Made by a program: the position numbers and the translations under genes. From positions 2,458 to 66,457 of the IMG/VR virus record IMGVR_UViG_3300031251_000016: 64,000 nucleotides of DNA. One strand, 5' to 3'. This DNA comes from a virus. The notes beneath the pieces were generated by a model. It did not search any database, was not told the DNA's origin, and was given only the letters and a program-made list of their open reading frames with translations. Below are positions 1 through 64,000 of the stretch, piece after piece. Positions within the stretch are counted from its first letter, which is position 1. Every line of letters starts with the position of its first letter.

Positions 1-1
1 A

Positions 2-844
2 GGACGAGCCATTGAAGGAACCCCCGAACATGAGCTATACGTAGTCAACGCGGGTTGGACCCCGCTGGGCGAGCTCAAACCGGGGGACAGGCTATGTGCG
101 ATAGGTGCGTCGAATTTGGCGGCAGGCGCTACCATCGCAGAAGCGATGGCTACTTCGTTCATGAAGGGTCGAGCCGCACCCGGCCGCGCGTTCGGCGTTA
201 TCTGCACAGGGACGTGTGGGCCGAGGAGAACGGCGAGATTCCTAAAGGATTTCACATCCACCATCGCGACGAGGACCGCGGGCACAACGCAATCGACAAT
301 CTTTTCCTCATGCCGCACGGCGATCACGCGCGCCACCACCGTCTTGGCAAAGAAAGCCCTACGTCCGTTTCGAACGGGCGAGCGGTCATGGAAGCGTTCT
401 GGAGTCGGGCCGAGTGGAAGACCGCCAAGTGCATCGTTTGCGGAGCCGAGTTTCAATCTCGTGCTTTGGTTCCGTCAAAATTTTGTTCCGTCAAATGCAG
501 CAGCGAATGGCACGAGCCGCGCTACGTTCCCGAAAGAAAGACTTGTGCATGCTGCGGTGCGTCTTTTGTTGCCAAAAAGCGCGCTCAGAGATTCTGCTCT
601 AGGGCGTGCAACAGTCGTGCGAATGGCAAGGGTAGCCAAGGGGCGCGCGTCGTGTGCTGCGCAGAGTGCGGGTCCTGCTTCCCGTCAAACCGGAAAAACG
701 CGCGGTTTTGCGGTCGAGAATGCGCCTTGGCTTACCACGACCGTAGTCGCGAGCGTCGAACCTTCGCCGACTTGTAAACCAGTCTACGATTTGACTGTTG
801 CCGACGCGCACGAGTTTTTTGCGAACGGCATGCTGACGCACAAC
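2..844 (+). mobile_element. Intein 1 in TerL at Walker B (N-terminus outside the window)
   Basis: Block B 'EGTPEH..GW..LGELKPGDRL' at 2-96; blocks F/G 'VYDLTVADAHEFFANGMLTHN' followed by Cys (845-847) then DE. Confidence 0.9.
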
Positions 845-2239
845 TGCGACGAATTGGCGGCCTGGCAGTATGCCGAGACGTGGGATCAGCTTCTCTTCGG
901 CTTGCGCCTCGGCAAGCACCCGCGCGCCATTATCACGACGACGCCGCGGCCGACGCCTCTGGTGCTGTCGATCCTCAAGGACAAGGGCACGCTTAAGATC
1001 ACGGGCTCGACCTTCGACAACGCGGCCAACCTATCGGCGAAGACGCTCGAGAAGCTCAAGGAGAAGTACGAGGGCACGCGCCTCGGCCGGCAGGAGCTGC
1101 GCGGCGAGGTCCTCGACGACGTGCCGGGCGCGCTCTGGACGCGCGACATGGTCGACGCGGCGCGGGCTCCGGTCGTTATTCCCGACTTCACGCGCATCGT
1201 AGTCGCGATCGACCCGTCAGGCGTGCGCAACGAGAGCGACACGGGATCCGATGAGGTCGGTATCGTCGTCGCGGCGAAGGGCGTGGATGGCCGCGGGTAT
1301 GTGCTGTTCGACGGCTCCTGCAGGATGTCGCCGCTGGGCTGGGGGCGCCGCGCCGTCGAGCTTTACCGGCGCTTCGGGGCCGACCGGATCATCGGCGAGC
1401 GTAACTTCGGCGGCGCGATGGTCGAGGCCGTCATTCTGAGCATTGACGACAATGTGCCCTACAAGGAGGTCACGGCCAGCCGCGGCAAGGTGCAGCGCGC
1501 CGAGCCGGTCGCAGCGCTCTACGAGCAGGGAAAAATCTCGCATGTCGGCGACCTCGACGTGCTCGAGGATCAGATGTGCTGCATAACCTCGGCCGGCTAT
1601 CTGGGCGAAGGCTCGCCCGATCGGGTCGACGCGTGTTTCGTTGCCGGAACGCTGGTTGAGACGGCAAGAGGAAGCGTGCCGATTGAGTGCGTGACGACGA
1701 AAGACTTTGTGCTTACTCGTCAAGGATTTAGACGCGTGACGTGGGCAGGCCGAACGGGGGTGAGAGAAACCGTTGTCACGACATTTGAGGATGGAAGAGA
1801 GCTAACGTCCACACCAGAGCATCCTGTCTGGACGGGTAGCGACTTCACTGCTATAGCGGCTACGGCAGTTGGAGAGTCGTTATGGTCGCTGACCGCGAGA
1901 AGCGATACTTTGTCGACGCTATTTGCCCGGCTTGTGGAGGCGCGTTTAGGCAGAAAAAATGGGGAGACCGCTCCGAGGCTTGTTCCCGTAAGTGTGCTTG
2001 GGCGCTCCGCAGGGCGCGTCGAGCCTGTCTATAATCTGCATGTTGACGGCCCCCATGAATTCTTCGCGAACGGCTTCCTCGTGCATAATTGCGTCTGGGC
2101 GCTAACTGATCTGTTTCTCGGCGAGGATTTTGGCGGCTTTCTCGGCCACTACCGCGTTGAGTCTGAGAAGCGGCAGGCCGAAGTCGCTGCGAAGAAGGCG
2201 CCGGTCGCCGCGGGCTGGCTGCCGCCAAAGGTGGCTTGA
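2..2239 (+). CDS. terL: Terminase large subunit (5' partial) containing two inteins
   Basis: Frame open from position 2; Walker B CDELAAW, 'ITTTPRP' coupling motif, nuclease 'VAIDPS' and 'SPDRVDA..VWAL'; two Hint domains ending in HN/C. Confidence 0.93.
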   Translation, partial: GRAIEGTPEHELYVVNAGWTPLGELKPGDRLCAIGASNLAAGATIAEAMATSFMKGRAAPGRAFGVICTGTCGPRRTARFLKDFTSTIATRTAGTTQSTIFSSCRTAITRATTVLAKKALRPFRTGERSWKRSGVGPSGRPPSASFAEPSFNLVLWFRQNFVPSNAAANGTSRATFPKERLVHAAVRLLLPKSALRDSALGRATVVRMARVAKGRASCAAQSAGPASRQTGKTRGFAVENAPWLTTTVVASVEPSPTCKPVYDLTVADAHEFFANGMLTHNCDELAAWQYAETWDQLLFGLRLGKHPRAIITTTPRPTPLVLSILKDKGTLKITGSTFDNAANLSAKTLEKLKEKYEGTRLGRQELRGEVLDDVPGALWTRDMVDAARAPVVIPDFTRIVVAIDPSGVRNESDTGSDEVGIVVAAKGVDGRGYVLFDGSCRMSPLGWGRRAVELYRRFGADRIIGERNFGGAMVEAVILSIDDNVPYKEVTASRGKVQRAEPVAALYEQGKISHVGDLDVLEDQMCCITSAGYLGEGSPDRVDACFVAGTLVETARGSVPIECVTTKDFVLTRQGFRRVTWAGRTGVRETVVTTFEDGRELTSTPEHPVWTGSDFTAIAATAVGESLWSLTARSDTLSTLFARLVEARLGRKNGETAPRLVPVSVLGRSAGRVEPVYNLHVDGPHEFFANGFLVHNCVWALTDLFLGEDFGGFLGHYRVESEKRQAEVAAKKAPVAAGWLPPKVA
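94..777 (+). CDS. HNH endonuclease with three CxxC..CxxxC zinc fingers, nested in intein 1 in the -1 frame
   Basis: YLHRDVW..IHHRDEDRGHNAIDNL..H HNH motif; GGGGGA at 82-87 then ATG at 94; stop just before intein block F. Confidence 0.85.
   Translation: MCDRCVEFGGRRYHRRSDGYFVHEGSSRTRPRVRRYLHRDVWAEENGEIPKGFHIHHRDEDRGHNAIDNLFLMPHGDHARHHRLGKESPTSVSNGRAVMEAFWSRAEWKTAKCIVCGAEFQSRALVPSKFCSVKCSSEWHEPRYVPERKTCACCGASFVAKKRAQRFCSRACNSRANGKGSQGARVVCCAECGSCFPSNRKNARFCGRECALAYHDRSRERRTFADL
1634..2089 (+). mobile_element. Intein 2 (mini-intein, 152 aa) in the TerL nuclease domain
   Basis: CFVAGTLV start, 'STPEHPV' block B, 'VYNLHVDGPHEFFANGFLVHN' followed by C; interrupts DRVDA/CVWAL. Confidence 0.92.
1882..2034 (+). 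CDS. 50-aa zinc-finger ORF nested in intein 2 in the -1 frame (endonuclease remnant)
   Basis: Hand translation MVADREKRYFVDAICPACGGAFRQKKWGDRSEACSRKCAWALRRARRACL*; GGAGAG at 1871-1876; below the ORF-track length cutoff. Confidence 0.65.
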   Translation: MVADREKRYFVDAICPACGGAFRQKKWGDRSEACSRKCAWALRRARRACL

Positions 2240-2264
2240 CTATAACTACGGTCTTGGTTATGCA
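2236..2264 (+). promoter_or_regulatory. Putative sigma70-type promoter
   Basis: TTGACT-17 nt-TATGCA upstream of GGAGG and the ATG at 2293. Confidence 0.5.
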
Positions 2265-2292
2265 GTAGCTACCCAAGCCTGGAGGTTAAGCT

Positions 2293-2535
2293 ATGAAAGC
2301 GACTACCCTCGCCCTCGTTTTTGTTTTTGCCCTCACTCCCGCCCTCGCCCTTGACGCCGCGCCGACGGCGGAGGCCCCCCTCTACGACCCATGTCAAGTC
2401 GCGACGACCGCAGCCGACCTCGCCGACTCCTTCACGCTCAACAATCCAGCTAACGACATAAAGGTGATGGCGGACCTTGCTCACGACACGCGCGACATTA
2501 TCTGCGCGAGGCGCCCCGTCCCCGCGGCGAAGTAA
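2293..2535 (+). CDS. Small hypothetical protein with signal peptide
   Basis: GGAGG RBS; MKATTLALVFVFALTPALA leader. Confidence 0.7.
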   Translation: MKATTLALVFVFALTPALALDAAPTAEAPLYDPCQVATTAADLADSFTLNNPANDIKVMADLAHDTRDIICARRPVPAAK

Positions 2536-2540
2536 GATAA

Positions 2541-3668
2541 ATGACCAGTCCCGACATATCCCGCGCCGCGCTTGAGCGGTTGGCTGCGACAAGGAGAAAC
2601 TTCAATTTCGGCAGCGCCGCTGATCTAGTCCTCGCCCTCCGCGACGCGCTAGATGCTGCGGAGCGGGAACGCGACGAGCTTATTGACGAGAACTCGGACT
2701 TGAAAAATGCGCCCTGGCCAGAATGGGCTGAGCGCATGAAACACGCGATACGTGAGGAGACGGGATACGATGGATATGACGACGTATCCAACGGTATTGA
2801 TCTCCCCAAAGAACTCGATGAGATGATTTCTGAGTTGCGGGAGAAACGCAAAGCTGCTGAGCGGGAGCGGGATAACTGGAAGGCTCACGCCATTTCGCGC
2901 GGGAAGCGTCTGCGCAAAACTCGCGACAAGTTCATAAACATCAAAGATGAACTGTGCGACGATGGCGACCGGGTTTATTTCGGCAGCACAAACCACGCTG
3001 ATATGTTCAAGGACGACGTCGAATGGCTTGATGCTTTCGCGTGGAACAAGATTATGGGCGAGCCCGAAGATTGGGATTTGCTCGGGGCGCTTGATAAGTT
3101 TCGATCCGCGCTAGACGCCGAGCGGAAGAAAGTAGCAGAGGAAGCCGAAAAGCTGCGATTGGCGCGAGAGCACATTGAGCTGAAGTGCAGAGAACGAGAC
3201 GCCGCCCGCGAGGAAAATGCGAGGCTGAGAGAGGCGGCGCAAAATCTTTTACGGGATGTTGATCGGGGGTGGACGCTTGGTCCTCCGATGGACGCCCTCC
3301 GCGCCGCCCTCACACCCGCGGATCCGAGTGATCTTGCGGAAAAAGACTATGGAACGCCGATTTTTGACGCTGTATGGGAAGCGATAAAGCGCTGGGACTT
3401 AGATCGCGGGGATTATCCAGGCGCGGCAAACAGGCGCTCTAGCTATGCGGGCGCGACTGGCACGGACGTTCAAGCCATTCTCAACGTCGTGAATCCGTTT
3501 GTCACCGCCGCCCGCGCCGCAGGCCGGAGGGAAGGGCTGAGAGATGCAATTGCGGAGCTTAGACAAGTCCGCGAGGATTTCAGCGGCGATGGAGGTTGTT
3601 ATCGAAACGGCGTGACGGACGCAATTGACGCCATCCTCGCCCTCGCCGACCAGGAGCCAAAGCCATGA
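2541..3668 (+). CDS. Hypothetical mosaic coiled-coil protein (Ead/Ea22-like N-terminus, tentative)
   Basis: 375-aa ORF coupled to neighbours; repeated AAERERD segments. Confidence 0.65.
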   Translation: MTSPDISRAALERLAATRRNFNFGSAADLVLALRDALDAAERERDELIDENSDLKNAPWPEWAERMKHAIREETGYDGYDDVSNGIDLPKELDEMISELREKRKAAERERDNWKAHAISRGKRLRKTRDKFINIKDELCDDGDRVYFGSTNHADMFKDDVEWLDAFAWNKIMGEPEDWDLLGALDKFRSALDAERKKVAEEAEKLRLAREHIELKCRERDAAREENARLREAAQNLLRDVDRGWTLGPPMDALRAALTPADPSDLAEKDYGTPIFDAVWEAIKRWDLDRGDYPGAANRRSSYAGATGTDVQAILNVVNPFVTAARAAGRREGLRDAIAELRQVREDFSGDGGCYRNGVTDAIDAILALADQEPKP

Positions 3669-4261
3669 TTACAACCACGCTCAATCGTATCCGCGCGCAT
3701 CATCCTTGCTCCGATGGATGGGAAAAACTGCTCGCCGGCCTTGGCAAAACGGAAGCCGATGACGATCCGCTCCCTTATGCGCTCATCGTCGAAATCAACG
3801 GAATAAGTGACGCGCTATGGGCATGTCGAGCCGAGCCGCAGCACGCGAAGGAATGGCGGTTGTTTGCCGTCTGGTGCGCGCGACAGGTCGAGCACTTGAT
3901 GAGGGACGAGCGGTCGAAGGTGGCGCTCGTCGTCGCCGAACGATATGCGAATGGAGCGGCGAGCGACAAAGAACTGGTCGCCGCATGGGCCGCCGCAGAG
4001 GCCGCCGCAGAGGCCGCCGCATGGGACGAAAGGGTCGCCGCAAGGGACGCAAGGGTCGCCGCAAGGGACGCAAGGGCCGCCGCAAGGGCCGCCGCATGGG
4101 ACGCATGGGCCGCCGCAAGGGACGCCGCATGGGACGCCGCATGGGACGCCGCAGGGGACGCCGCAAGGGACGCCGCATGGGCCGCCGCATGGGCCGCCGC
4201 AAGGGGCGCCCAGTGTGAAAAATTCTTGGATGTTGTCGGACGTGAGGAGCCCAAGCCATGA
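3665..4261 (+). CDS. Phage protein with AAWD/AARD low-complexity repeats
   Basis: ATGA overlap; 'RLFAVWCARQV' followed by Ala-rich tetrapeptide repeats. Confidence 0.8.
   Translation: MITTTLNRIRAHHPCSDGWEKLLAGLGKTEADDDPLPYALIVEINGISDALWACRAEPQHAKEWRLFAVWCARQVEHLMRDERSKVALVVAERYANGAASDKELVAAWAAAEAAAEAAAWDERVAARDARVAARDARAAARAAAWDAWAAARDAAWDAAWDAAGDAARDAAWAAAWAAARGAQCEKFLDVVGREEPKP
3977..4207 (+). repeat. Coding tandem repeats (GCCGCATGGGAC / GCCGCAAGGGAC units)
   Basis: 12-bp and 21-bp units seen directly. Confidence 0.9.
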
Positions 4262-4479
4262 CGCCAGAGCAGCTTTTAGAGGCGATGAAACGTGCAATTT
4301 CCGGCGACTACAGCGGTCCGCTTGATGATTGGGACGATGAAGCCCGAGCTGCGCTCGCTGTGGCGCTGGAGGCTGCGGAGAAGGTGGCTGACGTTCATTT
4401 TGCCGCCGGCGCTCAGCGGCATGAGATCGCCGCCGCCATCCGCGCCCTTGTGCCCGTGCGCAAAGAGGGAGGGGAGTGA
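4258..4479 (+). CDS. Hypothetical protein
   Basis: ATGA-coupled 73-aa ORF with RBS. Confidence 0.65.
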   Translation: MTPEQLLEAMKRAISGDYSGPLDDWDDEARAALAVALEAAEKVADVHFAAGAQRHEIAAAIRALVPVRKEGGE

Positions 4480-4480
4480 G

Positions 4481-4699
4481 ATGCGCCACCCCGTCGCCAC
4501 CGCCGTGCAGATCGAGCGCGCCATAAAAGCCGCCCAGCGCGCCGGACTGCCGATCGAGCGCGTCGAGGTTGACGGCTCGAAGATTGTCGTTATCTCCTAC
4601 AGCCAAGTCGAGACGTCGAGGGTCTCGTCGCTCGACAAATGGCTGGAGAAACGACGTGGACGTGAAGAATCTCAATCGCGTTCGCAAAAAGCGGGCTGA
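4481..4699 (+). CDS. Putative excisionase / recombination directionality factor
   Basis: GGAG RBS, ATG at 4481; small basic ORF overlapping the integrase start. Confidence 0.5.
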   Translation: MRHPVATAVQIERAIKAAQRAGLPIERVEVDGSKIVVISYSQVETSRVSSLDKWLEKRRGREESQSRSQKAG

Positions 4700-5678
4700 C
4701 GGCAGCTTCGTCACCTATTGGTATGCGTGGAAAGGCGGCCCGCGGCTCGAGGGTGAGCCAGGGTCGTCGGCGTTCAAGCGCTCCTACGAAGCCGCCATGC
4801 GCGCGGCGCGCACGGGATCTGCGCCCGACCATCTTGGCGCCGTCCTCGACGAGTATCTCGCCTCACCCGAATTTAGGAAGCTCGCGCCGCGCACGCGTAG
4901 GGACTACGCCCATTACCTTGAGATGGCGCGCGTTGAGTTCGACGACTTCCCGATTGCTGAACTCGCCGATGACAAGGCGCGCGGCGTCTTCCTCGCCTGG
5001 CGTGACGGAATCGCCAAACGCTCGAACCGCATGGCCGACTATGCGCTCATGGTGCTCTCGCGCGTCTTCGCGTGGGCGCGCAACCGCCGGCGGATCCCGG
5101 CGCATCCCTGCCAGCGCAGCGGACGCGTCTACGAGGGCGCCGCGCGCGTCGACGCGGTTTGGACCGACGCCGACGAAGCGAAGTTCCTGGCTGTTGCGTC
5201 GTCCCAGCTGCGGCTTGCCTTCATGCTGGCGCTGTGGACCGGGCAGCGACAGGGCGACATCCTGGCGTTGACGTGGGACGCCTATGACGGTGAAGCGATT
5301 CGGTTGGAGCAGCAGAAGACCAAGCGTCGGGTCGTCGTTCCCGTTGGCGCTCCGCTCAAGGCGCTCCTCGACGTGACGCAGCGGCGCTCGGACTTCATCG
5401 TGACCGGGCAGGGCGGCGAGCGCTTCACGGGCTTTGGCTTCTCGGCGTCCTTCCGCAAGGCCTGCGCGCGGGCAGGGGTGCGCGGCCTCACGTTCCACGA
5501 TCTGCGCGGTACGGCCGCAACCCGCATGGCGGAGGCCGGCGCCACGGAGCTCGAGATCGCCGCGGTGACGGGCCACTCGATCTCGGACGTCAAGTCGATC
5601 CTCGATCGTCAGTATATCAGCCGCTCGACGGTGCTCGCTGGGGCGGCGATCCGGAAACTTGAAAACCGCGTGAAGTGA
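4656..5678 (+). CDS. int: Tyrosine recombinase (phage integrase)
   Basis: TGQRQGD (R), HDLRGT (HxxR), TGH and C-terminal Tyr; likely GTG start at 4656. Confidence 0.93.
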   Translation: MDVKNLNRVRKKRADGSFVTYWYAWKGGPRLEGEPGSSAFKRSYEAAMRAARTGSAPDHLGAVLDEYLASPEFRKLAPRTRRDYAHYLEMARVEFDDFPIAELADDKARGVFLAWRDGIAKRSNRMADYALMVLSRVFAWARNRRRIPAHPCQRSGRVYEGAARVDAVWTDADEAKFLAVASSQLRLAFMLALWTGQRQGDILALTWDAYDGEAIRLEQQKTKRRVVVPVGAPLKALLDVTQRRSDFIVTGQGGERFTGFGFSASFRKACARAGVRGLTFHDLRGTAATRMAEAGATELEIAAVTGHSISDVKSILDRQYISRSTVLAGAAIRKLENRVK

Positions 5679-5720
5679 CTACTCGCTTGCGCGCGGCTTC
5701 GGGCTTGGCTACAAAGGCGC

Positions 5721-6677
5721 ATGGCCTTCGTCCGCGTAACGCAGCTTGACGGGAAACTGCCGAATCTAGCACTCATGCGGCTGTCGGCGTGGCGGAAGTC
5801 GCTTGGCGACGAGGTCTATTTCACGCGATCGCCCTACCGGCACGCCGACGAACCCGACTACTCGGCGGTCTACGCAAGCGCAATCTTCAAGTTCTCTGCC
5901 GAGCGCGTCGAACGACTCAAGCACGAGTGGCCGCAGGCGATTGTAGGTGGGACCGGCTCGGGGGGCAGCGTTGGGGTCGAGGACCTGGAAGGCTTCGAGG
6001 ACCGCGGGCTAGACTATAGCCTCTATCCTGATTTCGAAGCGAGCATTGGTTTCACGCAGCGCGGGTGCCGGCTGTCCTGCAAGTTCTGCGTGGTGCCAGG
6101 GAAGGAAGGCAAGCCGCGCCACAATGCGACCGTTTGGCAGGTTTGGCGCGGGTGGTGGCACAAGAAGCAGCTGCACTTGCTCGACAACGATTTCTTCGGA
6201 GGTCCGGAGTGGGAGGATCGAATCGGGGAGATCCGGGCGGGCGGCTTCAAGGTCTGCTTCAGCCAGGGCGTGAACGTGCGCGCGGTGACTGACGAGGTCG
6301 CGCAGGCGATCGCGTCCGTCGAGTATCGGGACGACAGCTTCAGCCGGCGGCGTCTCTACACGGCTTGGGACAACCTGAAAGACGAAGAGGTTTTCTTCAA
6401 AGGAGTCGATCGGCTCGAGGCGGCCGGCGTCCCGCCGAAGCATTTGATGGCCTACATGCTCGTCGGCTTCGACAAAAACGAGACTTGGGAGCGAATCTTT
6501 CATCGTTTCAACCGGATGGTTGCGCGCGGGATTCTGCCTTACCCGATGGTGTTCGACAATTCCCGCCGCGACCTCAAGCAGTTCCAGCGTTGGGCGGTCA
6601 CGGGCCTTTACCGTGCCGTTCCGTGGGGGGATTACGACGCGAACCGAAAGAAGCAGCGCGCATGGGCTGGCCTGTAA
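5721..6677 (+). CDS. Radical SAM protein
   Basis: RGCRLSCKFC (CxxxCxxC), LLDNDF; N-terminal 'LPNLALMRLSAW'. Confidence 0.88.
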   Translation: MAFVRVTQLDGKLPNLALMRLSAWRKSLGDEVYFTRSPYRHADEPDYSAVYASAIFKFSAERVERLKHEWPQAIVGGTGSGGSVGVEDLEGFEDRGLDYSLYPDFEASIGFTQRGCRLSCKFCVVPGKEGKPRHNATVWQVWRGWWHKKQLHLLDNDFFGGPEWEDRIGEIRAGGFKVCFSQGVNVRAVTDEVAQAIASVEYRDDSFSRRRLYTAWDNLKDEEVFFKGVDRLEAAGVPPKHLMAYMLVGFDKNETWERIFHRFNRMVARGILPYPMVFDNSRRDLKQFQRWAVTGLYRAVPWGDYDANRKKQRAWAGL

Positions 6678-6689
6678 GAACGGGTAGGC

Positions 6690-6925
6690 CTCCCAACTTT
6701 CTCCCAACTCGGCTCCCAACGCCCAACCAGACCGTTCGTAAGTTATTGATTTTTGGCGACCCCGGCAGGATTCGAACCTGCGACCTACTGCTTCGAAGAC
6801 CGATGTTCCCCTAGCGTAAGACATTGACGCTAAAGCGTATCACAAATAGCCGCTACTCAAGTCGCTACAGATTCGCTACGAGCAGCATCAATGGGGTAGG
6901 AGCGCTCTCCCAACTTTCTCCCAAC
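6690..6925. other. attP region: 45-bp core (6754-6798) matching a tRNA-Arg 3' half, flanked by arm-type repeats and an IHF-like site
   Basis: Minus strand CTTCGAAGCAGTAGGTCGCAGGTTCGAATCCTGCCGGGGTCGCCA; direct repeat CTCCCAACTTTCTCCCAAC at 6690-6708 and 6907-6925; TAAGTTATTGATT at 6739-6751. Confidence 0.85.
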
Positions 6926-7004
6926 AATGTTACCCGCCCGTGAGGGCAGACTTGACTTTAGCCGCAGGGCGTGCTGGGTGGCTAGCCTATTATGGGGGTA
7001 GACA

Positions 7005-7361
7005 ATGAAAATTTCGGCGATAATTCTCTCCCTAACGCTAGGCGGTCCCGCTCCGGAGCCGCACGTCATCGTCGCCCGCGAGGTCCTGGCGCCCCAAGTC
7101 ATGGCGCGCGTCGGGGCGGAGGACGGGCGGGTCCTTCGCGTCCTCCGCCACTGCGGCGCGCACGACCAGGCGACCTACTATCAGACGCTCCTCACGGAGA
7201 AAATGCTGGCGCTCTGGGGCGACTACGGGCGGGTGACGCTCTGGGCCCTAGAGGACGCGGTCTCGCAGAAGACTGACCCGGTCGCGGACCTGCGTGGCCG
7301 CGCCTGCGCCGACTACACCAAGGCGGTCGGGGAGGCCATGGCTAGTCTCACTTCGCGCTAG
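7005..7361 (+). CDS. Hypothetical protein with hydrophobic leader
   Basis: GGGGG RBS, 118 aa. Confidence 0.65.
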   Translation: MKISAIILSLTLGGPAPEPHVIVAREVLAPQVMARVGAEDGRVLRVLRHCGAHDQATYYQTLLTEKMLALWGDYGRVTLWALEDAVSQKTDPVADLRGRACADYTKAVGEAMASLTSR

Positions 7362-7431
7362 AGTCACGCTTTGCAGGCGCTACGGATCGTAGTAGCTTGG
7401 TAGCGAAGACGCGAACTGAGGATGTTTAGTG

Positions 7432-7740
7432 ATGGCCGTGACCAACTGGCAGATGACGGTTTCCGCGGCGAGCCCGGGGGTTCCGAATCCATTCGTCATC
7501 CCCGGCACGAAGCGGTCTTACGCCGTTTCGGCGGGTTCCGCGCTCTCTGTTCCCGATTTTGACGCTCAGATTCTTGCCTCGGTGGGTTGGATCTTGCTTG
7601 CGAAGAACGTCGTGCCCACGAGCGGACGCCCCGTAGGCGCGCTGGCGGGCCAGTCGATCCTTGATTCGACCGTCGGGGCCATCCTCATCTCGGATGGCAA
7701 AGGCAACTGGCTCCACAGCGCGACCGGCGTCGTTTCGTAG
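7432..7740 (+). CDS. Hypothetical, possibly minor virion protein
   Basis: GAGG RBS; beta-rich composition. Confidence 0.6.
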   Translation: MAVTNWQMTVSAASPGVPNPFVIPGTKRSYAVSAGSALSVPDFDAQILASVGWILLAKNVVPTSGRPVGALAGQSILDSTVGAILISDGKGNWLHSATGVVS

Positions 7741-7749
7741 CGCGCCGCC

Positions 7750-8031
7750 GTGCCGGAGTTCTCGCCCATGCCAACGGTCGAGTGCATCCTGGGGGAACTC
7801 CGCGGCGAGCTGCGGGCGCACGTCGAGGATCGCAGGATTCATGACGCGCGGATCGAGGAACGATTCGAACGAATCGATGCGAAGCTGGCGGCGCTGACCT
7901 CCGCGCGCGACAACAGCCTAGGCGCTATGTGGGCGTTCTCTAAAGTCGGCGTGGGCGTCGTCGCGCTCTTCGGTCTCCTCGGCTACTTCGCGACAAACGG
8001 GCTACCCGAGTTTGTGAAGCGAGTGCTGTAG
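7750..8031 (+). CDS. Coiled-coil plus C-terminal transmembrane protein (holin/XhlA-like, tentative)
   Basis: ERFERIDAKL coiled coil then VGVGVVALFGLLGYF. Confidence 0.55.
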   Translation: MPEFSPMPTVECILGELRGELRAHVEDRRIHDARIEERFERIDAKLAALTSARDNSLGAMWAFSKVGVGVVALFGLLGYFATNGLPEFVKRVL

Positions 8032-8123
8032 TGACCTCGTAGCGACTCCGCGCTTGACTTGGCTGCGGGCGTATGTGACAAGGCGGTAGATGTGGGCTCC
8101 GGAAGAGAGCTTGGGAGGTTGTT

Positions 8124-8345
8124 TTGGTCATTGAAACGCGCAACGACGACCCGCCGCTCGATTATGTTGCAGAACGCACTGAAGCCTTTACGAGATTGGC
8201 GCTCGCGCTCGACGGTCTCAAATGCGACGCGGTCAAGACCGCAGGGCTGAAAATGCTCGAAGCGATCGTGGAGTCGGTCAAGACAGCGCCCGTGAGCGCG
8301 ACGCCGCCGCACCACATCAAGGGCCGGCCCGTCGTCGTGAAGTGA
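8124..8345 (+). CDS. Hypothetical protein
   Basis: GGGAGG RBS, TTG start; TTGACT promoter-like box near 8054. Confidence 0.6.
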   Translation: MVIETRNDDPPLDYVAERTEAFTRLALALDGLKCDAVKTAGLKMLEAIVESVKTAPVSATPPHHIKGRPVVVK

Positions 8346-8426
8346 AGCCCCCTCCGCCCCTTGGCTACGTAGTCAGCATGCTGTAGGCTACGGCAGCGAC
8401 TCCTCGGCTGAGAGGCGGATTTTTTC

Positions 8427-11400
8427 ATGCCCGACGTAAAAGGCGGCCTCGTCACGCCGATCTCAAGCGCCATGACGAGGCTCGTCAGCGGCGTTCGCGA
8501 CTCCATCCGCAGTGTCGGCACGAGCAACTGGTTCGGCCCGTTGCAGCCGCTGAAGCCGATGGCGCCCGATGACGTCAAGGGGCGGCAGTGGAACTACCCC
8601 GTCGGCCTCAACCTCAATTACGTGCCGCGGGGCGAAAGCGGCACTGACGACCGATCCGGCGTTGTCAGCTTCGAGGAGCTGCGCTCGCTGGCCGACAACC
8701 TCCCGATTCTGCGGCTCGTGATCGAGACCCGCAAGGATCAGGTCGAGTCGATCGGCTGGATGGTCAAGCCCAAGGGCGTGAAGGGTGGCAAGTTCTCCGA
8801 CGCCGAGAAGCTCAACGACCCGCGCATCAAGCAGGTCACTCAGTTTCTGGCCTCGCCCGACCAGCGCAGCGGCTTCGCGACATGGATGCGCCAGCTGCTC
8901 GAGGAAGTCTTTGTCACCGATGCGCTGACGATCTACCCGCGCATGAAGCGCGGCGGCGGGCTCTACAGCCTAGACCTAATTGACGGCGCGACGGTGAAGT
9001 CTCTGATTGACGCCACCGGACGGCCGCCGGTTCCGCCCGATCCTGCATATCAGCAGATCCTGCACGGCATCCCTGCGGCTGATTTCTCGCGCGACGAGCT
9101 GCTTTATCTGCCGCGCAATCGTCGCGTGAATCGACTTTACGGGTTCTGCTTTGCGCCTGGGACCGAAATCTTGACTCGCGAGGGCTGGAAGCAGATCGAC
9201 GGGCTATCATCCAAGGACCAACTCGCGACGCGTCAACCAGTGACGCACGAGTTTCAGTGGCAATCGCCGATCGCGTTGACCTCGCGGGAATTCTCCGGGG
9301 ATCTGATTCGTTTTTCGAATAGCATGGGCGGCGCGGGCAGCGTCGACATCCTGGTCACGCCCGAGCACAAGATGATCGTTCGCAACCAGCGCACCGGGCG
9401 CGAGCAGCTTATGCCGGCCGAGGACCTCGCGGGTAAGTCGACTAAGGCTTGCCGCTGGCGCATCCCACTTGCGGCGGATTCTTGGAATGGCGTGCGAATC
9501 GTCGAGAAGCGGTTCGCGAACGAGGAGACGCTAGCGCGCAACGTCGAGATTCGTCGGCTGCGGCAGGCTGGCCTGACGTATCGCGAAATCGCCGAGAAGG
9601 TTGACTGCGCACAAATGACTGCGCACGACGTGGCGTCGGGTCGGTACGCCTACGACGGGCGCGGCGCATTTAAGGTTGACGTGCTGTCGGGCGACAATTT
9701 CTGCGCGTTCATGGGGATGTATCTGTCGGAAGGCTCGACGAACAAGGACCGGATTGTCGTCGTCTCTCAGACGAAATCTCAGACGGCGGAGAAGTTCAAA
9801 GAGAAGCTTACGGAGTGTTTCGGGCTTGTAGAATATGACGGTAGGGACTTTAGGGTTCACAGGACGCGGGTCGCCGAGTATGTCGGTCAGTTCGGGAAGA
9901 GCTACGAAAAGTTTGTGCCCGAAGAGATCATGAACGCCACGTCCGAGCAGATTGAGATATTTCTTGATTACCTGTTCGATGGCGACGCGCACCGCAGCAG
10001 ATCCGGGCAGACGCTGCTCTACACGACTAGTGCGCGCCTCGCCGACCAGGTGCAGGAGCTCTGCCAAAAGATCGGCAAGCCAGCTTCAGTGACGAAGCTT
10101 GCTCCGCGAGGCTCGGTCATGACCGATGGCCGCGTTATCGAGGCGGAGAATTGCCGCCCGCAGTATCGGGTTTCGGTCAATCGTCGTAAATTCGTGCGCG
10201 TTCTTTCGTCGCGCGTTCCCTACAAAGGGCCGGTTCATTGCGTGAGCGTTCCCAACAAGAGCGTGCTGGTCAGGAGGAACGGTCGCGCAGCGTGGACTTC
10301 GCAATCCCCGGTCGAGCAAATAATCTTGGCTGTAAATATCGCGCTGCGTCGCGAGATATACACCCTCAACTACTACAAAGAAGGCACGCTTCCCGAGGCT
10401 TTTGGCACGCTGCCGAAGGAGTGGACGCAAGAGCAGATCGGCAGCTTCCAGGCCTATTTTGACGCGCTTCTCACGGACAACCTCGCCGACCGGCGCAAAC
10501 TGCGCTTCATGCCCGACGGCTTCAAGTTCGAGCAGGTGCGCCAGCCGCCGCTCAAAGACGCCTACGACGAGTGGCTCGCGCGCGTCGTTTGCTACGCTTT
10601 TTCCGTGCCGCCGACGCCCTTCGTCAGTCAGGTCAACCGTGCGACGTCGGATTCACTGCGCGTTGAGGCCTCGCACGAAGGTCTGATTCCGCTCAAGAAC
10701 TGGATTAAGGCCGTCTTCGACCTCGCGATCCAGCGTTATATGGGCTTCTCGGACCTCGAGTTCGCATGGGACGACTCCGACACGACCGACCCATTGCAGC
10801 GCGCCCAAGCCGACCAGATCGACATCGCCTCCCGCGTCAAGACCGTCAATGAAGTGCGCGACGAGCGCGGCCTGCCGCCGCTACCGGATGACCAGGCCGA
10901 TGGCGCGCCGCCGCCCACGGCGCTCGACATCGCCAACGCCCGGGGGAACGCTTTCGGCGGCAAAAAGCCGGGCGACGGGGAGGACGACGCGGAGAAACTG
11001 GTCAAGACCGCGCCATTCGCAGCCGGCATCTGCTTTCTCACTCCCGATCGCAAGGCGTTGTTCTTGCGTCGCACGGGCGACGATCACGGCGGCGAATGGT
11101 GCTTGCCGGGCGGCAAGGTCGAGCCGGGGGAGGCGCCGAACGAAGCCGCAGCCCGGGAAGCAGCCGAGGAGGCGGGCGTTCGCGTCAATCCTGACGATCT
11201 ATGGCAGATGTTCTCGACGACGACCGTTTCCGATAGCGGTCCTCAGTTTGCGACCTTCCTGCATTACGTGCCCGGCAAGCAAGCGGTTACGCTCGACGAG
11301 AAAGAGAGTTCAGACTTTCTTTGGGCGTCGATCGACAATCCGCCGCAGCCGCTTCACCCCGGCGTCTCACGGACGCTGCCGATGCTCGCGGGCTACAAGC

Positions 11401-12944
11401 ACCCTGCCGAGAAGCTCGCCAAGTACTCTCCGAATCAGTCGCGCGACAGCCACGGTCGCTTTGCACCGCAGGGGACGTCTGGCCTCGTGCAGACTCGCCG
11501 GCGCAAGCCGCGTGAAGTCGCGGGCGCCAAATGGGATGCGACGACGCAGTCAGGCGTACGCTATGAGGCTGCCATTCGAGCGGTGAAGGGTGCGGCGCGC
11601 ATCGGCGGCGCGGCTTTCGCGGCTGGCTACATCCCGGCGCTGCGCTTGGCAGTGAAACGAGGCGCCTTTACCGCGCTGCTCGGCGCTACGGGATCGGGAA
11701 GTGTCGCACTCTGGGCGGCGAAGCCTGCCGCAGTCGTCGTCGGTACGGCGGCGTCCTTGGTGCTGAGCGGCATCGCCGGCGAGGGCGTCCACGACATCTT
11801 CACGTCGGGCCACGCGCTGCTCGAGCAGGCCTGCGATGCGCTTGGCGTCCACCGCGCCTACGCCGACCGGGCGGTGACGCTTGTTCGGTCGATCTTCTAC
11901 GGCACGCTCGACGAACTTGCCCCTGGACTGCGCGACATCGCACGCGACATCGGCAAAGCGGCCGACGATCAGAAGCCGCTTCATCAGTTGCTTGAAATCT
12001 GGCGCGAGCACGGCGACGCGTCCGCGACCGCCTGGGCCGAGGGCTTCAAGAAAGAGATCGAGAAGTCGGACCTCGACGACGGAATGAAGGAGTTCTCGCG
12101 CAAGTTCGCCGACGGAACGCGCGAAATCTTCCTCAAGGCGCTCGCACAGGCCGAGCACGAGGTCGAGACGGGCAAGCATGAGAAGCTTGCCAAGGCCTCG
12201 GAAACGTGGCCCGAGGGCAAGGCGCCGAAGCCAAAGCACGCCCGCAACCTTCGATCGCTGTGGCAGGAGATTTTCAAGGCGGCGAGCAAAAAGGCCGCTG
12301 CGGCGCTTCGGGCGTCGTATACCGCGAAGCTCGCCAAGGGTGGTGACACCGTCGACGTCGACTTCTCCGACTACGAGGATCAAGTTACTGAAGCTCTGGC
12401 GGAGGCGGCGTCCGATGGCGGCGGCGCAGGCCTCAACGAGCTTTTCGACAAGTTCGGCGAGCCGGCGTCGGGGTCGATCCGGACGGCCGTCTTTGATGCG
12501 GCGCAGGAGCGCGCGCACACTTGGGCGGCCCAGCACGCCGCGGAGCTCGTCTCGCAAGTGAGCGATACGACGCGCGAGATGCTTCGCGACGTGATCGCGG
12601 ACGGGCTGTCCGATGGGCTCACGATTCCTGAGATCGCCGACGAGATCGAAAGCGCCGCAGTGTTCTCCGACGAGCGCGCCGCGACGATCGCGCAGACCGA
12701 GGTCACGAACGCCAATTCGGCGGGCGCGCTCGAGGGCTACCGTGCGGCGCAGGATAGCGGCCTCAAGGTCAAGAAGGGCTGGCTTAACGGGGCCAATCCG
12801 TGCCCGGTCTGCCAGGAGAACGCCGCGGCCGGCTTTATTGAGCTCGACGACGAGTTTCCGAGCGGCGACATGGCTCCGGCAGCGCACCCTCACTGCCAGT
12901 GCTCAGTTACGTGCCAGGCGGTCGAGGACGATGGGGAGGCCTGA
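8427..12944 (+). CDS. Portal protein fused to intein, NUDIX hydrolase, an unknown hydrophobic segment and a MuF/SPP1-gp7 head morphogenesis domain
   Basis: Portal motifs (YQQILHG, YG./SPVEQI, VKTVNEVRDERGLPP); Nudix box GGKVEPGEAPNEAAAREAAEEAGV; MuF C-terminus RAATIAQTE..CPVC..PAAHPHCQC. Confidence 0.88.
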   Translation: MPDVKGGLVTPISSAMTRLVSGVRDSIRSVGTSNWFGPLQPLKPMAPDDVKGRQWNYPVGLNLNYVPRGESGTDDRSGVVSFEELRSLADNLPILRLVIETRKDQVESIGWMVKPKGVKGGKFSDAEKLNDPRIKQVTQFLASPDQRSGFATWMRQLLEEVFVTDALTIYPRMKRGGGLYSLDLIDGATVKSLIDATGRPPVPPDPAYQQILHGIPAADFSRDELLYLPRNRRVNRLYGFCFAPGTEILTREGWKQIDGLSSKDQLATRQPVTHEFQWQSPIALTSREFSGDLIRFSNSMGGAGSVDILVTPEHKMIVRNQRTGREQLMPAEDLAGKSTKACRWRIPLAADSWNGVRIVEKRFANEETLARNVEIRRLRQAGLTYREIAEKVDCAQMTAHDVASGRYAYDGRGAFKVDVLSGDNFCAFMGMYLSEGSTNKDRIVVVSQTKSQTAEKFKEKLTECFGLVEYDGRDFRVHRTRVAEYVGQFGKSYEKFVPEEIMNATSEQIEIFLDYLFDGDAHRSRSGQTLLYTTSARLADQVQELCQKIGKPASVTKLAPRGSVMTDGRVIEAENCRPQYRVSVNRRKFVRVLSSRVPYKGPVHCVSVPNKSVLVRRNGRAAWTSQSPVEQIILAVNIALRREIYTLNYYKEGTLPEAFGTLPKEWTQEQIGSFQAYFDALLTDNLADRRKLRFMPDGFKFEQVRQPPLKDAYDEWLARVVCYAFSVPPTPFVSQVNRATSDSLRVEASHEGLIPLKNWIKAVFDLAIQRYMGFSDLEFAWDDSDTTDPLQRAQADQIDIASRVKTVNEVRDERGLPPLPDDQADGAPPPTALDIANARGNAFGGKKPGDGEDDAEKLVKTAPFAAGICFLTPDRKALFLRRTGDDHGGEWCLPGGKVEPGEAPNEAAAREAAEEAGVRVNPDDLWQMFSTTTVSDSGPQFATFLHYVPGKQAVTLDEKESSDFLWASIDNPPQPLHPGVSRTLPMLAGYKHPAEKLAKYSPNQSRDSHGRFAPQGTSGLVQTRRRKPREVAGAKWDATTQSGVRYEAAIRAVKGAARIGGAAFAAGYIPALRLAVKRGAFTALLGATGSGSVALWAAKPAAVVVGTAASLVLSGIAGEGVHDIFTSGHALLEQACDALGVHRAYADRAVTLVRSIFYGTLDELAPGLRDIARDIGKAADDQKPLHQLLEIWREHGDASATAWAEGFKKEIEKSDLDDGMKEFSRKFADGTREIFLKALAQAEHEVETGKHEKLAKASETWPEGKAPKPKHARNLRSLWQEIFKAASKKAAAALRASYTAKLAKGGDTVDVDFSDYEDQVTEALAEAASDGGGAGLNELFDKFGEPASGSIRTAVFDAAQERAHTWAAQHAAELVSQVSDTTREMLRDVIADGLSDGLTIPEIADEIESAAVFSDERAATIAQTEVTNANSAGALEGYRAAQDSGLKVKKGWLNGANPCPVCQENAAAGFIELDDEFPSGDMAPAAHPHCQCSVTCQAVEDDGEA
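9147..10304 (+). mobile_element. Intein in portal with in-frame LAGLIDADG endonuclease and HTH; C-terminal Gln
   Basis: CFAPGTEILTREGW start, VTPEHK block B, FMGMYLSEGS and FLDYLFDGDA motifs, ends RRNGRAAWTSQ/S. Confidence 0.9.
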
Positions 12945-12946
12945 TA

Positions 12947-14557
12947 GTGCAGCCGGCAATTTCTAAAGAAGAGGCCGAGCGCACGCGCAAAGCGTTCGCC
13001 GCGGCAGGCGGAAACACCACGCAAGCGGCCAAGCGGCTAGGCATTCCACGGGAGACGATGCAAAGCCGCGTGCGCAAGCTCGGGCTCAAGAGTTCCGCCA
13101 ATCCCCAGCAGCCCAAACCCCAAGCCTCGACGCCCACGGTTCCGGCCGCGCCTGCGCAGACCCGCGTCGTCTTGCTCACTGCGGCGCAAGACGAGACGGG
13201 TCTGCTCGCCGGAGCGCTCCCCAACCTCAAGGCCTACGCCGCGCACCGGGGCGCCGACATCTTCCTCGGCGGCTTCACTTATCAGAAGGGCCTCTTCGAG
13301 GACCATGCCGTCCGCACTGGCGTCTTTCATCATTCGATCGTTCCGCATCTCAAGCCCGAGGTCGTCGAGCTCGCGCCGCGGCTGCTCTGGTATGGCGCCG
13401 CGAACATCCTGCCGACGGCCGCCGATCCGTTGTCGGGATGGGACACGAACACGCGCGCTGCTTGGGCGATCTTCCCGCACGCCAAGATCGCGCTCAAGAG
13501 CGTGCCGGTCATGCCGGGTCGCCCGGGCAAGCAGATCATGACGACCGGCGTCATTACGAAGCCCAATTACGTGCAGCGCAATGCCGGTCAGAAAGCCGAG
13601 TTTCACCACACGCCCGGCGCTGCGGTCGCGGAGATCAAGCCGGACGGGACCTTTTTCGTTCGCCAGCTTTCCATGCTCTCGGACGGCAGCTTTCAGGACC
13701 TCGACGTCCTGGTGCGCGACGGCAAGGTCACGACGGGCGCGCCGGTTGAGGCAATTGTTTGGGGTGACGTGCATGTCGAAGTCCTCGACACCGGCATAGC
13801 GAAGCTTGCTTGGGGCTACGACCGGGCGACCGGTGTTTGCTCTGGCGGGTCCATGCTCGACACGCTGAAGCCACGCCTCCAATTCATCCACGACAGCTTC
13901 GACTTCAAGGCGCGCTCGCACCACACGCGCAATGATCCGCACGAGCGCGCCAAGCGCCTCGCCGAGGGATGTGATTCGGTCGAGGAGATGCTTCGGGAGA
14001 CGGCGCGCTTCCTCGCCGCGACGCGCCGCCAGCGTACGGTCTCGGTGCATGTTGCGTCGAACCACAATTCGCACCTGGAGAAGTGGCTCAAGGATCCGGC
14101 CGGCGCCTTTGACGCGCGCAACGCGCGGGTTTGGCATCGGCTGAACCTCGCATGGCATGACGCGATCGACCGTGGCGACGAGGCCTTTCTCGGTCATGTC
14201 CACGCTTTGCAGAACGCGGGGCAGGACCTCGGCGACGTGATTTTCCTCGCCCCTGGCGAAAGCTTCCTCGTCTGCCAGGGCCGCGCGCCGGTCGAGTGCG
14301 GCTTGCACGGCGACACCGGGCCCCGCGGAGCGCGCGGCTCGCCGGCGAACCTGCACAAGATCGTCGAACGCGTCTGCTGCGGACACACGCACGAACCGCG
14401 CATTGTCGAGGGGGCCTACTATGCGGGGACGTGCTCGCGACTCGATCTTGACTACGCGAAGCGGGGGCCGACGGCTTGGCACCACGCGGCGGTCGTCATC
14501 TATCCAACAGGGAAGCGCGCCATAGTCACCATGCAGAACGGAGAATGGCGGGCTTAG
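12947..14557 (+). CDS. HTH plus calcineurin-like metallophosphoesterase, T5 A1-like
   Basis: N-terminal HTH (GNTTQAAKRLGIPRETM); WGDVH, SNHN, LHGDTGPRGARGS, GHTH, YPTGKRAIVT; GTG start at 12947. Confidence 0.75.
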   Translation: MQPAISKEEAERTRKAFAAAGGNTTQAAKRLGIPRETMQSRVRKLGLKSSANPQQPKPQASTPTVPAAPAQTRVVLLTAAQDETGLLAGALPNLKAYAAHRGADIFLGGFTYQKGLFEDHAVRTGVFHHSIVPHLKPEVVELAPRLLWYGAANILPTAADPLSGWDTNTRAAWAIFPHAKIALKSVPVMPGRPGKQIMTTGVITKPNYVQRNAGQKAEFHHTPGAAVAEIKPDGTFFVRQLSMLSDGSFQDLDVLVRDGKVTTGAPVEAIVWGDVHVEVLDTGIAKLAWGYDRATGVCSGGSMLDTLKPRLQFIHDSFDFKARSHHTRNDPHERAKRLAEGCDSVEEMLRETARFLAATRRQRTVSVHVASNHNSHLEKWLKDPAGAFDARNARVWHRLNLAWHDAIDRGDEAFLGHVHALQNAGQDLGDVIFLAPGESFLVCQGRAPVECGLHGDTGPRGARGSPANLHKIVERVCCGHTHEPRIVEGAYYAGTCSRLDLDYAKRGPTAWHHAAVVIYPTGKRAIVTMQNGEWRA

Positions 14558-14562
14558 GAGGC

Positions 14563-14803
14563 TTGGTTAGGGCTGACGACGAGACTGAGTTCGACGAATC
14601 TGAGGCCTTCCTCGACAGCATCGCCGCACGCGTTGACGCCTGCGCGAGTGTCCTGGCCGAGATAAAGAGCGCGACGGACCCTCTGACGTCAAGGCCGCAG
14701 GGTTGAAAGTCATTGACGAGGCGTTGGCGACGTTTAGGAAGCGTTCGCGCGCCGACTTGCGTTCCTTCCCCGGAGGGAAGGGACCAAAGGCCAGTTAAGC
14801 TAA
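14563..14803 (+). pseudogene. Frameshifted paralog of the 8124-8345 ORF
   Basis: AGGAGG RBS and TTG start; after a -1 shift at GACCCTCT (about 14680) reads SDVKAAGLKVIDEAL, similar to DAVKTAGLKMLEAI. Confidence 0.5.
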
Positions 14804-14890
14804 CCCCGCGTTTTTGTTTCCTAAGTCAAGCTCGCGCGCGCTTTTCGCCTGTAGTAACTTCGCCGCTGACTACGCGCGAGGTTACAGTCA

Positions 14891-16852
14891 ATGGGCGACC
14901 TGAATCTCTTCATTCCGCTGACGAAGATCGACGCCGAAAAGCGCCTCGTCTACGGCGTCGCCACGGCCGAGACCCTCGACCGTTCGGGTGAAATTTGCGA
15001 CTACGCTTCGACGAAGCCCTTTTACGAGAAGTGGTCGAGCGGCATCGCCAAGGCGACGGGCGGCAAGTCGCTTGGCAACCTGCGCGCCATGCACGGCAAG
15101 ATCGCCGCCGGCAAGCTCGTCGACATCGCTTTCAATGACGACGCGAAGCAGATCGAGGTCGCGGCGAAGGTCGTCGACGACGACGAGTGGAAGAAGGTCG
15201 AAGAGGGCGTCTACACCGGATTCTCGCACGGCGGACGCTACGTCAAGAAATGGACTGGGACCGATGGCGCCAAGCGCTATACGGCCGAGCCGTCCGAGCT
15301 TTCCCTCGTCGACTACCCTTGCGTTCCTGAAGCCGTGTTCGAGGTCGTTAAGGCCGATGGCGTCGAGACGCGTCATTTCGTCGCCAAGGCGGAAGTCGAC
15401 GAGAAAACGCTGATCGAGCGCACCTGGAAGATCGGCAAAGAGCAGCACGTCAAGGACTGGGACACCGCCAAGGAGCTCGCCAAGGCGCAGCTCGTCGAGG
15501 AAGGCCTGCGCAAGGCCGAGATTGACGTTGGTGCGGTCGAAACCCCGGTCGATACGGCGGACGACGCCGAGAAAAGTTTCAGCCCTGCGCAAGCGCGAGG
15601 CGCAGACGGCAAGTGGGTCTCCGGCGGCTCAACCGTTGCGTCGCGCGCAGCGGAGGCGGCGGGTAGGACTGCGGTGGCGGCGACTCGAAGGGCGTCAGCC
15701 ATAGCAGCAGGGGCTAGCGCCGGCATCCACGAGGGTTTGAAAGCCGGAGATTCCGACACCGGAGTCGTGCGCGGCGCCATTAGCGGCGCCATTACCGCAG
15801 CTATTCCTGGCGCAGTTGTTGGGGCGGTTACCGGCGGCATTCCTGGGGCCATTACTGGCGCCGTGACGGAAGGCGCTATCGGAGCCCTTACTGGCGCCAT
15901 CGCAGGCGGCTCCGTGGGCGCAATTACTGGGTCCGAGGACGCCGACGAAAAGACCAAGGACAAGAGGAAGTCCGAGAAGTGGGTCGACGGCGTCGAGCAC
16001 AAGACTTTCTGGACCTGCGGTTGCGAGGGCCATGAGCACGTCACCAAGCTCGAGGCGGTGGCCTGCGCCAAAGACCGCCTCGCCAAGGAGGCGGCTGCCG
16101 AGATGCCTGAGGTCAGCGCGGCGCGCGACGCGCTCGGCAAGCTGCAGGACGCGCTCGGCGTCGAGAAGAAGGCCGAGGAAGAGGCGCCGACTGCTGCGGC
16201 CAAGGAAGACCTCGAAAAGATGCTCGGCGAGGAAGTGTGGGACGCCGCTGCGGCCATCCGCGCGGTCGACATGCTTTTCTCCATCCGCTCCAAAGAAGCC
16301 GCCGAGCCCGATAACGAAGCGGCGCAAGTCGCGTCGCTCGATCGCGCGATCGCCGGCGTCAAAGAATTCATCGCCTCCGAGATCATGGAGGACAACTCCG
16401 ACGACGGTGACGGGCTCTTCGCAGCGGCGAAAGCGACGCTCACCAAGATCGGTGCGCGCAACAGCGCGAAAGATTTGGCGGCTCTCCAGGCCATTCACGA
16501 CCACTGCGCCGATCTGGGCGCGAAGTGCTCGGGGATGGAGGACGACACCGCCAAGGCCGCGGAGACCGAGGGTCTCTCCAAGATCGCCGCGGAAAATGGG
16601 GTGCTCAAGTCCGAGCTTCAATCGGTCACGTCGCGAGTTGCGGAACTGACGAAAGCGGTCGAGGCGCTGCGGGAAATGCCCGCGCCCGCCAAGGCGGCCG
16701 TGTTCTCAGTCAGCAAGTCGGCGGACGGAGGGGCCGAGGGAGGGTCTGCGGAAGACGCTTACCTCAAGAAACTCGAATCCCTTCCCCCAGACCAGCGCGC
16801 GCAAGCGATCATGAAGCTAGCGCTTCGAGCCCCCGTGCCGGTCGTCCGATAA
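14891..16852 (+). CDS. Prohead protease / scaffold with inserted Gly-rich segment
   Basis: RLVYGVAT..DRSGE, LRAMHG, YTGFSHGG, ELSLVDYPC (HK97-type protease); C-terminal coiled coil; directly upstream of capsid. Confidence 0.85.
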   Translation: MGDLNLFIPLTKIDAEKRLVYGVATAETLDRSGEICDYASTKPFYEKWSSGIAKATGGKSLGNLRAMHGKIAAGKLVDIAFNDDAKQIEVAAKVVDDDEWKKVEEGVYTGFSHGGRYVKKWTGTDGAKRYTAEPSELSLVDYPCVPEAVFEVVKADGVETRHFVAKAEVDEKTLIERTWKIGKEQHVKDWDTAKELAKAQLVEEGLRKAEIDVGAVETPVDTADDAEKSFSPAQARGADGKWVSGGSTVASRAAEAAGRTAVAATRRASAIAAGASAGIHEGLKAGDSDTGVVRGAISGAITAAIPGAVVGAVTGGIPGAITGAVTEGAIGALTGAIAGGSVGAITGSEDADEKTKDKRKSEKWVDGVEHKTFWTCGCEGHEHVTKLEAVACAKDRLAKEAAAEMPEVSAARDALGKLQDALGVEKKAEEEAPTAAAKEDLEKMLGEEVWDAAAAIRAVDMLFSIRSKEAAEPDNEAAQVASLDRAIAGVKEFIASEIMEDNSDDGDGLFAAAKATLTKIGARNSAKDLAALQAIHDHCADLGAKCSGMEDDTAKAAETEGLSKIAAENGVLKSELQSVTSRVAELTKAVEALREMPAPAKAAVFSVSKSADGGAEGGSAEDAYLKKLESLPPDQRAQAIMKLALRAPVPVVR

Positions 16853-16870
16853 TCGAAAGGAGCGCACGTC

Positions 16871-18385
16871 ATGCGCGGCATCTCGGCTGAAACCATCCAG
16901 CTGGTGAAAGACGCCCTCGCCAACGGCAGGGACGAACTCGCCAAGAATATCTCGATCGCTACTGGCCTGACGGCTTACGACCTCCAGGCCCCCGCGAAGA
17001 ACCTCTACCCGATCATCACGCCGATCCGGAACACGATCCCGCGCGTCAGGCGCCGTAACCCCGGCGACGCGGCGCATTGGAAGGTCATCACGTCGATCAC
17101 GGGCTCCGGCTTCGACTCGATGGGCTGGGTTCCGGAAGGGCAGCGCGCCTCCAACATGACCTACTCCTCGAGCCCCGTCTCGAAGAGCTACGTCACGATC
17201 GGCGAGGAGGACTATCTGTCGTTCGAAGCGGAGGCCGCGGCCGAGGGCTTCGAAGACATCAACGCCACGGCGACGATGCGCCTCCTTCAGAAGCTCTTCA
17301 CGAAGGAAGAGAAGGGCCTGATCGGCGGCAACGCGTCGCTTGCTCTCGGCACGACCCCGACTCCGTCGCTGTCGGCTTCGGGCACGGGCGCCACGCTTCC
17401 GGGTGCGACCTACTCCGTCATCGCGGTTGCGCTGACCTACGAGGGCTGGCGCGCTCAGTCCGTCTCCGCGGGCATCACTCAGTCGCTCACGGTGACCGGC
17501 CGCGACGGCCAGACCTTCACGCTGAACGGCGGTTCCGCGCAGAAGTCAGTGAACGCCACGCAAGCGGTCTCCTTGGGCCAGACGCTCTTTGCGAGCGTGA
17601 CAGCCGTTGCGGGCGCCGTCGCCTACGCCTGGTATGTCGGCACCGCGGGTAATGAGCGTCTGCAGGCGATCACGCCGCTCAACAGCATCGCGATCACGGC
17701 TCCGCTCAACAGCACGAACCAGCTCGCGACTGCGCTGACGGCGACGGACAACAGCCGGAACCAGTCGCTCGCCTTCGACGGCCTGTTCACCTGGAACGCG
17801 CTGGGCGCGCCCAGCCAGGGCGGTCCCGCGCCCTACCTTGGCGTCCAGCCGACGGGGACGAGCGGAACCGGCACGCCCCTCACGGCGTCGGGCCGCGGCT
17901 CGGTTGTCGAGATCGACAACATGCTTCAGTCCATGTGGGACAACGCGCGCATCTCGCCGAGCGTGATGTACGTGAACAGCCAGGAGCAGAAGAACATCAC
18001 CAACAAGGTGCTGTCCAACGCCTCCGGTCCGCTGCTTCGCTACAACTCGCCGGGTGACGGCAAGCAGCCCTACGCGATCACGGCAAACGGCGTCGTGACC
18101 TTCTACTACAACCCGTTCAGCGTGGACGGCGGCAGCGAAATCCCGATCAAGGTGCATCCGGACATCCCGCCCGGCACCGTCCTCGCTTGGGCCGAAGGGT
18201 TGCCCCCGTGGTTCCAGTCGAACGAGGTTCCGAACACCGTCGAGATCCTGACGCGGAGGGACTACTACCGGCTCGACTGGCCGCTGCGCACCCGCGCGCG
18301 TGAATTCGGCACCTACGCCGAGGAAGCGCTGGCCGTGTACTACCCTGCGGCGATCGGCGTCATCACGAACATTGGTAACGGCTAA
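16871..18385 (+). CDS. Major capsid protein with inserted Ig-like segment
   Basis: Position after protease; YDLQAPAKNLYPIITP, IKVHPDIPPGT; AAGGAG RBS. Confidence 0.85.
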   Translation: MRGISAETIQLVKDALANGRDELAKNISIATGLTAYDLQAPAKNLYPIITPIRNTIPRVRRRNPGDAAHWKVITSITGSGFDSMGWVPEGQRASNMTYSSSPVSKSYVTIGEEDYLSFEAEAAAEGFEDINATATMRLLQKLFTKEEKGLIGGNASLALGTTPTPSLSASGTGATLPGATYSVIAVALTYEGWRAQSVSAGITQSLTVTGRDGQTFTLNGGSAQKSVNATQAVSLGQTLFASVTAVAGAVAYAWYVGTAGNERLQAITPLNSIAITAPLNSTNQLATALTATDNSRNQSLAFDGLFTWNALGAPSQGGPAPYLGVQPTGTSGTGTPLTASGRGSVVEIDNMLQSMWDNARISPSVMYVNSQEQKNITNKVLSNASGPLLRYNSPGDGKQPYAITANGVVTFYYNPFSVDGGSEIPIKVHPDIPPGTVLAWAEGLPPWFQSNEVPNTVEILTRRDYYRLDWPLRTRAREFGTYAEEALAVYYPAAIGVITNIGNG

Positions 18386-18401
18386 AGCCGAAATCTGAAG
18401 C

Positions 18402-18433
18402 GGGAGGGCGGTCTCAGGGCCGCCCTTCTCCCC
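18402..18433 (+). terminator. GC hairpin after capsid gene
   Basis: GGGAGGGCGGTC-TCAG-GGCCGCCCTTCTCCC; no strong U tract. Confidence 0.4.
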
Positions 18434-18464
18434 TCGGCCGCCCAACCTCCTCAGGAGCAACTCC

Positions 18465-19616
18465 ATGTCCGCCACACTTCTCGCCCCCGCCGCGGGGCAG
18501 GTTTTCCAGACGCGCGTCGGCAACTACACCGCCGACGCGAACGGCATCATCGCCAACGTCCCCGTGGGCTTCGCCATCGCCGACCTCGTCGCTGATGGCT
18601 GTTCACTGCTCGCCTTCAATGCGATCGCCAACCCGCGCAACTTCGTTGACGGCGGCGATTTCACGACGAACCCCTGGCAGCGCAACATTCCGGGCCTGGC
18701 CTCGGGCGGCGTCATCGCATCGGCCATCACGAGCACGCCGACCTATTTCGCCGACCGCTTCTTTGCGGTGGGCGGCGCATCCTCGTCCATCCTAATGGCG
18801 AACGTCGCCGACACGACCATCCCGGGCTTCAGCAATTCGCTGCTGCTCACGCGCAGCGCCGCCAACGCCAACACGGCCCCGATCCTTTTCGGGCAAATCA
18901 TCGAAACGGCCGATGCGATCCGCGCGCAGGGTCAGACGATGACCCTGTCATTCTGGGCGCGCACGGCGGCGAACTACTCGGGCGGCGCGCTCACCGTGCA
19001 GCTCGTTTCGGGTACGGGCTCCAACCAGTCGGTCGCCAACTTGGTCGCCGGTTCGTGGACGGGCCAGGCCAACGCCGTAAACACCACGCAGGCTCTGACC
19101 GCCGGCATGACGCGGTATCAGTTCACGGGCGTTGTGCCCGCGGGCGCGACGCAGCTCGGCTTCCTGCTTTCCTGGACGCCCTCGGGCACCGCTGGCACAA
19201 CGGACGGCATCTATCTGAATGGCTTCCAGCTCGAGGTCGGCACGTCCGCCTCGGTCTTCGAGCACGAGGACGTGCAGATTATTCTCGAAGAGTGCCAGCG
19301 CTACGCGTGGGTCATTCCCGAGCCGGCCAACGGCGTCCTCGTCGGGGCGGGGACCACGCTCGGCGCGAACGTGCAGAACTTCTACATGGCGACACCGGTT
19401 CAGCTCCTGAAAGCCCCGACCGTCACCGTTGCGGCCGGCTCTTTCAAAGTGGCGGCGGGTGCGGCCTACGCTGCGGCCACCACGTTCGCGGCGGGTTCGA
19501 CGCACACGGTCAACGCGATCAGCCTCACCGCGGCCAACACGGCGTCGGCGGGCGTCGGCGCGCTGCTCGGCGGCGGCGGCGGCTCGGGCTACATCGTCGC
19601 TTCGGCTGACTTCTAG
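18465..19616 (+). CDS. Virion decoration/fibre protein with jelly-roll (CBM-like) domain
   Basis: RNFVDGGDF..WQR, TLSFWAR, FQLEVG..FEH..ECQRY motifs typical of phage fibres. Confidence 0.65.
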   Translation: MSATLLAPAAGQVFQTRVGNYTADANGIIANVPVGFAIADLVADGCSLLAFNAIANPRNFVDGGDFTTNPWQRNIPGLASGGVIASAITSTPTYFADRFFAVGGASSSILMANVADTTIPGFSNSLLLTRSAANANTAPILFGQIIETADAIRAQGQTMTLSFWARTAANYSGGALTVQLVSGTGSNQSVANLVAGSWTGQANAVNTTQALTAGMTRYQFTGVVPAGATQLGFLLSWTPSGTAGTTDGIYLNGFQLEVGTSASVFEHEDVQIILEECQRYAWVIPEPANGVLVGAGTTLGANVQNFYMATPVQLLKAPTVTVAAGSFKVAAGAAYAAATTFAAGSTHTVNAISLTAANTASAGVGALLGGGGGSGYIVASADF

Positions 19617-19688
19617 GTTGACTTCGAAGTCGCTCCGGCGCATAAGGGGACGCGCGAGCGACATCGCGTTTTCATCCCATTCAGACTC

Positions 19689-19716
19689 AGGCGGCCTCCG
19701 GGCCGCCTTTCTTTTT
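19689..19716 (+). terminator. Rho-independent terminator
   Basis: AGGCGGCC-TCCG-GGCCGCCT followed by TTCTTTTT. Confidence 0.85.
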
Positions 19717-19768
19717 GCCTGGAGGTCTGGTATTCACTACTGTGCAGGCTTCAGAAGGACCGTGACCG

Positions 19769-19996
19769 ATGTTGATTCCGATGCGCGCCCCCGAAAATGC
19801 TTCCGGCTTCAGCTTCGCCGGCGAGAGCTACGAGGTCGACGCGACGGGCTTCATCTACGTCCCCCAGGAAGCGGTCGAGGCGGCGAAGGCGCACCGCTTC
19901 GTCGTCGACACGAGCGACGTGCAGGCCGATGACGCGATTGACAATCCTTTCGCCGACGTCCCGGCGCTGAAGAAACGAGGCAGGGCCAATGTCTGA
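19769..19996 (+). CDS. Hypothetical head-module protein
   Basis: AAGGA RBS; 75 aa. Confidence 0.6.
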   Translation: MLIPMRAPENASGFSFAGESYEVDATGFIYVPQEAVEAAKAHRFVVDTSDVQADDAIDNPFADVPALKKRGRANV

Positions 19997-20219
19997 GCTG
20001 ACCGATCGGCACGAGGCGATTATCCGCGAGCACCACGCCACGGTGCAACAGCTGCTAGAGAAGGTGCGCGGCCATAACTCCGCACTCGTGCAGGCGCAAA
20101 CGCGCGCCACCGCTTCGGACGAGGCTGCGGCGGCGTCGGCGACGAAGCACGGTGAGGCGCTGCACTATCTCGTCGAGATCACGAAGCTCCTTGCGGGTGA
20201 GATCGAGGCGCTCGGGTGA
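19989..20219 (+). CDS. Small coiled-coil protein
   Basis: Overlaps both neighbours. Confidence 0.6.
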   Translation: MSELTDRHEAIIREHHATVQQLLEKVRGHNSALVQAQTRATASDEAAAASATKHGEALHYLVEITKLLAGEIEALG

Positions 20220-21067
20220 CGACGCCTTCCGACCTCGCGACGCTCTTCGCCGTCAAAAACTGGCTTGGCGTCACGTCGGCGGCTGATGACGTGCTGCTGG
20301 GATCGCTCATCACGGCGGCGAGCCGCGCAATCTACGCCTACCTCGGACGCTCGGCGATCCTTCCGGCGGCCTACTCCGAATGGTATGACGGCCGCGGTTT
20401 CTATTCGCTCACCCTGCGGCGCTGGCCGGTCATCTCGGTCGCGTCGGTTGTTGCAGACGGGCTCAGCATTCCGGCGGCGCCCGTAACGCCGCTCGCAACG
20501 GGGTCTTATCAGTCGCCGGGGTTCCTCCTGAGACCCTGGGACGGGCAGCCGCCCGGGCGCTTGGGTGTCGTCACGCTCAATCGCTACCGCTTTCGCCGCG
20601 GGCAAAACAACATCGGCGTCGCCTACTCCGCGGGCTACCAAGTTTCGGGCGAGGCCGCGACGGTTCCCGTCGCCCCTTACCAGGTTACGGTGCATGCGCC
20701 CTACGGGCCGTGGGCCTCTGACATGGGGGTAACTTACGCCTCGGGAGCGCCGCTTACACCGGTTGCTTCCTCGCCGGCGGTGGGCCAGTACACCGCCAAC
20801 CCCAATGGCGTCTATCGTTTCTCCGCCGCCGATTCGGGCGCTGCGGTGAATCTGAGCTACGGCTATCTTCCGCAGTCGCTTGTACAGGCCTGCATTGACA
20901 TCGTCGCCGAGCGCTACCGCTACCGAGACCGCATCGGCCAGCGTTCGAAGTCGATCGCCAGCCAGGAAACCGTCAGCTTCGATCTCGGCCGTCCGGGTTC
21001 GGGAATGACCGATTTCGCGCTCGGGCTGCTCGCGCCCTACCGGCAGGTTACGCCGATCGACTACTGA
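20216..21067 (+). CDS. Head-tail adaptor (gp6-like) with inserted domain
   Basis: LATLFAVKNWLGV..DDVLLGSLITAAS, LVQACIDIVAERY, LLAPYR. Confidence 0.8.
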   Translation: MTTPSDLATLFAVKNWLGVTSAADDVLLGSLITAASRAIYAYLGRSAILPAAYSEWYDGRGFYSLTLRRWPVISVASVVADGLSIPAAPVTPLATGSYQSPGFLLRPWDGQPPGRLGVVTLNRYRFRRGQNNIGVAYSAGYQVSGEAATVPVAPYQVTVHAPYGPWASDMGVTYASGAPLTPVASSPAVGQYTANPNGVYRFSAADSGAAVNLSYGYLPQSLVQACIDIVAERYRYRDRIGQRSKSIASQETVSFDLGRPGSGMTDFALGLLAPYRQVTPIDY

Positions 21068-21080
21068 GGAGGCGTAGCAT

Positions 21081-21254
21081 ATGTCTACAGGCCCGCTGGC
21101 GTTCTTCCTCACGGCCTTCCTCGTCGCGGAGCTGAGCGCGTTCTTCGCGGGTCTCTCTCTGAGCTCCGGCAGTCAAGACGGGCTTTTCATCTCCCTCGCA
21201 TTTATGGCTGCGAGCACGCTTGCGGGGATCGTGACCTATCTCGCGGATATCTAG
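21081..21254 (+). CDS. Small two-TM membrane protein
   Basis: GGAGG RBS; MSTGPLAFFLTAFLVAELSAFFAG...IVTYLADI*; not in ORF track. Confidence 0.6.
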   Translation: MSTGPLAFFLTAFLVAELSAFFAGLSLSSGSQDGLFISLAFMAASTLAGIVTYLADI

Positions 21255-21263
21255 GAGAAAAGC

Positions 21264-21515
21264 ATGACTACGCAAGTCAGAATTCGGTCGCATAACTGCC
21301 CCGTTCTCGTGCAGACACGGGACCAGCGTTGGGATTCAGCGGCGGACAAGCTAAGCGACGAGTTCTTTCTGGCCGATTCGCGCGTGCAGTGGCCCGAACA
21401 CGGCGAGCTCACGTACTACGTCACGACGACACGCAAGATCGCAGTGCGAGACCTAGAATACGACGACCCGCGTGCGCTCGCCAGCAAGCCGGAAGCGCTG
21501 CCCGCAGAGGGCTGA
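21264..21515 (+). CDS. Hypothetical protein
   Basis: AGGAG RBS. Confidence 0.65.
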   Translation: MTTQVRIRSHNCPVLVQTRDQRWDSAADKLSDEFFLADSRVQWPEHGELTYYVTTTRKIAVRDLEYDDPRALASKPEALPAEG

Positions 21516-21520
21516 CCCCG

Positions 21521-22006
21521 ATGCAAGTCACCTTCGAGATCGACGACAGCAAGCTTGAAGCGCGCCTTTCCGGCATGACGGCGCGCATCCAGACGGCGCT
21601 CGCGCAGAAGCTGACGGCGCTCGCTCTCAAGCTCGAGAACCACATCAAGGCGGACAAGCTGTCAGGCCAGGTGCTCAACGTGCGGACCGGCGCACTGCGG
21701 CGTTCGATCTTTACGACAGTCGAGACGGCGCCGAACGAGGTCACGGCGACGGTGGCCTCGTCCTCGGACGTGCCCTACGGCCGGATTCACGAGTTCGGCG
21801 GTGCGATCGACATACCCGAGATCACGCCCGTCAAGGCGCAGGCGCTGCACTTCGTCATCAACGGCAAGGACGTGTTCGCCAAGCGCGTCCGCGCTCACAC
21901 GGTCCACATGCCTGAGCGGTCCTTCATGCGCTCGGCGCTTGCCGACATGGAAGCTGAGATCCGCAACGGCATAAAGGAAGCGGTTGAACAGGGGGCGGCA
22001 GGATGA
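21521..22006 (+). CDS. Neck / tail-completion protein (HK97 gp10-like)
   Basis: RTGALRRSI, YGRIHEFGG, MPERSFMRSAL. Confidence 0.8.
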   Translation: MQVTFEIDDSKLEARLSGMTARIQTALAQKLTALALKLENHIKADKLSGQVLNVRTGALRRSIFTTVETAPNEVTATVASSSDVPYGRIHEFGGAIDIPEITPVKAQALHFVINGKDVFAKRVRAHTVHMPERSFMRSALADMEAEIRNGIKEAVEQGAAG

Positions 22007-22212
22007 AAGGCGTTTTGCTTCTTGTCTGGCTGTGCCCCGCGCAGGCGGTAGACTGCACGGCGGACGCGGCGCGGGTCCGCGTTTCGACCCGCCTCGATCA
22101 GCCGACGTGCGCAGGTGTAAGCCTTCTAAGCTTCGCTCAGAGCTTGGCGGAGCCACAGCCAGATGAGCACCTTCGTTTTAGGTGCAGTCAGGGAGGCGGC
22201 AATGGATCCTGA
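22003..22212 (+). CDS. Small Cys-containing putative secreted protein
   Basis: ATGA overlap; hydrophobic leader. Confidence 0.5.
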   Translation: MKGVLLLVWLCPAQAVDCTADAARVRVSTRLDQPTCAGVSLLSFAQSLAEPQPDEHLRFRCSQGGGNGS

Positions 22213-22375
22213 TTGGGACGACTACTCCGATTCCGTAATCGACGCGGAGAAGCGCCGCTACGAGAGCTGGTATCGCCTCCGAGCCTCGTGCTTCGAATCG
22301 CCTTTCGAGCGTTGGCGCAGGCGCGCCCTCGCCGCGCTGGGGCGATTCTGGCGCTGGGGAACCCGACAACTCTGA
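22202..22375 (+). CDS. Small hypothetical protein
   Basis: GGGAGG RBS before MDPDWDDY. Confidence 0.5.
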   Translation: MDPDWDDYSDSVIDAEKRRYESWYRLRASCFESPFERWRRRALAALGRFWRWGTRQL

Positions 22376-22390
22376 GGAAGGGATAAAAGG

Positions 22391-22645
22391 ATGATCGACG
22401 TTTTCCGCTTCAATTATGAGACCGAGGCCTTTGAGGTCATTGCGTCTTTCGACAATGACAAAATCGCTGAAGCGGGCGAATTTGCGCGCCTTGAGGCCGA
22501 AAAAGAAGGCCTGCAAAACGCCACGTTCACGGGTGGCGGCGGCAAGATTCAAGGCGACTACTCCGGCGGCCTGCATGCGCCCTACTACGGCATCGCGAAA
22601 GACCTGTACCCCAGCGCGCCCCGCGTCCCGTGGCCACCGCAATGA
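22391..22645 (+). CDS. Hypothetical protein
   Basis: Purine-rich RBS; 84 aa. Confidence 0.6.
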   Translation: MIDVFRFNYETEAFEVIASFDNDKIAEAGEFARLEAEKEGLQNATFTGGGGKIQGDYSGGLHAPYYGIAKDLYPSAPRVPWPPQ

Positions 22646-23088
22646 CGACGCGCGAGCAAGCGATTACGGCGCTGCAGACCCTCGTTACGAATGCCTACGC
22701 GTGGGCGCAGCCCCCCTCGCGTCGGCTTAAGCTATGGACCGACGTTCCTCTCCGAGCGCGCCCCGCCTGTTTCCTCTTCGAGGGCGGGCGCAACTCTTAC
22801 GCTTGGACGAACGTGAACGCGCCGAAGCGAGATCTCGACGTCCAGCTCTTCATTTACATTGACGCGAAGGATCCGAACGTCATCGGATCGACGCAGCTCA
22901 ACAACGTCCTTGACGCCCTCGATTCGGCGCTCGCGCCCGACAGTGGCTTCTCGGGCGCGCCGGGCGGGGCCAATACGCTCGGTGGCCTCGTCGCGTCCTG
23001 CCGCGTCTTCGGCGAGGTTTTGAAGGAGCCCGGCGACCTCGACGGCGATGGCCTTCTGCTCGTGCCAATCAAAATAATCCTTCCGTAG
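22642..23088 (+). CDS. Tail terminator / completion protein
   Basis: REQAITAL, LDALDSALAPD, TLGGLV; directly before tail tube. Confidence 0.7.
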   Translation: MTTREQAITALQTLVTNAYAWAQPPSRRLKLWTDVPLRARPACFLFEGGRNSYAWTNVNAPKRDLDVQLFIYIDAKDPNVIGSTQLNNVLDALDSALAPDSGFSGAPGGANTLGGLVASCRVFGEVLKEPGDLDGDGLLLVPIKIILP

Positions 23089-23168
23089 TCAAGTTTGAAG
23101 CGACTACTAGCTCCTGCTAGGTTGGCGGCTGCCATCGCGCAGTCTCCGCCAGCTCTAGGAGCCCCTTC

Positions 23169-23921
23169 ATGTCCTATTCGGTTTTCGGGCCCGGCGTCCT
23201 TATCGCCACGAGGACCGATGTCACCCCTTCCACGCCGATCAATATCGGCTACGCCAACGAGTTCTCTGTGGATTTCGCCGGCAACGTCAAGCAGCTCTTC
23301 GGTCAGAATCAGCTGCCGATTGACGCCGCGCGCGGCACGATCAAAGTCAGCGCGAAGGCGAAAGCCGCGGTCGTTTCCGGCCTGGCGCTCAACGCAGTGT
23401 TCTTCGGTGACGCCTTCACGGCGGGCGGCATCAAATGGAACGTCGGCGAGGCGCATTCCGTTCCGGCGGTGAGCACCTACACCGTTACCGTCACCAACTC
23501 GGGGACTTTCGACCAGGACCTCGGCGTCGTCTACACGTCCGGCGCCAGCGCCGGCCTCCCGTTTCAGAAAGTGACGTCGCTTACCGCGGTCGGGCAGTAC
23601 ACGGTTGCGGCCGGCGTCTACACTTTCTACTCGGGCGACGCCAGCGCCAACGTGGCCATGACCTACACGTCAACAGTCGCCTCGGGCATCCAGACGCTCA
23701 CGCTTGCGAACCAGCTGCTCGGCGTCTCTCCGATCATCCAGCTCGACTACTACACCATTCGCAACAACAAAGCACTGGTCGCTCGCTTCTACCAGGCGCA
23801 GACCGCGAAGCTGGCGCTGGCTGCGAAGCTCGAAGACTTCGTCATGCCTGAACTCGACTTCGAGCTTTTCGCCAATGCGGCGGGTAACCTTGGCACGCTT
23901 GTCTTCGGCGACATCGGGTAG
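23169..23921 (+). CDS. Major tail (tube) protein
   Basis: FGPGVL..FSVDF..KQLFGQNQLP..KLEDF; precedes chaperones and tape measure. Confidence 0.8.
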   Translation: MSYSVFGPGVLIATRTDVTPSTPINIGYANEFSVDFAGNVKQLFGQNQLPIDAARGTIKVSAKAKAAVVSGLALNAVFFGDAFTAGGIKWNVGEAHSVPAVSTYTVTVTNSGTFDQDLGVVYTSGASAGLPFQKVTSLTAVGQYTVAAGVYTFYSGDASANVAMTYTSTVASGIQTLTLANQLLGVSPIIQLDYYTIRNNKALVARFYQAQTAKLALAAKLEDFVMPELDFELFANAAGNLGTLVFGDIG

Positions 23922-23994
23922 TGACTTCGCAGTCGCGACCGTGTTAAGCTTGGGCCGTGGCGACATCGCCGCGGCCTTTTAGCGAGGAGACCCG

Positions 23995-24315
23995 ATGATC
24001 CCGAAGCCGCTCGAAATTACCCTGGGAGGCGAAACCGTCTTCGTCCCGCCCTTTACGCTCCGGCAGCTTCGCGAGCTTAAAGACCTCATTAGAGAAGGGC
24101 AGCGCAAGCAGGGGCTCGACGTCATCGAAACGGGCCTTGAGATCATCTGTTTTGCGACCGGCAAGTCCGAGGACGAGATTACGGCCACGGTCGTCGAGGT
24201 CGACGTTGCGGCGCAGGAAGTCTTGAAGTTCGCCGGGTTTCAGGTCTCGGGGGAAGTGACGGGGGCGCCCGTCAAGACGCCGACGAGCGATGGAGGTTCC
24301 TCTACGGCCGTTTGA
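23995..24315 (+). CDS. Tail assembly chaperone (G)
   Basis: Between tail tube and tape measure; slippery GGGGGAA near the 3' end. Confidence 0.8.
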   Translation: MIPKPLEITLGGETVFVPPFTLRQLRELKDLIREGQRKQGLDVIETGLEIICFATGKSEDEITATVVEVDVAAQEVLKFAGFQVSGEVTGAPVKTPTSDGGSSTAV

Positions 24316-24563
24316 TGGCTCACGGTCGAACGTTTGCGGAAGTCGACGAGATGACGATGACGGAAGTGCAACTCGTGTTCGACTACTGGAAAGACTACCC
24401 GCCGACGAATGAAGTGACGGCTGCTGTGAATGGCGTGGGCGTCTTCGGCAGGAAGCCGGAGGAGCGGGGCTCCGAAGAGGGCGCTCAAGCTGTGGACCCA
24501 AAGACCATCGAAGAGCTGCGCGCCTCGCTGGCGCGGAATGCGCATCTGCTGCTGAAGGGGTAG
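24249..24563 (+). CDS. Tail assembly chaperone GT extension via programmed -1 frameshift
   Basis: GGGGGAA at 24249-24255; -1 frame open: GGSDGGARQDADERWRFLYGRLMAHGRTFAEVDEMT. Confidence 0.75.
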   Translation, partial: GGSDGGARQDADERWRFLYGRLMAHGRTFAEVDEMTMTEVQLVFDYWKDYPPTNEVTAAVNGVGVFGRKPEERGSEEGAQAVDPKTIEELRASLARNAHLLLKG

Positions 24564-24567
24564 CGAC

Positions 24568-27500
24568 GTGACCGAAACCGATCTCAGCGTCAAGATTGGC
24601 GCCGACTCCAGCGGCCTTGGTAACGCGCTGCAAGCCGCCAATCGCAGCTCGGAGCAGTTCTCCGCCAATTTCAAGACGAGCGTCGACAATCTCAACGTCT
24701 CGCTGAAGAATCTCAACGAGACGCTTGGCGCAATCCACGACAGCACGCAGAGGACCGCCGACGCGACGCAGCACCTCTCGACCGTCACGAATTTCCTACT
24801 GACGATCACGGGCATCAAGCTCGTGAGCGAGGCGGTCTCGGCCACCGCAAGCGGACTCGTTTCGCTCGGGAGCGCCACGGCGAGCGCCGCGGCCTCGTTC
24901 GCGTCCTATGCGCAGGCTCAGGGCTACGTGATCGGGCAAACGAACGCGGTCCGCGTCGCCAATGATAACTTTGGCGGCACTCTTGTCCGGAGCGTCCTGC
25001 CGAGCGTTGCGCAAGTCGCGCTTGAATTTGGGGCCCTCAACGTCGCCATTCGTGCGGCGCCCGCAGTCGTAGGCGTCACCACGAGCGCAGTAAGCGGCTT
25101 GGCGACGGCGATTCGCATCGCAGCAGGCGCGGCCGTCGAGTTCGGCCTCCGGATGGTTTCACTGACGACGGTCCTCTCATTTCTCGCTGCGCGGGGTTTG
25201 AAGGTTCTCACGGACGCTTTCATGGACCTCGCGGGCGTGCTCGTGCGAGCGGGGCAGGCGTTCGGCGAGTATCTTAATTGGGCGTCGCGCTATGACGACG
25301 CCGGCTCGCGCATGGCGGCGAAGACGCTGACGATGGCGGGCAACCTCGCGCAGTTCGAAGCCGAGATGAAGCGCACGGGCCAAACCGATGCGACGCGCGG
25401 CCTGCAGAATTACCTCGCCGAGCTCGACAAGATTCCTCCGAAGCTCGGCAAGACCAAAGAGGAGAACGCGGCGCTCGCGGAGCAGGCGAAGCAGGCGTCC
25501 GTTGACCTCGAAGCGGCGTTCGCTTCGCTCCCGAGCTATACGGCGCCGCTCAACGACTTCCTCGTGAAGGCGGTTCGGCTGCTCGCGACCAATACCGATG
25601 AGGCGAGGCAGTGGGGGACTACGTTCGCTGACGCGTTCCGCGATCTGAACGGGAGCGGAGAACGCTTCCTGCGGTCGATCCAAGATATTGACCCACACCT
25701 TCTCGAAAACTTCAAGCATGCCCAGCAGACCGGCAACGTAATGGACATGCAGCGCACGATCATGCAGGGCATCCTTGTCCTCACCGATCGCGCGAACGAC
25801 GCCGAACAGCGCCGCTACCAGGAGGCTATCAGAACTGGGCAGGCGATGGGCATGTCGCGTGAGGAGGCCGAGAAGTGGGCTGCGTCGACCGACGAGACGT
25901 TGCGCCACGCCAAGGATCTGAGCGACGTCTACGATAAGATCCGACTATCCGCGCAAGGCGCTGCAATCTCGGTCAAGAGCCTCGGCGACAACCAGAAAGA
26001 GTCTTACAAGCAGGCGGTCGACCTCAGCAACAACGGCGGCACAAACTCGGCGCAGATTCGTATCCACCAGGCCAACATTGACGCGCTCCGCGAGGGGATA
26101 AAAGCCGAGCCCGGCAACCAGGATATGAAGGATACGCTTAACGAAGAGCTGCAAAAGCTGCGGGAGCTGAACGACGCGCGTGCGGGTGGCAACGAAGAAT
26201 CGAAGTTGGCGGTAAAGCTCGCGAAAGACGAGCTTGCGCACGGAACGGATTCCCTCGGGGCTGCGCGCCAGAAAGTCGAGGTTCTTGAGCGCCATCTCGC
26301 CGTGCTAGAAAACGCCGATCACGAAACGGGGCAGACCTCCGTCGAGACGCAGAAGTATGTCGGCCAGCTCGCCGCCGCAAAGAAATTGGTCCTCGATCTC
26401 GAAGCGGGCGTCAAGGCAACACGCAAAGAGACGGAGATCCTCGGCGAGACGCGAGGTTCGTCTGCGTGGGTCAAGGCGAGCCTCGACGCGCTTAACGCGC
26501 GCCATCCGCAGAAGGGTGGCGCGGTCGAGCAAGCGGCCTACGAGAAAGATAAAAACGCGATCGAGCAGGCCGGCGCCGAGTTTCGCGCCAACCAGGAGAA
26601 GCAGCAGCAAGCGCTTGCCCTCGACGACATAAAGCTCAAGTACGCGAAACTGATGGACAACCTCGACGGCCTCGAGAAGCGCCATCTCGTTTCGTCTGAG
26701 GAAGCGTCGCAGCAGCGTATCAGCTTTCTCAAGCAGGAAGACGTGGAGGTTGGCGCCAATTACGAGAAGCAGCTGGCGCGCTATGGCGAGGACGAGACCG
26801 AGTACTCGGCGCTGTTGAAGAAAAAGCAGCATGAGCACGACGCCTATCTGAAAGCGATCGACCAGGCGGAGACGCGCGAGCTCGAAAAGCTCGATCAGGA
26901 GGCGCAGACCGCGGCGGGCCATCTCACGTCCGGACTGCAAGGCGCGATCAGCAGCGCTATTCAGGGCAAGAGTCCCTGGAAAGGACTCGCGGATAGCTTG
27001 GTCAGCGAGCTTTCGTCCGCGCTCACGAATAACCTGAAATCGATTCTGAGCGTTGGCTTGGGGCAGCTTGGTATCGGCTCCATGATTAACGGAATCTTGT
27101 CCGGGGACACGCTGAAGTCAGGACTCTCCTCGCTGTTCGGCGGCGCAGGCGGCGCAACAGCGTTGACCGGATCGGCGACAGCGCTGACCGGCTCGGCGAC
27201 GGCGTTGACCGGAGCCGCTACGGCGTTGACATCGGCCGCGGCGGCGCTGAGCGCGGGCGGAGCGGCCTCGGCCGCGGGTGGAGCTGCGGCGGCCTCGAGC
27301 GGAGGTTTTCTTTCGACGCTCGGCTCGGCCGCGGCGGGGCTGCTTGCCTTTGACGTCGGCTCCTGGAGCGTCCCCTCGCAAGGAAACTTCGACGGCAAGG
27401 GTGGCTGGCCCGCGCTGATCCATCCGGGCGAGATGATTATCCCGGCAGGGCCGGCTTCGAACCTGCGGAACGCCACGGCGAGCGGTGGGGGCTTGGCGAG

Positions 27501-27657
27501 CGGTGGCTCAACCAGCGTGACACACAATCACAACTGGAACATTCAGTCCAACGACGCGCGCAGCTTTATGAACCTGTTCCAGAACAACTCGCAGGCGGTT
27601 ACACAGATGATCGCCAAAGTCATGAACGCCAATCCCTCGCTTCGGCCGAGCTACTGA
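24568..27657 (+). CDS. Tape measure protein
   Basis: 1029 aa, helical and Ala-rich; LSVKIGADSSG start; C-terminal FDVGSW..ALIHPGEMIIP. Confidence 0.9.
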   Translation: MTETDLSVKIGADSSGLGNALQAANRSSEQFSANFKTSVDNLNVSLKNLNETLGAIHDSTQRTADATQHLSTVTNFLLTITGIKLVSEAVSATASGLVSLGSATASAAASFASYAQAQGYVIGQTNAVRVANDNFGGTLVRSVLPSVAQVALEFGALNVAIRAAPAVVGVTTSAVSGLATAIRIAAGAAVEFGLRMVSLTTVLSFLAARGLKVLTDAFMDLAGVLVRAGQAFGEYLNWASRYDDAGSRMAAKTLTMAGNLAQFEAEMKRTGQTDATRGLQNYLAELDKIPPKLGKTKEENAALAEQAKQASVDLEAAFASLPSYTAPLNDFLVKAVRLLATNTDEARQWGTTFADAFRDLNGSGERFLRSIQDIDPHLLENFKHAQQTGNVMDMQRTIMQGILVLTDRANDAEQRRYQEAIRTGQAMGMSREEAEKWAASTDETLRHAKDLSDVYDKIRLSAQGAAISVKSLGDNQKESYKQAVDLSNNGGTNSAQIRIHQANIDALREGIKAEPGNQDMKDTLNEELQKLRELNDARAGGNEESKLAVKLAKDELAHGTDSLGAARQKVEVLERHLAVLENADHETGQTSVETQKYVGQLAAAKKLVLDLEAGVKATRKETEILGETRGSSAWVKASLDALNARHPQKGGAVEQAAYEKDKNAIEQAGAEFRANQEKQQQALALDDIKLKYAKLMDNLDGLEKRHLVSSEEASQQRISFLKQEDVEVGANYEKQLARYGEDETEYSALLKKKQHEHDAYLKAIDQAETRELEKLDQEAQTAAGHLTSGLQGAISSAIQGKSPWKGLADSLVSELSSALTNNLKSILSVGLGQLGIGSMINGILSGDTLKSGLSSLFGGAGGATALTGSATALTGSATALTGAATALTSAAAALSAGGAASAAGGAAAASSGGFLSTLGSAAAGLLAFDVGSWSVPSQGNFDGKGGWPALIHPGEMIIPAGPASNLRNATASGGGLASGGSTSVTHNHNWNIQSNDARSFMNLFQNNSQAVTQMIAKVMNANPSLRPSY

Positions 27658-27669
27658 GGATCGCGCGCC

Positions 27670-28305
27670 ATGACGATCCCGACATTCCCCGTCCTCCCGC
27701 TGGTCGCCTACCCGGTCAAGCGAAGCCTCGTCACGAAGACCGTCAAGGAAGAGGCGATGGCGGGGCCGACGTTTCGCTACCCGATCCGCACGCGGCCAAA
27801 GTGGCAGTGGGAAATTTCGGTCGACGCCTTGCGCGAGAAGCGCCCGAGCGTGAGCGGCGAGTGGACAACGCTCAATAGCTTCCTGCTTTCGATCCTTGGG
27901 CCGGCGTTCCCCTTCTACTACCTCGACCAGCTCGACAACGCCGCAACGACCGCGCAGTTCGGCACAGGCGACGGCGTCACAACGACGTTCCAGCTTGGCC
28001 GCGTAATTGGCTCATTCTTTGAGCCGCTCTACGGCGCTTTCGGGGGGTCGATCGCCTCCAATGCGCTTTCCGGAAACCCGAGCGTCTACGTGAACGGCGT
28101 ACTGCAAACCTTCGGAACCGCCTACACGATCAGCTCGACAGGGCTTGTGACTTTCACGTCGGCTCCGGGGGCCGCGGCGGTGATAACGTGGACCGGCTAT
28201 TTTGCGTTCTTGTGCGAGATGGACGACGACGTGGTAGAGCAGACGCTGTTCATGAGCGGGCTCTATGCCGTCCCGAAGATCGCATTCTCGAGCAAGCTCC
28301 TATGA
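27670..28305 (+). CDS. Distal tail protein (DUF2460 / GTA-like)
   Basis: FGTGDGVTTTFQL, GLVTFTSAPGAAAVITWTG. Confidence 0.8.
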   Translation: MTIPTFPVLPLVAYPVKRSLVTKTVKEEAMAGPTFRYPIRTRPKWQWEISVDALREKRPSVSGEWTTLNSFLLSILGPAFPFYYLDQLDNAATTAQFGTGDGVTTTFQLGRVIGSFFEPLYGAFGGSIASNALSGNPSVYVNGVLQTFGTAYTISSTGLVTFTSAPGAAAVITWTGYFAFLCEMDDDVVEQTLFMSGLYAVPKIAFSSKLL

Positions 28306-29219
28306 AGAGCGCGACGACGGGCCTCGCGAACCTCATCAACAGCGGCGTCTTCATGGACGTGACGCTCTACACAATTGCGCTCGCGCAAAACGCCGGCACG
28401 CTCTACATCTCCGCCGCAGATTTCGACGTAAATTACGGCGGCAACACCTTCCTGCACGGGAGGCCCGGGGTTGACGTTGCGAGTAGTAAGCCGCAGGCGC
28501 ACTGGAAAGCCGGCCTTGATGTCGACGAGTATCCGTTAACGCTCCTCCCGCGGCTAACGACGGCGTCGGGCGGTCCAGACATGCTCGGGTCCGCTACTCT
28601 TTTGCAGGCCGCGGTCGGCGGCGCCTTCGACGGCGCTCTCGTCACCGTGCAGCGCGCGTACTTTAGCGGGCCTCCGGCGTGGCCCCAGCCGCCCGGCGGT
28701 TTCGTCCCCGTCGGAGTCCTGCCGATTTTCTTCGGGATGGCGGGCGAGGTCACTCCGACGGCCTACGAGATTCCGATCAACGTCCAGAGTCTTATGGGGC
28801 TGCTGAAGATCAATACGCCGCGAAACGTCTACCAGGCGCAATGCCGTCACATCCTCTACGACAGTGGATGCACTCTCGCGCGTGCGAGTTACACGACGAG
28901 TTATGTGGTCGGCTCTGCGACGCAAAACAGCGTGACGGCTTCTGCCGCGGTCCCCGCGCCTTCCGGCTCGGGGACCTATCAATTCGGCCGCTTGACGTTC
29001 ACGAGTGGCGCCAACAACGGCGTCACCGTCACGATCCTCAGCCAATCGGTCTCGACGTTCCTGCTCTACGGCCTCCCGCCCTATCTGCCCGCGCCGGGCG
29101 ACACTTTCACCGTGAGCGCTGGCTGCGACAAGCAACCCGCGACGTGCTCGCTCTTCGGCAACCTCGTCAATTTCGGAGGCACGCCGAACATTCCCGTCCC
29201 GGAGGTCACTGTCCCGTGA
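28302..29219 (+). CDS. Tail hub protein (DUF2163/BR0599-like)
   Basis: YQAQCRHILYDSGC, GDTFTVSAGCDK..C..FGNLVNFGG.PNIP. Confidence 0.85.
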   Translation: MKSATTGLANLINSGVFMDVTLYTIALAQNAGTLYISAADFDVNYGGNTFLHGRPGVDVASSKPQAHWKAGLDVDEYPLTLLPRLTTASGGPDMLGSATLLQAAVGGAFDGALVTVQRAYFSGPPAWPQPPGGFVPVGVLPIFFGMAGEVTPTAYEIPINVQSLMGLLKINTPRNVYQAQCRHILYDSGCTLARASYTTSYVVGSATQNSVTASAAVPAPSGSGTYQFGRLTFTSGANNGVTVTILSQSVSTFLLYGLPPYLPAPGDTFTVSAGCDKQPATCSLFGNLVNFGGTPNIPVPEVTVP

Positions 29220-29656
29220 ATGAGAATGACCGCCGCAAAGTCGTCGCCATCGCCGAGAGCTGGGTGGGCTGCCCCTTTCACGACTGCGCAGCTCTCAAGG
29301 GCGTCGGCGTCGACTGCGCGAACCTTGTCGCCAAGGTCTTCGAGGAAGCGTGCCTCGTCGATTCAATCCCGATCCCGCCCTACACCCCGCATTTCTTCCT
29401 GCACAAAGGGGAAGAGCTTCTCTGCGACGAGCTTCTCAAATACGCGCACGAGATTCCCGAGAACGAGGTCTTGCCCGCCGACCTTGTCGTTTACAAAGTT
29501 GGGCGCGCGTATGCGCACGTCGCGATCGTTTGCGAGTGGCCGAGCTACGTGATTCACGCGCACAAGCCGTCGCGAGCCGTTATCGCCTCGCACGTCGAGC
29601 ACCGGGAGTTAATGGGGCGCCCGCGGCGCTATTTCCGCTTCGGAGGGCTCGACTAA
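29216..29656 (+). CDS. NlpC/P60 tail-tip peptidase
   Basis: AESWVGCPF, GVDCANLV, AHVAI, VIHA. Confidence 0.85.
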   Translation: MNENDRRKVVAIAESWVGCPFHDCAALKGVGVDCANLVAKVFEEACLVDSIPIPPYTPHFFLHKGEELLCDELLKYAHEIPENEVLPADLVVYKVGRAYAHVAIVCEWPSYVIHAHKPSRAVIASHVEHRELMGRPRRYFRFGGLD

Positions 29657-32600
29657 ATGGGCAGCCTGCTCCACAGCCGCTCGTCGCGCGTCAACCAGCC
29701 GCAGATTCAGTATCCGGACACCGGGCTTCGCATCCAGACGGCCGTCATGGGGCGCGTGCGCCCGATCGGATGGGGCCGCGTCCGCGCCGCGGGCAACGTC
29801 ATCCTTGCCAATAGCTTTCAGGCCGTCGCGACGCCAAGCGTCGACTCTTCGGGCAACGTCTCCTACAGCTACACCTACGAGGCTGATGTCATCGTGGCGC
29901 TTGGCAATAGCGTCGTCAACGGCATCGTCAACATTTGGAACGGCACGGAATCCGGTATGGTCCTCTTCAACGGACCGAACCAGCCGAACCTCAGTCTCAA
30001 CCCGCTGAACACGGTCGCCAATCCGAACGGCATGGGCGGCGGCCTGCTTTTCCACGGTAGCTACACGCAAACGCAGTGGACTTATAAAGGAGCGCTGTCG
30101 GCTGGAAACCTCGCCTATCGCGGCGAGGCGTATCTAGCTTTCGCCAAGCTCAACATGGGCAGCAGCACGACGATCCCGAACTTCACTTTCGAGTTCGATT
30201 ACGGAATCGGCTTCGACCTTCCGGCGGTGTGCCCCGACGCCAATCCAGCGGACGTTATTACCGATTATCTGACAAATGCCGACTACGGAGTGCCGCAATT
30301 CCTGTCGTCATACCTTGCCGACATGACGGATTTCCGCCGCTACTGTCGCGCATTCTCGCTACTCGTCTCATTCACCGAGACGAACCAGCGGCCGGCATCC
30401 GACATGTTGCAAGAGCTGGCGCGCGTTTTGAACGTCGATTTCGTTTGGTCCTCGGGAAAACTCAAGGTCGTCCCCTACACGCCATTCCCGGGAACGCAGA
30501 ACGGATACTTCTGGAACCCGCAGACGACACCGGTCTACGCCTTCAACGACACGCACTACCTCGAGAACAGCGGTTCGCTCGGTTCCGTGTCGTCAACGGC
30601 CCCAACGCCCGTCGCCATCGCGCGAAAACCTCGCTCGCTCGCAGTGAACCACACGAAACTCGAGTATCTCCCGCGCGGGGCTTACTACAATCCGTGGATT
30701 CTTGACTATATCGACGAGGGCTCTGTCGCCAATTGGGGCGTCGAGATTATCGGCGACGTCATTCAGGCGCATCATTTTTGCTACGATGCGGCGGCGCAAT
30801 CCGCGTTGCATCTATTGGCCTCCCGTAACCAAGTCATCCGCACGTTCCAATTCACCGTTGGGCGCCGGTTCATTCTGCTCGACCCGATGGACCTAGTCAC
30901 CATCACAGACGCGACAAGCGGCCTCAACAATCAGCCCGCGCTCGTCAAAGAAATCCGAGAGAACGCGGACGGCACTCTGACGGTAACGGCCGAGGAGTAT
31001 CTCGCCCTCGTCGGACCGCCCATTTTTGGTTTTTCTAACATCACGGCAATAACGTCCGCGCTGAACATCGGCGGGCCTCCGGGCGACGTCAATCCGCCGA
31101 TCATTTTCGAGCCGCCGGACCAACTCGGGAAAGGCCTCTGGCTATACGTCGCAGTATCCGGGCAGAATCAGGTTCTATGGGGCGGGTGCGAAATCTGGGC
31201 GTCCTTCGATCAGATCAGCTACGCGCAGATTGGTCAGGTTTTCGCACCGGCGCAGATGGGCGTTCTTACGGCGACTCTCCCCTCAGTTTCCGCGGCGATC
31301 AGCGGGCAGACCATTGACGCGACGCACACGCTTTCCGTGAATCTCGCCGAGAGCAACGGCGCGCTGCTGCCGGCCAGCCCGCAAGACTTTGCGTCACTGG
31401 CGACGCTCTGCCTCGTGGATGGTGAGCTGCTCGCTTACGAGAACGCCGCCCTGGTCAGCGGGAATTCTTACAATCTCTCGCCGCTCTCGCGCGGCTGCTA
31501 CGGATCGAACATCGCAAACCACGCGATCGGCGCGCCGTTCACCCTGGTCGACGGGAGCCTGTTCCACTACCATTTCACGCAAGACAAGATCGGTCAGACG
31601 ATCTATCTCAAATTCCTATCGTTCAACGTCTTCGGACAAGGCCTCGAGCAGCTCGCGAACGTCGGCGCCTACTCTTACGTCATCCAAGGAACGGCGCTCG
31701 GGTCCCCACTGCCGACTGTTCAAAACCTACGGACCGTATTCAACGCGGGGGTGACGCAGCTCTTTTGGGACGAAATTACCGATTTCCGTCCCGTTCAGTA
31801 TCTTGTCAAAAAGGGCGGGTCATGGGCCTCCGCGCTGCCGGTCGCCACGCTCGCACATCCGCCCTTCGTCGTCACGGGCGACGACACCTATTGGGTTTCC
31901 GCGGTTTCGCAGCCGACTTCCGGGCTCACGGTCTATAGCGCGTCGCCTACGTCTTTAACGGTTGCCGGATCGTTCATAACGCAGAACGTGATTTTGTATT
32001 TCGACGAGGACGGCAAGCAGGCAAACACGGCCTACTGGCCAGGGGCGAAATCGAACGTCCAGCCGGATTCGATCGGCCTGAGACTCGACACGACTGGAAA
32101 CATTCTTAGCGACACGAGCATCCTCGCGACTACCGACATCATCAACTATGGCAGCACGGGGATCCAGTCGAGCGGCTCCTACACGTCGAACACCATAGTA
32201 AACGCCGGTCGCCTGACCCAGATGCTCGTCCAAGCCAACTGGGTAGCGGTTGGTCTGCCGATCGGGGCGGCGTCAAACATACTGGCGCAGCCGAACATCC
32301 TCTCGCAGCCGGATGTACTGAACTTTGCTAACACGGCCTTCGTAAACGTCTACCCGCAAATAAGGGTTGGGACGTGGAATGGGGGCGGGATCACCTGGGG
32401 AACGTGGCAAAAGTATCAGGCTGGCGTGTACCAGGGTCAATACGTGCAGATGCAGCTCATCCTGTTGACCGTTGACCCGAATACGATCGCGTACTGCACG
32501 GATTTCGACTGGACCGTCTCACTGGCGCCGAGGGTAGACCACTATCTAAACCAGACGATTCCTGCGGGCGGACTCACGATCACCTTCCGGCCTGACGCGC

Positions 32601-32809
32601 TCGCAGGGCAATCGCAACAATCGGCGGCGCCGTTTAACGGGGGCCCGAATGCGGGGAATCTCCCGGGCATCCTCGCGACTTGGCAGAATAACGCCGGCGA
32701 CCAGCTCGTAATCACAAACCTATCGCTCTCTTCCGTCACCATTCAGATTCAGAACGGCGGCGTCGGAGTTACAACCTACAACGCAAACGTAGTCGCAGAG
32801 GGCTACTAA
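29657..32809 (+). CDS. Central tail / host-specificity protein (GTA megatron-like)
   Basis: RPIGWGRVRAAGNVI, LAYRGEAY, IPNFTFE, LVDGELLAY, LKFLSFNVFG. Confidence 0.85.
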   Translation: MGSLLHSRSSRVNQPQIQYPDTGLRIQTAVMGRVRPIGWGRVRAAGNVILANSFQAVATPSVDSSGNVSYSYTYEADVIVALGNSVVNGIVNIWNGTESGMVLFNGPNQPNLSLNPLNTVANPNGMGGGLLFHGSYTQTQWTYKGALSAGNLAYRGEAYLAFAKLNMGSSTTIPNFTFEFDYGIGFDLPAVCPDANPADVITDYLTNADYGVPQFLSSYLADMTDFRRYCRAFSLLVSFTETNQRPASDMLQELARVLNVDFVWSSGKLKVVPYTPFPGTQNGYFWNPQTTPVYAFNDTHYLENSGSLGSVSSTAPTPVAIARKPRSLAVNHTKLEYLPRGAYYNPWILDYIDEGSVANWGVEIIGDVIQAHHFCYDAAAQSALHLLASRNQVIRTFQFTVGRRFILLDPMDLVTITDATSGLNNQPALVKEIRENADGTLTVTAEEYLALVGPPIFGFSNITAITSALNIGGPPGDVNPPIIFEPPDQLGKGLWLYVAVSGQNQVLWGGCEIWASFDQISYAQIGQVFAPAQMGVLTATLPSVSAAISGQTIDATHTLSVNLAESNGALLPASPQDFASLATLCLVDGELLAYENAALVSGNSYNLSPLSRGCYGSNIANHAIGAPFTLVDGSLFHYHFTQDKIGQTIYLKFLSFNVFGQGLEQLANVGAYSYVIQGTALGSPLPTVQNLRTVFNAGVTQLFWDEITDFRPVQYLVKKGGSWASALPVATLAHPPFVVTGDDTYWVSAVSQPTSGLTVYSASPTSLTVAGSFITQNVILYFDEDGKQANTAYWPGAKSNVQPDSIGLRLDTTGNILSDTSILATTDIINYGSTGIQSSGSYTSNTIVNAGRLTQMLVQANWVAVGLPIGAASNILAQPNILSQPDVLNFANTAFVNVYPQIRVGTWNGGGITWGTWQKYQAGVYQGQYVQMQLILLTVDPNTIAYCTDFDWTVSLAPRVDHYLNQTIPAGGLTITFRPDALAGQSQQSAAPFNGGPNAGNLPGILATWQNNAGDQLVITNLSLSSVTIQIQNGGVGVTTYNANVVAEGY

Positions 32810-32827
32810 GAAGGAAAGGGCTTCGCC

Positions 32828-34003
32828 GTGAATACATCTTGGAAAACGTCGCTGAGCGCAATCGGCGCCGGGCTGCTGTTTGCGGTAGCGAGCTTCGCCC
32901 CGCCGACTGCTCTCGCCGATCAGTCGACCCTCCAATCTCCGACGACGGGGACGGTGAGCGGTCTCCAACTGACGAACAACTACAACAGCGCGCTCAACGC
33001 GCTGAACACGTGCAACAGCGGTAGCAGCGCGCCGACAAACCAGCTTTCCGGGTCTCCGAGCGCCGGCAACTGTTGGCTGAACACGTCGACGACGCCGAAC
33101 ACGATCTCTGTCTACGACGGAACCTCGTGGCTGGCCGCCGGCTACGTCGACGCGACAAACCACGTTTACTCACCGGCCTGGAATGGCGGCAACGTCACGT
33201 CGATCGCCTCGGCGTCGTCGACGAACCTCTGCGCTTCCTTGCAGCCTTACGTCTCCGTCACCGGAACCACGGGCATCACGAGCTTTGGCTCCGCCTGCCC
33301 GCTCGGCGCGCTGAAGCTCGCCACTTTTACGGGGGCGCTCACGCTCACGAATAACGTGACGAGCCTGATCCTCCCCAATAACGGGAGCAACATCACAACG
33401 GCCGCAGGCGACGTGCTCGGGGCGATCAACCTCGGGTCGGGAAACTGGAAGGTTCTCTTCTATATCCGCGCCAGCGGGCAGCAGGTCGGGACGACTTCGA
33501 ATAAGGTGCTGGTCAACACGCTCAGCCCCGTGAGCGTGGCGAGCATCTCCGATACGACGAGTTTTACCGCAACCTATTCTGAATACGAAATCGACATAGA
33601 GAACCTCATTCCTGCGACAAACGGCGTCACGCTGTACATGACGGAGCAATCCGGAGGTTCTTTTCAGACGAGCGGCTACTACTGGCGTCAGCTAAACTAT
33701 GCTGGAGCGGTGGGCGTGACCGTTGGAAGTAACGCGGTGAACTTTCAATTAACCGGCGCAAGCATTGTGCAGAACGCCGCTGGCGGAGGCGTCACCTGCC
33801 GGGCTACAGTTAGCAACGTCTCGTCTACGTCGGTGTACAAGATCATCCAAAGCCGCTGCTCTTCCATAGGCACGGCGGCAGCCGAAGGCGATCAGGTTGA
33901 CGGGGGGTGGCTTGGCGGCTCTGGCGCGATCACGGGGCTAAGCTTCTCCTTCAACTCCGGAAACATCTCTTCCGGAACGATCAAAATCTACGGATGGAAC
34001 TGA
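32828..34003 (+). CDS. Tail-fibre-like protein with N-terminal signal peptide
   Basis: TGTTGITSFG, LILP..NITTAAGD, C-terminal GNISSGTIKIYG; leader ending PTALA/DQ. Confidence 0.65.
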   Translation: MNTSWKTSLSAIGAGLLFAVASFAPPTALADQSTLQSPTTGTVSGLQLTNNYNSALNALNTCNSGSSAPTNQLSGSPSAGNCWLNTSTTPNTISVYDGTSWLAAGYVDATNHVYSPAWNGGNVTSIASASSTNLCASLQPYVSVTGTTGITSFGSACPLGALKLATFTGALTLTNNVTSLILPNNGSNITTAAGDVLGAINLGSGNWKVLFYIRASGQQVGTTSNKVLVNTLSPVSVASISDTTSFTATYSEYEIDIENLIPATNGVTLYMTEQSGGSFQTSGYYWRQLNYAGAVGVTVGSNAVNFQLTGASIVQNAAGGGVTCRATVSNVSSTSVYKIIQSRCSSIGTAAAEGDQVDGGWLGGSGAITGLSFSFNSGNISSGTIKIYGWN

Positions 34004-34015
34004 CGGTCTTAGAGC

Positions 34016-34058
34016 CAAGCTTGTAGTCGCTACCCGCCCCTCGTATGGTTGAGCAGCC
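34016..34058 (+). promoter_or_regulatory. Repeated promoter/operator, copy 1
   Basis: TTGTAG-17 nt-TATGGT overlapping GTAG-N3-CTAC palindrome; 37/43 identical to 37927-37969. Confidence 0.7.
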
Positions 34059-34077
34059 ATTCGAGGGGTTCTCCGAT

Positions 34078-34470
34078 ATGAAAATGCAGAAGTGCGCCCG
34101 GTCCGCGAGCTTCGCGCTACCGCTGTTCGCCTTTGCTCTCGCACCGATGCTCGCGCGAGCCGAGCTCGTGCCGGTCGGCGGCGTTTCGTTCCCCGTCCAG
34201 TCCCCCATCTCCGGCAATATTCCGGTCGTGGCCGATGCGCAGTCGGCGCCCTTCGAGGGCGCAACCGCGATGACGGTCGGGACCTCCTACACTGCCGCCC
34301 GCTCGGTTCTAGCCAACTGCACGGTGGCCGGTAACGTAAGCCTCACGCTGCTTGATGGTTCAACGGTCGTTTGGGCGGTTCCCACGGGCGCGACGCTCCT
34401 GCGCGTCGCCGCAACGGCAGTGAACACCAGCGGCACGACGGCAACCTGCACCTACTACAACCTGAAGTGA
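34078..34470 (+). CDS. Small beta-rich protein with signal peptide
   Basis: GAGGGG RBS; FALPLFAFALAPMLARA leader; two Cys in the mature part. Confidence 0.6.
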   Translation: MKMQKCARSASFALPLFAFALAPMLARAELVPVGGVSFPVQSPISGNIPVVADAQSAPFEGATAMTVGTSYTAARSVLANCTVAGNVSLTLLDGSTVVWAVPTGATLLRVAATAVNTSGTTATCTYYNLK

Positions 34471-34500
34471 CGCCACCCGCGGGCGCATAAGAGGTCGAGC

Positions 34501-34929
34501 ATGGCTGCCTACAACAAATTCAATCTCACCGTCGACGACATGCTGAAGGCCATAAACAACTATGGCACCGACGGCCTGAAGGTCATGCTGACCAACACGC
34601 TGCCCGTGGCGACAAATCACGTCTACGGCGACATTTCCGCGAACGAACTGGCGAGCGGAAATGGCTATGCGACGGGCGGCGCGACGGTCCCGGGCACCGG
34701 CCTATCGAACGCGTCGGGCGTTGAGAGCCTCGCAGGCACCGCGGTGACATGGACCAGTAGCACCGGAAGCATGGGACCGTTCCGGTACGTCGTGCTTTAC
34801 GACAACTCGTCAGCGTCAAAAACCCTCATTGCGTGGTGGGACATCGGGGCCTCGACGACCCTCAACGGCGCGAACGGCGACCAGTTTGTCTGGACGCCGG
34901 CCGGTAGCGTCATTTTCACCCTGCAGTAG
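34501..34929 (+). CDS. Virion fibre subunit (tentative)
   Basis: LKVMLT, ELASGNGYATGG, GPFRYVVLYD, LIAWWD motifs seen in phage structural proteins. Confidence 0.6.
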   Translation: MAAYNKFNLTVDDMLKAINNYGTDGLKVMLTNTLPVATNHVYGDISANELASGNGYATGGATVPGTGLSNASGVESLAGTAVTWTSSTGSMGPFRYVVLYDNSSASKTLIAWWDIGASTTLNGANGDQFVWTPAGSVIFTLQ

Positions 34930-34944
34930 CGGAGCGCGTCGCAC

Positions 34945-36093
34945 GTGGCCGTACTCTATGATCGCGTCCGATGGGCCGTTTCGGGCACGCCCGGGACCGG
35001 CAACATCACTCTCGGGTCACCCGTCGCCACCTTCCGCGATGGCACCGGCTCGGGCGGTAACGCGGCAATCCCGAACGGCACGACTATCTCCTACGTCGCC
35101 GAGGACGGGGGAACAGTCGCAGAATACGGCCGCGCGGTTTACTCGACATCTGGACCGACGCTCACGCGCTCCCCGCTGTGGTCAACCTCGGGCCTTGCGA
35201 TAGCGGCCAGTCTCAGCTCTTCGGCTATCGTCTACATAGACGCTCTGGCAGAAGATCTTTACTGGGGGACTTATATTTTTGCGTCGCGAATTCAGGGCGG
35301 CAATGGAACAATCAACTATTACCTCGACCCTGCGGGGTCAGATTCTAATGACGGGGCCTCCACGGGAACGGCGTGGGCGACGTTGGCGCATGCGGCCAGC
35401 GTCATTTCTACGATAGTCAACGACTTAGGTCAAATCGCGGTGACCGTGAATGTTACTATGGCGAGCGGGACGTATAACGAGATACACGAAACGAGCTTTA
35501 CGCTTCAGACCCAACTTATTAACGTAGTTATCGCGTCCGCTACTTCTGTTGCGTCCGACGTCATAATAAACTACGTCAATGTTTTCAATACGGGGGCTTT
35601 TAACGTACTGGGCGGAGGCCACATCTCCACCGTTGGCATCGAGTCTGTTACGTTTTCGGCAAGCGGGCTGCTTCCCGCCATGTGGGTTACCGCCGGTGGT
35701 GGGGGCTACGTTATCGTCGCAAACTGCGTGTTTAACGCTGTTGACAACCTGTACGCCCTGTTTTGGATTTTTGACTCACTGTCATACTTAGGCGTTTACG
35801 GTGGGACGTTTTCCGTTGGGACCGGCGTACAGTATTTTTTATTGGCGTCAACCGGCGGGTTCGCGCAATTCTACTACACGGTTGCGTTTGTCGGGACGTG
35901 CGCGTTTGGCGCGCAAACGATCGCGGTCGCCGAAACGGCGATCGCCGATGTTCAGTGCGCATTCACTGGAACCGTGACGGGGCAACGTTACTCCGCGACC
36001 GCGCTTAGCGCCATCAATACCTATGGGTCTGGGACGTCGTTCATTCCGGGCTCGGTCGCCGGAACAACGGACGCCTCGAGTTTCTACCTTTGA
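34945..36093 (+). CDS. Fibre / receptor-binding protein with probable beta-helix C-terminus
   Basis: DRVR..GTGNITLG N-terminus; YYLDPAGSDSNDG..AWATLAHA; AT-richer 3' part. Confidence 0.65.
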   Translation: MAVLYDRVRWAVSGTPGTGNITLGSPVATFRDGTGSGGNAAIPNGTTISYVAEDGGTVAEYGRAVYSTSGPTLTRSPLWSTSGLAIAASLSSSAIVYIDALAEDLYWGTYIFASRIQGGNGTINYYLDPAGSDSNDGASTGTAWATLAHAASVISTIVNDLGQIAVTVNVTMASGTYNEIHETSFTLQTQLINVVIASATSVASDVIINYVNVFNTGAFNVLGGGHISTVGIESVTFSASGLLPAMWVTAGGGGYVIVANCVFNAVDNLYALFWIFDSLSYLGVYGGTFSVGTGVQYFLLASTGGFAQFYYTVAFVGTCAFGAQTIAVAETAIADVQCAFTGTVTGQRYSATALSAINTYGSGTSFIPGSVAGTTDASSFYL

Positions 36094-36105
36094 GGAGAAC
36101 CCGCG

Positions 36106-36747
36106 ATGGCTATCACTAAACCGGCGCAGCCCCGCCCTCCGTACAACGCCGCCAACTGGTACTGGGTCATTCCCAGCATCGCGAGTTACGTCTTCGCAAG
36201 CGCGCGCGCGGCCTGGATTCCGGCGTCGGACGCCGCTTACTCGACGTGGCTCACTTCGGGCGGCGTTGCAACGTCAGTCCCCGATACCGCGACGCTCGCG
36301 GACGTGCTGACGACGGCAGGACTCACGCAAGCCGCGACGGCGGCGGCGGTCGACCCGACAAGCCTTTCCAGCATCCAGGCGGGTGCGCGGGCGCAGATCG
36401 CCGCGACGCGCTACGCGCTCGTCGCCGGCGGCGTCACAGTCAACGGCCACCCATTCGATACGTCGCTCGAGGCGCGCGCGAATTGGGACTCGGTCTACCT
36501 CGCCGCACTCGGCAACCCGGCGCTTGCGATCCAGTGGAAACTCACGTCGGGCGTCTTCCTTCCGCTCGACGCCGCGCAAATAACCGCCATCGGGCAAGCA
36601 CTTCTCGGCTTCGTTCAAAGCTGCTTCGCTTACGAGGAATCGCTCCTGGCCCAAATTAACGCCGCCGCGACGATTCCCGCCGTCCAGGCGATCGATCTCG
36701 TAACCGGGTGGCCGAGCAGCATCCTGACCGTTGCCGGAGCGCCGTAG
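36106..36747 (+). CDS. DUF4376-like fibre assembly protein
   Basis: IAATRY..GGVTVNGHPFDT, IQWK..FLPLDA.QI..FVQSCF. Confidence 0.7.
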   Translation: MAITKPAQPRPPYNAANWYWVIPSIASYVFASARAAWIPASDAAYSTWLTSGGVATSVPDTATLADVLTTAGLTQAATAAAVDPTSLSSIQAGARAQIAATRYALVAGGVTVNGHPFDTSLEARANWDSVYLAALGNPALAIQWKLTSGVFLPLDAAQITAIGQALLGFVQSCFAYEESLLAQINAAATIPAVQAIDLVTGWPSSILTVAGAP

Positions 36748-36750
36748 CGC

Positions 36751-37923
36751 ATGCTCGCCAACCGCCCTATCGCTAGTGCGGCGCTCGCGAGTAGTTTTAG
36801 GACTGGCGGCCCGAGAATCTTTGCGATCGCCGCGGCCTCTGGGGTTTACGTGCTGTCCGGGTCCTCCGCGGCGCTGAAGCTGGTTCACAAGTTCGCTGCG
36901 AACTCCGGGGCTTACTCGCTCACCGGCTCGCCCGCGACTTTTACGTTCGTCCGCAGAATGTCCGCGGCCTCCGGGGCGTACGTGCTGTCCGGCTCTGCGG
37001 CAGCCTTGACGGCTGTTCGCAGAGTGGCGGCGGCCTCGGGCGCGTATTCGCTTACCGGCTCGCCCGCGACTTTTACGTTCGTCCGCAAAGTGGCCGCGGC
37101 CTCCGGGGCTTACGTCCTGTCTGGGTCCTCTGCGGCGCTGAAGCTAGTCCGCAAGTTCGCTGCGGCCTCGGGCGCGTACTCACTCACCGGTTCGCCCGCG
37201 ACTTTTACGCTCGTCCGCAGGGTGGCGGCGGCCTCCGGGGCTTACGTGCTGTCCGGCTCCGCGGCGACCTTAACAGTGATTCATAAGTTCGCTGCGGCCT
37301 CCGGGGCTTACATCCTGACCGGGGGTGCGGCGACATTCACCCACGTCAACGGCCTGCTCAGGGTCGTCATCAAGCTCCAAGCCGACACGAGCAATTTATT
37401 TGTTGCGCTTGCCGACTGCGCGAAGCTATTTCTGGAACGGGCCGACGCAACCCGCCTATTCGCGGCGCTCGCGGACGGCGTGAATCTGTTTCTGGAACAG
37501 GCCGACGCGACGTCGGTTATCCCACTGAAAGCCGACGCAGCAGCCTCGATCGGGGGAAAGATTATGGCCTTTGACAACCCGCTTCTCGTGCGCAGCGCCG
37601 GTGACGATTTCACGCTGCAGTTCTTGTGCATGGCCGGGGGGCAGCCCGCGGCCTACGTCGCTCCCGTCGCCACGTTCTCGGTCGGTTCGTCGTCAGCTCC
37701 GGACGACGCCGAGACGCCGATTTTAGTGAAGACGGGGAGCGACGCAACCATGTCGCAGTCGGGCGGCAACTGGTACGCAAATATCGCATTCCATCGCGCA
37801 GACACGATCGGGAAGTTCCAGCCCGGCGTCTACTACTGCGAGCTCTCCGTCACTGACGGGGGCGTGACGCTCACTGTTGCAACGCTCATGCTACAGATTC
37901 GACCGACGATCACTCGGCCCTAG
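36751..37923 (+). CDS. Repeat-containing structural protein with C-terminal Ig-like (BppU-like) domain
   Basis: Eight 22-aa repeats; C-terminal GDDFTLQF..PGVYYCELSVT. Confidence 0.65.
   Translation: MLANRPIASAALASSFRTGGPRIFAIAAASGVYVLSGSSAALKLVHKFAANSGAYSLTGSPATFTFVRRMSAASGAYVLSGSAAALTAVRRVAAASGAYSLTGSPATFTFVRKVAAASGAYVLSGSSAALKLVRKFAAASGAYSLTGSPATFTLVRRVAAASGAYVLSGSAATLTVIHKFAAASGAYILTGGAATFTHVNGLLRVVIKLQADTSNLFVALADCAKLFLERADATRLFAALADGVNLFLEQADATSVIPLKADAAASIGGKIMAFDNPLLVRSAGDDFTLQFLCMAGGQPAAYVAPVATFSVGSSSAPDDAETPILVKTGSDATMSQSGGNWYANIAFHRADTIGKFQPGVYYCELSVTDGGVTLTVATLMLQIRPTITRP
36829..37350 (+). repeat. Eight 66-bp coding tandem repeats, alternating types
   Basis: AAASGAYVLSGS(S/A)AL alternating with AAASGAYSLTGSPATF. 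Confidence 0.9.
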
Positions 37924-37926
37924 CGT

Positions 37927-37969
37927 CAAGCTTGTAGTCACTACCCGCCCCGCATATGGTCAAGCAACC
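37927..37969 (+). promoter_or_regulatory. Repeated promoter/operator, copy 2 (lysis genes)
   Basis: TTGTAG-17 nt-TATGGT with GTAGTCACTAC. Confidence 0.7.
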
Positions 37970-37983
37970 GTGCGGAGCGCTCC

Positions 37984-38622
37984 ATGCCTATGAACCCCTA
38001 CGTGAACCCCTACGTGAAGCAGGCCGGCCCTTACCCCGTCAACTTTGTGCCCGACCCGCACTTTCAGACACCGGTCAATTTGAGCGCGCCGCGCGCCGGC
38101 GTTCTGCATACGACCGAGGGCTCGACTATCGAGGGCGCGGAAGGCGTATTCAGCCATCACTACGCGCCGCATTTCACCGTCGGTCCCGACGCGCGCAGAA
38201 AGGTGAAGATCGACCAACTCGTGCCGATCGGCTTCATCGGCGCCGCGCTTGAAGAGCACAACAACCTCGCGCTCGTGCAGATCGAGGTCGTCGGCTTCTC
38301 GAAGACAACGCCGTGGTTCTTCGACGCGCCGACCGCTGACGCGCTCGCCAACCTTCTCGTCGTGCTGGAGCGTGACTACGGCATCCCGCTTTCGCACCCC
38401 TGGGGCGACGACGATTGGGCCGCCGCGGGCCCGAACGCGCACCGCGCCTCGCGCAAGTTCGGCGCCGTCGCCGGCTGGTTCGGGCATCAAGACATTCCAG
38501 ATAATTCTCATTGGGATCCGGGGCATTTGCAGTGGTCGAAGCTCTTCGCGCTCGCGGCCAAGATCAAGGCTTCCGCGTCCGATCCCGTCGCGGCCTACGA
38601 GGGAGCGCCCGGTCATGCTTGA
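37984..38622 (+). CDS. N-acetylmuramoyl-L-alanine amidase (endolysin)
   Basis: VLHTTEG, PHF, QIEVVG, FGHQDIPDNSHWDPG zinc-amidase motifs. Confidence 0.85.
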   Translation: MPMNPYVNPYVKQAGPYPVNFVPDPHFQTPVNLSAPRAGVLHTTEGSTIEGAEGVFSHHYAPHFTVGPDARRKVKIDQLVPIGFIGAALEEHNNLALVQIEVVGFSKTTPWFFDAPTADALANLLVVLERDYGIPLSHPWGDDDWAAAGPNAHRASRKFGAVAGWFGHQDIPDNSHWDPGHLQWSKLFALAAKIKASASDPVAAYEGAPGHA

Positions 38623-39121
38623 TCCCGCCGCATACCTCCCTTGGCAACATTCTCACGCCCAGCAGGCGTTCAAATTCTTCAACGGGCGGGAGAGCCCGCG
38701 CGGGACATTGCGCGATTTCCAAGCGGCGGCGCTCATCGAAATGTGGGACGCCGAGGCCAGCTTCTATCTCGACATTTGGGGCGATGAGGGAACGGCCTAT
38801 GGCGGCTGGCAGTGGCACGACGACCGCCTGACGCGCATCTGCAATTTCCTCGACGCCCCGAAGCCGCAGCGCATCGGCCTGAGTAAATTTCTCACTAAGA
38901 ACGGCTTGACGCTTGAGCAACAGGTCCAAGGCGTTTGGCATGAACTCCAGACGAGCGAATCGGTAGCGTTTGCGCTGCTTGTCGGCACGACCAACGCCCA
39001 TGACGCCGGCGTGGTCGCCTGCACGAAATTCGAGCGGGCGGGCGCGCACGGGCAGGCGGCGATTCGGGGCGCGAGGACCGCGCTCTGGCTTGATTGGCTG
39101 ACGAAGAACCCTGCAACGTGA
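38615..39121 (+). CDS. Phage tail lysozyme-like muramidase
   Basis: AYGGWQW..RL, LEQQV..VWHEL, KFERAG. Confidence 0.7.
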   Translation: MLDPAAYLPWQHSHAQQAFKFFNGRESPRGTLRDFQAAALIEMWDAEASFYLDIWGDEGTAYGGWQWHDDRLTRICNFLDAPKPQRIGLSKFLTKNGLTLEQQVQGVWHELQTSESVAFALLVGTTNAHDAGVVACTKFERAGAHGQAAIRGARTALWLDWLTKNPAT

Positions 39122-39306
39122 CCGCTTGGCGGCCCCAGGAAAGCGGCCGGCTGGCCTACGCCATTAACGCCGCCCTGATCGTCGGCGCGTTCGCGCTTGT
39201 CGGTCGTGACGGCGTTTGGCACGCCATGCTCTCGCGCCGCTCGCGCTCGGCCGCCTTGCTCGGGGCCTGCGTCGCCCTGGCGGTCTACCGAACGCTCGTG
39301 CGCTAG
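39118..39306 (+). CDS. Small two-TM protein (possible holin)
   Basis: GTGA overlap with the lysozyme; two hydrophobic segments. Confidence 0.45.
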   Translation: MTAWRPQESGRLAYAINAALIVGAFALVGRDGVWHAMLSRRSRSAALLGACVALAVYRTLVR

Positions 39307-39653
39307 AACAGCCCGTAGTGGAAAAGGACGGCGCGCACTTCCGCGAGGCTCCGCGCCACTTCGTAGGCGCCGCCGATCGCAGTCCAGACCTCGCGGAAGC
39401 CCTTCTGGTCTTTCGACAGGACGCCCTTCGGCGTTTTCAATTCAAGCGCCAGCCGGGTTTTCTCGCCGAACAGCATGAGATCGGCGACGCCAGGCCGCAC
39501 GCCCATGTCCTTCAGCTTGCGCGCGGTCGCCGGGTCGCGCCACTCGCCGTTCGGGACCGCGAACCAGATGACGCGCTCCGGCAGCTCCTTGCGGAGCATG
39601 ATCGCGACGGCAATCTGAAACGCGCCCTCGTCGCGAAAGGGAAAATCGGTCAT
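39303..39653 (-). CDS. VRR-NUC nuclease
   Basis: FAVPNG, GVRPGVADL, LELK, LSKDQK. Confidence 0.85.
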   Translation of the reverse strand: MTDFPFRDEGAFQIAVAIMLRKELPERVIWFAVPNGEWRDPATARKLKDMGVRPGVADLMLFGEKTRLALELKTPKGVLSKDQKGFREVWTAIGGAYEVARSLAEVRAVLFHYGLF

Positions 39654-41629
39654 TTTTTCATTCGATCGCCGCAGTAGCCCTCGGCCGCCAGAGGAAGCCC
39701 AGGAGCCCAAGGAACCGGGCGGCTCATGATCTCTATGATTTGGTTGAGGCGCTCTTCCGCAACCTCGACGGGGGCCAAGCCTACCGCGCTATCGTAGACG
39801 TCCATAATTAGCTCCACGTCGGGAAGCTCGCGCTCGACCGCCGCCTCAACCGCCGTGATGACGTCGCGCGCTGACGATTGGCTTATGATTTCAAGCCATG
39901 CCCCGCCATAAACGCGCTGCGGAAGCATGCGACCGTGCTTGGCGCGCAGGAACGTCATCTCGCCCGTGTCGCGGTCGATCCGCGGCGAGTAATGCGGGAT
40001 CGCGCGCCCGCTCGGAACCCGCACCCAAAGGACAGGCTCGCCGCCGATGTCCAAGCGGTCGTCAGGCGTTGCCGGCCACGGGTTCTCGCGTGAGTAGCAG
40101 AAGACGACCTTTCCGTCGGCGGCGCCGAAAGCCAGCCCCGGTCGCCAGACCGCTTCGCGCGCTGCGCTATCAAGCTGGTTCCAGAGGCCGCCTTTGCTCG
40201 CGAGTTTCGGGTTGTCCTTCCGGTAGCCAAAAATCCAAGCTCTCGACCGCTCGGGTGTGAGGCCCGGAATTTTGCGACGGTTCGTCAAATAGAATTTGTT
40301 GTCGCCGAGTCCGTAGTTCCCGCCGAGCGTGATCGTCTTGAAGTTCTGCCGCTCTTCAGGATGCGTCTTCTTCGTCGACCCTGGCGGCAGCCCGAGACCG
40401 CTGATCGCGTTGTGCATGTAAAGGTCGCCGTCGGCCGCAAGAATCGCGAGTCGCTCGGCGTCGCCCGCGAGCCACAGAGCCAGCCGCAACTCAATATTGG
40501 CGAGATCGGCGTCGATGACGGCGTAGCCGTCGGGAGCTTTTACGAGCCCGCGCAACACATCGGTCAGCGCAGTGTTGCCACAGGGAAAACCGATAAGCAG
40601 CGTCTCTATGGTATTTTCAATGTCATACTTGCCCGACGGTCGCGCGATGTTGAAGGTGTTCACGCCTTCGCTCGTGCCGCGGCCCGAACGCGCGCCGAAG
40701 TAGCGCGTGTGGTCCTTGTAGCGGCCGTCTACGTGGCGGTCGAGCAGCGCCTGCGCCTTCGTCGGGGCCATGCCGCCGCTCTCTCGCAGGATGCAAAGCA
40801 CGTCGAAAGCGTCGAAGGACAGATTGTCGCTCTCGAGCACTTCCTCGACGGTCTCCTTGCGCATGTTCACCACCGGGACGCCGACGGATGCGAGCCAGGT
40901 CTGAATTCGCGCGCGCTGCGTGACCGCAGTCACGGCGCCTCGCGTGACTTCGCGCAGCCGGTTCGAGACCTCCAGCTCGATCTCTTCACGGCGCGCGGCG
41001 ACCGCTTCGGCGAGTTTGAGGTCGATCGGGAGGCCGGTTTCGTTCTTGCGCCACGTCCGTTCCCAGATCAGCCGCTCGGCCGGCGGCAACTCGGGCAGGC
41101 GCGCGTCCACGTCCGCCAAAGCGCGGACATCCTGCAAATTGTAGCCGAGTAGGTCGCGAAAAACGTCGGGATCCTCGCAGAAGGTCCCGTCGCGCTGCGG
41201 CTTGCACGTTTTCATGACGAGCGCCGTGCCGCCCTTCGACTTGCCGGGCACGCCGAGCGTCTTGGCGAGCTCGTCGAGACCGCCGGGGAGCGACATGCGC
41301 TGCGCTCGCGCCATCGTGCAGGAAAGCTTCGCAACGGGAATATCGTGTTTCAGGGTCTCGCGGATCACGCTAGCGTCAAAGCCGACGTTGTGGCAGACGA
41401 CGCGGTCGGCCTCTTCGAGCGCCATGACGAAGTCGAAGGCCGAGTGCGAGCCGAGATGCGCCAAGCCCGGGATGAAGACGGCGCCGGCAAGCGAATTCGG
41501 CTTACCCTTCCACATCCAAGCGGCGGTCGTAATTGAGGTCGAAGGGTCTTTGGAGTAGCGCCTATGACCTGCGGCTCGTAAGTCGCATCTTGAACGAGTT
41601 TCGAGATCGAGGAGAAGAGTGTTCGTCAT
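39650..41629 (-). CDS. DNA polymerase family A with 3'-5' exonuclease
   Basis: LDLETRS, HNVGFD, YNLQDV; motif A DADLANIELR; motif B RQNFKTITLGGNYG; motif C variant DVYDS. Confidence 0.88.
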   Translation of the reverse strand: MTNTLLLDLETRSRCDLRAAGHRRYSKDPSTSITTAAWMWKGKPNSLAGAVFIPGLAHLGSHSAFDFVMALEEADRVVCHNVGFDASVIRETLKHDIPVAKLSCTMARAQRMSLPGGLDELAKTLGVPGKSKGGTALVMKTCKPQRDGTFCEDPDVFRDLLGYNLQDVRALADVDARLPELPPAERLIWERTWRKNETGLPIDLKLAEAVAARREEIELEVSNRLREVTRGAVTAVTQRARIQTWLASVGVPVVNMRKETVEEVLESDNLSFDAFDVLCILRESGGMAPTKAQALLDRHVDGRYKDHTRYFGARSGRGTSEGVNTFNIARPSGKYDIENTIETLLIGFPCGNTALTDVLRGLVKAPDGYAVIDADLANIELRLALWLAGDAERLAILAADGDLYMHNAISGLGLPPGSTKKTHPEERQNFKTITLGGNYGLGDNKFYLTNRRKIPGLTPERSRAWIFGYRKDNPKLASKGGLWNQLDSAAREAVWRPGLAFGAADGKVVFCYSRENPWPATPDDRLDIGGEPVLWVRVPSGRAIPHYSPRIDRDTGEMTFLRAKHGRMLPQRVYGGAWLEIISQSSARDVITAVEAAVERELPDVELIMDVYDSAVGLAPVEVAEERLNQIIEIMSRPVPWAPGLPLAAEGYCGDRMKK

Positions 41630-41780
41630 CGGGCACGTCGCTAGTTAGCCAGCGGTAGCCGCTCAGGCTGATTTCACCGCGGAGAAATTGGTCGTGAACT
41701 TCGGGAGGAGCTGGCCGGTCTGGGTAGCGCTCTGAGAGCCGCTGCTTCCAGGCCTCGATTTCGGCGTAGCTAAGTTTCAT
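41562..41780 (-). CDS. Small hypothetical protein
   Basis: 72-aa ORF overlapping the polymerase start. Confidence 0.45.
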   Translation of the reverse strand: MKLSYAEIEAWKQRLSERYPDRPAPPEVHDQFLRGEISLSGYRWLTSDVPDDEHSSPRSRNSFKMRLTSRRS

Positions 41781-41880
41781 GGATGCACAAAGTTAGGAAA
41801 GCGAGGGCGGAGACGCGTTACCGGACGCCGCCCTCTTCTAACCTCGCGCCTCAGTTCCCCAACCAGACGCGGGGATCTCG

Positions 41881-42582
41881 TCAGAACGGGATGTCGTCGG
41901 AACGGGACGCCGCAGCATTCGGATTTTGCCCGAAACCTCCGGCCGCAGGCAGTGGGGCGCCGAGGCCCTGGATCGGAATGCCTTGCGCCCGCGCCTGCTC
42001 AATGAGCATGTTCGAGTCGGGGCGGGAACCGAGCTTGATCTCTTCGCCCGAGCCCGTGAACAGGATTCCATTGAGGTAGGTCTTGACGCCCGGGCTCGTG
42101 CCGGCGCTCTTGGTAAGACCGACCGAGAGGACGCAGTAGTCGCCGTCCTTCACGATAACGCGGCCTCCCATTCTCGAAGCGGGGAGGGCAACGGCCTTAC
42201 CGTTCTGCACGCCTTCGATCGTTAGGTAGTCGGGCGAGGACGTGTCGGCGCGGATACACCAATGGCCCTTGCTCCAGTCGGAGACTCTGCCCTGAAGACT
42301 CGGCTGGTCGCCGTCCTTGACGGGCCAGATCAGCCGCGCAACGTCGTAGCCGGCGAAGTGCTGCGCATAAATTTTGCGGCAGGCTTCGGTCACGGAGGCG
42401 AAGACTGGGTCTTCCTGCCAGCGCCCAGTCGTTTTCGGCACGATCGCCGTGACCGAGTAGCGCGGCTTGTCAAGGGGCTTGCCCGTCGTGAAGTCGGTCG
42501 TCTCGGGCGTCCACAGTCGGGAGATGTAGACGGCGCGTGCGCCAAAGATCGAACAGCCGATGATCTCGCGTTTCTCAACCAT
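41881..42582 (-). CDS. Single-stranded DNA-binding protein (gp2.5/DUF2815-like)
   Basis: PRYSVTAIVPK, PVKDGD, GVKTYLNGI; SSB-type tail DDIPF. Confidence 0.8.
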   Translation of the reverse strand: MVEKREIIGCSIFGARAVYISRLWTPETTDFTTGKPLDKPRYSVTAIVPKTTGRWQEDPVFASVTEACRKIYAQHFAGYDVARLIWPVKDGDQPSLQGRVSDWSKGHWCIRADTSSPDYLTIEGVQNGKAVALPASRMGGRVIVKDGDYCVLSVGLTKSAGTSPGVKTYLNGILFTGSGEEIKLGSRPDSNMLIEQARAQGIPIQGLGAPLPAAGGFGQNPNAAASRSDDIPF

Positions 42583-42722
42583 GTCAGTGCTCCAGTGTTG
42601 CAGTTGCTCAGTTTCTCAGGTGTCGCATTTCGGCGACGGGGAGCAACGTAAGCCGTAGCGACTCTGTAGTCAAGTTAGAATGTGACTTGACCGTAAGCCG
42701 GGGCGCGCCTATCTGTTGGGGA

Positions 42723-44186
42723 ATGATTCAGCTCCGCCCCCACCAGATCGAGGCCGTCGAAAAGCTCCTCGCCTGCGAAGAGCGCTTCGCGCACGCCGAG
42801 GTCTGCGTGTCGGGCGGGAAGTCGCTCATCATGGCCGAGCTGGCGCATCGCGTGTCGGGGCGGGCGCTGATCCTGGCGCACACGTCCGAGCTGGTGAAGC
42901 AGAACATTGAGGCCTGTAGCCAGATCGGGCTTTTTGCGGCGCCCTGCGCACGCGAGGTCGGAATCAACCTCTTTGCCAGGGTCACGGTCGGAACGATCCA
43001 GACCGTCGTGCGCCGGCTCGCGCATTTCAAAGACGTCGAGACCGTAATTGTCGACGAGACGCACCTGGTCACGCCCGACGACGAGAGCATGTACCGCAAG
43101 CTCTTTGCAGCCCTGCCGGACGCTCGCGTCCGCGGTCTGACGGGCACGCCCTACCGCGCCGACGGTTCGGGGTCGCTCGAGGAGACCTTCGGGCCCTGCG
43201 TCTTCCGCTTTCGCTTCGCCGAGGCCTTGGAACTCGGCTACGTAAAACCCCTGCGGCAGATTGACGCCGAGGCCGACGACATTGACATCCAGGGCGTAAA
43301 GGTCACGGCCGGTGAGTGGAGCACGGGCGAGCTCGCCCACCGCGGAATCGCCCTCGCGCCAATCCACGCCAAGGCGGCCGTGAAGGCTCTGCGCGAAGAA
43401 CGCCGGCGCCGGACCCTCGTCTTCGCCTGCGACATTGAGCATGCCGAAGTGCTGGCGCGCGAGTTCAACGCGGCCGTTGGACGGCGGATCGCAGTCGCCG
43501 TTCATTCAAAGCTGCCCCAAGAGGAGCAAGAGCGCCACATAAAGGACTTCCGCGAAGGCCGGCTTCCGGTCCTCGTATCGGTTCAGAAATTTAGTACGGG
43601 CTTCTCGGTCAACGAGATCGACTCGCTCGTGCTCTGCCGACCGGTCCGCTCGCGCATTTACTACGAGCAGGGGCTTGGCCGCGGAGCCCGCAAGACGCAT
43701 GTCGCCCATGATTGCGTCGTCGTCGACTTCGGCGGCAACGTCGCGCGCCACGGCGCGCTCGACATGATTAAGCCCGTCGAGGTCCGCGGACTTAAGACCA
43801 AGCGCGAGCGCGACGAAGCGGCGCAAAAGGCGTTCAAGGTCTGCAAGGCCTGCGGTCAAGAGTACGCGGAGTTCTTCGATTCCTGCCCACACTGCGGCCA
43901 CGATCCGCGCCTCGACCGCTCGGTCGGTAGTGACCTCGTCATGCGCTCGAAGGCGCGCGAGATGCTCGAGGAAGCCAAGATGAAGCCGCAGTGGCTGCCG
44001 GCGCAGGGCACGCCCGTGCGCGTGCCAGGCCGTCATTGGTCGATCCCGCTCGACGCCGGCAAGGCGATTTGGTGGCCGGCGCACATGCCAACGGTCCCCG
44101 TTCACGTCTACGTGCAATGGAACGCCCGTTGGGGCTTCGTCGCTGAGGGGATCGTCGGCGCGGACGGGCAAATTCACCAACCTTAA
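42723..44186 (+). CDS. Superfamily 2 helicase with zinc finger
   Basis: LRPHQ, SGGKS, VDETH, GLTGTPYR, QGLGRGAR, CxxC..CxxC; TTGACC-17 nt-TATCTG upstream. Confidence 0.9.
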   Translation: MIQLRPHQIEAVEKLLACEERFAHAEVCVSGGKSLIMAELAHRVSGRALILAHTSELVKQNIEACSQIGLFAAPCAREVGINLFARVTVGTIQTVVRRLAHFKDVETVIVDETHLVTPDDESMYRKLFAALPDARVRGLTGTPYRADGSGSLEETFGPCVFRFRFAEALELGYVKPLRQIDAEADDIDIQGVKVTAGEWSTGELAHRGIALAPIHAKAAVKALREERRRRTLVFACDIEHAEVLAREFNAAVGRRIAVAVHSKLPQEEQERHIKDFREGRLPVLVSVQKFSTGFSVNEIDSLVLCRPVRSRIYYEQGLGRGARKTHVAHDCVVVDFGGNVARHGALDMIKPVEVRGLKTKRERDEAAQKAFKVCKACGQEYAEFFDSCPHCGHDPRLDRSVGSDLVMRSKAREMLEEAKMKPQWLPAQGTPVRVPGRHWSIPLDAGKAIWWPAHMPTVPVHVYVQWNARWGFVAEGIVGADGQIHQP

Positions 44187-44269
44187 GCCTAAAATGTATT
44201 GACTACCTAGCTTGACTTTGCTAGCTAGGCTTTACCGAGGGGGCCGCCTCTCGTGCAGTAGGAGACAAT

Positions 44270-44866
44270 ATGACACAGCACCGATTTACGATTTCCGGGA
44301 ACTCGCGCGCCGAACTGCGCGCCGCGTTCGACGAGCTGTTTGGCGACGGGCCGGGCAATACGACCGCCGTCAAAAACGAGGAGCCCGCGAAGGCGTCGGG
44401 CCGCGGTAGCCGCAAAGGAGCCGCCGCAGCCCCCGACCCCGTGCAGGTCCCCGAGGCGCAAGCCCAGCCGGATCCCTTCGCCCCCTCGGCTGCCACGGCC
44501 GCGCAAGCGACGGCCGCAGCCGCAGACCCGTTCGCGCCCTCCGCGCCGCAGCCGCCCGGCGATGACCCGTTCGCGCCCTCCGCGCCGCAGCCGCCCGGCG
44601 ATGACCCGTTCGCGCCCTCGACCGCTCCGACGACCGCAGCCGCGCCGCTCGCCGCCGCCAATCCCGCCGTCGAGAAGCTCATCGAACGCTTCGAGGCGAA
44701 GAGCAAAGAGCCGAACATCGGGCCCGACCGCGTGCGGGACTACCTCGCCAAGTTGCTTGGGCTGGCCCCGAGCGTGCCCTTGGCCGAGATGTATTCAAAG
44801 CTGCGCGCCGGCGCCTACACGCCGGACGTCGTCGATAAGCTGCTCGACCAGACCGGCGGTCGCTGA
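44270..44866 (+). CDS. Pro/Ala-rich protein with DPFAPS repeats
   Basis: AGGAG RBS; four DPFAPS units, 39-bp tandem duplication near 44525-44620. Confidence 0.75.
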   Translation: MTQHRFTISGNSRAELRAAFDELFGDGPGNTTAVKNEEPAKASGRGSRKGAAAAPDPVQVPEAQAQPDPFAPSAATAAQATAAAADPFAPSAPQPPGDDPFAPSAPQPPGDDPFAPSTAPTTAAAPLAAANPAVEKLIERFEAKSKEPNIGPDRVRDYLAKLLGLAPSVPLAEMYSKLRAGAYTPDVVDKLLDQTGGR

Positions 44867-44975
44867 TTTCGTGAGGTTCGGCGGGGGCCGTCTGTAACGT
44901 CCGGCCGGAAACCGGGCTACGAAAGGGCTTTTCCGGAGCCTGCCCCCGTCGATAAGTTTCTTAAGGAGAACAACC

Positions 44976-45146
44976 ATGCGCGGTACTGCAATGGCAATCA
45001 TGGGCGCGACGTTCGTTTACCTCGACGCCAAGAACTCTCGCGACGCGGTCCCCGCCGACTTGCGGAGAACCTACGACCACCATCGGGCGGCGGTTTTCCT
45101 CGGCTGGTTCGCCGCCACGCTTTTCGCCGTCGTGCTGGGGTGGTGA
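44976..45146 (+). CDS. Small membrane protein
   Basis: AAGGAG RBS; 56 aa ending FLGWFAATLFAVVLGW. Confidence 0.55.
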   Translation: MRGTAMAIMGATFVYLDAKNSRDAVPADLRRTYDHHRAAVFLGWFAATLFAVVLGW

Positions 45147-45149
45147 GCC

Positions 45150-46274
45150 ATGACCCGAGCGCACGCCATTTTCGCCCCTTCAAGCGCCGCGCGTTGGCTG
45201 GCCTGTCCTGCGAGCGCAGCGCTTGCCGCTGACCTGCCCGAGCGGACCTCGGACGCGGCCGACCGCGGCACCTACGTCCACGAGCTGCTCGAGCAGGGCG
45301 TCGAGACGCTGGCGCAAACCGGCGTTGTCTCGGTCGAGCACGTTCCCGAGGACCGCAACCCCGTCGTCGAGGAAATTCTGGCCTTCGTCGAGAAGCTCGG
45401 CGACGACCGGCTCTACGCGCTCGTGACGCGCGCGATCGCCGACGAGGGCGGCGACGTCGCCGGCAACCTCGAAATGATCCTCCACTTCGTCGCCAAGCTC
45501 GGACCCGGGCGCCTCGAAGCCGAGCAAAAAGTGGTCATCAATGACGTCTGTTGGGGGACGGCCGACATTCTGCACGTGACCGAATGTGAGACCGTAGCGA
45601 CATTGGGCGACTACAAGAACGGCGGCTACGACGTCGAAGCCTTCGAGAATAAGCAGCTCTTGACCTACGCCGTCGGCGTCTTGCGCGCGACCCCTAAGAT
45701 TCGCTGGTTCCGGCTCGCGATCGCGCAGCCGAACTCGAAGACGCACGGCGAGGTTGAACCCATCAAGCAATGGGTCGCCTCGGCCGAGCAGGTCTCACAG
45801 CACGCCAACGCGATCGAGAGCGCCATTGCGCGCGCCCGCGCCGGCGAGAAGCCGCAGCCGGGCAAGCATTGCCGTTGGTGCGCGGCCTTCGGAGAGTGCG
45901 AGGCGACGAAATCGACGCTGGCGCTGGTCGAGCGCGCGGTCGAGATGCTGCCGAGCAATATCCCGAACGACAAGATTGCGCAGATCGCGCGCGTCCTGCG
46001 CGGTCTCGACGATTTCCGCAAGCTCGTCGACACTGAAATCAATTCGCGCTTGCTCACGGGCAAGTCGGTCCCTGGCGCCTCGCTTGAGCCGGCGCGCGCC
46101 TTCCGCCAATGGAAAGACGAATACGCGGTCAGGCAAAAGCTGGTTGAAGCCTACGGCCCGACGGTGTTGAAACCGCCGACGCCGGCGCAGGCGGAGAAGC
46201 TTGGCTCGGTCGGCAAAGAAGCCGTCGCGATGCTTTCGGCGAAGCCGCGGGGCGTTTTGAAGGCGTCGTACTAG
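45150..46274 (+). CDS. Cas4-like PD-(D/E)xK exonuclease (DUF2800)
   Basis: HAIFAPSSAARWLACPAS, GTYVHE, WGTAD, DYKNG, QLLTYA, HCRWC. Confidence 0.88.
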   Translation: MTRAHAIFAPSSAARWLACPASAALAADLPERTSDAADRGTYVHELLEQGVETLAQTGVVSVEHVPEDRNPVVEEILAFVEKLGDDRLYALVTRAIADEGGDVAGNLEMILHFVAKLGPGRLEAEQKVVINDVCWGTADILHVTECETVATLGDYKNGGYDVEAFENKQLLTYAVGVLRATPKIRWFRLAIAQPNSKTHGEVEPIKQWVASAEQVSQHANAIESAIARARAGEKPQPGKHCRWCAAFGECEATKSTLALVERAVEMLPSNIPNDKIAQIARVLRGLDDFRKLVDTEINSRLLTGKSVPGASLEPARAFRQWKDEYAVRQKLVEAYGPTVLKPPTPAQAEKLGSVGKEAVAMLSAKPRGVLKASY

Positions 46275-46293
46275 CGCCCCGCGACCGTTTTCT

Positions 46294-46605
46294 TTAGGCC
46301 TTGTTCTCGGCCTTGCCGTAGTTGCCGGCGATCAGCTTCGCGCCAGGCGCGTCGCGAACCGTCGTGAACCAGGCCGAGCCCTGCGTAATCAGGAATTGCA
46401 GGCCTGCAAAAATCCAGCCGGCTTTGACGGCGAAGTCCTGCCAAGCGTCGATAGCCACTTTGCTGGCGTCGAGCGCATGCTTGCCGGCGTCGACCGTTCC
46501 CTTGATCTCGTCGGCGGAAGGCACGTGCTGCGCGAAGGCGTGGCCAAGGGCGAGCGACGCTAGCGCCGCGGCAAGGCCGATAACTAGAGCTAGACGGTAT
46601 TTCAT
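46294..46605 (-). CDS. Membrane/secreted hypothetical protein
   Basis: MKYRLALVIGLAAAL leader; second hydrophobic segment; IAGNYGKAEN end. Confidence 0.6.
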   Translation of the reverse strand: MKYRLALVIGLAAALASLALGHAFAQHVPSADEIKGTVDAGKHALDASKVAIDAWQDFAVKAGWIFAGLQFLITQGSAWFTTVRDAPGAKLIAGNYGKAENKA

Positions 46606-46664
46606 GCTCGGGTCTTTCACAAGGAGGGAAGAGGACCGGGGTTTTGAGGCCCCGGTCGTTTTCG

Positions 46665-47711
46665 TCAGTGCAGCTGGCCGCCGCCCACCACGCTATTGAG
46701 GCTCGATTGCAGGTTAGCGATGTCGGACTGAACCTTAGCGTTGCCCTGCGTGTTGAAGGTCGCCAGGTTGCCTTGCAGCGTCGCCGCATCCGTCGTCAGG
46801 TTGCCCGTGAAGGTCGGAAGCGTCGGCGAGCCGAACAGGGCGCTAAAGTGGTAGGTCAGTCCAATCGCGACCTTGTTCTCGGCGAACGTCTTGTGGCCGA
46901 GATACTGAGTCTGCACCGTCGAGAAGATCGCCGGAGTCGCGCCATACTGGAGGCCCGCCGCGGCGACGTTGTGTGAGCCGAAATTCTCATAGAGATACTC
47001 GGCCTTGACGGACCAGCCCGGAAGGCCGGTCATCCACTCGACGCCGCCACCGACCTGGTAGCCAACCCACAGCGGGGCCGTTGAGCCGTAGCCGTAGGCG
47101 ATCGAGGTCGCCGAACCGCCCGTCACCGAGGAGCCGGTCTGCAGCGCCGCGAGGCCACCCTTAGCGTAGACGAGCCAGGTCGGCGTGATGAGGTAGCCGA
47201 CGCGGCCGGTTCCGCCGAAAGCGAATTTCCAGTCGGTCCCGATCTGCGCGATGGTCGGAAGCGCTCCGGGGATCACCAACGGCGCGGTCGGGAAGGTGAC
47301 GCTTTTGCCATTGCCGCCGAGCGGGGTTTCAAAATTGCCCTCGACGCCGACGAGGAAGTTGCCGAACGTCTTGTTGTACCCGGCGTTGCCGCCGAAGACG
47401 CCGCCGCTGTTGTTGAGATAGGCGGTCGCGCCTGCGGCCCACCCGTACGGCGCGTAGACCGGATTTAGAGTCGTCGACGAGAATCCGGTCTGATAGGCGG
47501 AGAGCTGCATGCTCGGGGAGGCGTCCCAGACGTAGCCAGCGCTCACGCCAGCGTAGAACCCATCCCACGGCGCCACGGTCGGGGCGGGAATGGCGGGGGC
47601 GGCCTTGCGGCTAGGCAGATCGGCGGCGCGCGCCTGACCAAGCATGATGGAGGCGGCGCCGAGGCCGAGCGCCGTTGCGGCGAGCAAAAGGGGAAGGCGA
47701 TTCGATCGCAT
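46665..47711 (-). CDS. Outer-membrane beta-barrel, Omp25/RopB family, with C-terminal extension
   Basis: Signal peptide then ADLPSRKAAP, WDGFYAGVSAGY, GRVGY..WLVYAKGGLA, GGGVEW..WSVKAEYLY, GLTYHF. Confidence 0.9.
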   Translation of the reverse strand: MRSNRLPLLLAATALGLGAASIMLGQARAADLPSRKAAPAIPAPTVAPWDGFYAGVSAGYVWDASPSMQLSAYQTGFSSTTLNPVYAPYGWAAGATAYLNNSGGVFGGNAGYNKTFGNFLVGVEGNFETPLGGNGKSVTFPTAPLVIPGALPTIAQIGTDWKFAFGGTGRVGYLITPTWLVYAKGGLAALQTGSSVTGGSATSIAYGYGSTAPLWVGYQVGGGVEWMTGLPGWSVKAEYLYENFGSHNVAAAGLQYGATPAIFSTVQTQYLGHKTFAENKVAIGLTYHFSALFGSPTLPTFTGNLTTDAATLQGNLATFNTQGNAKVQSDIANLQSSLNSVVGGGQLH

Positions 47712-47953
47712 GAGGAAAGCTCCATAGCCGGGGATCGGCTGCGGAGCTTTTTAGCGCATACGCAGTCGCTCGACTGTGACCTAAAAGCCACAGCGGCGGG
47801 GAATCGTAGTTAAGCTAGCTCAGCCTTTCGTTTTGTTTGCCGCCCACGCGAGGGCGAGCACGATAACTATGAGGGCAAAAATTGCCGGGTCCGTCGATAG
47901 GTAGAGCAAGAGCGCCGTGACGAGCGCCGCCCCGAGGACTTCGAGCGCGCGCA

Positions 47954-48151
47954 TCACGGCGCACGCTCCTGTATCTCGGACGGCCGGAGCTTGATGACGC
48001 TACCGCCGAGGGTTTCGGCGTGGACCCATTTGCGCCCGATCTTTACCACGGTCGCGAGGCGCGCGCCGCGCGCACCCCATTCACTTTCGGGGCGGATGTG
48101 AATCCGCGAGCCCACCGAAAAGCCGAGTTTGATCTCTCGGGCGGTTTTCAT
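47954..48151 (-). CDS. Small SH3-like hypothetical protein
   Basis: ATVVKIGRKWVH; coupled to neighbours. Confidence 0.55.
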   Translation of the reverse strand: MKTAREIKLGFSVGSRIHIRPESEWGARGARLATVVKIGRKWVHAETLGGSVIKLRPSEIQERAP

Positions 48152-48324
48152 CTCCCAAGCTCCTTCTTGATCTCCTTTTTTCGCGTGAAGTCCGAGTCGC
48201 TCGCGTCGCCGGCGCCTTTCAAGAAGGCGGCGGCAAGCAGGCAAACGACGGTCGCGGCGATCACGGTAAACACGGCGGGAACCTCCTCGATTTCGACTCG
48301 GTCGGGTTTGAGCGTGACTTTCAT
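48148..48324 (-). CDS. Small single-TM protein
   Basis: VFTVIAATVVCLLAAAF. Confidence 0.5.
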   Translation of the reverse strand: MKVTLKPDRVEIEEVPAVFTVIAATVVCLLAAAFLKGAGDASDSDFTRKKEIKKELGR

Positions 48325-48665
48325 GCGACGTCCCGCCATTTGCCCTTGGGCCGCGTCCAATCGCTGAAGCGCTCGGCGAATTCGACGGCGCTTTCAGAGT
48401 CAAGCAGGTCGTCGCCATTGTCAAAACGCTGCGACAACTGCTCGCCGATCCGCGCGGCGACTTCTTTCGTAACGTCGACGCAGATTCCCTCGACGGGGCA
48501 GACGCGCAAGACCATCTCGGCGTCGTCTATCGCCCCGCTCAGGATCTCGGCTTCAAGCTCGGCGACTTCCATGCCGGGTTCACTCTCGGCCCAGTATCGG
48601 ACGAGGCGCATATCCCGCGCGCGAAACGAGCGCAGCACGATTGCGAAGGGTTCAGTCGGTTTCAT
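48321..48665 (-). CDS. Hypothetical protein
   Basis: AAGGA RBS before MKPTEP. Confidence 0.6.
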   Translation of the reverse strand: MKPTEPFAIVLRSFRARDMRLVRYWAESEPGMEVAELEAEILSGAIDDAEMVLRVCPVEGICVDVTKEVAARIGEQLSQRFDNGDDLLDSESAVEFAERFSDWTRPKGKWRDVA

Positions 48666-48729
48666 GGTTGGGATTCCTTGTTTGGGAGAAAAGGCCGAGG
48701 CGGAGGACCAGCAACGCCCCGGCAAGGCG

Positions 48730-50571
48730 TTACTCCGCCGCTTCGGCGAGCGCGGGCGGCGCGTCTATGACGACGAGCGCCACGTTGACGTTTGTTCCCG
48801 ACTCCTTGAACGATCCGGCCGGCAAAGCGCGCCACGTTGCGGAGGCGACGCGGGGCGATTCTTGCCAGCGCTCGAAAGCCGCGCCTTGCCTCGGCCCGTT
48901 TGCGCACAAGGCGACGAGCCGGCCGCCCGGTTTCAGGAAGCGCAACGCGTGCTCAACGTGCTTGACGTCGACGCCGTTCTCGAAGGGCGGATTCATCAAG
49001 ATGCGGTCAAACTGACCGATTGTTACCGGCTCCGGGTCGAAAGGCGTGCTTGTGGCGACGACGGCAGCCGGCCCGTCGATCTCTAAAAAATCCGCATTTT
49101 TCAAGAAGGCTCCGAAGGAGGCTTTCAAGTTATGCCGAGTCGCCTCGCAAAGCTGCGGGTTGACCTCGATTCCGACTCTGAGCGCATCGGCTCCGATCGC
49201 CTCAAGCAGTCGCCCCGTTCCGAAACTCGGCTCTAAGACGCGGGCGCCCGGCCGCACGTCCGCCAGCGCAACCATCTGCTCGGCGATCTCGACGGGAGTC
49301 GGGAACAGTTGCGGCGCCGAGACAACTTTGACGCCTTCCTTCGCGGCCTTCTCAAGCGCGCGGAAAGCTTCGGCCTTGTCGTCGACCGGCGCGGGTTCAG
49401 TCTTGGCGACGGGCGGCGCAGCGTCTGACAGGAAAAAGCCCGTCCCGTCGCTCGCTTCATGCAAGCGACCTGCTTCCCGCGCCTCGGCGACTTGCGCCGC
49501 GCTCATAACCCCAGTGATTTTATCGAGCTCGATATTGCGCGGAAAGTTTTTGCCGCCGTTCCCCCAGTTGTCGAGAACAGTTATGGTGACTCGGTTAACC
49601 TTATGCACGTAGGACCAGCCGCCGCGGTGACTCGCCCAGCATTTGACGGCGCCGCCCTTTTCCGGTTTCGTCTGGTCCGTTGCGATCCCGCCAGCCTCGG
49701 CGAGCATGGCGCGCTCATAAGCGAGGCGGTTTTGGTAATGCTCAATCCACCGTTCGGCGCGCGCGATGACGCGCGGGTAAAGCTGGCGGCCTTGTTCGAT
49801 GACCTCTTCCAGCGTGCGGGGGGCGAAGAGAGTCGACGGCTCGCCTTTTTCGAGGCGGTCTAGGGCGCCCCATGCGGTCTCGCGAAGAAAGTCGCCCGGC
49901 GCGTCGCCTTCTTTTTTCGCGACATTGAATGAATTGTGATTCGCGAAGTATTTGGCTTGCCCGATCGTGATTCCCTCAAGCGACCAGAAACGCAGGCGCG
50001 CTTGAGCCTCAAGCTTGTTGGTCGTCGCCTTGCGAAGATCCGACTCGATTCCCTTGATACGGCGGGCGCGGACGGCGGGAAGCTCCTTGTATTTCGCATG
50101 GCGCAAGGCGCCATCGGCGCGCGCCGTCCAGTAGGTTGACGTCCTCCAAAGCTTCACGGCCTGACGCATTCCGTTTTCGATGCGCTCGGCGTCTTTGCGC
50201 GCTCGGCGCTCGGAATGATGGCCGACAAGGATAGGCTGTCCGAGCGGGATTCCGTCCGCAATCGCCGCGACGGCTTTACGAGCGCGCTCGGCTTCGGCGC
50301 CGCGCTTGTCGCTGTAGTCCTCGAAACGCTCGGCGCGCTCCTCCGCCCGGTCGACTAGGCTCTTGTCTTCGTCTTCGATCTCGCCGGCGAGCTCGATTAG
50401 GAAGTCTTCGCGCGCTGGCGTCCACATTGGCGCGAAAAATAAATCCTGCTTCGGCGCCCATTTGAAGCCGAGCGCCTTGGCTTTGGCGTAGGTCTCGGCG
50501 TCGAGCCGTTGCGAGGCGTAGAGGCGAAGCTTGTTATCGTCGGGCGAGTAGGTAGCAGTAAACGTGGTCAT
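48730..50571 (-). CDS. DUF3560 domain plus amino-methyltransferase fusion
   Basis: TATYSPDDNKLRLY, IPLGQPILVGHHSE; VLEPSFGTG (motif I) and MNPPF (motif IV). Confidence 0.85.
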   Translation of the reverse strand: MTTFTATYSPDDNKLRLYASQRLDAETYAKAKALGFKWAPKQDLFFAPMWTPAREDFLIELAGEIEDEDKSLVDRAEERAERFEDYSDKRGAEAERARKAVAAIADGIPLGQPILVGHHSERRARKDAERIENGMRQAVKLWRTSTYWTARADGALRHAKYKELPAVRARRIKGIESDLRKATTNKLEAQARLRFWSLEGITIGQAKYFANHNSFNVAKKEGDAPGDFLRETAWGALDRLEKGEPSTLFAPRTLEEVIEQGRQLYPRVIARAERWIEHYQNRLAYERAMLAEAGGIATDQTKPEKGGAVKCWASHRGGWSYVHKVNRVTITVLDNWGNGGKNFPRNIELDKITGVMSAAQVAEAREAGRLHEASDGTGFFLSDAAPPVAKTEPAPVDDKAEAFRALEKAAKEGVKVVSAPQLFPTPVEIAEQMVALADVRPGARVLEPSFGTGRLLEAIGADALRVGIEVNPQLCEATRHNLKASFGAFLKNADFLEIDGPAAVVATSTPFDPEPVTIGQFDRILMNPPFENGVDVKHVEHALRFLKPGGRLVALCANGPRQGAAFERWQESPRVASATWRALPAGSFKESGTNVNVALVVIDAPPALAEAAE

Positions 50572-50876
50572 GACGTGACTCCTTGTTTCGTCGATGCGAT
50601 TGCATCGGCAGTTGGTGAAAGGTTGCGGGCTTGGTTTGGCTTGGGCGCTAAGCGTCCCAACGGCGAAACGTGACGCGGTGCGCGAAGTCGCGCCCGCGAT
50701 CGTAGGCAAGCAAAAGATCCCGGTCCGCGTAGTGGCGAGTCACGTCGCTGCGAAATTCCAAAAAGCCGCATGCGAACGCAACGGTAACTTGCGCCATTCT
50801 CTTGACGGTCATGACGTGACTCCTTGTTTCCCGGCGCGACGGCGCCGGCGATTGCTGAAGGGCTGCGGGTTTGGTG
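50566..50876 (-). repeat. Duplicated approx. 70-bp leader elements (24-bp exact core plus hairpin)
   Basis: GGTCATGACGTGACTCCTTGTTTC at 50566-50589 and 50807-50830, each followed by a different hairpin and a similar flank. Confidence 0.85.
50648..50812 (-). CDS. Small hypothetical protein (54 aa)
   Basis: AAGGAG RBS; MTVKRMAQV...RRWDA*; not in ORF track. Confidence 0.6.
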   Translation of the reverse strand: MTVKRMAQVTVAFACGFLEFRSDVTRHYADRDLLLAYDRGRDFAHRVTFRRWDA

Positions 50877-50881
50877 AAGAG

Positions 50882-51100
50882 TTAGCAGTGCGGGTACGTG
50901 AAGCGCATTTGTTGCGTGTCGCGGTCGACCGCTAAGCAGCCGCGCCTTTCGAGTCCTGCGACCGCGCGCAAGGTTGCGCGGTCGCGCCCGAACGCGTGCC
51001 AGCCTCGATACTTTTCGACGAATTCTAAGAGCCGGACTTGGTGCGCGCCGACTGCGACAATCGGCCCTGCGGCGCCGTGGTAGATTGTGAATTTAGCCAT
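50882..51100 (-). CDS. Hypothetical early-region protein
   Basis: AAGGAG RBS. Confidence 0.65.
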   Translation of the reverse strand: MAKFTIYHGAAGPIVAVGAHQVRLLEFVEKYRGWHAFGRDRATLRAVAGLERRGCLAVDRDTQQMRFTYPHC

Positions 51101-51103
51101 GAC

Positions 51104-51346
51104 CTAGACTCCTTCGTGAATTGGCGCCGACACGTCGGCGTAGAGTGTCCAAAGCTCGGCGAGGATTGCGGACGTCGGCGCGTTCGGCCGCGTCAATTCC
51201 ATCGCTTCAAGCTCAGTCTCGAATTGCGTCGCGTCGTCGCCTTGGAAAAAGACGTCACGGCGCGCCGCATGGTTGGTTAGGAGATAACAGGCGCCGGCGC
51301 CCGCGCTCCGCACGCTGTAGGGCGCGGCTTGTCGAATGAGAATCAT
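51104..51346 (-). CDS. Hypothetical early-region protein
   Basis: Tightly packed ORF; FFQGDDA motif. Confidence 0.6.
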   Translation of the reverse strand: MILIRQAAPYSVRSAGAGACYLLTNHAARRDVFFQGDDATQFETELEAMELTRPNAPTSAILAELWTLYADVSAPIHEGV

Positions 51347-51348
51347 GG

Positions 51349-51789
51349 CTAGAGCCTTTCGTTTCCGATGACTCGAAAGGTTGACCCTTCAGGAAAGTAG
51401 ACAGGCGCGCCGCCGTCGCTTCGGCGCGACTCAATCGCCAAGTGACAGGGGCGCCAGCCTGTCGACTTGCCAAGCCAAAACCGCTCTTTTTCGCCGCTCG
51501 GCGTAGTCACTTCAATGCGGCGGCCTTCGAGACCGATTAGCGGCTTAACGAGCTCGGACGGGTCGCGGGCGCCAGTCGCGCGCGAATGCGCGGCGCCAAG
51601 ATCCATTGCGAGGCTATAGGCCGCATAAGCTTCGATTGTGCCTATTTCGACAGACTCGCACGGTCGTTTGAGCCACGCGAGAACTTCGCGGCGCCAGCGC
51701 TCCGCAACGTCGAATCCAAGGCAGGTATAGCCTTCGCCGCACGGTATGACGTAAAGCCGCTGCTCGGCGTTTACGGTGACTTGTGACAT
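51349..51789 (-). CDS. Hypothetical early-region protein
   Basis: GAGGAG RBS; LIGLEGRRIEV, FWLGKSTGWRPCHL, SDGG. Confidence 0.7.
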   Translation of the reverse strand: MSQVTVNAEQRLYVIPCGEGYTCLGFDVAERWRREVLAWLKRPCESVEIGTIEAYAAYSLAMDLGAAHSRATGARDPSELVKPLIGLEGRRIEVTTPSGEKERFWLGKSTGWRPCHLAIESRRSDGGAPVYFPEGSTFRVIGNERL

Positions 51790-51801
51790 TGGCTTGACTC
51801 C

Positions 51802-51981
51802 TCAAAACGTGCGATTGGAATAGGGGCGGGGACCGTAGAATCCTCCGCCGTGACGCGTAGCGACTAGCTGCGCCAGGTGGCGCATAGTCGGGAATCGGAC
51901 GCCTTTCGGGCGCGCCGCGTATCCCGCATCGGTCGACTCCGTCACCTCGCGAATCTTCGATTTGAACTTGATGGTGGCCAT
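51802..51981 (-). CDS. Small hypothetical protein (59 aa)
   Basis: GGAGG RBS; MATIKFKSKIRE... Confidence 0.5.
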   Translation of the reverse strand: MATIKFKSKIREVTESTDAGYAARPKGVRFPTMRHLAQLVATRHGGGFYGPRPYSNRTF

Positions 51982-51984
51982 TGC

Positions 51985-52221
51985 TCAAGCCTCCGGTAAC
52001 GCGCGCAACGCGGCGTAAGTCATCTTGCGCGCGCTCAAGCCGAGGCGCGCGCAAGTTTCGCGGAAAGCTTCACCGTCGCGACTCCAGCTGTGGGCGCGGC
52101 CGTGGATCGTATCCGCGACTCCCGCCATGAACCGCTCAAGGCGAGCGGCGTCTTGCGCCCACGGGTATTTCTCAAGCAAGACGGCGCGAAAGGCTGCGAT
52201 AAACTGAGCTTTGGTAGGCAT
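51985..52221 (-). CDS. Hypothetical early-region protein
   Basis: GAGGAG RBS before MPTKAQF. Confidence 0.65.
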   Translation of the reverse strand: MPTKAQFIAAFRAVLLEKYPWAQDAARLERFMAGVADTIHGRAHSWSRDGEAFRETCARLGLSARKMTYAALRALPEA

Positions 52222-52237
52222 GGTCGACTCCTCTTGA

Positions 52238-52456
52238 TTAGCGCGCGAGGCGCGTTCCGTCACGAAAGGGAAGCTCGCCAGAAAGCTTTTGCAGCGCGCA
52301 GATACGCTCGTAACGCTCCGGCGAATTGAGGCGCATGGTGGGCCAGTCAAAACCAAAGGCGCCGCCTCCGGCGAAGTCGCGGCGATAGGCGCGGATCAGC
52401 GCGTCTATTTGGCGCGCGCATCCTTCTTTCGATTTAGGCCAAGGCTTGATTGTCAT
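52238..52456 (-). CDS. Hypothetical early-region protein
   Basis: GGAG RBS before MTIKPW. Confidence 0.6.
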   Translation of the reverse strand: MTIKPWPKSKEGCARQIDALIRAYRRDFAGGGAFGFDWPTMRLNSPERYERICALQKLSGELPFRDGTRLAR

Positions 52457-52481
52457 GGTAGTGACTCCAGGGTTTCGAGGC

Positions 52482-52706
52482 TTAGGCGCCCCAGTAGAAA
52501 TTGGCGCCTTGCGCCTGCAGGCGAGACCAGTCGCGCGGCGTTGGATAGCGGCGCCAATTGTCTTTGATGTAGTCAGGTAAGCGGTCCCAAGGCGTTCGGG
52601 GAATGTTGTAGGGGCGCGAGTCGAAATAGACCGGCATAGCGCGGCAATCGTTTTCATAGGCGCGCCGCGCGTCGTCGAAAGCGTGGCTTTGTTTGGCGAG
52701 ATTCAT
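52482..52706 (-). CDS. Hypothetical early-region protein
   Basis: GGAG RBS before MNLAKQ. Confidence 0.6.
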   Translation of the reverse strand: MNLAKQSHAFDDARRAYENDCRAMPVYFDSRPYNIPRTPWDRLPDYIKDNWRRYPTPRDWSRLQAQGANFYWGA

Positions 52707-52722
52707 AGGGGTGACTCCAAGG

Positions 52723-53169
52723 TTAGCGCGTAAGATCGAAATAAATCGTGCCGTCATTGGCGCGAAATATGTTGCCGCTGCAGTTTCCAGTCTCCGCGCG
52801 GGCTTGGTACTCTTGCCAGTCGGACTCGTCCGGATCATTGTCGAGTCCAGCCTCGCGCATATCGCCCGCGATTAGCTGAATAAAGAGCGCGTTACATTCG
52901 ACGTCCGACCATGCGGCAATCTCTTCGTCGCTCCATGCGCCGAAGTCTTTGACGTAAGCTCGCAAGGCTTCAATCTGTTCTGGCGTGGTCAACAAAGGCG
53001 AGCTCGCGCCTTCATCTTTAGCGTTTCGCCAAGTCTCGGCGCCCGCGTTTTTGCCGCGCTCCGCAAGGTAGCGTTCATGCGTCCAATGGAACGCGCGAGC
53101 GCTGGAATGAAGCGACAGAATCCGCGAGACTAGCTCGCCTTGGATTCTAAGGGCGCGACCTATGTTCAT
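52723..53169 (-). CDS. Hypothetical early-region protein
   Basis: 148-aa ORF; FGAWSDEEI, NALFIQLIAGD. Confidence 0.65.
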   Translation of the reverse strand: MNIGRALRIQGELVSRILSLHSSARAFHWTHERYLAERGKNAGAETWRNAKDEGASSPLLTTPEQIEALRAYVKDFGAWSDEEIAAWSDVECNALFIQLIAGDMREAGLDNDPDESDWQEYQARAETGNCSGNIFRANDGTIYFDLTR

Positions 53170-53255
53170 GACTCAAGCTCCGGCATAAGTGAGAAGGGAG
53201 ACTCCAGCGCCGACAAGGGCGCCGGAATGAGAGAAGAAGAGGAGGCGCGCGAAGA

Positions 53256-53846
53256 TCATTTCGCTTTGCGGAGCTTGCGGTAAAACCGCCACGCTGCAGC
53301 GTCCAAGGCGCCGCGCAAGCTGTCATACGAGAGCCCACGGTCGCGATAGTACTCGGCGTCCACTTCGTCGACCGGCTGCAGTTCGGCAGTTATCCACGCG
53401 GCGCCGAAAGCTTGCTCGCCTTCTGGCCCTTCATAGACGGTCGCGTGCAAGCCGTAGTCGGCCTCTCCGACAACCTCAGTGTGAGCCATGACGAATCGCC
53501 GAACGCGTTTGCCGGCTACGTATTCGTTTGCGAGCAAGGCGCGAATTGCGTCGTAAGGACAATCTGAATCCTTGAGTGTGACCAGAAAACGGGGGAAATT
53601 TCCTTCGTTTCCGTCGCCACTGCGAAAAAGGTAGGTTTTAGCCTTGGACGCCGAGTCTTCGCTTTCAGTCTCTTGCGCCATAGCGTCGTATCCCGCGTTG
53701 AATTCGGCAATCGCCGAGTCGCGAGAGGAACGCATGCCATAGTGGCAACCATAGCAGCGCTCGAACCCCGCCTTGCGAGCGGCGGCGCCTGCTTGGCGAT
53801 ACTCGCCTTTAGCCTTTAGAGCCTCAATTTCTTGCGCAGTGGACAT
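53256..53846 (-). CDS. Hypothetical early-region protein
   Basis: GAGGAG RBS; 196 aa. Confidence 0.65.
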   Translation of the reverse strand: MSTAQEIEALKAKGEYRQAGAAARKAGFERCYGCHYGMRSSRDSAIAEFNAGYDAMAQETESEDSASKAKTYLFRSGDGNEGNFPRFLVTLKDSDCPYDAIRALLANEYVAGKRVRRFVMAHTEVVGEADYGLHATVYEGPEGEQAFGAAWITAELQPVDEVDAEYYRDRGLSYDSLRGALDAAAWRFYRKLRKAK

Positions 53847-53858
53847 TGTCTCGACTCC

Positions 53859-54086
53859 TCAGTTCGGGCGAAGGGCGCGGCGCCCATGCGCCGCGAGATA
53901 GCCAAGGGCGGATTTTTTGGCGCCCGTTGACCAGTAGAAAGTGACTACGTTCCCGCCATTGTTGCAGCGGGCGAAGCGTCCTTTGATTCCCTCGAATTCG
54001 ACCCATTGACCAGGGCGAAGGAGTCCCGCTTGAGCGGCGCGCATGTAGGCGCCGGAGTCGGGGAAGCTGATGCGGGGAAGGAACAT
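53859..54086 (-). CDS. Hypothetical early-region protein
   Basis: AAGGAG RBS; LRPGQWV. Confidence 0.65.
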   Translation of the reverse strand: MFLPRISFPDSGAYMRAAQAGLLRPGQWVEFEGIKGRFARCNNGGNVVTFYWSTGAKKSALGYLAAHGRRALRPN

Positions 54087-54271
54087 GCGAGACTCCTTGT
54101 TTGCCAGGTAGCGCCATTTGCTCGACGCCGTTTCGATAGTCGCTACAGTGAAGTCAGAATGTGGCGAAAAAAGGGCGAAAATGTGGCGAAAATAAGGAAA
54201 TGACTACCAGCGGCGCCCGTGCTCGCCGTGGCGCCGCCGTGGCGGTGACGGTGCAGAAGGTATTGATTTAA

Positions 54272-54964
54272 TTAGGTTTTGACGTGCCAGGGCACGAGGC
54301 CGTTTTCGGCTAAAAAGACGTTGTAGTCCTTGGCGGACTTCCTCAAATTGCAGTTGCGACAGAGGTATTGAATATTGCTCGGCCAGTTCGTTCCGCCTTG
54401 AGACAGCGGCTTGATGTGATCGATGTGACCGCGTCCGCGTAGCGACGCGCCACACGCGGCACAGCAGCCGAGCTGTGCCAGGCGAATAGCCTTCAAGTCT
54501 TGGGGAGTATGAAAACCCTCCGCGCCGAGCCAACGAGCGCGCCGGCGCGCAGTGTTGGCGCGCATCTTCTCGGGATTATCCCGCCAGTACTGGCGAAGCC
54601 GTTCTCGCTCTTTTTCTAGGTTGGCTCGGCGGTGGTCAGCGCTGTGCTTGCGCTCCCGCTCTTTCACTTTCTCAAGGTTGCTCGCGCGGCAGCGCTGTCG
54701 GTTTGCTTTCACTTTCTCGGGGTTAGCCCGCGCCCAATCTCTGGCAATTTCGGCCATTTGCGCGGGATTCGCGTCGCGCCATTTTTGTACGCGCAGCTTG
54801 GCGCACTCCGCGCAACAGTTTCCCTTAGCGATCCGCGCGGCGACGTGGCCCTTCTTGCAGGGCTCGCCCGTGAAATACCGATTGAGCCCGCGCTCGAGCG
54901 CTTCATCGCGCGTTTGCGGGAGCGCCAAAACGTCGAACAGGGCGTCAAGATTGACCGGCTTCAT
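54272..54964 (-). CDS. Free-standing HNH endonuclease
   Basis: RYFTGEPCKKGH..CAEC; CAAC..HIDHIKPLSQGGTNWPSNIQYLCRNCNLRK. Confidence 0.9.
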   Translation of the reverse strand: MKPVNLDALFDVLALPQTRDEALERGLNRYFTGEPCKKGHVAARIAKGNCCAECAKLRVQKWRDANPAQMAEIARDWARANPEKVKANRQRCRASNLEKVKERERKHSADHRRANLEKERERLRQYWRDNPEKMRANTARRRARWLGAEGFHTPQDLKAIRLAQLGCCAACGASLRGRGHIDHIKPLSQGGTNWPSNIQYLCRNCNLRKSAKDYNVFLAENGLVPWHVKT

Positions 54965-54993
54965 GACCCGAAAAGTAGCACAAATTTTCTGGC

Positions 54994-55022
54994 TTGACTA
55001 CAGTAGTCAATGCGCGTATTCC
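54994..55022 (+). promoter_or_regulatory. Promoter with perfect palindrome between divergent genes
   Basis: TTGACTAC-A-GTAGTCAA (54994-55010); TTGACT-17 nt-TATTCC. Confidence 0.65.
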
Positions 55023-55049
55023 GGATACCGTCAAGCCGACGGAGCCGTC

Positions 55050-55508
55050 ATGAAGCTTTGCAATCCAAGTCGCTGGGATAGCTACTTTTTTCGCGTTGCC
55101 GAGGCCGGCGCGCTCATGTCGAAGGACCCCTCGACGCAATGCGGGGCGGTCATCGTCCGGCCAAATAAGACGATCGCCTCGACAGGCTGGAACGGGTTTC
55201 CGCGCGGCGTCGAGGATGCGACCGACCGCTACACTTTGCGCGAGCAAAAGCTGCTCATGGTCGTGCATGCAGAGGCGAATAGCATTGCGTCGGCGCGCGA
55301 GGCGCTCGACGGCTACGCGCTTTACGTCACGCCGCTCGCGCCATGCTCGAACTGCGCCGGCCTCGTCATTCAGGCGGGCATCAAGACCGTCTGCTTCAAA
55401 GCGCCGGCGGACGCGCCCGAGCGCTGGCGCGCCTCTTTCGACGCCACAATGACGATGTTCGCCGAGGCTGGCGTCGAGACGCGATGGTTCGGAGAAGCAA
55501 GCCGATGA
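55050..55508 (+). CDS. dCMP deaminase
   Basis: SKDPSTQCGA, GWNGFPRG, HAEAN, PCSNC. Confidence 0.92.
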   Translation: MKLCNPSRWDSYFFRVAEAGALMSKDPSTQCGAVIVRPNKTIASTGWNGFPRGVEDATDRYTLREQKLLMVVHAEANSIASAREALDGYALYVTPLAPCSNCAGLVIQAGIKTVCFKAPADAPERWRASFDATMTMFAEAGVETRWFGEASR

Positions 55509-55936
55509 CCGTCCTCACCCAAATCGACAACGCTAAGACGCTTTTCTTCGAGCGGGAGCACGAAGGGAAGGACTCGCCCGTCCGCCTCCGCATCCACGAC
55601 CCGGCCGACCCCGAGAACGACTGGCGCTCGGCGGTCTTCTCGAATTTCGAGCTGGCGGCCATGTGCGTGCAGCTGCAGCGCTTCGCCGTCGAGCGAACGG
55701 ACTGGTTCCCAATCTACGCAAACCCGGTCGTCGTCGCCGCCTTTGAGAAGCGCCTCGTCGACGGTGAAGGCAAGCTTACCGAATGGCGCGAGAAGCAGGG
55801 CATTAGGGCCGAGCGCGAGGCGAAGCAGTCCAAGCTGCTCGACGCTTTGGCGAACTATGTCGAGGCGCGCGACTTCGGCTTCGAGGGAAACTTCGACGCG
55901 GTCAGGGAAGCTTTCGAGGCGAGCAAGGAGGGTTAA
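55505..55936 (+). CDS. Hypothetical protein
   Basis: ATGA-coupled ORF. Confidence 0.6.
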   Translation: MTVLTQIDNAKTLFFEREHEGKDSPVRLRIHDPADPENDWRSAVFSNFELAAMCVQLQRFAVERTDWFPIYANPVVVAAFEKRLVDGEGKLTEWREKQGIRAEREAKQSKLLDALANYVEARDFGFEGNFDAVREAFEASKEG

Positions 55937-55939
55937 AAT

Positions 55940-56587
55940 ATGAGTGGGATGGCGTTGGCGCCCAGAGTGGCCGACATTGTGAGGGTTGTCTCCGAGGACT
56001 ATGGCCTCCCAATTTTTGCAATCCTCTCGCCGCGCAAGTCCGCGCAGATCGTCGAGCCGCGGCACGTCTGCGTCTACCTCGCGTCCGAGTTGACCAAACA
56101 ATCTTGGACGCAACTCGGCCGGCACTTCGAGCGCGATCACACGTCGCTCTTAACCGCACGGGCGAACTTCGAAAAGCGGCTCGCCACGGATAGCGCCCTC
56201 GCCGCGCGCGTTGAGCGCCTCGCCGCCGAGGCGCGTCGGCTCGCCGTGCCGGAGATCCGCGAGGCGGAGGACGAGCAGCGACGCCTCGCGGCGCACACGC
56301 GCAGGCTAGAAGACGCGGCGCTCCGGCGCGCGGCGCGTGAGATGAAAGAACGGCGCGAGCGCACGCAGGTCGTGCTCGACGAGCTTCCCAGAACGCCGCC
56401 AGGGCCGTCACGTGACCGACTCGTCGCGGAGGCGAAGGGCCTCGACCCTCGCTTTAACGAGCTCGCGCGCCGCTACGCCTACGCGCAGCAGGCGACCTTC
56501 ACGATGGCGGAACGCGAAGCCAATGCGGCGCTGTCGCGCGAGATCGCGTTCCTGCCGAAGCGCTTCGCCGAGCGCGCGCGTGGTTAA
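55940..56587 (+). CDS. DnaA C-terminal HTH domain protein
   Basis: RKSAQIVEPRHVCVYLASELT..SWTQLGRHFERDHTSLL. Confidence 0.8.
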   Translation: MSGMALAPRVADIVRVVSEDYGLPIFAILSPRKSAQIVEPRHVCVYLASELTKQSWTQLGRHFERDHTSLLTARANFEKRLATDSALAARVERLAAEARRLAVPEIREAEDEQRRLAAHTRRLEDAALRRAAREMKERRERTQVVLDELPRTPPGPSRDRLVAEAKGLDPRFNELARRYAYAQQATFTMAEREANAALSREIAFLPKRFAERARG

Positions 56588-58388
56588 GGCTTACTACAAC
56601 GAGCATGACCCTCACGCTGCGGCGTGGCTTCGCAACCTGATCGCGCAAGGACTGATCGCGGATGGAGACGTCGACGAAAGAAGCATCGAAGACGTCCGCC
56701 CCGACGACTTGCGAGACTACGCCCAGTGCCACTTCTTTGCCGGCGTCGGAGTTTGGTCTTACGCACTCCGACTTGCCGGCTGGCCCGACGACCGGCCTGT
56801 CTGGACCGGCTCGTGTCCGTGCCAACCTTTCAGCGCGGCAGGCAAAAGAGGCGGGGCTTCTGACGAGCGGCACCTATGGCCTGCGTTCTTCCATCTCATC
56901 GAGCAGTGCAGACCTAGAACTGTTTTTGGCGAGCAGGTTGCGAGCAAGGATGGGCTCGCTTGGCTCGACCTTGTTCACGCTGACTTGGAAGGAGCGGGCT
57001 ACGCCGTTGGGGCTCTCGATCTCTGCGCTGCGGGCGTCGGGGCGCCGCATATCCGACAGCGATTGTTCTTCGTGGCCGACGCCGATGGCGGGCTCTCCGG
57101 CGACCGAGGCTTACAACGAAGCGGGGAACAGCGACTACAGCCGCAAGACGGTGGCGCTAGCCTCCTGGCCGACGCCGAAAGCCTCGGACTGCCAGGGCGG
57201 CAGGACGACGGAGACGGCGGGCGGCGGCAACGCGCATCTGGATCGGGACGTGAGGTTGGCGAGCTGGGCGACGCCGGCAGCACGGGACGGCCGATTTGCG
57301 AACGCGAAGACCTACAAGGAGCGGGGCGGTGGGGTGAAGGGGGAGCAGTTGAACAACCAAGCCGTCCACTTAGCGGGTTGGGCGACGCCGAATGCCTCGG
57401 CGCCGGGAGGGACGCCGGAAGCAGCTTTGAAGCGCAAGGAGGGCCTTCCTTGCGGTCAGAGCGTGACGACGCTGGATCATCAAGTTCAGATGGTCGGCCC
57501 GGTCCGACTAACGGCTATTGGAATCTTGCTGACTGGATCTTCTGCACAGACGGAAAATGGCGGCCAGTTGAGTCCACGCATGTCCGCTTGGCTCCAAGGA
57601 TTGCCGCCGATTTGGGACGAGTGCGCGCCGACGAAGGAACAGATGAAACGGAGTTGATGAATGCCGCGCGTCTACGAGGTCAAACCAACCCCCGAAAAGT
57701 TTTGTCGTCACTGCGGCGTAGCACTGGGGCGGAAGCGCATGAACGGCCGCCTAGAGGACCGAGGGGTTTTCCTGCGGCGACAGTTTTGCGATCAAACGTG
57801 CATGGCGAAAGCCATGGAGAAAGAGACCTGCACGTCGGTCAGCCATTCCCGCATGAAGGCCAATCGCACGATGAAACCATCATGCGAAGCGTGCAACGCG
57901 ACGGGAAAGCTACACGTCCACCACAAGGACGAGAACCCGCTCAACAACGACCCGTCGAACTTGAAGACGTTGTGCGTCTCTTGCCACCGTCGCTCGCACT
58001 CGCCGAACTTCACGGCGACAGGGGAACAGCGAGCGCCTTGCGCTCATTGTGCGAAGCAATCTGTAAAGGTCGGTCTTTGCGCCACGCACCTGACGAGGCT
58101 CAGGCGCTTTGGCCATCCCTTAGCCAAGAAGCGAAAGATTGGATCGGCTTGGGTTTTGATGCTGCACGATGGGAACTTGTGGTTCCCTTTCCCCTCATAG
58201 ATGGGTCTGCCTTCCGAGTGGGACCAGGCGGCGCCAACTCGCGACCAAATGAAGGCATCTTCGAAGGCAAGTCCCGCGCGAAAATGCTCCGCGGCTACGG
58301 GAACTGCATCGTCGCGCCGCTCGCGGCGGAATTCATCGGCGCTTTCCTCGATTGGGAAACCGAAGGCTTGGGAGGGGTTATGAAATGA
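56580..58388 (+). CDS. DNA cytosine-C5 methyltransferase, alpha polypeptide (lacks motif IX; about 200-aa insertion)
   Basis: HFFAGVG, GSCPCQPFS, FGEQV, PHIRQRLFF, motif X GYGNCIV; GTG start at 56580. Confidence 0.88.
   Translation: MVKAYYNEHDPHAAAWLRNLIAQGLIADGDVDERSIEDVRPDDLRDYAQCHFFAGVGVWSYALRLAGWPDDRPVWTGSCPCQPFSAAGKRGGASDERHLWPAFFHLIEQCRPRTVFGEQVASKDGLAWLDLVHADLEGAGYAVGALDLCAAGVGAPHIRQRLFFVADADGGLSGDRGLQRSGEQRLQPQDGGASLLADAESLGLPGRQDDGDGGRRQRASGSGREVGELGDAGSTGRPICEREDLQGAGRWGEGGAVEQPSRPLSGLGDAECLGAGRDAGSSFEAQGGPSLRSERDDAGSSSSDGRPGPTNGYWNLADWIFCTDGKWRPVESTHVRLAPRIAADLGRVRADEGTDETELMNAARLRGQTNPRKVLSSLRRSTGAEAHERPPRGPRGFPAATVLRSNVHGESHGERDLHVGQPFPHEGQSHDETIMRSVQRDGKATRPPQGREPAQQRPVELEDVVRLLPPSLALAELHGDRGTASALRSLCEAICKGRSLRHAPDEAQALWPSLSQEAKDWIGLGFDAARWELVVPFPLIDGSAFRVGPGGANSRPNEGIFEGKSRAKMLRGYGNCIVAPLAAEFIGAFLDWETEGLGGVMK
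56662..57657 (+). CDS. Overprinted methyltransferase beta polypeptide (W(P/A)TP repeats plus motif IX)
   Basis: +1 frame inside alpha; four W(P/A)TP repeats; GQLSPRMSAWLQGLP resembles motif IX. Confidence 0.72.
   Translation: METSTKEASKTSAPTTCETTPSATSLPASEFGLTHSDLPAGPTTGLSGPARVRANLSARQAKEAGLLTSGTYGLRSSISSSSADLELFLASRLRARMGSLGSTLFTLTWKERATPLGLSISALRASGRRISDSDCSSWPTPMAGSPATEAYNEAGNSDYSRKTVALASWPTPKASDCQGGRTTETAGGGNAHLDRDVRLASWATPAARDGRFANAKTYKERGGGVKGEQLNNQAVHLAGWATPNASAPGGTPEAALKRKEGLPCGQSVTTLDHQVQMVGPVRLTAIGILLTGSSAQTENGGQLSPRMSAWLQGLPPIWDECAPTKEQMKRS
57661..58200 (+). CDS. HNH endonuclease nested out of frame in the methyltransferase
   Basis: GGAG RBS; CRHCG..FCDQTC; LHVHHKDENPLNNDPSNLKTLCVSCHRRSH. 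Confidence 0.85.
   Translation: MPRVYEVKPTPEKFCRHCGVALGRKRMNGRLEDRGVFLRRQFCDQTCMAKAMEKETCTSVSHSRMKANRTMKPSCEACNATGKLHVHHKDENPLNNDPSNLKTLCVSCHRRSHSPNFTATGEQRAPCAHCAKQSVKVGLCATHLTRLRRFGHPLAKKRKIGSAWVLMLHDGNLWFPFPS
58201..58383 (+). CDS. Displaced original C-terminus of the beta polypeptide
   Basis: MGLPSEWDQAAPTRDQMKAS duplicates QGLPPIWDECAPTKEQMKRS; TAG-ATG coupling. Confidence 0.5.
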   Translation: MGLPSEWDQAAPTRDQMKASSKASPARKCSAATGTASSRRSRRNSSALSSIGKPKAWEGL

Positions 58389-58570
58389 TTGGTTTTCCAA
58401 AGTTCGCGTGGCCGCGTCGGCGCGGCGCGCTGCTCGCGGTCCCCGTTCTTCTCGCGATCGCAATCGGACTCGGCGCGGGATGCGCATGGCTAGAGCGCTC
58501 GGATGAAGGATGGCTCACGAAAGAGCCGACAAGCGGCGAGTGGCTCGCGGAAAGGTATGGGCGCAAATGA
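58385..58570 (+). CDS. Small single-TM protein
   Basis: GGAGG RBS; LLAVPVLLAIAIGLGAG. Confidence 0.55.
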   Translation: MIGFPKFAWPRRRGALLAVPVLLAIAIGLGAGCAWLERSDEGWLTKEPTSGEWLAERYGRK

Positions 58571-58740
58571 CTAAGGTCGAAATGACGGACCGGCTGCGGA
58601 AACGCATCTTTCACATGCGCAAGGTCGAAGGCTGGACCTTTGAGGAGATCGGACGCGCGCTCGGCATTTGCCGCGAGAGAGTTCGCCAAGCGCTGCGCGA
58701 AGAGGAAGCGAAGATGGCGACGGCGGCGGGGCGCAAATGA
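58567..58740 (+). CDS. Small HTH protein (sigma70 region 4-like)
   Basis: GWTFEEIGRALGICRERVRQ. Confidence 0.75.
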   Translation: MTKVEMTDRLRKRIFHMRKVEGWTFEEIGRALGICRERVRQALREEEAKMATAAGRK

Positions 58741-59363
58741 ACGACCCGTTCCCCGGGCTGTGGCGAAACTTCTACGGCCTGATCCTCGCAGATCCGCCGT
58801 GGCGGTTCGAGTCATGGAATGGGAAGGACGCCGAGAAATCGCCGGCGCGCCATTATGACCTCATGTCGCTTGACGGCATCAAGGCGCTCCCGGTCGAGAG
58901 CCTCGCGGCGCCGGACTGCGCCCTCGTCGTGTGGGGCGTGCAAGCGATGATGCCCGAGGCTTTCGAACTCATGCGCGCTTGGGGCTTCACGCCGAAGTCG
59001 ACCGGTGCATGGGCGAAGCAATCGAAGAGTGGCGAGAAATGGGCGTTCGGGACGGGCTACATTTTCCGGTCAGCGGCCGAGTTCTACGTCCTCGGCACGC
59101 GAGGCAAGCCCAGGGTCGCCGTGCGCGACGTGCGCAATCTGATCGTCGCGCCGGTGCGTGAGCACAGCCGCAAGCCCGACCAGCTCCACGCCGACCTTGA
59201 GCGCATGTTTCCGCATGTTCCGAAACTCGAGCTCTTCTGCCGCGAGCGTCGGCCGGGGTGGGACGCTTGGGGCAACCACGTCGACAAGTTCGAAGCGCGC
59301 ACCGCCTCTGCCGAATGGGAAGCGCTCGGCGGAGCGCGCGAACTGGAATGGGAGGGGCTGTGA
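58737..59363 (+). CDS. MT-A70 family N6-adenine methyltransferase
   Basis: LILADPPW, HYDLMS, WGF, FGTGY.FR..AE, REHSRKP, LELFCR. Confidence 0.9.
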   Translation: MNDPFPGLWRNFYGLILADPPWRFESWNGKDAEKSPARHYDLMSLDGIKALPVESLAAPDCALVVWGVQAMMPEAFELMRAWGFTPKSTGAWAKQSKSGEKWAFGTGYIFRSAAEFYVLGTRGKPRVAVRDVRNLIVAPVREHSRKPDQLHADLERMFPHVPKLELFCRERRPGWDAWGNHVDKFEARTASAEWEALGGARELEWEGL

Positions 59364-59575
59364 TGCCTTTGTTCGGAGCCTGCAGGGTTCACAACTGGAT
59401 CAACACCGAGACGAACGAGCAGAAGTTCGGCGTGCAAGCTTACGTCGAACTCGGATGGCGCCACGTCACTCCTAAGGTCGGCGACGTGCAGACGCCCATG
59501 CTCTTTGATACGGCTGCGGAAGCGCAGAAAGCGGCCGAGAAGACGCAACAGAGGCTGCGGAGGATTCCGAGTTGA
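59363..59575 (+). CDS. Small hypothetical protein
   Basis: TGATG coupling, GGAGG RBS. Confidence 0.55.
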   Translation: MPLFGACRVHNWINTETNEQKFGVQAYVELGWRHVTPKVGDVQTPMLFDTAAEAQKAAEKTQQRLRRIPS

Positions 59576-59727
59576 ACCCCAACGACCTCGCACGCTACGC
59601 AACCATCTTTGGTATGGCGTTCGTGGGGACGCTCGCGTTTACAAAAGCAATCGTTCTCGTCATATGGGCCATCATTCACGCCCCGCAATTTCCGTGATTG
59701 ACTTGACTACAACGTGACTACAGTGCG

Positions 59728-62604
59728 ATGAAAGAAGCCCGCCACGGTGCTGAAGCGTGGCGGGCTAAGAACAAGTTTGGACGCGCAATGAATAGCACGA
59801 GTGCGCTTGCCCTTCAACCGTCCGTAGTGACTGCGCTCTCCGCGGGCGACGTGCTCTTCCGAGTCGCCGAGCAGTGCGCGGCGCAGGGCTATTTTCCTCT
59901 CCCACTCGCCCCCGCCACGAAATTCCCCTTTCAAAAAGAATGGCATACTTGGCCAAACTGGCGGAACGGCGACTACGGCCGCGCCGGCCTCGTCGGCATC
60001 CGCATGGGCGATAGCGGCGTTTTCGTCCTCGACGTTGATTCGGACCACGATCTGGTCATCCCCGCGCTGCAATGGCTCGTCTGCGGCGCCCCCGTTCGGT
60101 TTGGCTCGCGCGGCTTCGCGACGATACTGCGCTGGGCCGACGGACAGGCGCGCTTCGGCCACGATCTGAAATGGACGCACGCCGATGGAAGCGTCTTCTC
60201 GATCCAGGTTAAGGGGCGTGGGCAGGTCGGCGTCTTTGGCACGACCGATACGGGCAAGACCTATCGTTGGGAAGATGGGGTAGGGCCCTGGAACACGCCG
60301 CTCGCGGCGCTCCCCACCTTCGAAAGCATGGAGGCGCTGCTCGCGCGGATCGACGAAGTCCTGGAGCGCCATGGCTTCCGACGGACCACATTCCCCGAGC
60401 GCCGCGCATCGCATGCCGATCTGCTGAGCGGCGTCGGCGGCAGGGCGGCTTATGCCTATAGCGGAGTCGGCGGCCGGGGGCTGCCGGCCGATCTGAGCTT
60501 TGAGGAGCGAATGGCGCTCAGCGAGTGGGGCGACCGCGAAGTCGCCAAGGCGCTCGCTGAGCTGGGGAGAATGTCGGCGGGAACAGGGCGCGGCAAGGTT
60601 GCGCACGCGTTCGGCCTACGCGTCGGCCCGCTTGTGACGGAGGGGCTGCTGCGTCGGGAAGAGATCGAGGCGGCGATCTTTGCGGCGACGGGCGACGAGA
60701 ATTCCGCCTTCTGGTCCTTTGGCCGCGGCGTCGGCATGACGGTGGGCGAAACGATCGCGGTCGAGCTGGAGACGCTGCGGCGCCCGGCGCGCCAGATCGA
60801 GGAAGCCAAGGCGGCGGGCCTCCCCATGCCTGGGTTCGATTTTGGACCTACCCCGGGGGGAACCGGGAACGAATCTGGGGAGAATCAGGGGCAAGAGGGG
60901 AACGGCGGCCCTTTTGGACTGATTGAGGACCTCGTCGGCGCACTGCGCGACCGGGCGTCGAGGCTTGGGTCCAAGCCTAAGAGCAAAGCGATCGAGCGCG
61001 CCAGGGTCGACTTCGCCCGCTTGCTCACGGCGCTCGTCAAACGCGGCAAGATCGAGCAGCCCCTGTCGAACGAGTTGGCGGCGCTCGCCAAGGCCTACAA
61101 GCCGGACCAGACGGGCGACGGCAACAACCCATGCTGGCCCACCCCTGAGACGGAGAAGCTGGCCGATGACGTTCTGCGGACCCTGGCGCACGGGGGCGAC
61201 GTCAGCAAGGCGCTTGAAATTGGTGAGGAGATGCTGCCCGCGCCGCCGAGCGTGGAAGGCGGGGGGCCTGCGAAGCTCGAGGGCGGCACGCTCACAGCGA
61301 GCGACGACACCTTCGACGCGCTTTCGACGCGCATGGTCGTTGTCAACCAGCGGGGCGTCATGCACGTTCTGCACATCGCCGACGACGGATCGGTCGAGTA
61401 CATGTCCCGCGACGACATGCGCGAGCTGCTCTACTCGAACCTGTTCGTGGGGAGCATGGAGCACAAGGAGCCCGCTTTCGACTGGTGGCGGCGTCATCCC
61501 CGCTACCGGGCGCGCCGCGCCGTCTTCCGGACCGATGGCGGTGAACTGGGCGCGGACGAGTTCAACTTCTGGGCTGGTTTTGGCGTCGCTGAAGAGCGCG
61601 CGACGGTACGGCCGCGGAAGGCCGCTCGGTTTCTGCGGCACCTACGTGAAATCGTTTGCACCGGCGACGCTGCCAAGTACCGCTACGTCAAGCGGTGGCT
61701 GGCCTGGGCCGTGCAGAACCCGGGGCTGCCGGCCGAGGTCATGCTTGTCTTTCAAGGCGAGGGGGAAGGGACCGGCAAGAGCACGGTTAGCGACGTCATG
61801 CAGGTCTTGTTCGGCGGTCATGCGCGCGAGTTCAAGAGCAGCGAGGAACTGCTCGGACGGTTTAACGGTTCTTTGGACAATTGCTGCTTCGCGGCGCTCG
61901 ACGAGATCAGCTTCGCCGGCAACCACGCCGATGCAAAGAAGCTGCGGGCGCTCATCACCAGCCCGAAGATTCGCGCCGAGCGCAAGAACAAAGAGGCGGT
62001 CGAGGTCCCCAATCGTTTGAAGATGATAATGACCACAAACCCGACCTGGGCGGTTAACGCCGGGGAGCGGTCGAGGCGCTACTTCATCACACGCGTGAGC
62101 TCTGAGCGCCTACAAGATTTCCAGTATTTTCAGGAGCTTCGAGACGACTTAGAGGCTGGGGGCTACTCCGAGCTTCTGGGGCTGCTTCGCAGGTTCAAGC
62201 TCGGGGACTGGCACCCACGCCAGCTGCACCGCACGGAAGAACAGGAAGAACAGGAGGTTATGTCGGTCGACGGCGTGACGCAATGGCTCATGCACTGCGC
62301 CGAGATCGACGGCGTCGAGATGGTGAGCAAACGCTCCAAAACCTTCTCGAAGCTGGAACTCGGGCACGGCTGGCACACCACCACGCTCCACGACGCCTAT
62401 GTCTACTATTCCCGGGAGACCGGCGCGCATTACCCGGTCACGCTCAACCAATTCACGACGCGACTGAAGCGGATCCTGGGCGACGCCGCCTACGACCGGG
62501 GGCACATCGTCGAGGAAAAGGATGGTCGACAATCTTCTGGCTTCCGCCTGCCCCACGCGAAGGGGCTCAAGCAAAAGCTGCCAGGCTACCGGGGAGACCC
62601 TTGA
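59728..62604 (+). CDS. Bifunctional primase-polymerase plus SF3-like helicase
   Basis: YFPLPL..K.P..W, VGIRMG..FVLDVD; Walker A GEGTGKST, LDE, MTTN, RRYF; start may be 59788. Confidence 0.85.
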   Translation: MKEARHGAEAWRAKNKFGRAMNSTSALALQPSVVTALSAGDVLFRVAEQCAAQGYFPLPLAPATKFPFQKEWHTWPNWRNGDYGRAGLVGIRMGDSGVFVLDVDSDHDLVIPALQWLVCGAPVRFGSRGFATILRWADGQARFGHDLKWTHADGSVFSIQVKGRGQVGVFGTTDTGKTYRWEDGVGPWNTPLAALPTFESMEALLARIDEVLERHGFRRTTFPERRASHADLLSGVGGRAAYAYSGVGGRGLPADLSFEERMALSEWGDREVAKALAELGRMSAGTGRGKVAHAFGLRVGPLVTEGLLRREEIEAAIFAATGDENSAFWSFGRGVGMTVGETIAVELETLRRPARQIEEAKAAGLPMPGFDFGPTPGGTGNESGENQGQEGNGGPFGLIEDLVGALRDRASRLGSKPKSKAIERARVDFARLLTALVKRGKIEQPLSNELAALAKAYKPDQTGDGNNPCWPTPETEKLADDVLRTLAHGGDVSKALEIGEEMLPAPPSVEGGGPAKLEGGTLTASDDTFDALSTRMVVVNQRGVMHVLHIADDGSVEYMSRDDMRELLYSNLFVGSMEHKEPAFDWWRRHPRYRARRAVFRTDGGELGADEFNFWAGFGVAEERATVRPRKAARFLRHLREIVCTGDAAKYRYVKRWLAWAVQNPGLPAEVMLVFQGEGEGTGKSTVSDVMQVLFGGHAREFKSSEELLGRFNGSLDNCCFAALDEISFAGNHADAKKLRALITSPKIRAERKNKEAVEVPNRLKMIMTTNPTWAVNAGERSRRYFITRVSSERLQDFQYFQELRDDLEAGGYSELLGLLRRFKLGDWHPRQLHRTEEQEEQEVMSVDGVTQWLMHCAEIDGVEMVSKRSKTFSKLELGHGWHTTTLHDAYVYYSRETGAHYPVTLNQFTTRLKRILGDAAYDRGHIVEEKDGRQSSGFRLPHAKGLKQKLPGYRGDP

Positions 62605-62641
62605 CGGGGTAGTGAATACGGGCTACCGTGAGTCCATCAAT

Positions 62642-62673
62642 GAGGGTCGCCCCACTTCGGTCGGGCGGCCCTC
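62642..62673 (+). terminator. Hairpin after primase-helicase
   Basis: GAGGGTCGCCC..GGGCGGCCCTC; weak U tract. Confidence 0.45.
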
Positions 62674-62691
62674 AATCGTTTAGGGAAAACC

Positions 62692-62990
62692 ATTCTCCCC
62701 AACTCTCCCCAGACTTCTCCCCAGACTTTTTGTTTCTAAATCAATTAGATGGGAGAATGGGGAGAGTGGGGAGAATTTTTACTTGCTCCCCCGAGCGAAC
62801 TTTCCGAGCCGCCATCCGATCGGTCTTGACCGTAACGCGCCACCCCTGCGCGCGACGACGGCTGCGCCTTTGCCTACTGTTATTTCATTTCCTCCAATCA
62901 TAAATACTCCCCATTCTCCCCCTTCTCCCTAAGAGTTGATAATAAAGGAAAAAGGCCGGGGAGAAGTCTGGGGAGAATTGGGGAGAATAC
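62692..62990. repeat. Putative replication origin: clustered TCTCCCC / GGGGAGA iterons in nested inverted arrangement
   Basis: Triplets near 62694, 62751, 62906 and 62957 separated by AT-rich spacers; directly after primase-helicase. Confidence 0.65.
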
Positions 62991-63024
62991 CCGTTCCCCA
63001 CCCGGTCGGATAGTGTTTCTAGGC

Positions 63025-63052
63025 TTGACAAGTAGGGTGGGGCATATAGAAT
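63025..63052 (+). promoter_or_regulatory. Near-consensus sigma70 promoter
   Basis: TTGACA-16 nt-TAGAAT. Confidence 0.7.
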
Positions 63053-63082
63053 GCTAGAAACGTAGAAAGCTAGGAGGTTACG

Positions 63083-63310
63083 TTGAAACAGGTAAACGTG
63101 CGCTTTAGCGCCGACGAGATGAATGACATAGACGCGTGGCGTGCGACGTCGTTCCTCAAGGATGCTCAAGGCATCCCCACCCGGCCGGAAGCCCTGCGCA
63201 TTCTTGTGGGGGTCGCCTTCGCTGCGATGCGGGGGGACGAAGTTGCGCGCGTGTCGCGCGACCTCGTCGTAACGATTTCTAAGTCGACCCTTGCGTGGGA
63301 GGGATTGTAA
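63083..63310 (+). CDS. Ribbon-helix-helix DNA-binding protein
   Basis: AGGAGG RBS; VNVRFS..IDAWR..PTRPEALRILV. Confidence 0.75.
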   Translation: MKQVNVRFSADEMNDIDAWRATSFLKDAQGIPTRPEALRILVGVAFAAMRGDEVARVSRDLVVTISKSTLAWEGL

Positions 63311-63571
63311 ACGGGTGGCTTGACTTTAAGGCGCTCCTGCCTTAACTATTGCATGCGCTCAGTGCGCAAAGGTCCAAGCGGGCCCTCCCCACATGCCGTC
63401 AGTGGGGGAGGGCCTTTGCTTTTTCAGGGAGCCATCGGACCTCCAGGAAAGTGGGGGAGGGCCTTTGCTTTTTCAGCGAGCCACACCCGGTCTTCTTCGA
63501 GGGTCATTTGTAAAGCTTGGCGAAGCTCGGCCGTCCTGTCATGATACGAAAACATACGAACGGACAGAGCC

Positions 63572-64000
63572 ATGACGACGGAAGCACCTAAGAAACAATG
63601 GAAAATCGGCGACGGACGCCCCAAGGGCGCGAAGAACCGCAAGCCGAGTTTTGCGATCGAGTGGGCGTGCGACAACCTCGAAGCGGTCCTCGAGGCCTGC
63701 AAGAAGGCGGCGCTCGCAGGCGACGCGCAGGCGATCAAGGTTCTCATGGGCCTGGCCTGCCCCCCGCGGCGCGACCGGCCAATTGAGTTTGAGATGCCGA
63801 AGATCAGGACGCTTGCCGACGCCGTCGACGCGGCTGTAGCGGTCCTGCAAGCGGTCGGCGAGGGCAAGATCACGCCCCTCGAGGGTGGCAACGTGCTCGA
63901 GCTGTTCGAGCGTGCGGCGAAGATCGGGGCCGACGCGGAGCTCGAAGCGCGTCTCAAGGCGCTCGAGGACCTCCTGAAGAAGAGGGAGCAGTCGAGTGGC
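63572..64000 (+). CDS. Probable terminase small subunit (3' partial)
   Basis: Hand translation MTTEAPKKQWKIGDGRPKGAKNRK..ALAGDAQAIK..ELEARLKALE, open to the window end; would precede TerL on a circular genome. Confidence 0.65.
   Translation, partial: MTTEAPKKQWKIGDGRPKGAKNRKPSFAIEWACDNLEAVLEACKKAALAGDAQAIKVLMGLACPPRRDRPIEFEMPKIRTLADAVDAAVAVLQAVGEGKITPLEGGNVLELFERAAKIGADAELEARLKALEDLLKKREQSSG

What the first reader, a model, noticed from the sequence alone, without database searches (positions are those of the whole stretch)
2..844. Terminase intein whose homing endonuclease is a separate gene overprinted in the -1 frame
Seen: intein block B (TPEH..GDRL) and blocks F/G (VYDLTV..THN/C) share one uninterrupted frame, but the ~230 aa between them read as featureless T/S/A/R-rich sequence. 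The same DNA in the -1 frame (94-777) encodes a clean HNH nuclease with three zinc fingers. Its SD (GGGGGA) lies in the intein's P-G-D codons, its ATG spans L-C (cta tgt), and it stops just before block F. Established: canonical inteins carry the endonuclease in frame at this position. Inference: splicing and homing are separated into two proteins from one DNA segment, so the nuclease can be made independently of terminase, and standard gene calling would miss one of them. I recall similar out-of-frame cases in actinobacteriophages, so novelty needs checking.
Basis: partly seen in the sequence, partly recalled or inferred. Interest (0 to 1): 0.88.

Follow-up and report, generated by a model that had tools for sequence, protein, structure and literature searches.

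The report
Terminase intein with overprinted HNH gene
A phage packaging gene carries a self-splicing protein insert whose middle also encodes, in another reading frame, a separate DNA-cutting enzyme; the layout is real and common among related phages, but the idea was published in 2025.

Summary
Window 2-844 is the 3' part of a 336-aa class-1 intein in the Walker B motif of a 931-aa terL gene. A 227-aa HNH_3 nuclease with three Cys4 zinc ribbons (94-777) lies in the -1 frame, behind GGGGGA-N6-ATG. The intein frame across it is an open, T/S/A/R-rich stretch predicted disordered.

The window alone proves little: the open intein frame has P=0.27 under synonymous shuffling. Relatives carry the case. 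Of 80 viral loci with this HNH family, 59 nest it in the same -1 register inside a contiguous Hint domain, mostly in terL. Two use the other frame, 7 are split, 10 are free-standing, and none is in frame. In 15 related pairs, omega is 0.07-0.28 in the HNH frame and 0.67-2.8 in the intein frame. The ATG register is conserved at the Walker B site.

The same terL has a second, 152-aa mini-intein that keeps only the last zinc finger of such a gene, again at -1.

Out-of-frame intein endonucleases were published in 2025-26 for actinophages (endonuclease VII-like) and cyanobacterial dnaX. This is a different nuclease family with much wider spread. Expression, splicing and cleavage remain untested.

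The parts
2..2239 (+). terL (terminase large subunit) ORF. The in-window part of a 931-aa precursor that starts upstream at L002:1901. It carries two inteins.
   Evidence: open frame; Pfam Terminase_6N 9.7e-8, Terminase_6C 8.6e-7
1..844 (+). Intein 1 (336 aa in all; begins 163 nt upstream of the window at L002:2294). It is inserted in Walker B: HRAY|C...THN|CDELAAW.
   Evidence: (Intein_splicing 1.7e-15)
2..100 (+). End of the N-terminal splicing domain of intein 1 (block B TPEH through KPGDRL).
   Evidence: residues 1-90 of the intein have pLDDT >90
82..87 (+). Shine-Dalgarno-like GGGGGA inside the intein's Pro-Gly-Asp codons, 6 nt before the ATG.
   Evidence: the same Gly-Asp codons (GGAGA/GGTGA/GGGGA) sit in the same register in the site-A orthologues
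94..777 (+). Nested HNH gene in the -1 frame relative to the intein: 227 aa plus TAA.
   Evidence: called as a 227-aa protein in the protein collection; pLDDT 89.2
196..339 (+). HNH (beta-beta-alpha-Me) catalytic core, residues 35-82: LHRDVW..HIHHRDEDRGHNAIDNL..HGDHARHH.
   Evidence: invariant H38, H57, N65, N69, H78; HNH_3 9.4e-14; I-HmuI 1u3e E=0.0027
430..498 (+). Zinc ribbon 1 (C113, C116, C131, C135).
544..609 (+). Zinc ribbon 2 (C151, C154, C168, C172).
658..723 (+). Zinc ribbon 3 (C189, C192, C206, C210).
101..739 (+). Intein-frame linker: read-through of the HNH gene in its +1 frame. It is T/S/A/R-rich, has no stop, and is predicted disordered.
   Evidence: intein residues 95-289 have pLDDT <50
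740..844 (+). C-terminal splicing domain of intein 1 (blocks F/G, VYDLTVADAHEFFANGMLTHN). It overlaps the last 12 HNH codons.
845..847 (+). Cys+1 of the C-extein. Intein-less relatives have the same Cys: RAW|CDE.
1634..2089 (+). Intein 2: a 152-aa mini-intein at RVDA|C...LVHN|CVWAL.
   Evidence: (Hint_2)
1882..2034 (+). Relic of a nested HNH gene in the -1 frame of intein 2. Only the last zinc finger is left (CPACGGAF..CSRKC).
   Evidence: E=0.009 against the window's own HNH; blastx E=1.3e-10 to the last finger of the HNH nested at the same terL site in L044; minus-strand control best E=2

Best explanation
A mobile intein in phage terL in which splicing and homing are encoded by two overlapping genes.

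(1) terL is translated in frame as a 931-aa precursor. Intein 1 (336 aa, Walker B site) and intein 2 (152 aa) splice out to give a TerL of about 443 aa. About 195 residues of intein 1 are a disordered read-through whose only constraint is to contain no stop codon.

(2) Ribosomes also start internally at GGGGGA-N6-ATG (window 82-96), in the -1 frame. This site lies inside the conserved Gly-Asp-x-Leu-Cys codons that close the N-terminal splicing domain. The product is a free 227-aa enzyme: an I-HmuI-like HNH nuclease followed by three zinc ribbons that probably read DNA sequence.

(3) The enzyme nicks or cuts intein-less terL alleles of co-infecting relatives near the Walker B codons. Recombinational repair then copies the intein and its nested gene into them.

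(4) The register is always 'HNH = -1' because the +1 frame of this gene is the only stop-poor one.

(5) Intein 2 is the decayed end state of the same kind of element.

Shown: the anatomy, family membership of both parts, conservation of the register and the start site, selection on the HNH frame, and patchy distribution. Inferred: translation, splicing, cleavage and homing.
For: Anatomy and domains.

Frame relation in named phages, from stop-to-stop ORFs: the HNH is at -1 inside the terL intein in Tetrasphaera phage TJE1, Acinetobacter phage Highwayman and Clostridium phage phiCDHM19. Synonymous-shuffle P for zero stops is 0.0004 (Highwayman) and <5e-5 (phiCDHM19).

Survey of 80 IMG/VR loci:
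- 59 nested with HNH at -1
- 2 nested in the other frame
- 7 split
- 2 partial
- 10 free-standing
- 0 in frame

Of the 61 spanning ORFs, 51 hit Intein_splicing, 33 Terminase_6N and 15 Terminase_3. None hits an HNH family in the intein frame.

Across 58 distinct nested loci, shuffles expect 138.8 stops in the intein frame and 0 are seen. 33 loci are individually below P=0.05.

Selection: in 15 pairs at 70-95% nt identity, omega is 0.07-0.28 in the HNH frame and 0.67-2.81 in the intein frame. Differences concentrate at HNH codon position 3.

Window codon signature: GC1/2/3 = .568/.542/.665 in the HNH frame, against .637/.521/.751 for 26 long ORFs.

Start site: 12 of 15 site-A loci have the ATG in the same register, 2 have GTG and 1 is shifted by two codons. 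8 of the top 23 database relatives start at the same Met. An upstream HNH-frame stop lies no more than 4 codons from the start in 32 of 58 loci.

Folds: HNH model pLDDT 89.2. The only PDB sequence hit and the top Foldseek hit is I-HmuI. In the intein model the splicing domains have pLDDT >90 and the linker <50.

Mobility: the nearest terL relatives (60% and 49-51% identity) lack both inteins. Others at 44-49% carry an intein at one site only. HNH sequences group by insertion site.

Not an assembly error: an independent assembly of run X1 is identical over window 1-2300 at depth 36, with no indels (the run may be the window's own source).
Against: - No expression evidence of any kind.
- In the window alone the open intein frame is compatible with chance (P=0.27).
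- No close relative of this particular copy exists (best 44% identity in 1.84 billion representatives). Selection was therefore measured in other lineages, not this one.
- dN/dS on overlapping frames is biased, and the 15 pairs are not phylogenetically independent.
- The 'observed 0 stops' is partly circular, because nesting was defined by an open frame.
- The 80 loci are the best of 286 confirmed relatives found with two peptide patterns, and they include at least six identical or near-identical pairs.
- Similarity to I-HmuI is weak (E 0.0027 by sequence; Foldseek E 0.014, TM 0.28-0.35).
- Free-standing relatives lie between terL and portal in 5 of 5 loci looked at. That is also where packaging-helper HNH genes sit.
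- No promoter-like site and no conserved RNA structure was found at the start.
Confidence: 0.8

Rival explanations
1. The nested HNH of this particular phage is a silent or decaying passenger, at a late stage of the homing cycle. The intein still splices, but the nuclease is no longer made or no longer active.
For: The same gene holds a mini-intein with a deleted HNH, so decay does happen in this lineage. The window-only test of the open frame is not significant. No RNA evidence exists.
Against: The ORF is full length. It keeps every invariant and nearly invariant column of the 23-protein family alignment, the SD-ATG in the conserved register, and a coding-like GC3 signature. It folds with pLDDT 89.2.
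Confidence: 0.1
2. The HNH is not selfish. It is a packaging cofactor that works with TerL, like the HNH proteins next to terminase genes in HK97-like phages, and it is kept inside terL for co-expression.
For: Free-standing relatives sit between terL and portal in 5 of 5 loci examined (also the PAE1 annotation). HNH genes next to cos and terminase are described in the abstract of PMC3592412 (listing).
Against: - It always lies inside a Hint domain between the splicing blocks.
- Closely related terL genes lack it altogether.
- It occurs at several different terL sites, and the sequences group by site.
- Its one solved relative is a homing nickase.
- It carries a three-finger DNA-reading array.
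- It has decayed in intein 2 of the same gene without loss of the terL frame.
Confidence: 0.06
3. The HNH is made as a fusion by -1 ribosomal frameshifting from the intein frame (N-extein + N-intein + HNH), not by internal initiation.
For: In the window the HNH frame is open from position 55, 13 codons before the ATG. A G-run (CCG GGG GAC) lies there.
Against: - There is no canonical X XXY YYZ heptamer (read).
- In 32 of 58 relatives a stop lies no more than 4 codons before the start.
- In 8 of 15 site-A loci it lies 1-2 codons before the ATG.
- Database relatives begin at this Met.
Confidence: 0.02
4. It is an artefact: two compensating indel errors in the assembly moved an ordinary in-frame HNH intein out of frame.
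For: A single metagenomic record. The only run found may be its own source.
Against: The same offset is seen in 59 independent loci and 3 cultured-phage genomes. A second assembler gives the same letters at depth 36 with no indel. The relic in intein 2 keeps the same offset.
Confidence: 0.01

Closest known systems
[quoted passage not shown]
   Same: - The nuclease gene is on the same strand, between the splicing blocks.
- It sits in frame 3 (= -1) of an intein whose own frame stays open and folds into nothing recognisable there.
- terL is among the hosts.
- The proposed origin is invasion of an intein by a free-standing HEG.
   Different: - The nuclease family differs. Here it is HNH_3 (23 of 23 family members; 0 hit Endonuclease_7) plus three zinc ribbons.
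- The hosts here are not PhagesDB actinophages, apart from TJE1.
- The arrangement here is the rule for the family (59 of 80 loci), whereas the paper calls it rare.
- A clear SD-ATG is present here.
- The paper's supplements (phage lists, structures) could not be opened, so identity of the two sets is excluded only by domain signature.
Hidden out-of-frame HNH in a phage DNA methylase, the 'ShiLan domain' (Arsenault et al., Genes 2025, PMC11855218; abstract and Discussion read)
   Same: An HNH gene is overprinted on a host ORF that stays open across it. The product is thought to arise by separate initiation.
   Different: That case has no splicing domain, so the insert stays in the host protein, and no RBS was detected. 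Here the read-through is removed by protein splicing. The same window also holds a methylase case of this kind (56412-58388).
Cyanobacterial dnaX intein with out-of-frame homing endonuclease (Phillips et al., bioRxiv 10.64898/2026.09.14.751524; abstract and found passages read)
   Same: An intein with its HE in an overlapping frame under purifying selection, sporadically distributed.
   Different: Its host is a cellular replication gene. The terms HNH, zinc and terminase do not occur in its text. The related earlier reports concern an antisense LAGLIDADG.
Fractured genes: split inteins with a free-standing HEG between the halves (Dassa et al., NAR 2009, PMC2677866; passages read)
   Same: A free-standing type of nuclease gene lies between the N- and C-splicing parts. 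Seven relatives here and Vibrio phage 1.238.A have exactly this split form with the same HNH family.
   Different: In the window the host frame is continuous, so the intein is not split. The nucleases in that paper are GIY-YIG or Vsr-like, not HNH.
Canonical bifunctional inteins with an in-frame LAGLIDADG or HNH domain
   Same: The nuclease coding sequence occupies the same position, between block B and block F.
   Different: There the nuclease is a domain of the intein polypeptide. Here none of 80 relatives and none of the top 150 database relatives is a terL-length fusion carrying the HNH core.
I-HmuI (PDB 1u3e), the intron-encoded HNH nicking homing endonuclease of Bacillus phage SPO1 (phage of origin recalled)
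   Same: The HNH core is the only PDB sequence match (E=0.0027) and the top fold match.
   Different: I-HmuI is intron-encoded and has a different DNA-binding tail. Similarity covers only residues 24-89.

Membership tests
Class-1 intein (Hint fold) | Cys/Ser/Thr at position 1 and Cys/Ser/Thr at +1 | tested here: met
   C1 (CLVGETLV) and C+1 (CDELAAW). C1 is invariant in 12 orthologues.
Class-1 intein (Hint fold) | Block B TxxH and terminal His-Asn (block G) | tested here: met
   TPEH and THN. T62, H65, H335 and N336 are invariant. Pfam Intein_splicing 1.7e-15, above the cut-off.
Class-1 intein (Hint fold) | Folded Hint domain formed by the N and C parts | tested here: met
   In the AlphaFold2 model, residues 1-90 and 295-336 have pLDDT >90. 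This is a prediction only.
Class-1 intein (Hint fold) | Protein splicing activity | not testable with these tools
   Inferred from intact motifs and from terL being essential.
HNH_3 / I-HmuI-like HNH endonuclease | beta-beta-alpha-Me motif with catalytic His, Asn and metal-binding His | tested here: met
   HNH_3 9.4e-14, 51.2 bits against a cut-off of 24.8. H38, H57, N65, N69 and H78 are invariant in 23 sequences.
HNH_3 / I-HmuI-like HNH endonuclease | Fold resembles a solved HNH homing endonuclease | tested here: inconclusive
   1u3e is the top hit, but Foldseek E=0.014 and TM 0.28/0.35. Profile against PDB gives E=0.0027.
Homing endonuclease (functional class) | Cuts the element-free allele at or near the insertion site | not testable with these tools
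   The only evidence is indirect: patchy presence among terL relatives and grouping of HNH sequences by site.
Intein with out-of-frame HEN (Gosselin et al. 2025) | Nuclease ORF between the splicing blocks, same strand, frame 3, intein frame open | tested here: met
Intein with out-of-frame HEN (Gosselin et al. 2025) | Nuclease is endonuclease VII-like (IPR004211) | tested here: not met
   Only HNH_3 was found. There is no Endonuclease_7 hit at E<=1 for the window protein, nor at E<=0.01 in 23 relatives.
Fractured gene / split intein with free-standing HEG (Dassa et al. 2009) | Host gene divided into two ORFs by the nuclease gene | tested here: not met
   The terL frame is continuous over 931 codons. 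The feature is met in 7 of 80 relatives and in Vibrio phage 1.238.A.
Canonical bifunctional intein | Endonuclease domain in the intein's own frame | tested here: not met
   The in-frame translation has no nuclease hit and is predicted disordered.

The most novel reading that the evidence does not exclude
HNH_3 + zinc-ribbon genes may be a large, so far undescribed class of intein partners that are essentially never fused to the Hint domain. Instead they are overprinted on it in one fixed register (-1), across many tailed-phage lineages and at least four terL sites.

The register would be fixed because the +1 frame of the nuclease gene is the only one that can be kept stop-free. The start signal would be built into the conserved Gly-Asp codons of the splicing domain.

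Free-standing, nested and split forms would interconvert repeatedly. That would give a living series for how inteins acquire nucleases and how split inteins arise.
Probability: 0.45. Interest if true: 0.72.

Novelty: new variant of a known kind. Interest (0 to 1): 0.58.

Why it matters
The origin of the intein-nuclease partnership is an old question: did splicing come first, with a free-standing nuclease gene invading later? The 2025-26 papers describe the out-of-frame architecture as rare. [quoted passage not shown]

If the pattern seen here holds, one nuclease family supplies dozens of natural examples of each stage. These are free-standing genes beside terL, genes nested out of frame, genes between split halves, and deleted relics. 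Two of these stages occur in a single gene of this phage. The model then becomes testable by phylogeny and at the bench.

It also matters for annotation. Gene callers that forbid long same-strand overlaps will report either terL or the nuclease, but not both. In 3 of 3 annotated nested records, and in the one split record, the nuclease is missing.

Natural inteins that tolerate a disordered linker of about 195 residues are also of practical interest for protein engineering.

Tried and rejected
- Single-protein scan of viral contigs with the HNH found no confirmed relative. The word-index protein search gave only 5 weak relatives. The exhaustive HMMER search and an 11-sequence alignment were needed.
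- Window-only test of the open intein frame: not significant (P=0.27). It is not used as support.
- SD-sequestering hairpin: the minimum-free-energy fold of L002:2500-2600 pairs CCCCG with CGGGG over the SD, but z=-1.46 and 17 of 200 shuffles fold as well. RNAalifold on 14 site-A orthologues predicts no pair. Dropped.
- Internal promoter or terminator: 0 promoter-like and 0 terminator-like sites in L002:1700-3500.
- Expression: no RNA holder listed. The one run found is DNA and may be the source of the record.
- The 331-aa ORF at window 56662-57657 with SWPTP repeats looked like a shifted methylase domain. But methylase homologues align in the other frame across it (query residues 57-406 at about 50% identity), and it has no Pfam hit. 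It is treated as a spurious alternative-frame ORF.
- No paper in the searched library links inteins to TJE1, phiCDHM19 or phiCD119. The search for intein, TJE1, phiCDHM19, phiCD119 and terminase with at least 3 terms gave 4 papers, none containing 'intein'.
- The other literature searches found no report of an HNH_3/zinc-ribbon gene overprinted on a terL intein. Subscription journals are outside that library, and supplements were closed.
- The tree is a quick LG+G4 search with SH-aLRT only. 34 of 79 inner branches are open and one long-branch join is flagged. Only starred branches and counts of forced changes are used.
Full report
**What is there**

The window is bases 2458-66457 of a 66,457-bp viral record with direct terminal repeats. 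Fetching the upstream 2.4 kb shows that window frame 2 is the 3' part of a 931-codon terL ORF, L002:1901-4696. Pfam finds Terminase_6N, Terminase_6C, Intein_splicing and Hint_2 in that frame.

The gene holds two inteins.
- Intein 1 is 336 aa (L002:2294-3301, window -163..844). It interrupts the Walker B motif: HRAY|C...THN|CDELAAW.
- Intein 2 is 152 aa (window 1634-2089). It interrupts the C-terminal nuclease motif: RVDA|C...LVHN|CVWAL.

Both have Cys1, TPEH, a block F/G ending in His-Asn, and Cys+1.

**The overprinted gene**

In frame 1, which is -1 relative to the intein, an ORF runs from ATG 94 to TAA 775-777. GGGGGA at 82-87 lies 6 nt upstream, inside the Pro-Gly-Asp codons.

The 227-aa product:
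- hits HNH_3 at 9.4e-14;
- was called as a 227-aa protein in the public protein collection;
- has 5143 relatives at E<=1e-3 and 19 at E<=1e-30 among 1.84 billion representatives. The best are 40-44% identical and 211-249 aa long (apart from one of 316 aa with a junk-like N-terminal extension), and many start at the same Met.

A 23-sequence alignment shows invariant H38, H57, N65, N69 and H78, and three CxxC...C...C units. AlphaFold2 gives pLDDT 89.2, with an HNH core and three hairpin-helix modules. The only PDB sequence match is the homing nickase I-HmuI (1u3e, E=0.0027). It is also the top Foldseek match, though weakly (E=0.014).

The same DNA read in the intein frame is A/T/R/S-rich. It is unalignable among orthologues and predicted disordered: pLDDT <50 for intein residues 95-289, while residues 1-90 and 295-336 exceed 90.

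**Is the double reading more than chance?**

For the window alone, no. Shuffling synonymous codons of the HNH ORF yields a mean of 0.98 stops in the intein frame, and P(0)=0.27. That frame is intrinsically stop-poor; the third frame has 6 stops observed and 11.4 expected.

Two window-level signals do favour the HNH frame as the selected one. The position with the highest G+C is the HNH third position (.568/.542/.665), matching the genome's coding pattern (.637/.521/.751). In the intein frame the second position would be the richest.

**Relatives decide the matter**

tblastn against 50,697 phage records found 31 records. Several matches fall inside annotated terL genes. Stop-to-stop ORFs show the HNH in the -1 frame of a terL intein in Tetrasphaera phage TJE1, Acinetobacter phage Highwayman and Clostridium phage phiCDHM19. 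In the two A+T-rich genomes the open intein frame is highly improbable (P=0.0004 and <5e-5).

In Vibrio phage 1.238.A the intein frame carries 14 stops, and terL is annotated as two genes flanking the unannotated HNH.

A pattern scan of IMG/VR with an 11-protein alignment returned 80 loci. I located N- and C-terminal splicing domains with jackhmmer profiles seeded from the window's two inteins. The classification:
- 59 loci have both domains in one ORF that is +1 relative to the HNH, so the HNH is at -1;
- 2 have them in the other frame;
- 7 have the two halves in separate ORFs;
- 2 are partial;
- 10 have no intein part nearby;
- none has the HNH in the intein frame.

Pfam on the 61 spanning ORFs gives Intein_splicing in 51, Terminase_6N in 33, Terminase_3 in 15, and no HNH family. 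The loci include at least six identical or near-identical pairs and are not independent.

Over 58 distinct nested loci, shuffles expect 138.8 stops in the intein frame against 0 seen, and 33 loci are individually below 0.05. This is partly circular, because nesting was defined by an open frame. Even so, free-standing genes of the family carry 3-9 stops in that frame.

**Selection**

In 15 pairs of nested loci with 70-95% nucleotide identity, Nei-Gojobori omega is 0.07-0.28 in the HNH frame and 0.67-2.81 in the intein frame over the same bases. Identity is lowest at HNH codon position 3, which is the middle position of the intein codons. Overlap biases such estimates, but the asymmetry is uniform. 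No pair involves the window's own lineage.

**Start site**

Fifteen loci, counting the window's own, carry the intein at the Walker B site. In 12 of them the ATG lies in the same register, GGN GAY NNN NTA TGN. In two it is GTG, and in one it is two codons downstream (the alignment shows the same columns). The intein residues Gly-Asp-x-(Leu/Val)-(Cys/Trp) are thus partly a footprint of the nested gene's ribosome-binding site.

In 8 of these 15 loci an HNH-frame stop lies one or two codons before the ATG. Over the whole set it lies within four codons in 32 of 58 loci. The nuclease therefore cannot be a frameshift fusion in those loci.

**Mobility and decay**

The window's nearest terL relatives (60% and 49-51% identity over the middle extein) have neither intein and read RAW|CDE and DA|LVWAL at the two sites. 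Relatives at 44-49% have an intein at the Walker B site only (L015, L051), at the DA|VWAL site only (L044, L031, L085), or at a third site (L034).

On a quick tree of the nuclease proteins:
- 13 of the 15 Walker B copies, the window's among them, group together (SH-aLRT 88);
- the three DA|VWAL copies form a starred clade;
- free-standing and split forms are scattered among nested ones, with at least 4 and 3 changes forced by starred branches.

Free-standing copies lie between terL and portal in 5 of 5 loci examined.

Intein 2 of the window keeps, in its -1 frame, a 50-codon ORF. This ORF matches the last zinc finger of the nuclease nested at the same site in L044 (blastx E=1.3e-10 in a 63-protein database; best minus-strand control E=2). 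It is a deletion derivative in which the intein frame stayed open.

**Artefact?**

Logan's independent assembly of the one run that holds the sequence is identical over window 1-2300, at depth 36 and without indels. The run may be the record's own source, so this tests the assembler and not the sample. The conserved offset in other genomes is the stronger argument.

**What is known**

- Gosselin, Arsenault and Gogarten (bioRxiv 10.1101/2025.01.02.630785; abstract and sections 8, 15, 28 read) describe actinophage inteins with antisense LAGLIDADG or VSR-like genes. [quoted passage not shown] They call these rare and propose invasion of inteins by free-standing nuclease genes.
- Arsenault et al. 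(PMC11855218) describe a hidden out-of-frame HNH in a phage methylase.
- Phillips et al. (10.64898/2026.09.14.751524) describe an out-of-frame endonuclease in the cyanobacterial dnaX intein.
- Dassa et al. (PMC2677866) describe split inteins with GIY-YIG or Vsr-like genes between the halves.

The architecture is therefore in print. The nuclease family here is different: 23 of 23 members hit HNH_3 and none hits Endonuclease_7. The arrangement is the rule for this family rather than the exception, and it reaches well beyond actinophages. Five searches of the paper library found no description of it. Supplements and subscription journals could not be checked.

**Verdict**

The function (translation, splicing, cleavage, homing) is inferred. 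It is a new variant of a kind published in 2025, more widespread than the literature suggests.

Noticed in passing
window 56412-58388 (+), with nested ORF 57661-58200 (+): A second overprinted HNH lies in the same phage. A 658-aa C-5 cytosine DNA methylase ORF (PF00145 6.9e-12) aligns with homologues over residues 57-406 at about 50% identity. It stays open across an insert of about 190 codons. In another frame (+1 relative to the methylase) that insert encodes a 179-aa HNH protein (PF01844 1e-4, above the cut-off). No splicing domain was seen. It resembles the published 'ShiLan domain' hidden HNH (PMC11855218).
   Followed up: partly
window 1634-2089, ORF 1882-2034: The second terL intein is a 152-aa mini-intein. 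Its -1 frame keeps only the last zinc finger of a nested HNH gene, so it is a deletion relic. Its best match is the nuclease nested at the same terL site in L044.
   Followed up: yes
L004 (Vibrio phage 1.238.A, NC_055735.1) 2471-3202; also L032, L037, L039, L056, L065, L072, L074: The same HNH family lies between separately encoded N- and C-terminal intein halves of terL, a 'fractured gene' arrangement. In the Vibrio record the nuclease ORF is not annotated.
   Followed up: partly
L075:1564-2121 and L078:518-1078: Two closely related loci nest the HNH in the other alternative frame (intein +2 relative to HNH), although that frame is normally stop-rich. They form a starred pair within a group of -1 nested copies on the tree.
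   Followed up: no
L043, L046, L059, L071, L089: Free-standing members of the HNH family sit between terL and the portal gene, twice on the opposite strand to both.
   Followed up: partly
L017-L025 (site-A orthologues): A sub-group of Walker B inteins is about 277 aa and carries a shorter nested nuclease (173-178 aa from the conserved ATG). It lacks the N-terminal MCxxCVEF hairpin and has fewer zinc fingers than the window's.
   Followed up: no
window 56662-57657 (+): A 331-aa ORF with repeated SWPTP/SWATP motifs overlaps the methylase in another frame. It has no Pfam hit, and methylase homologues align in the other frame, so it is probably a chance ORF of G+C-rich DNA.
   Followed up: partly
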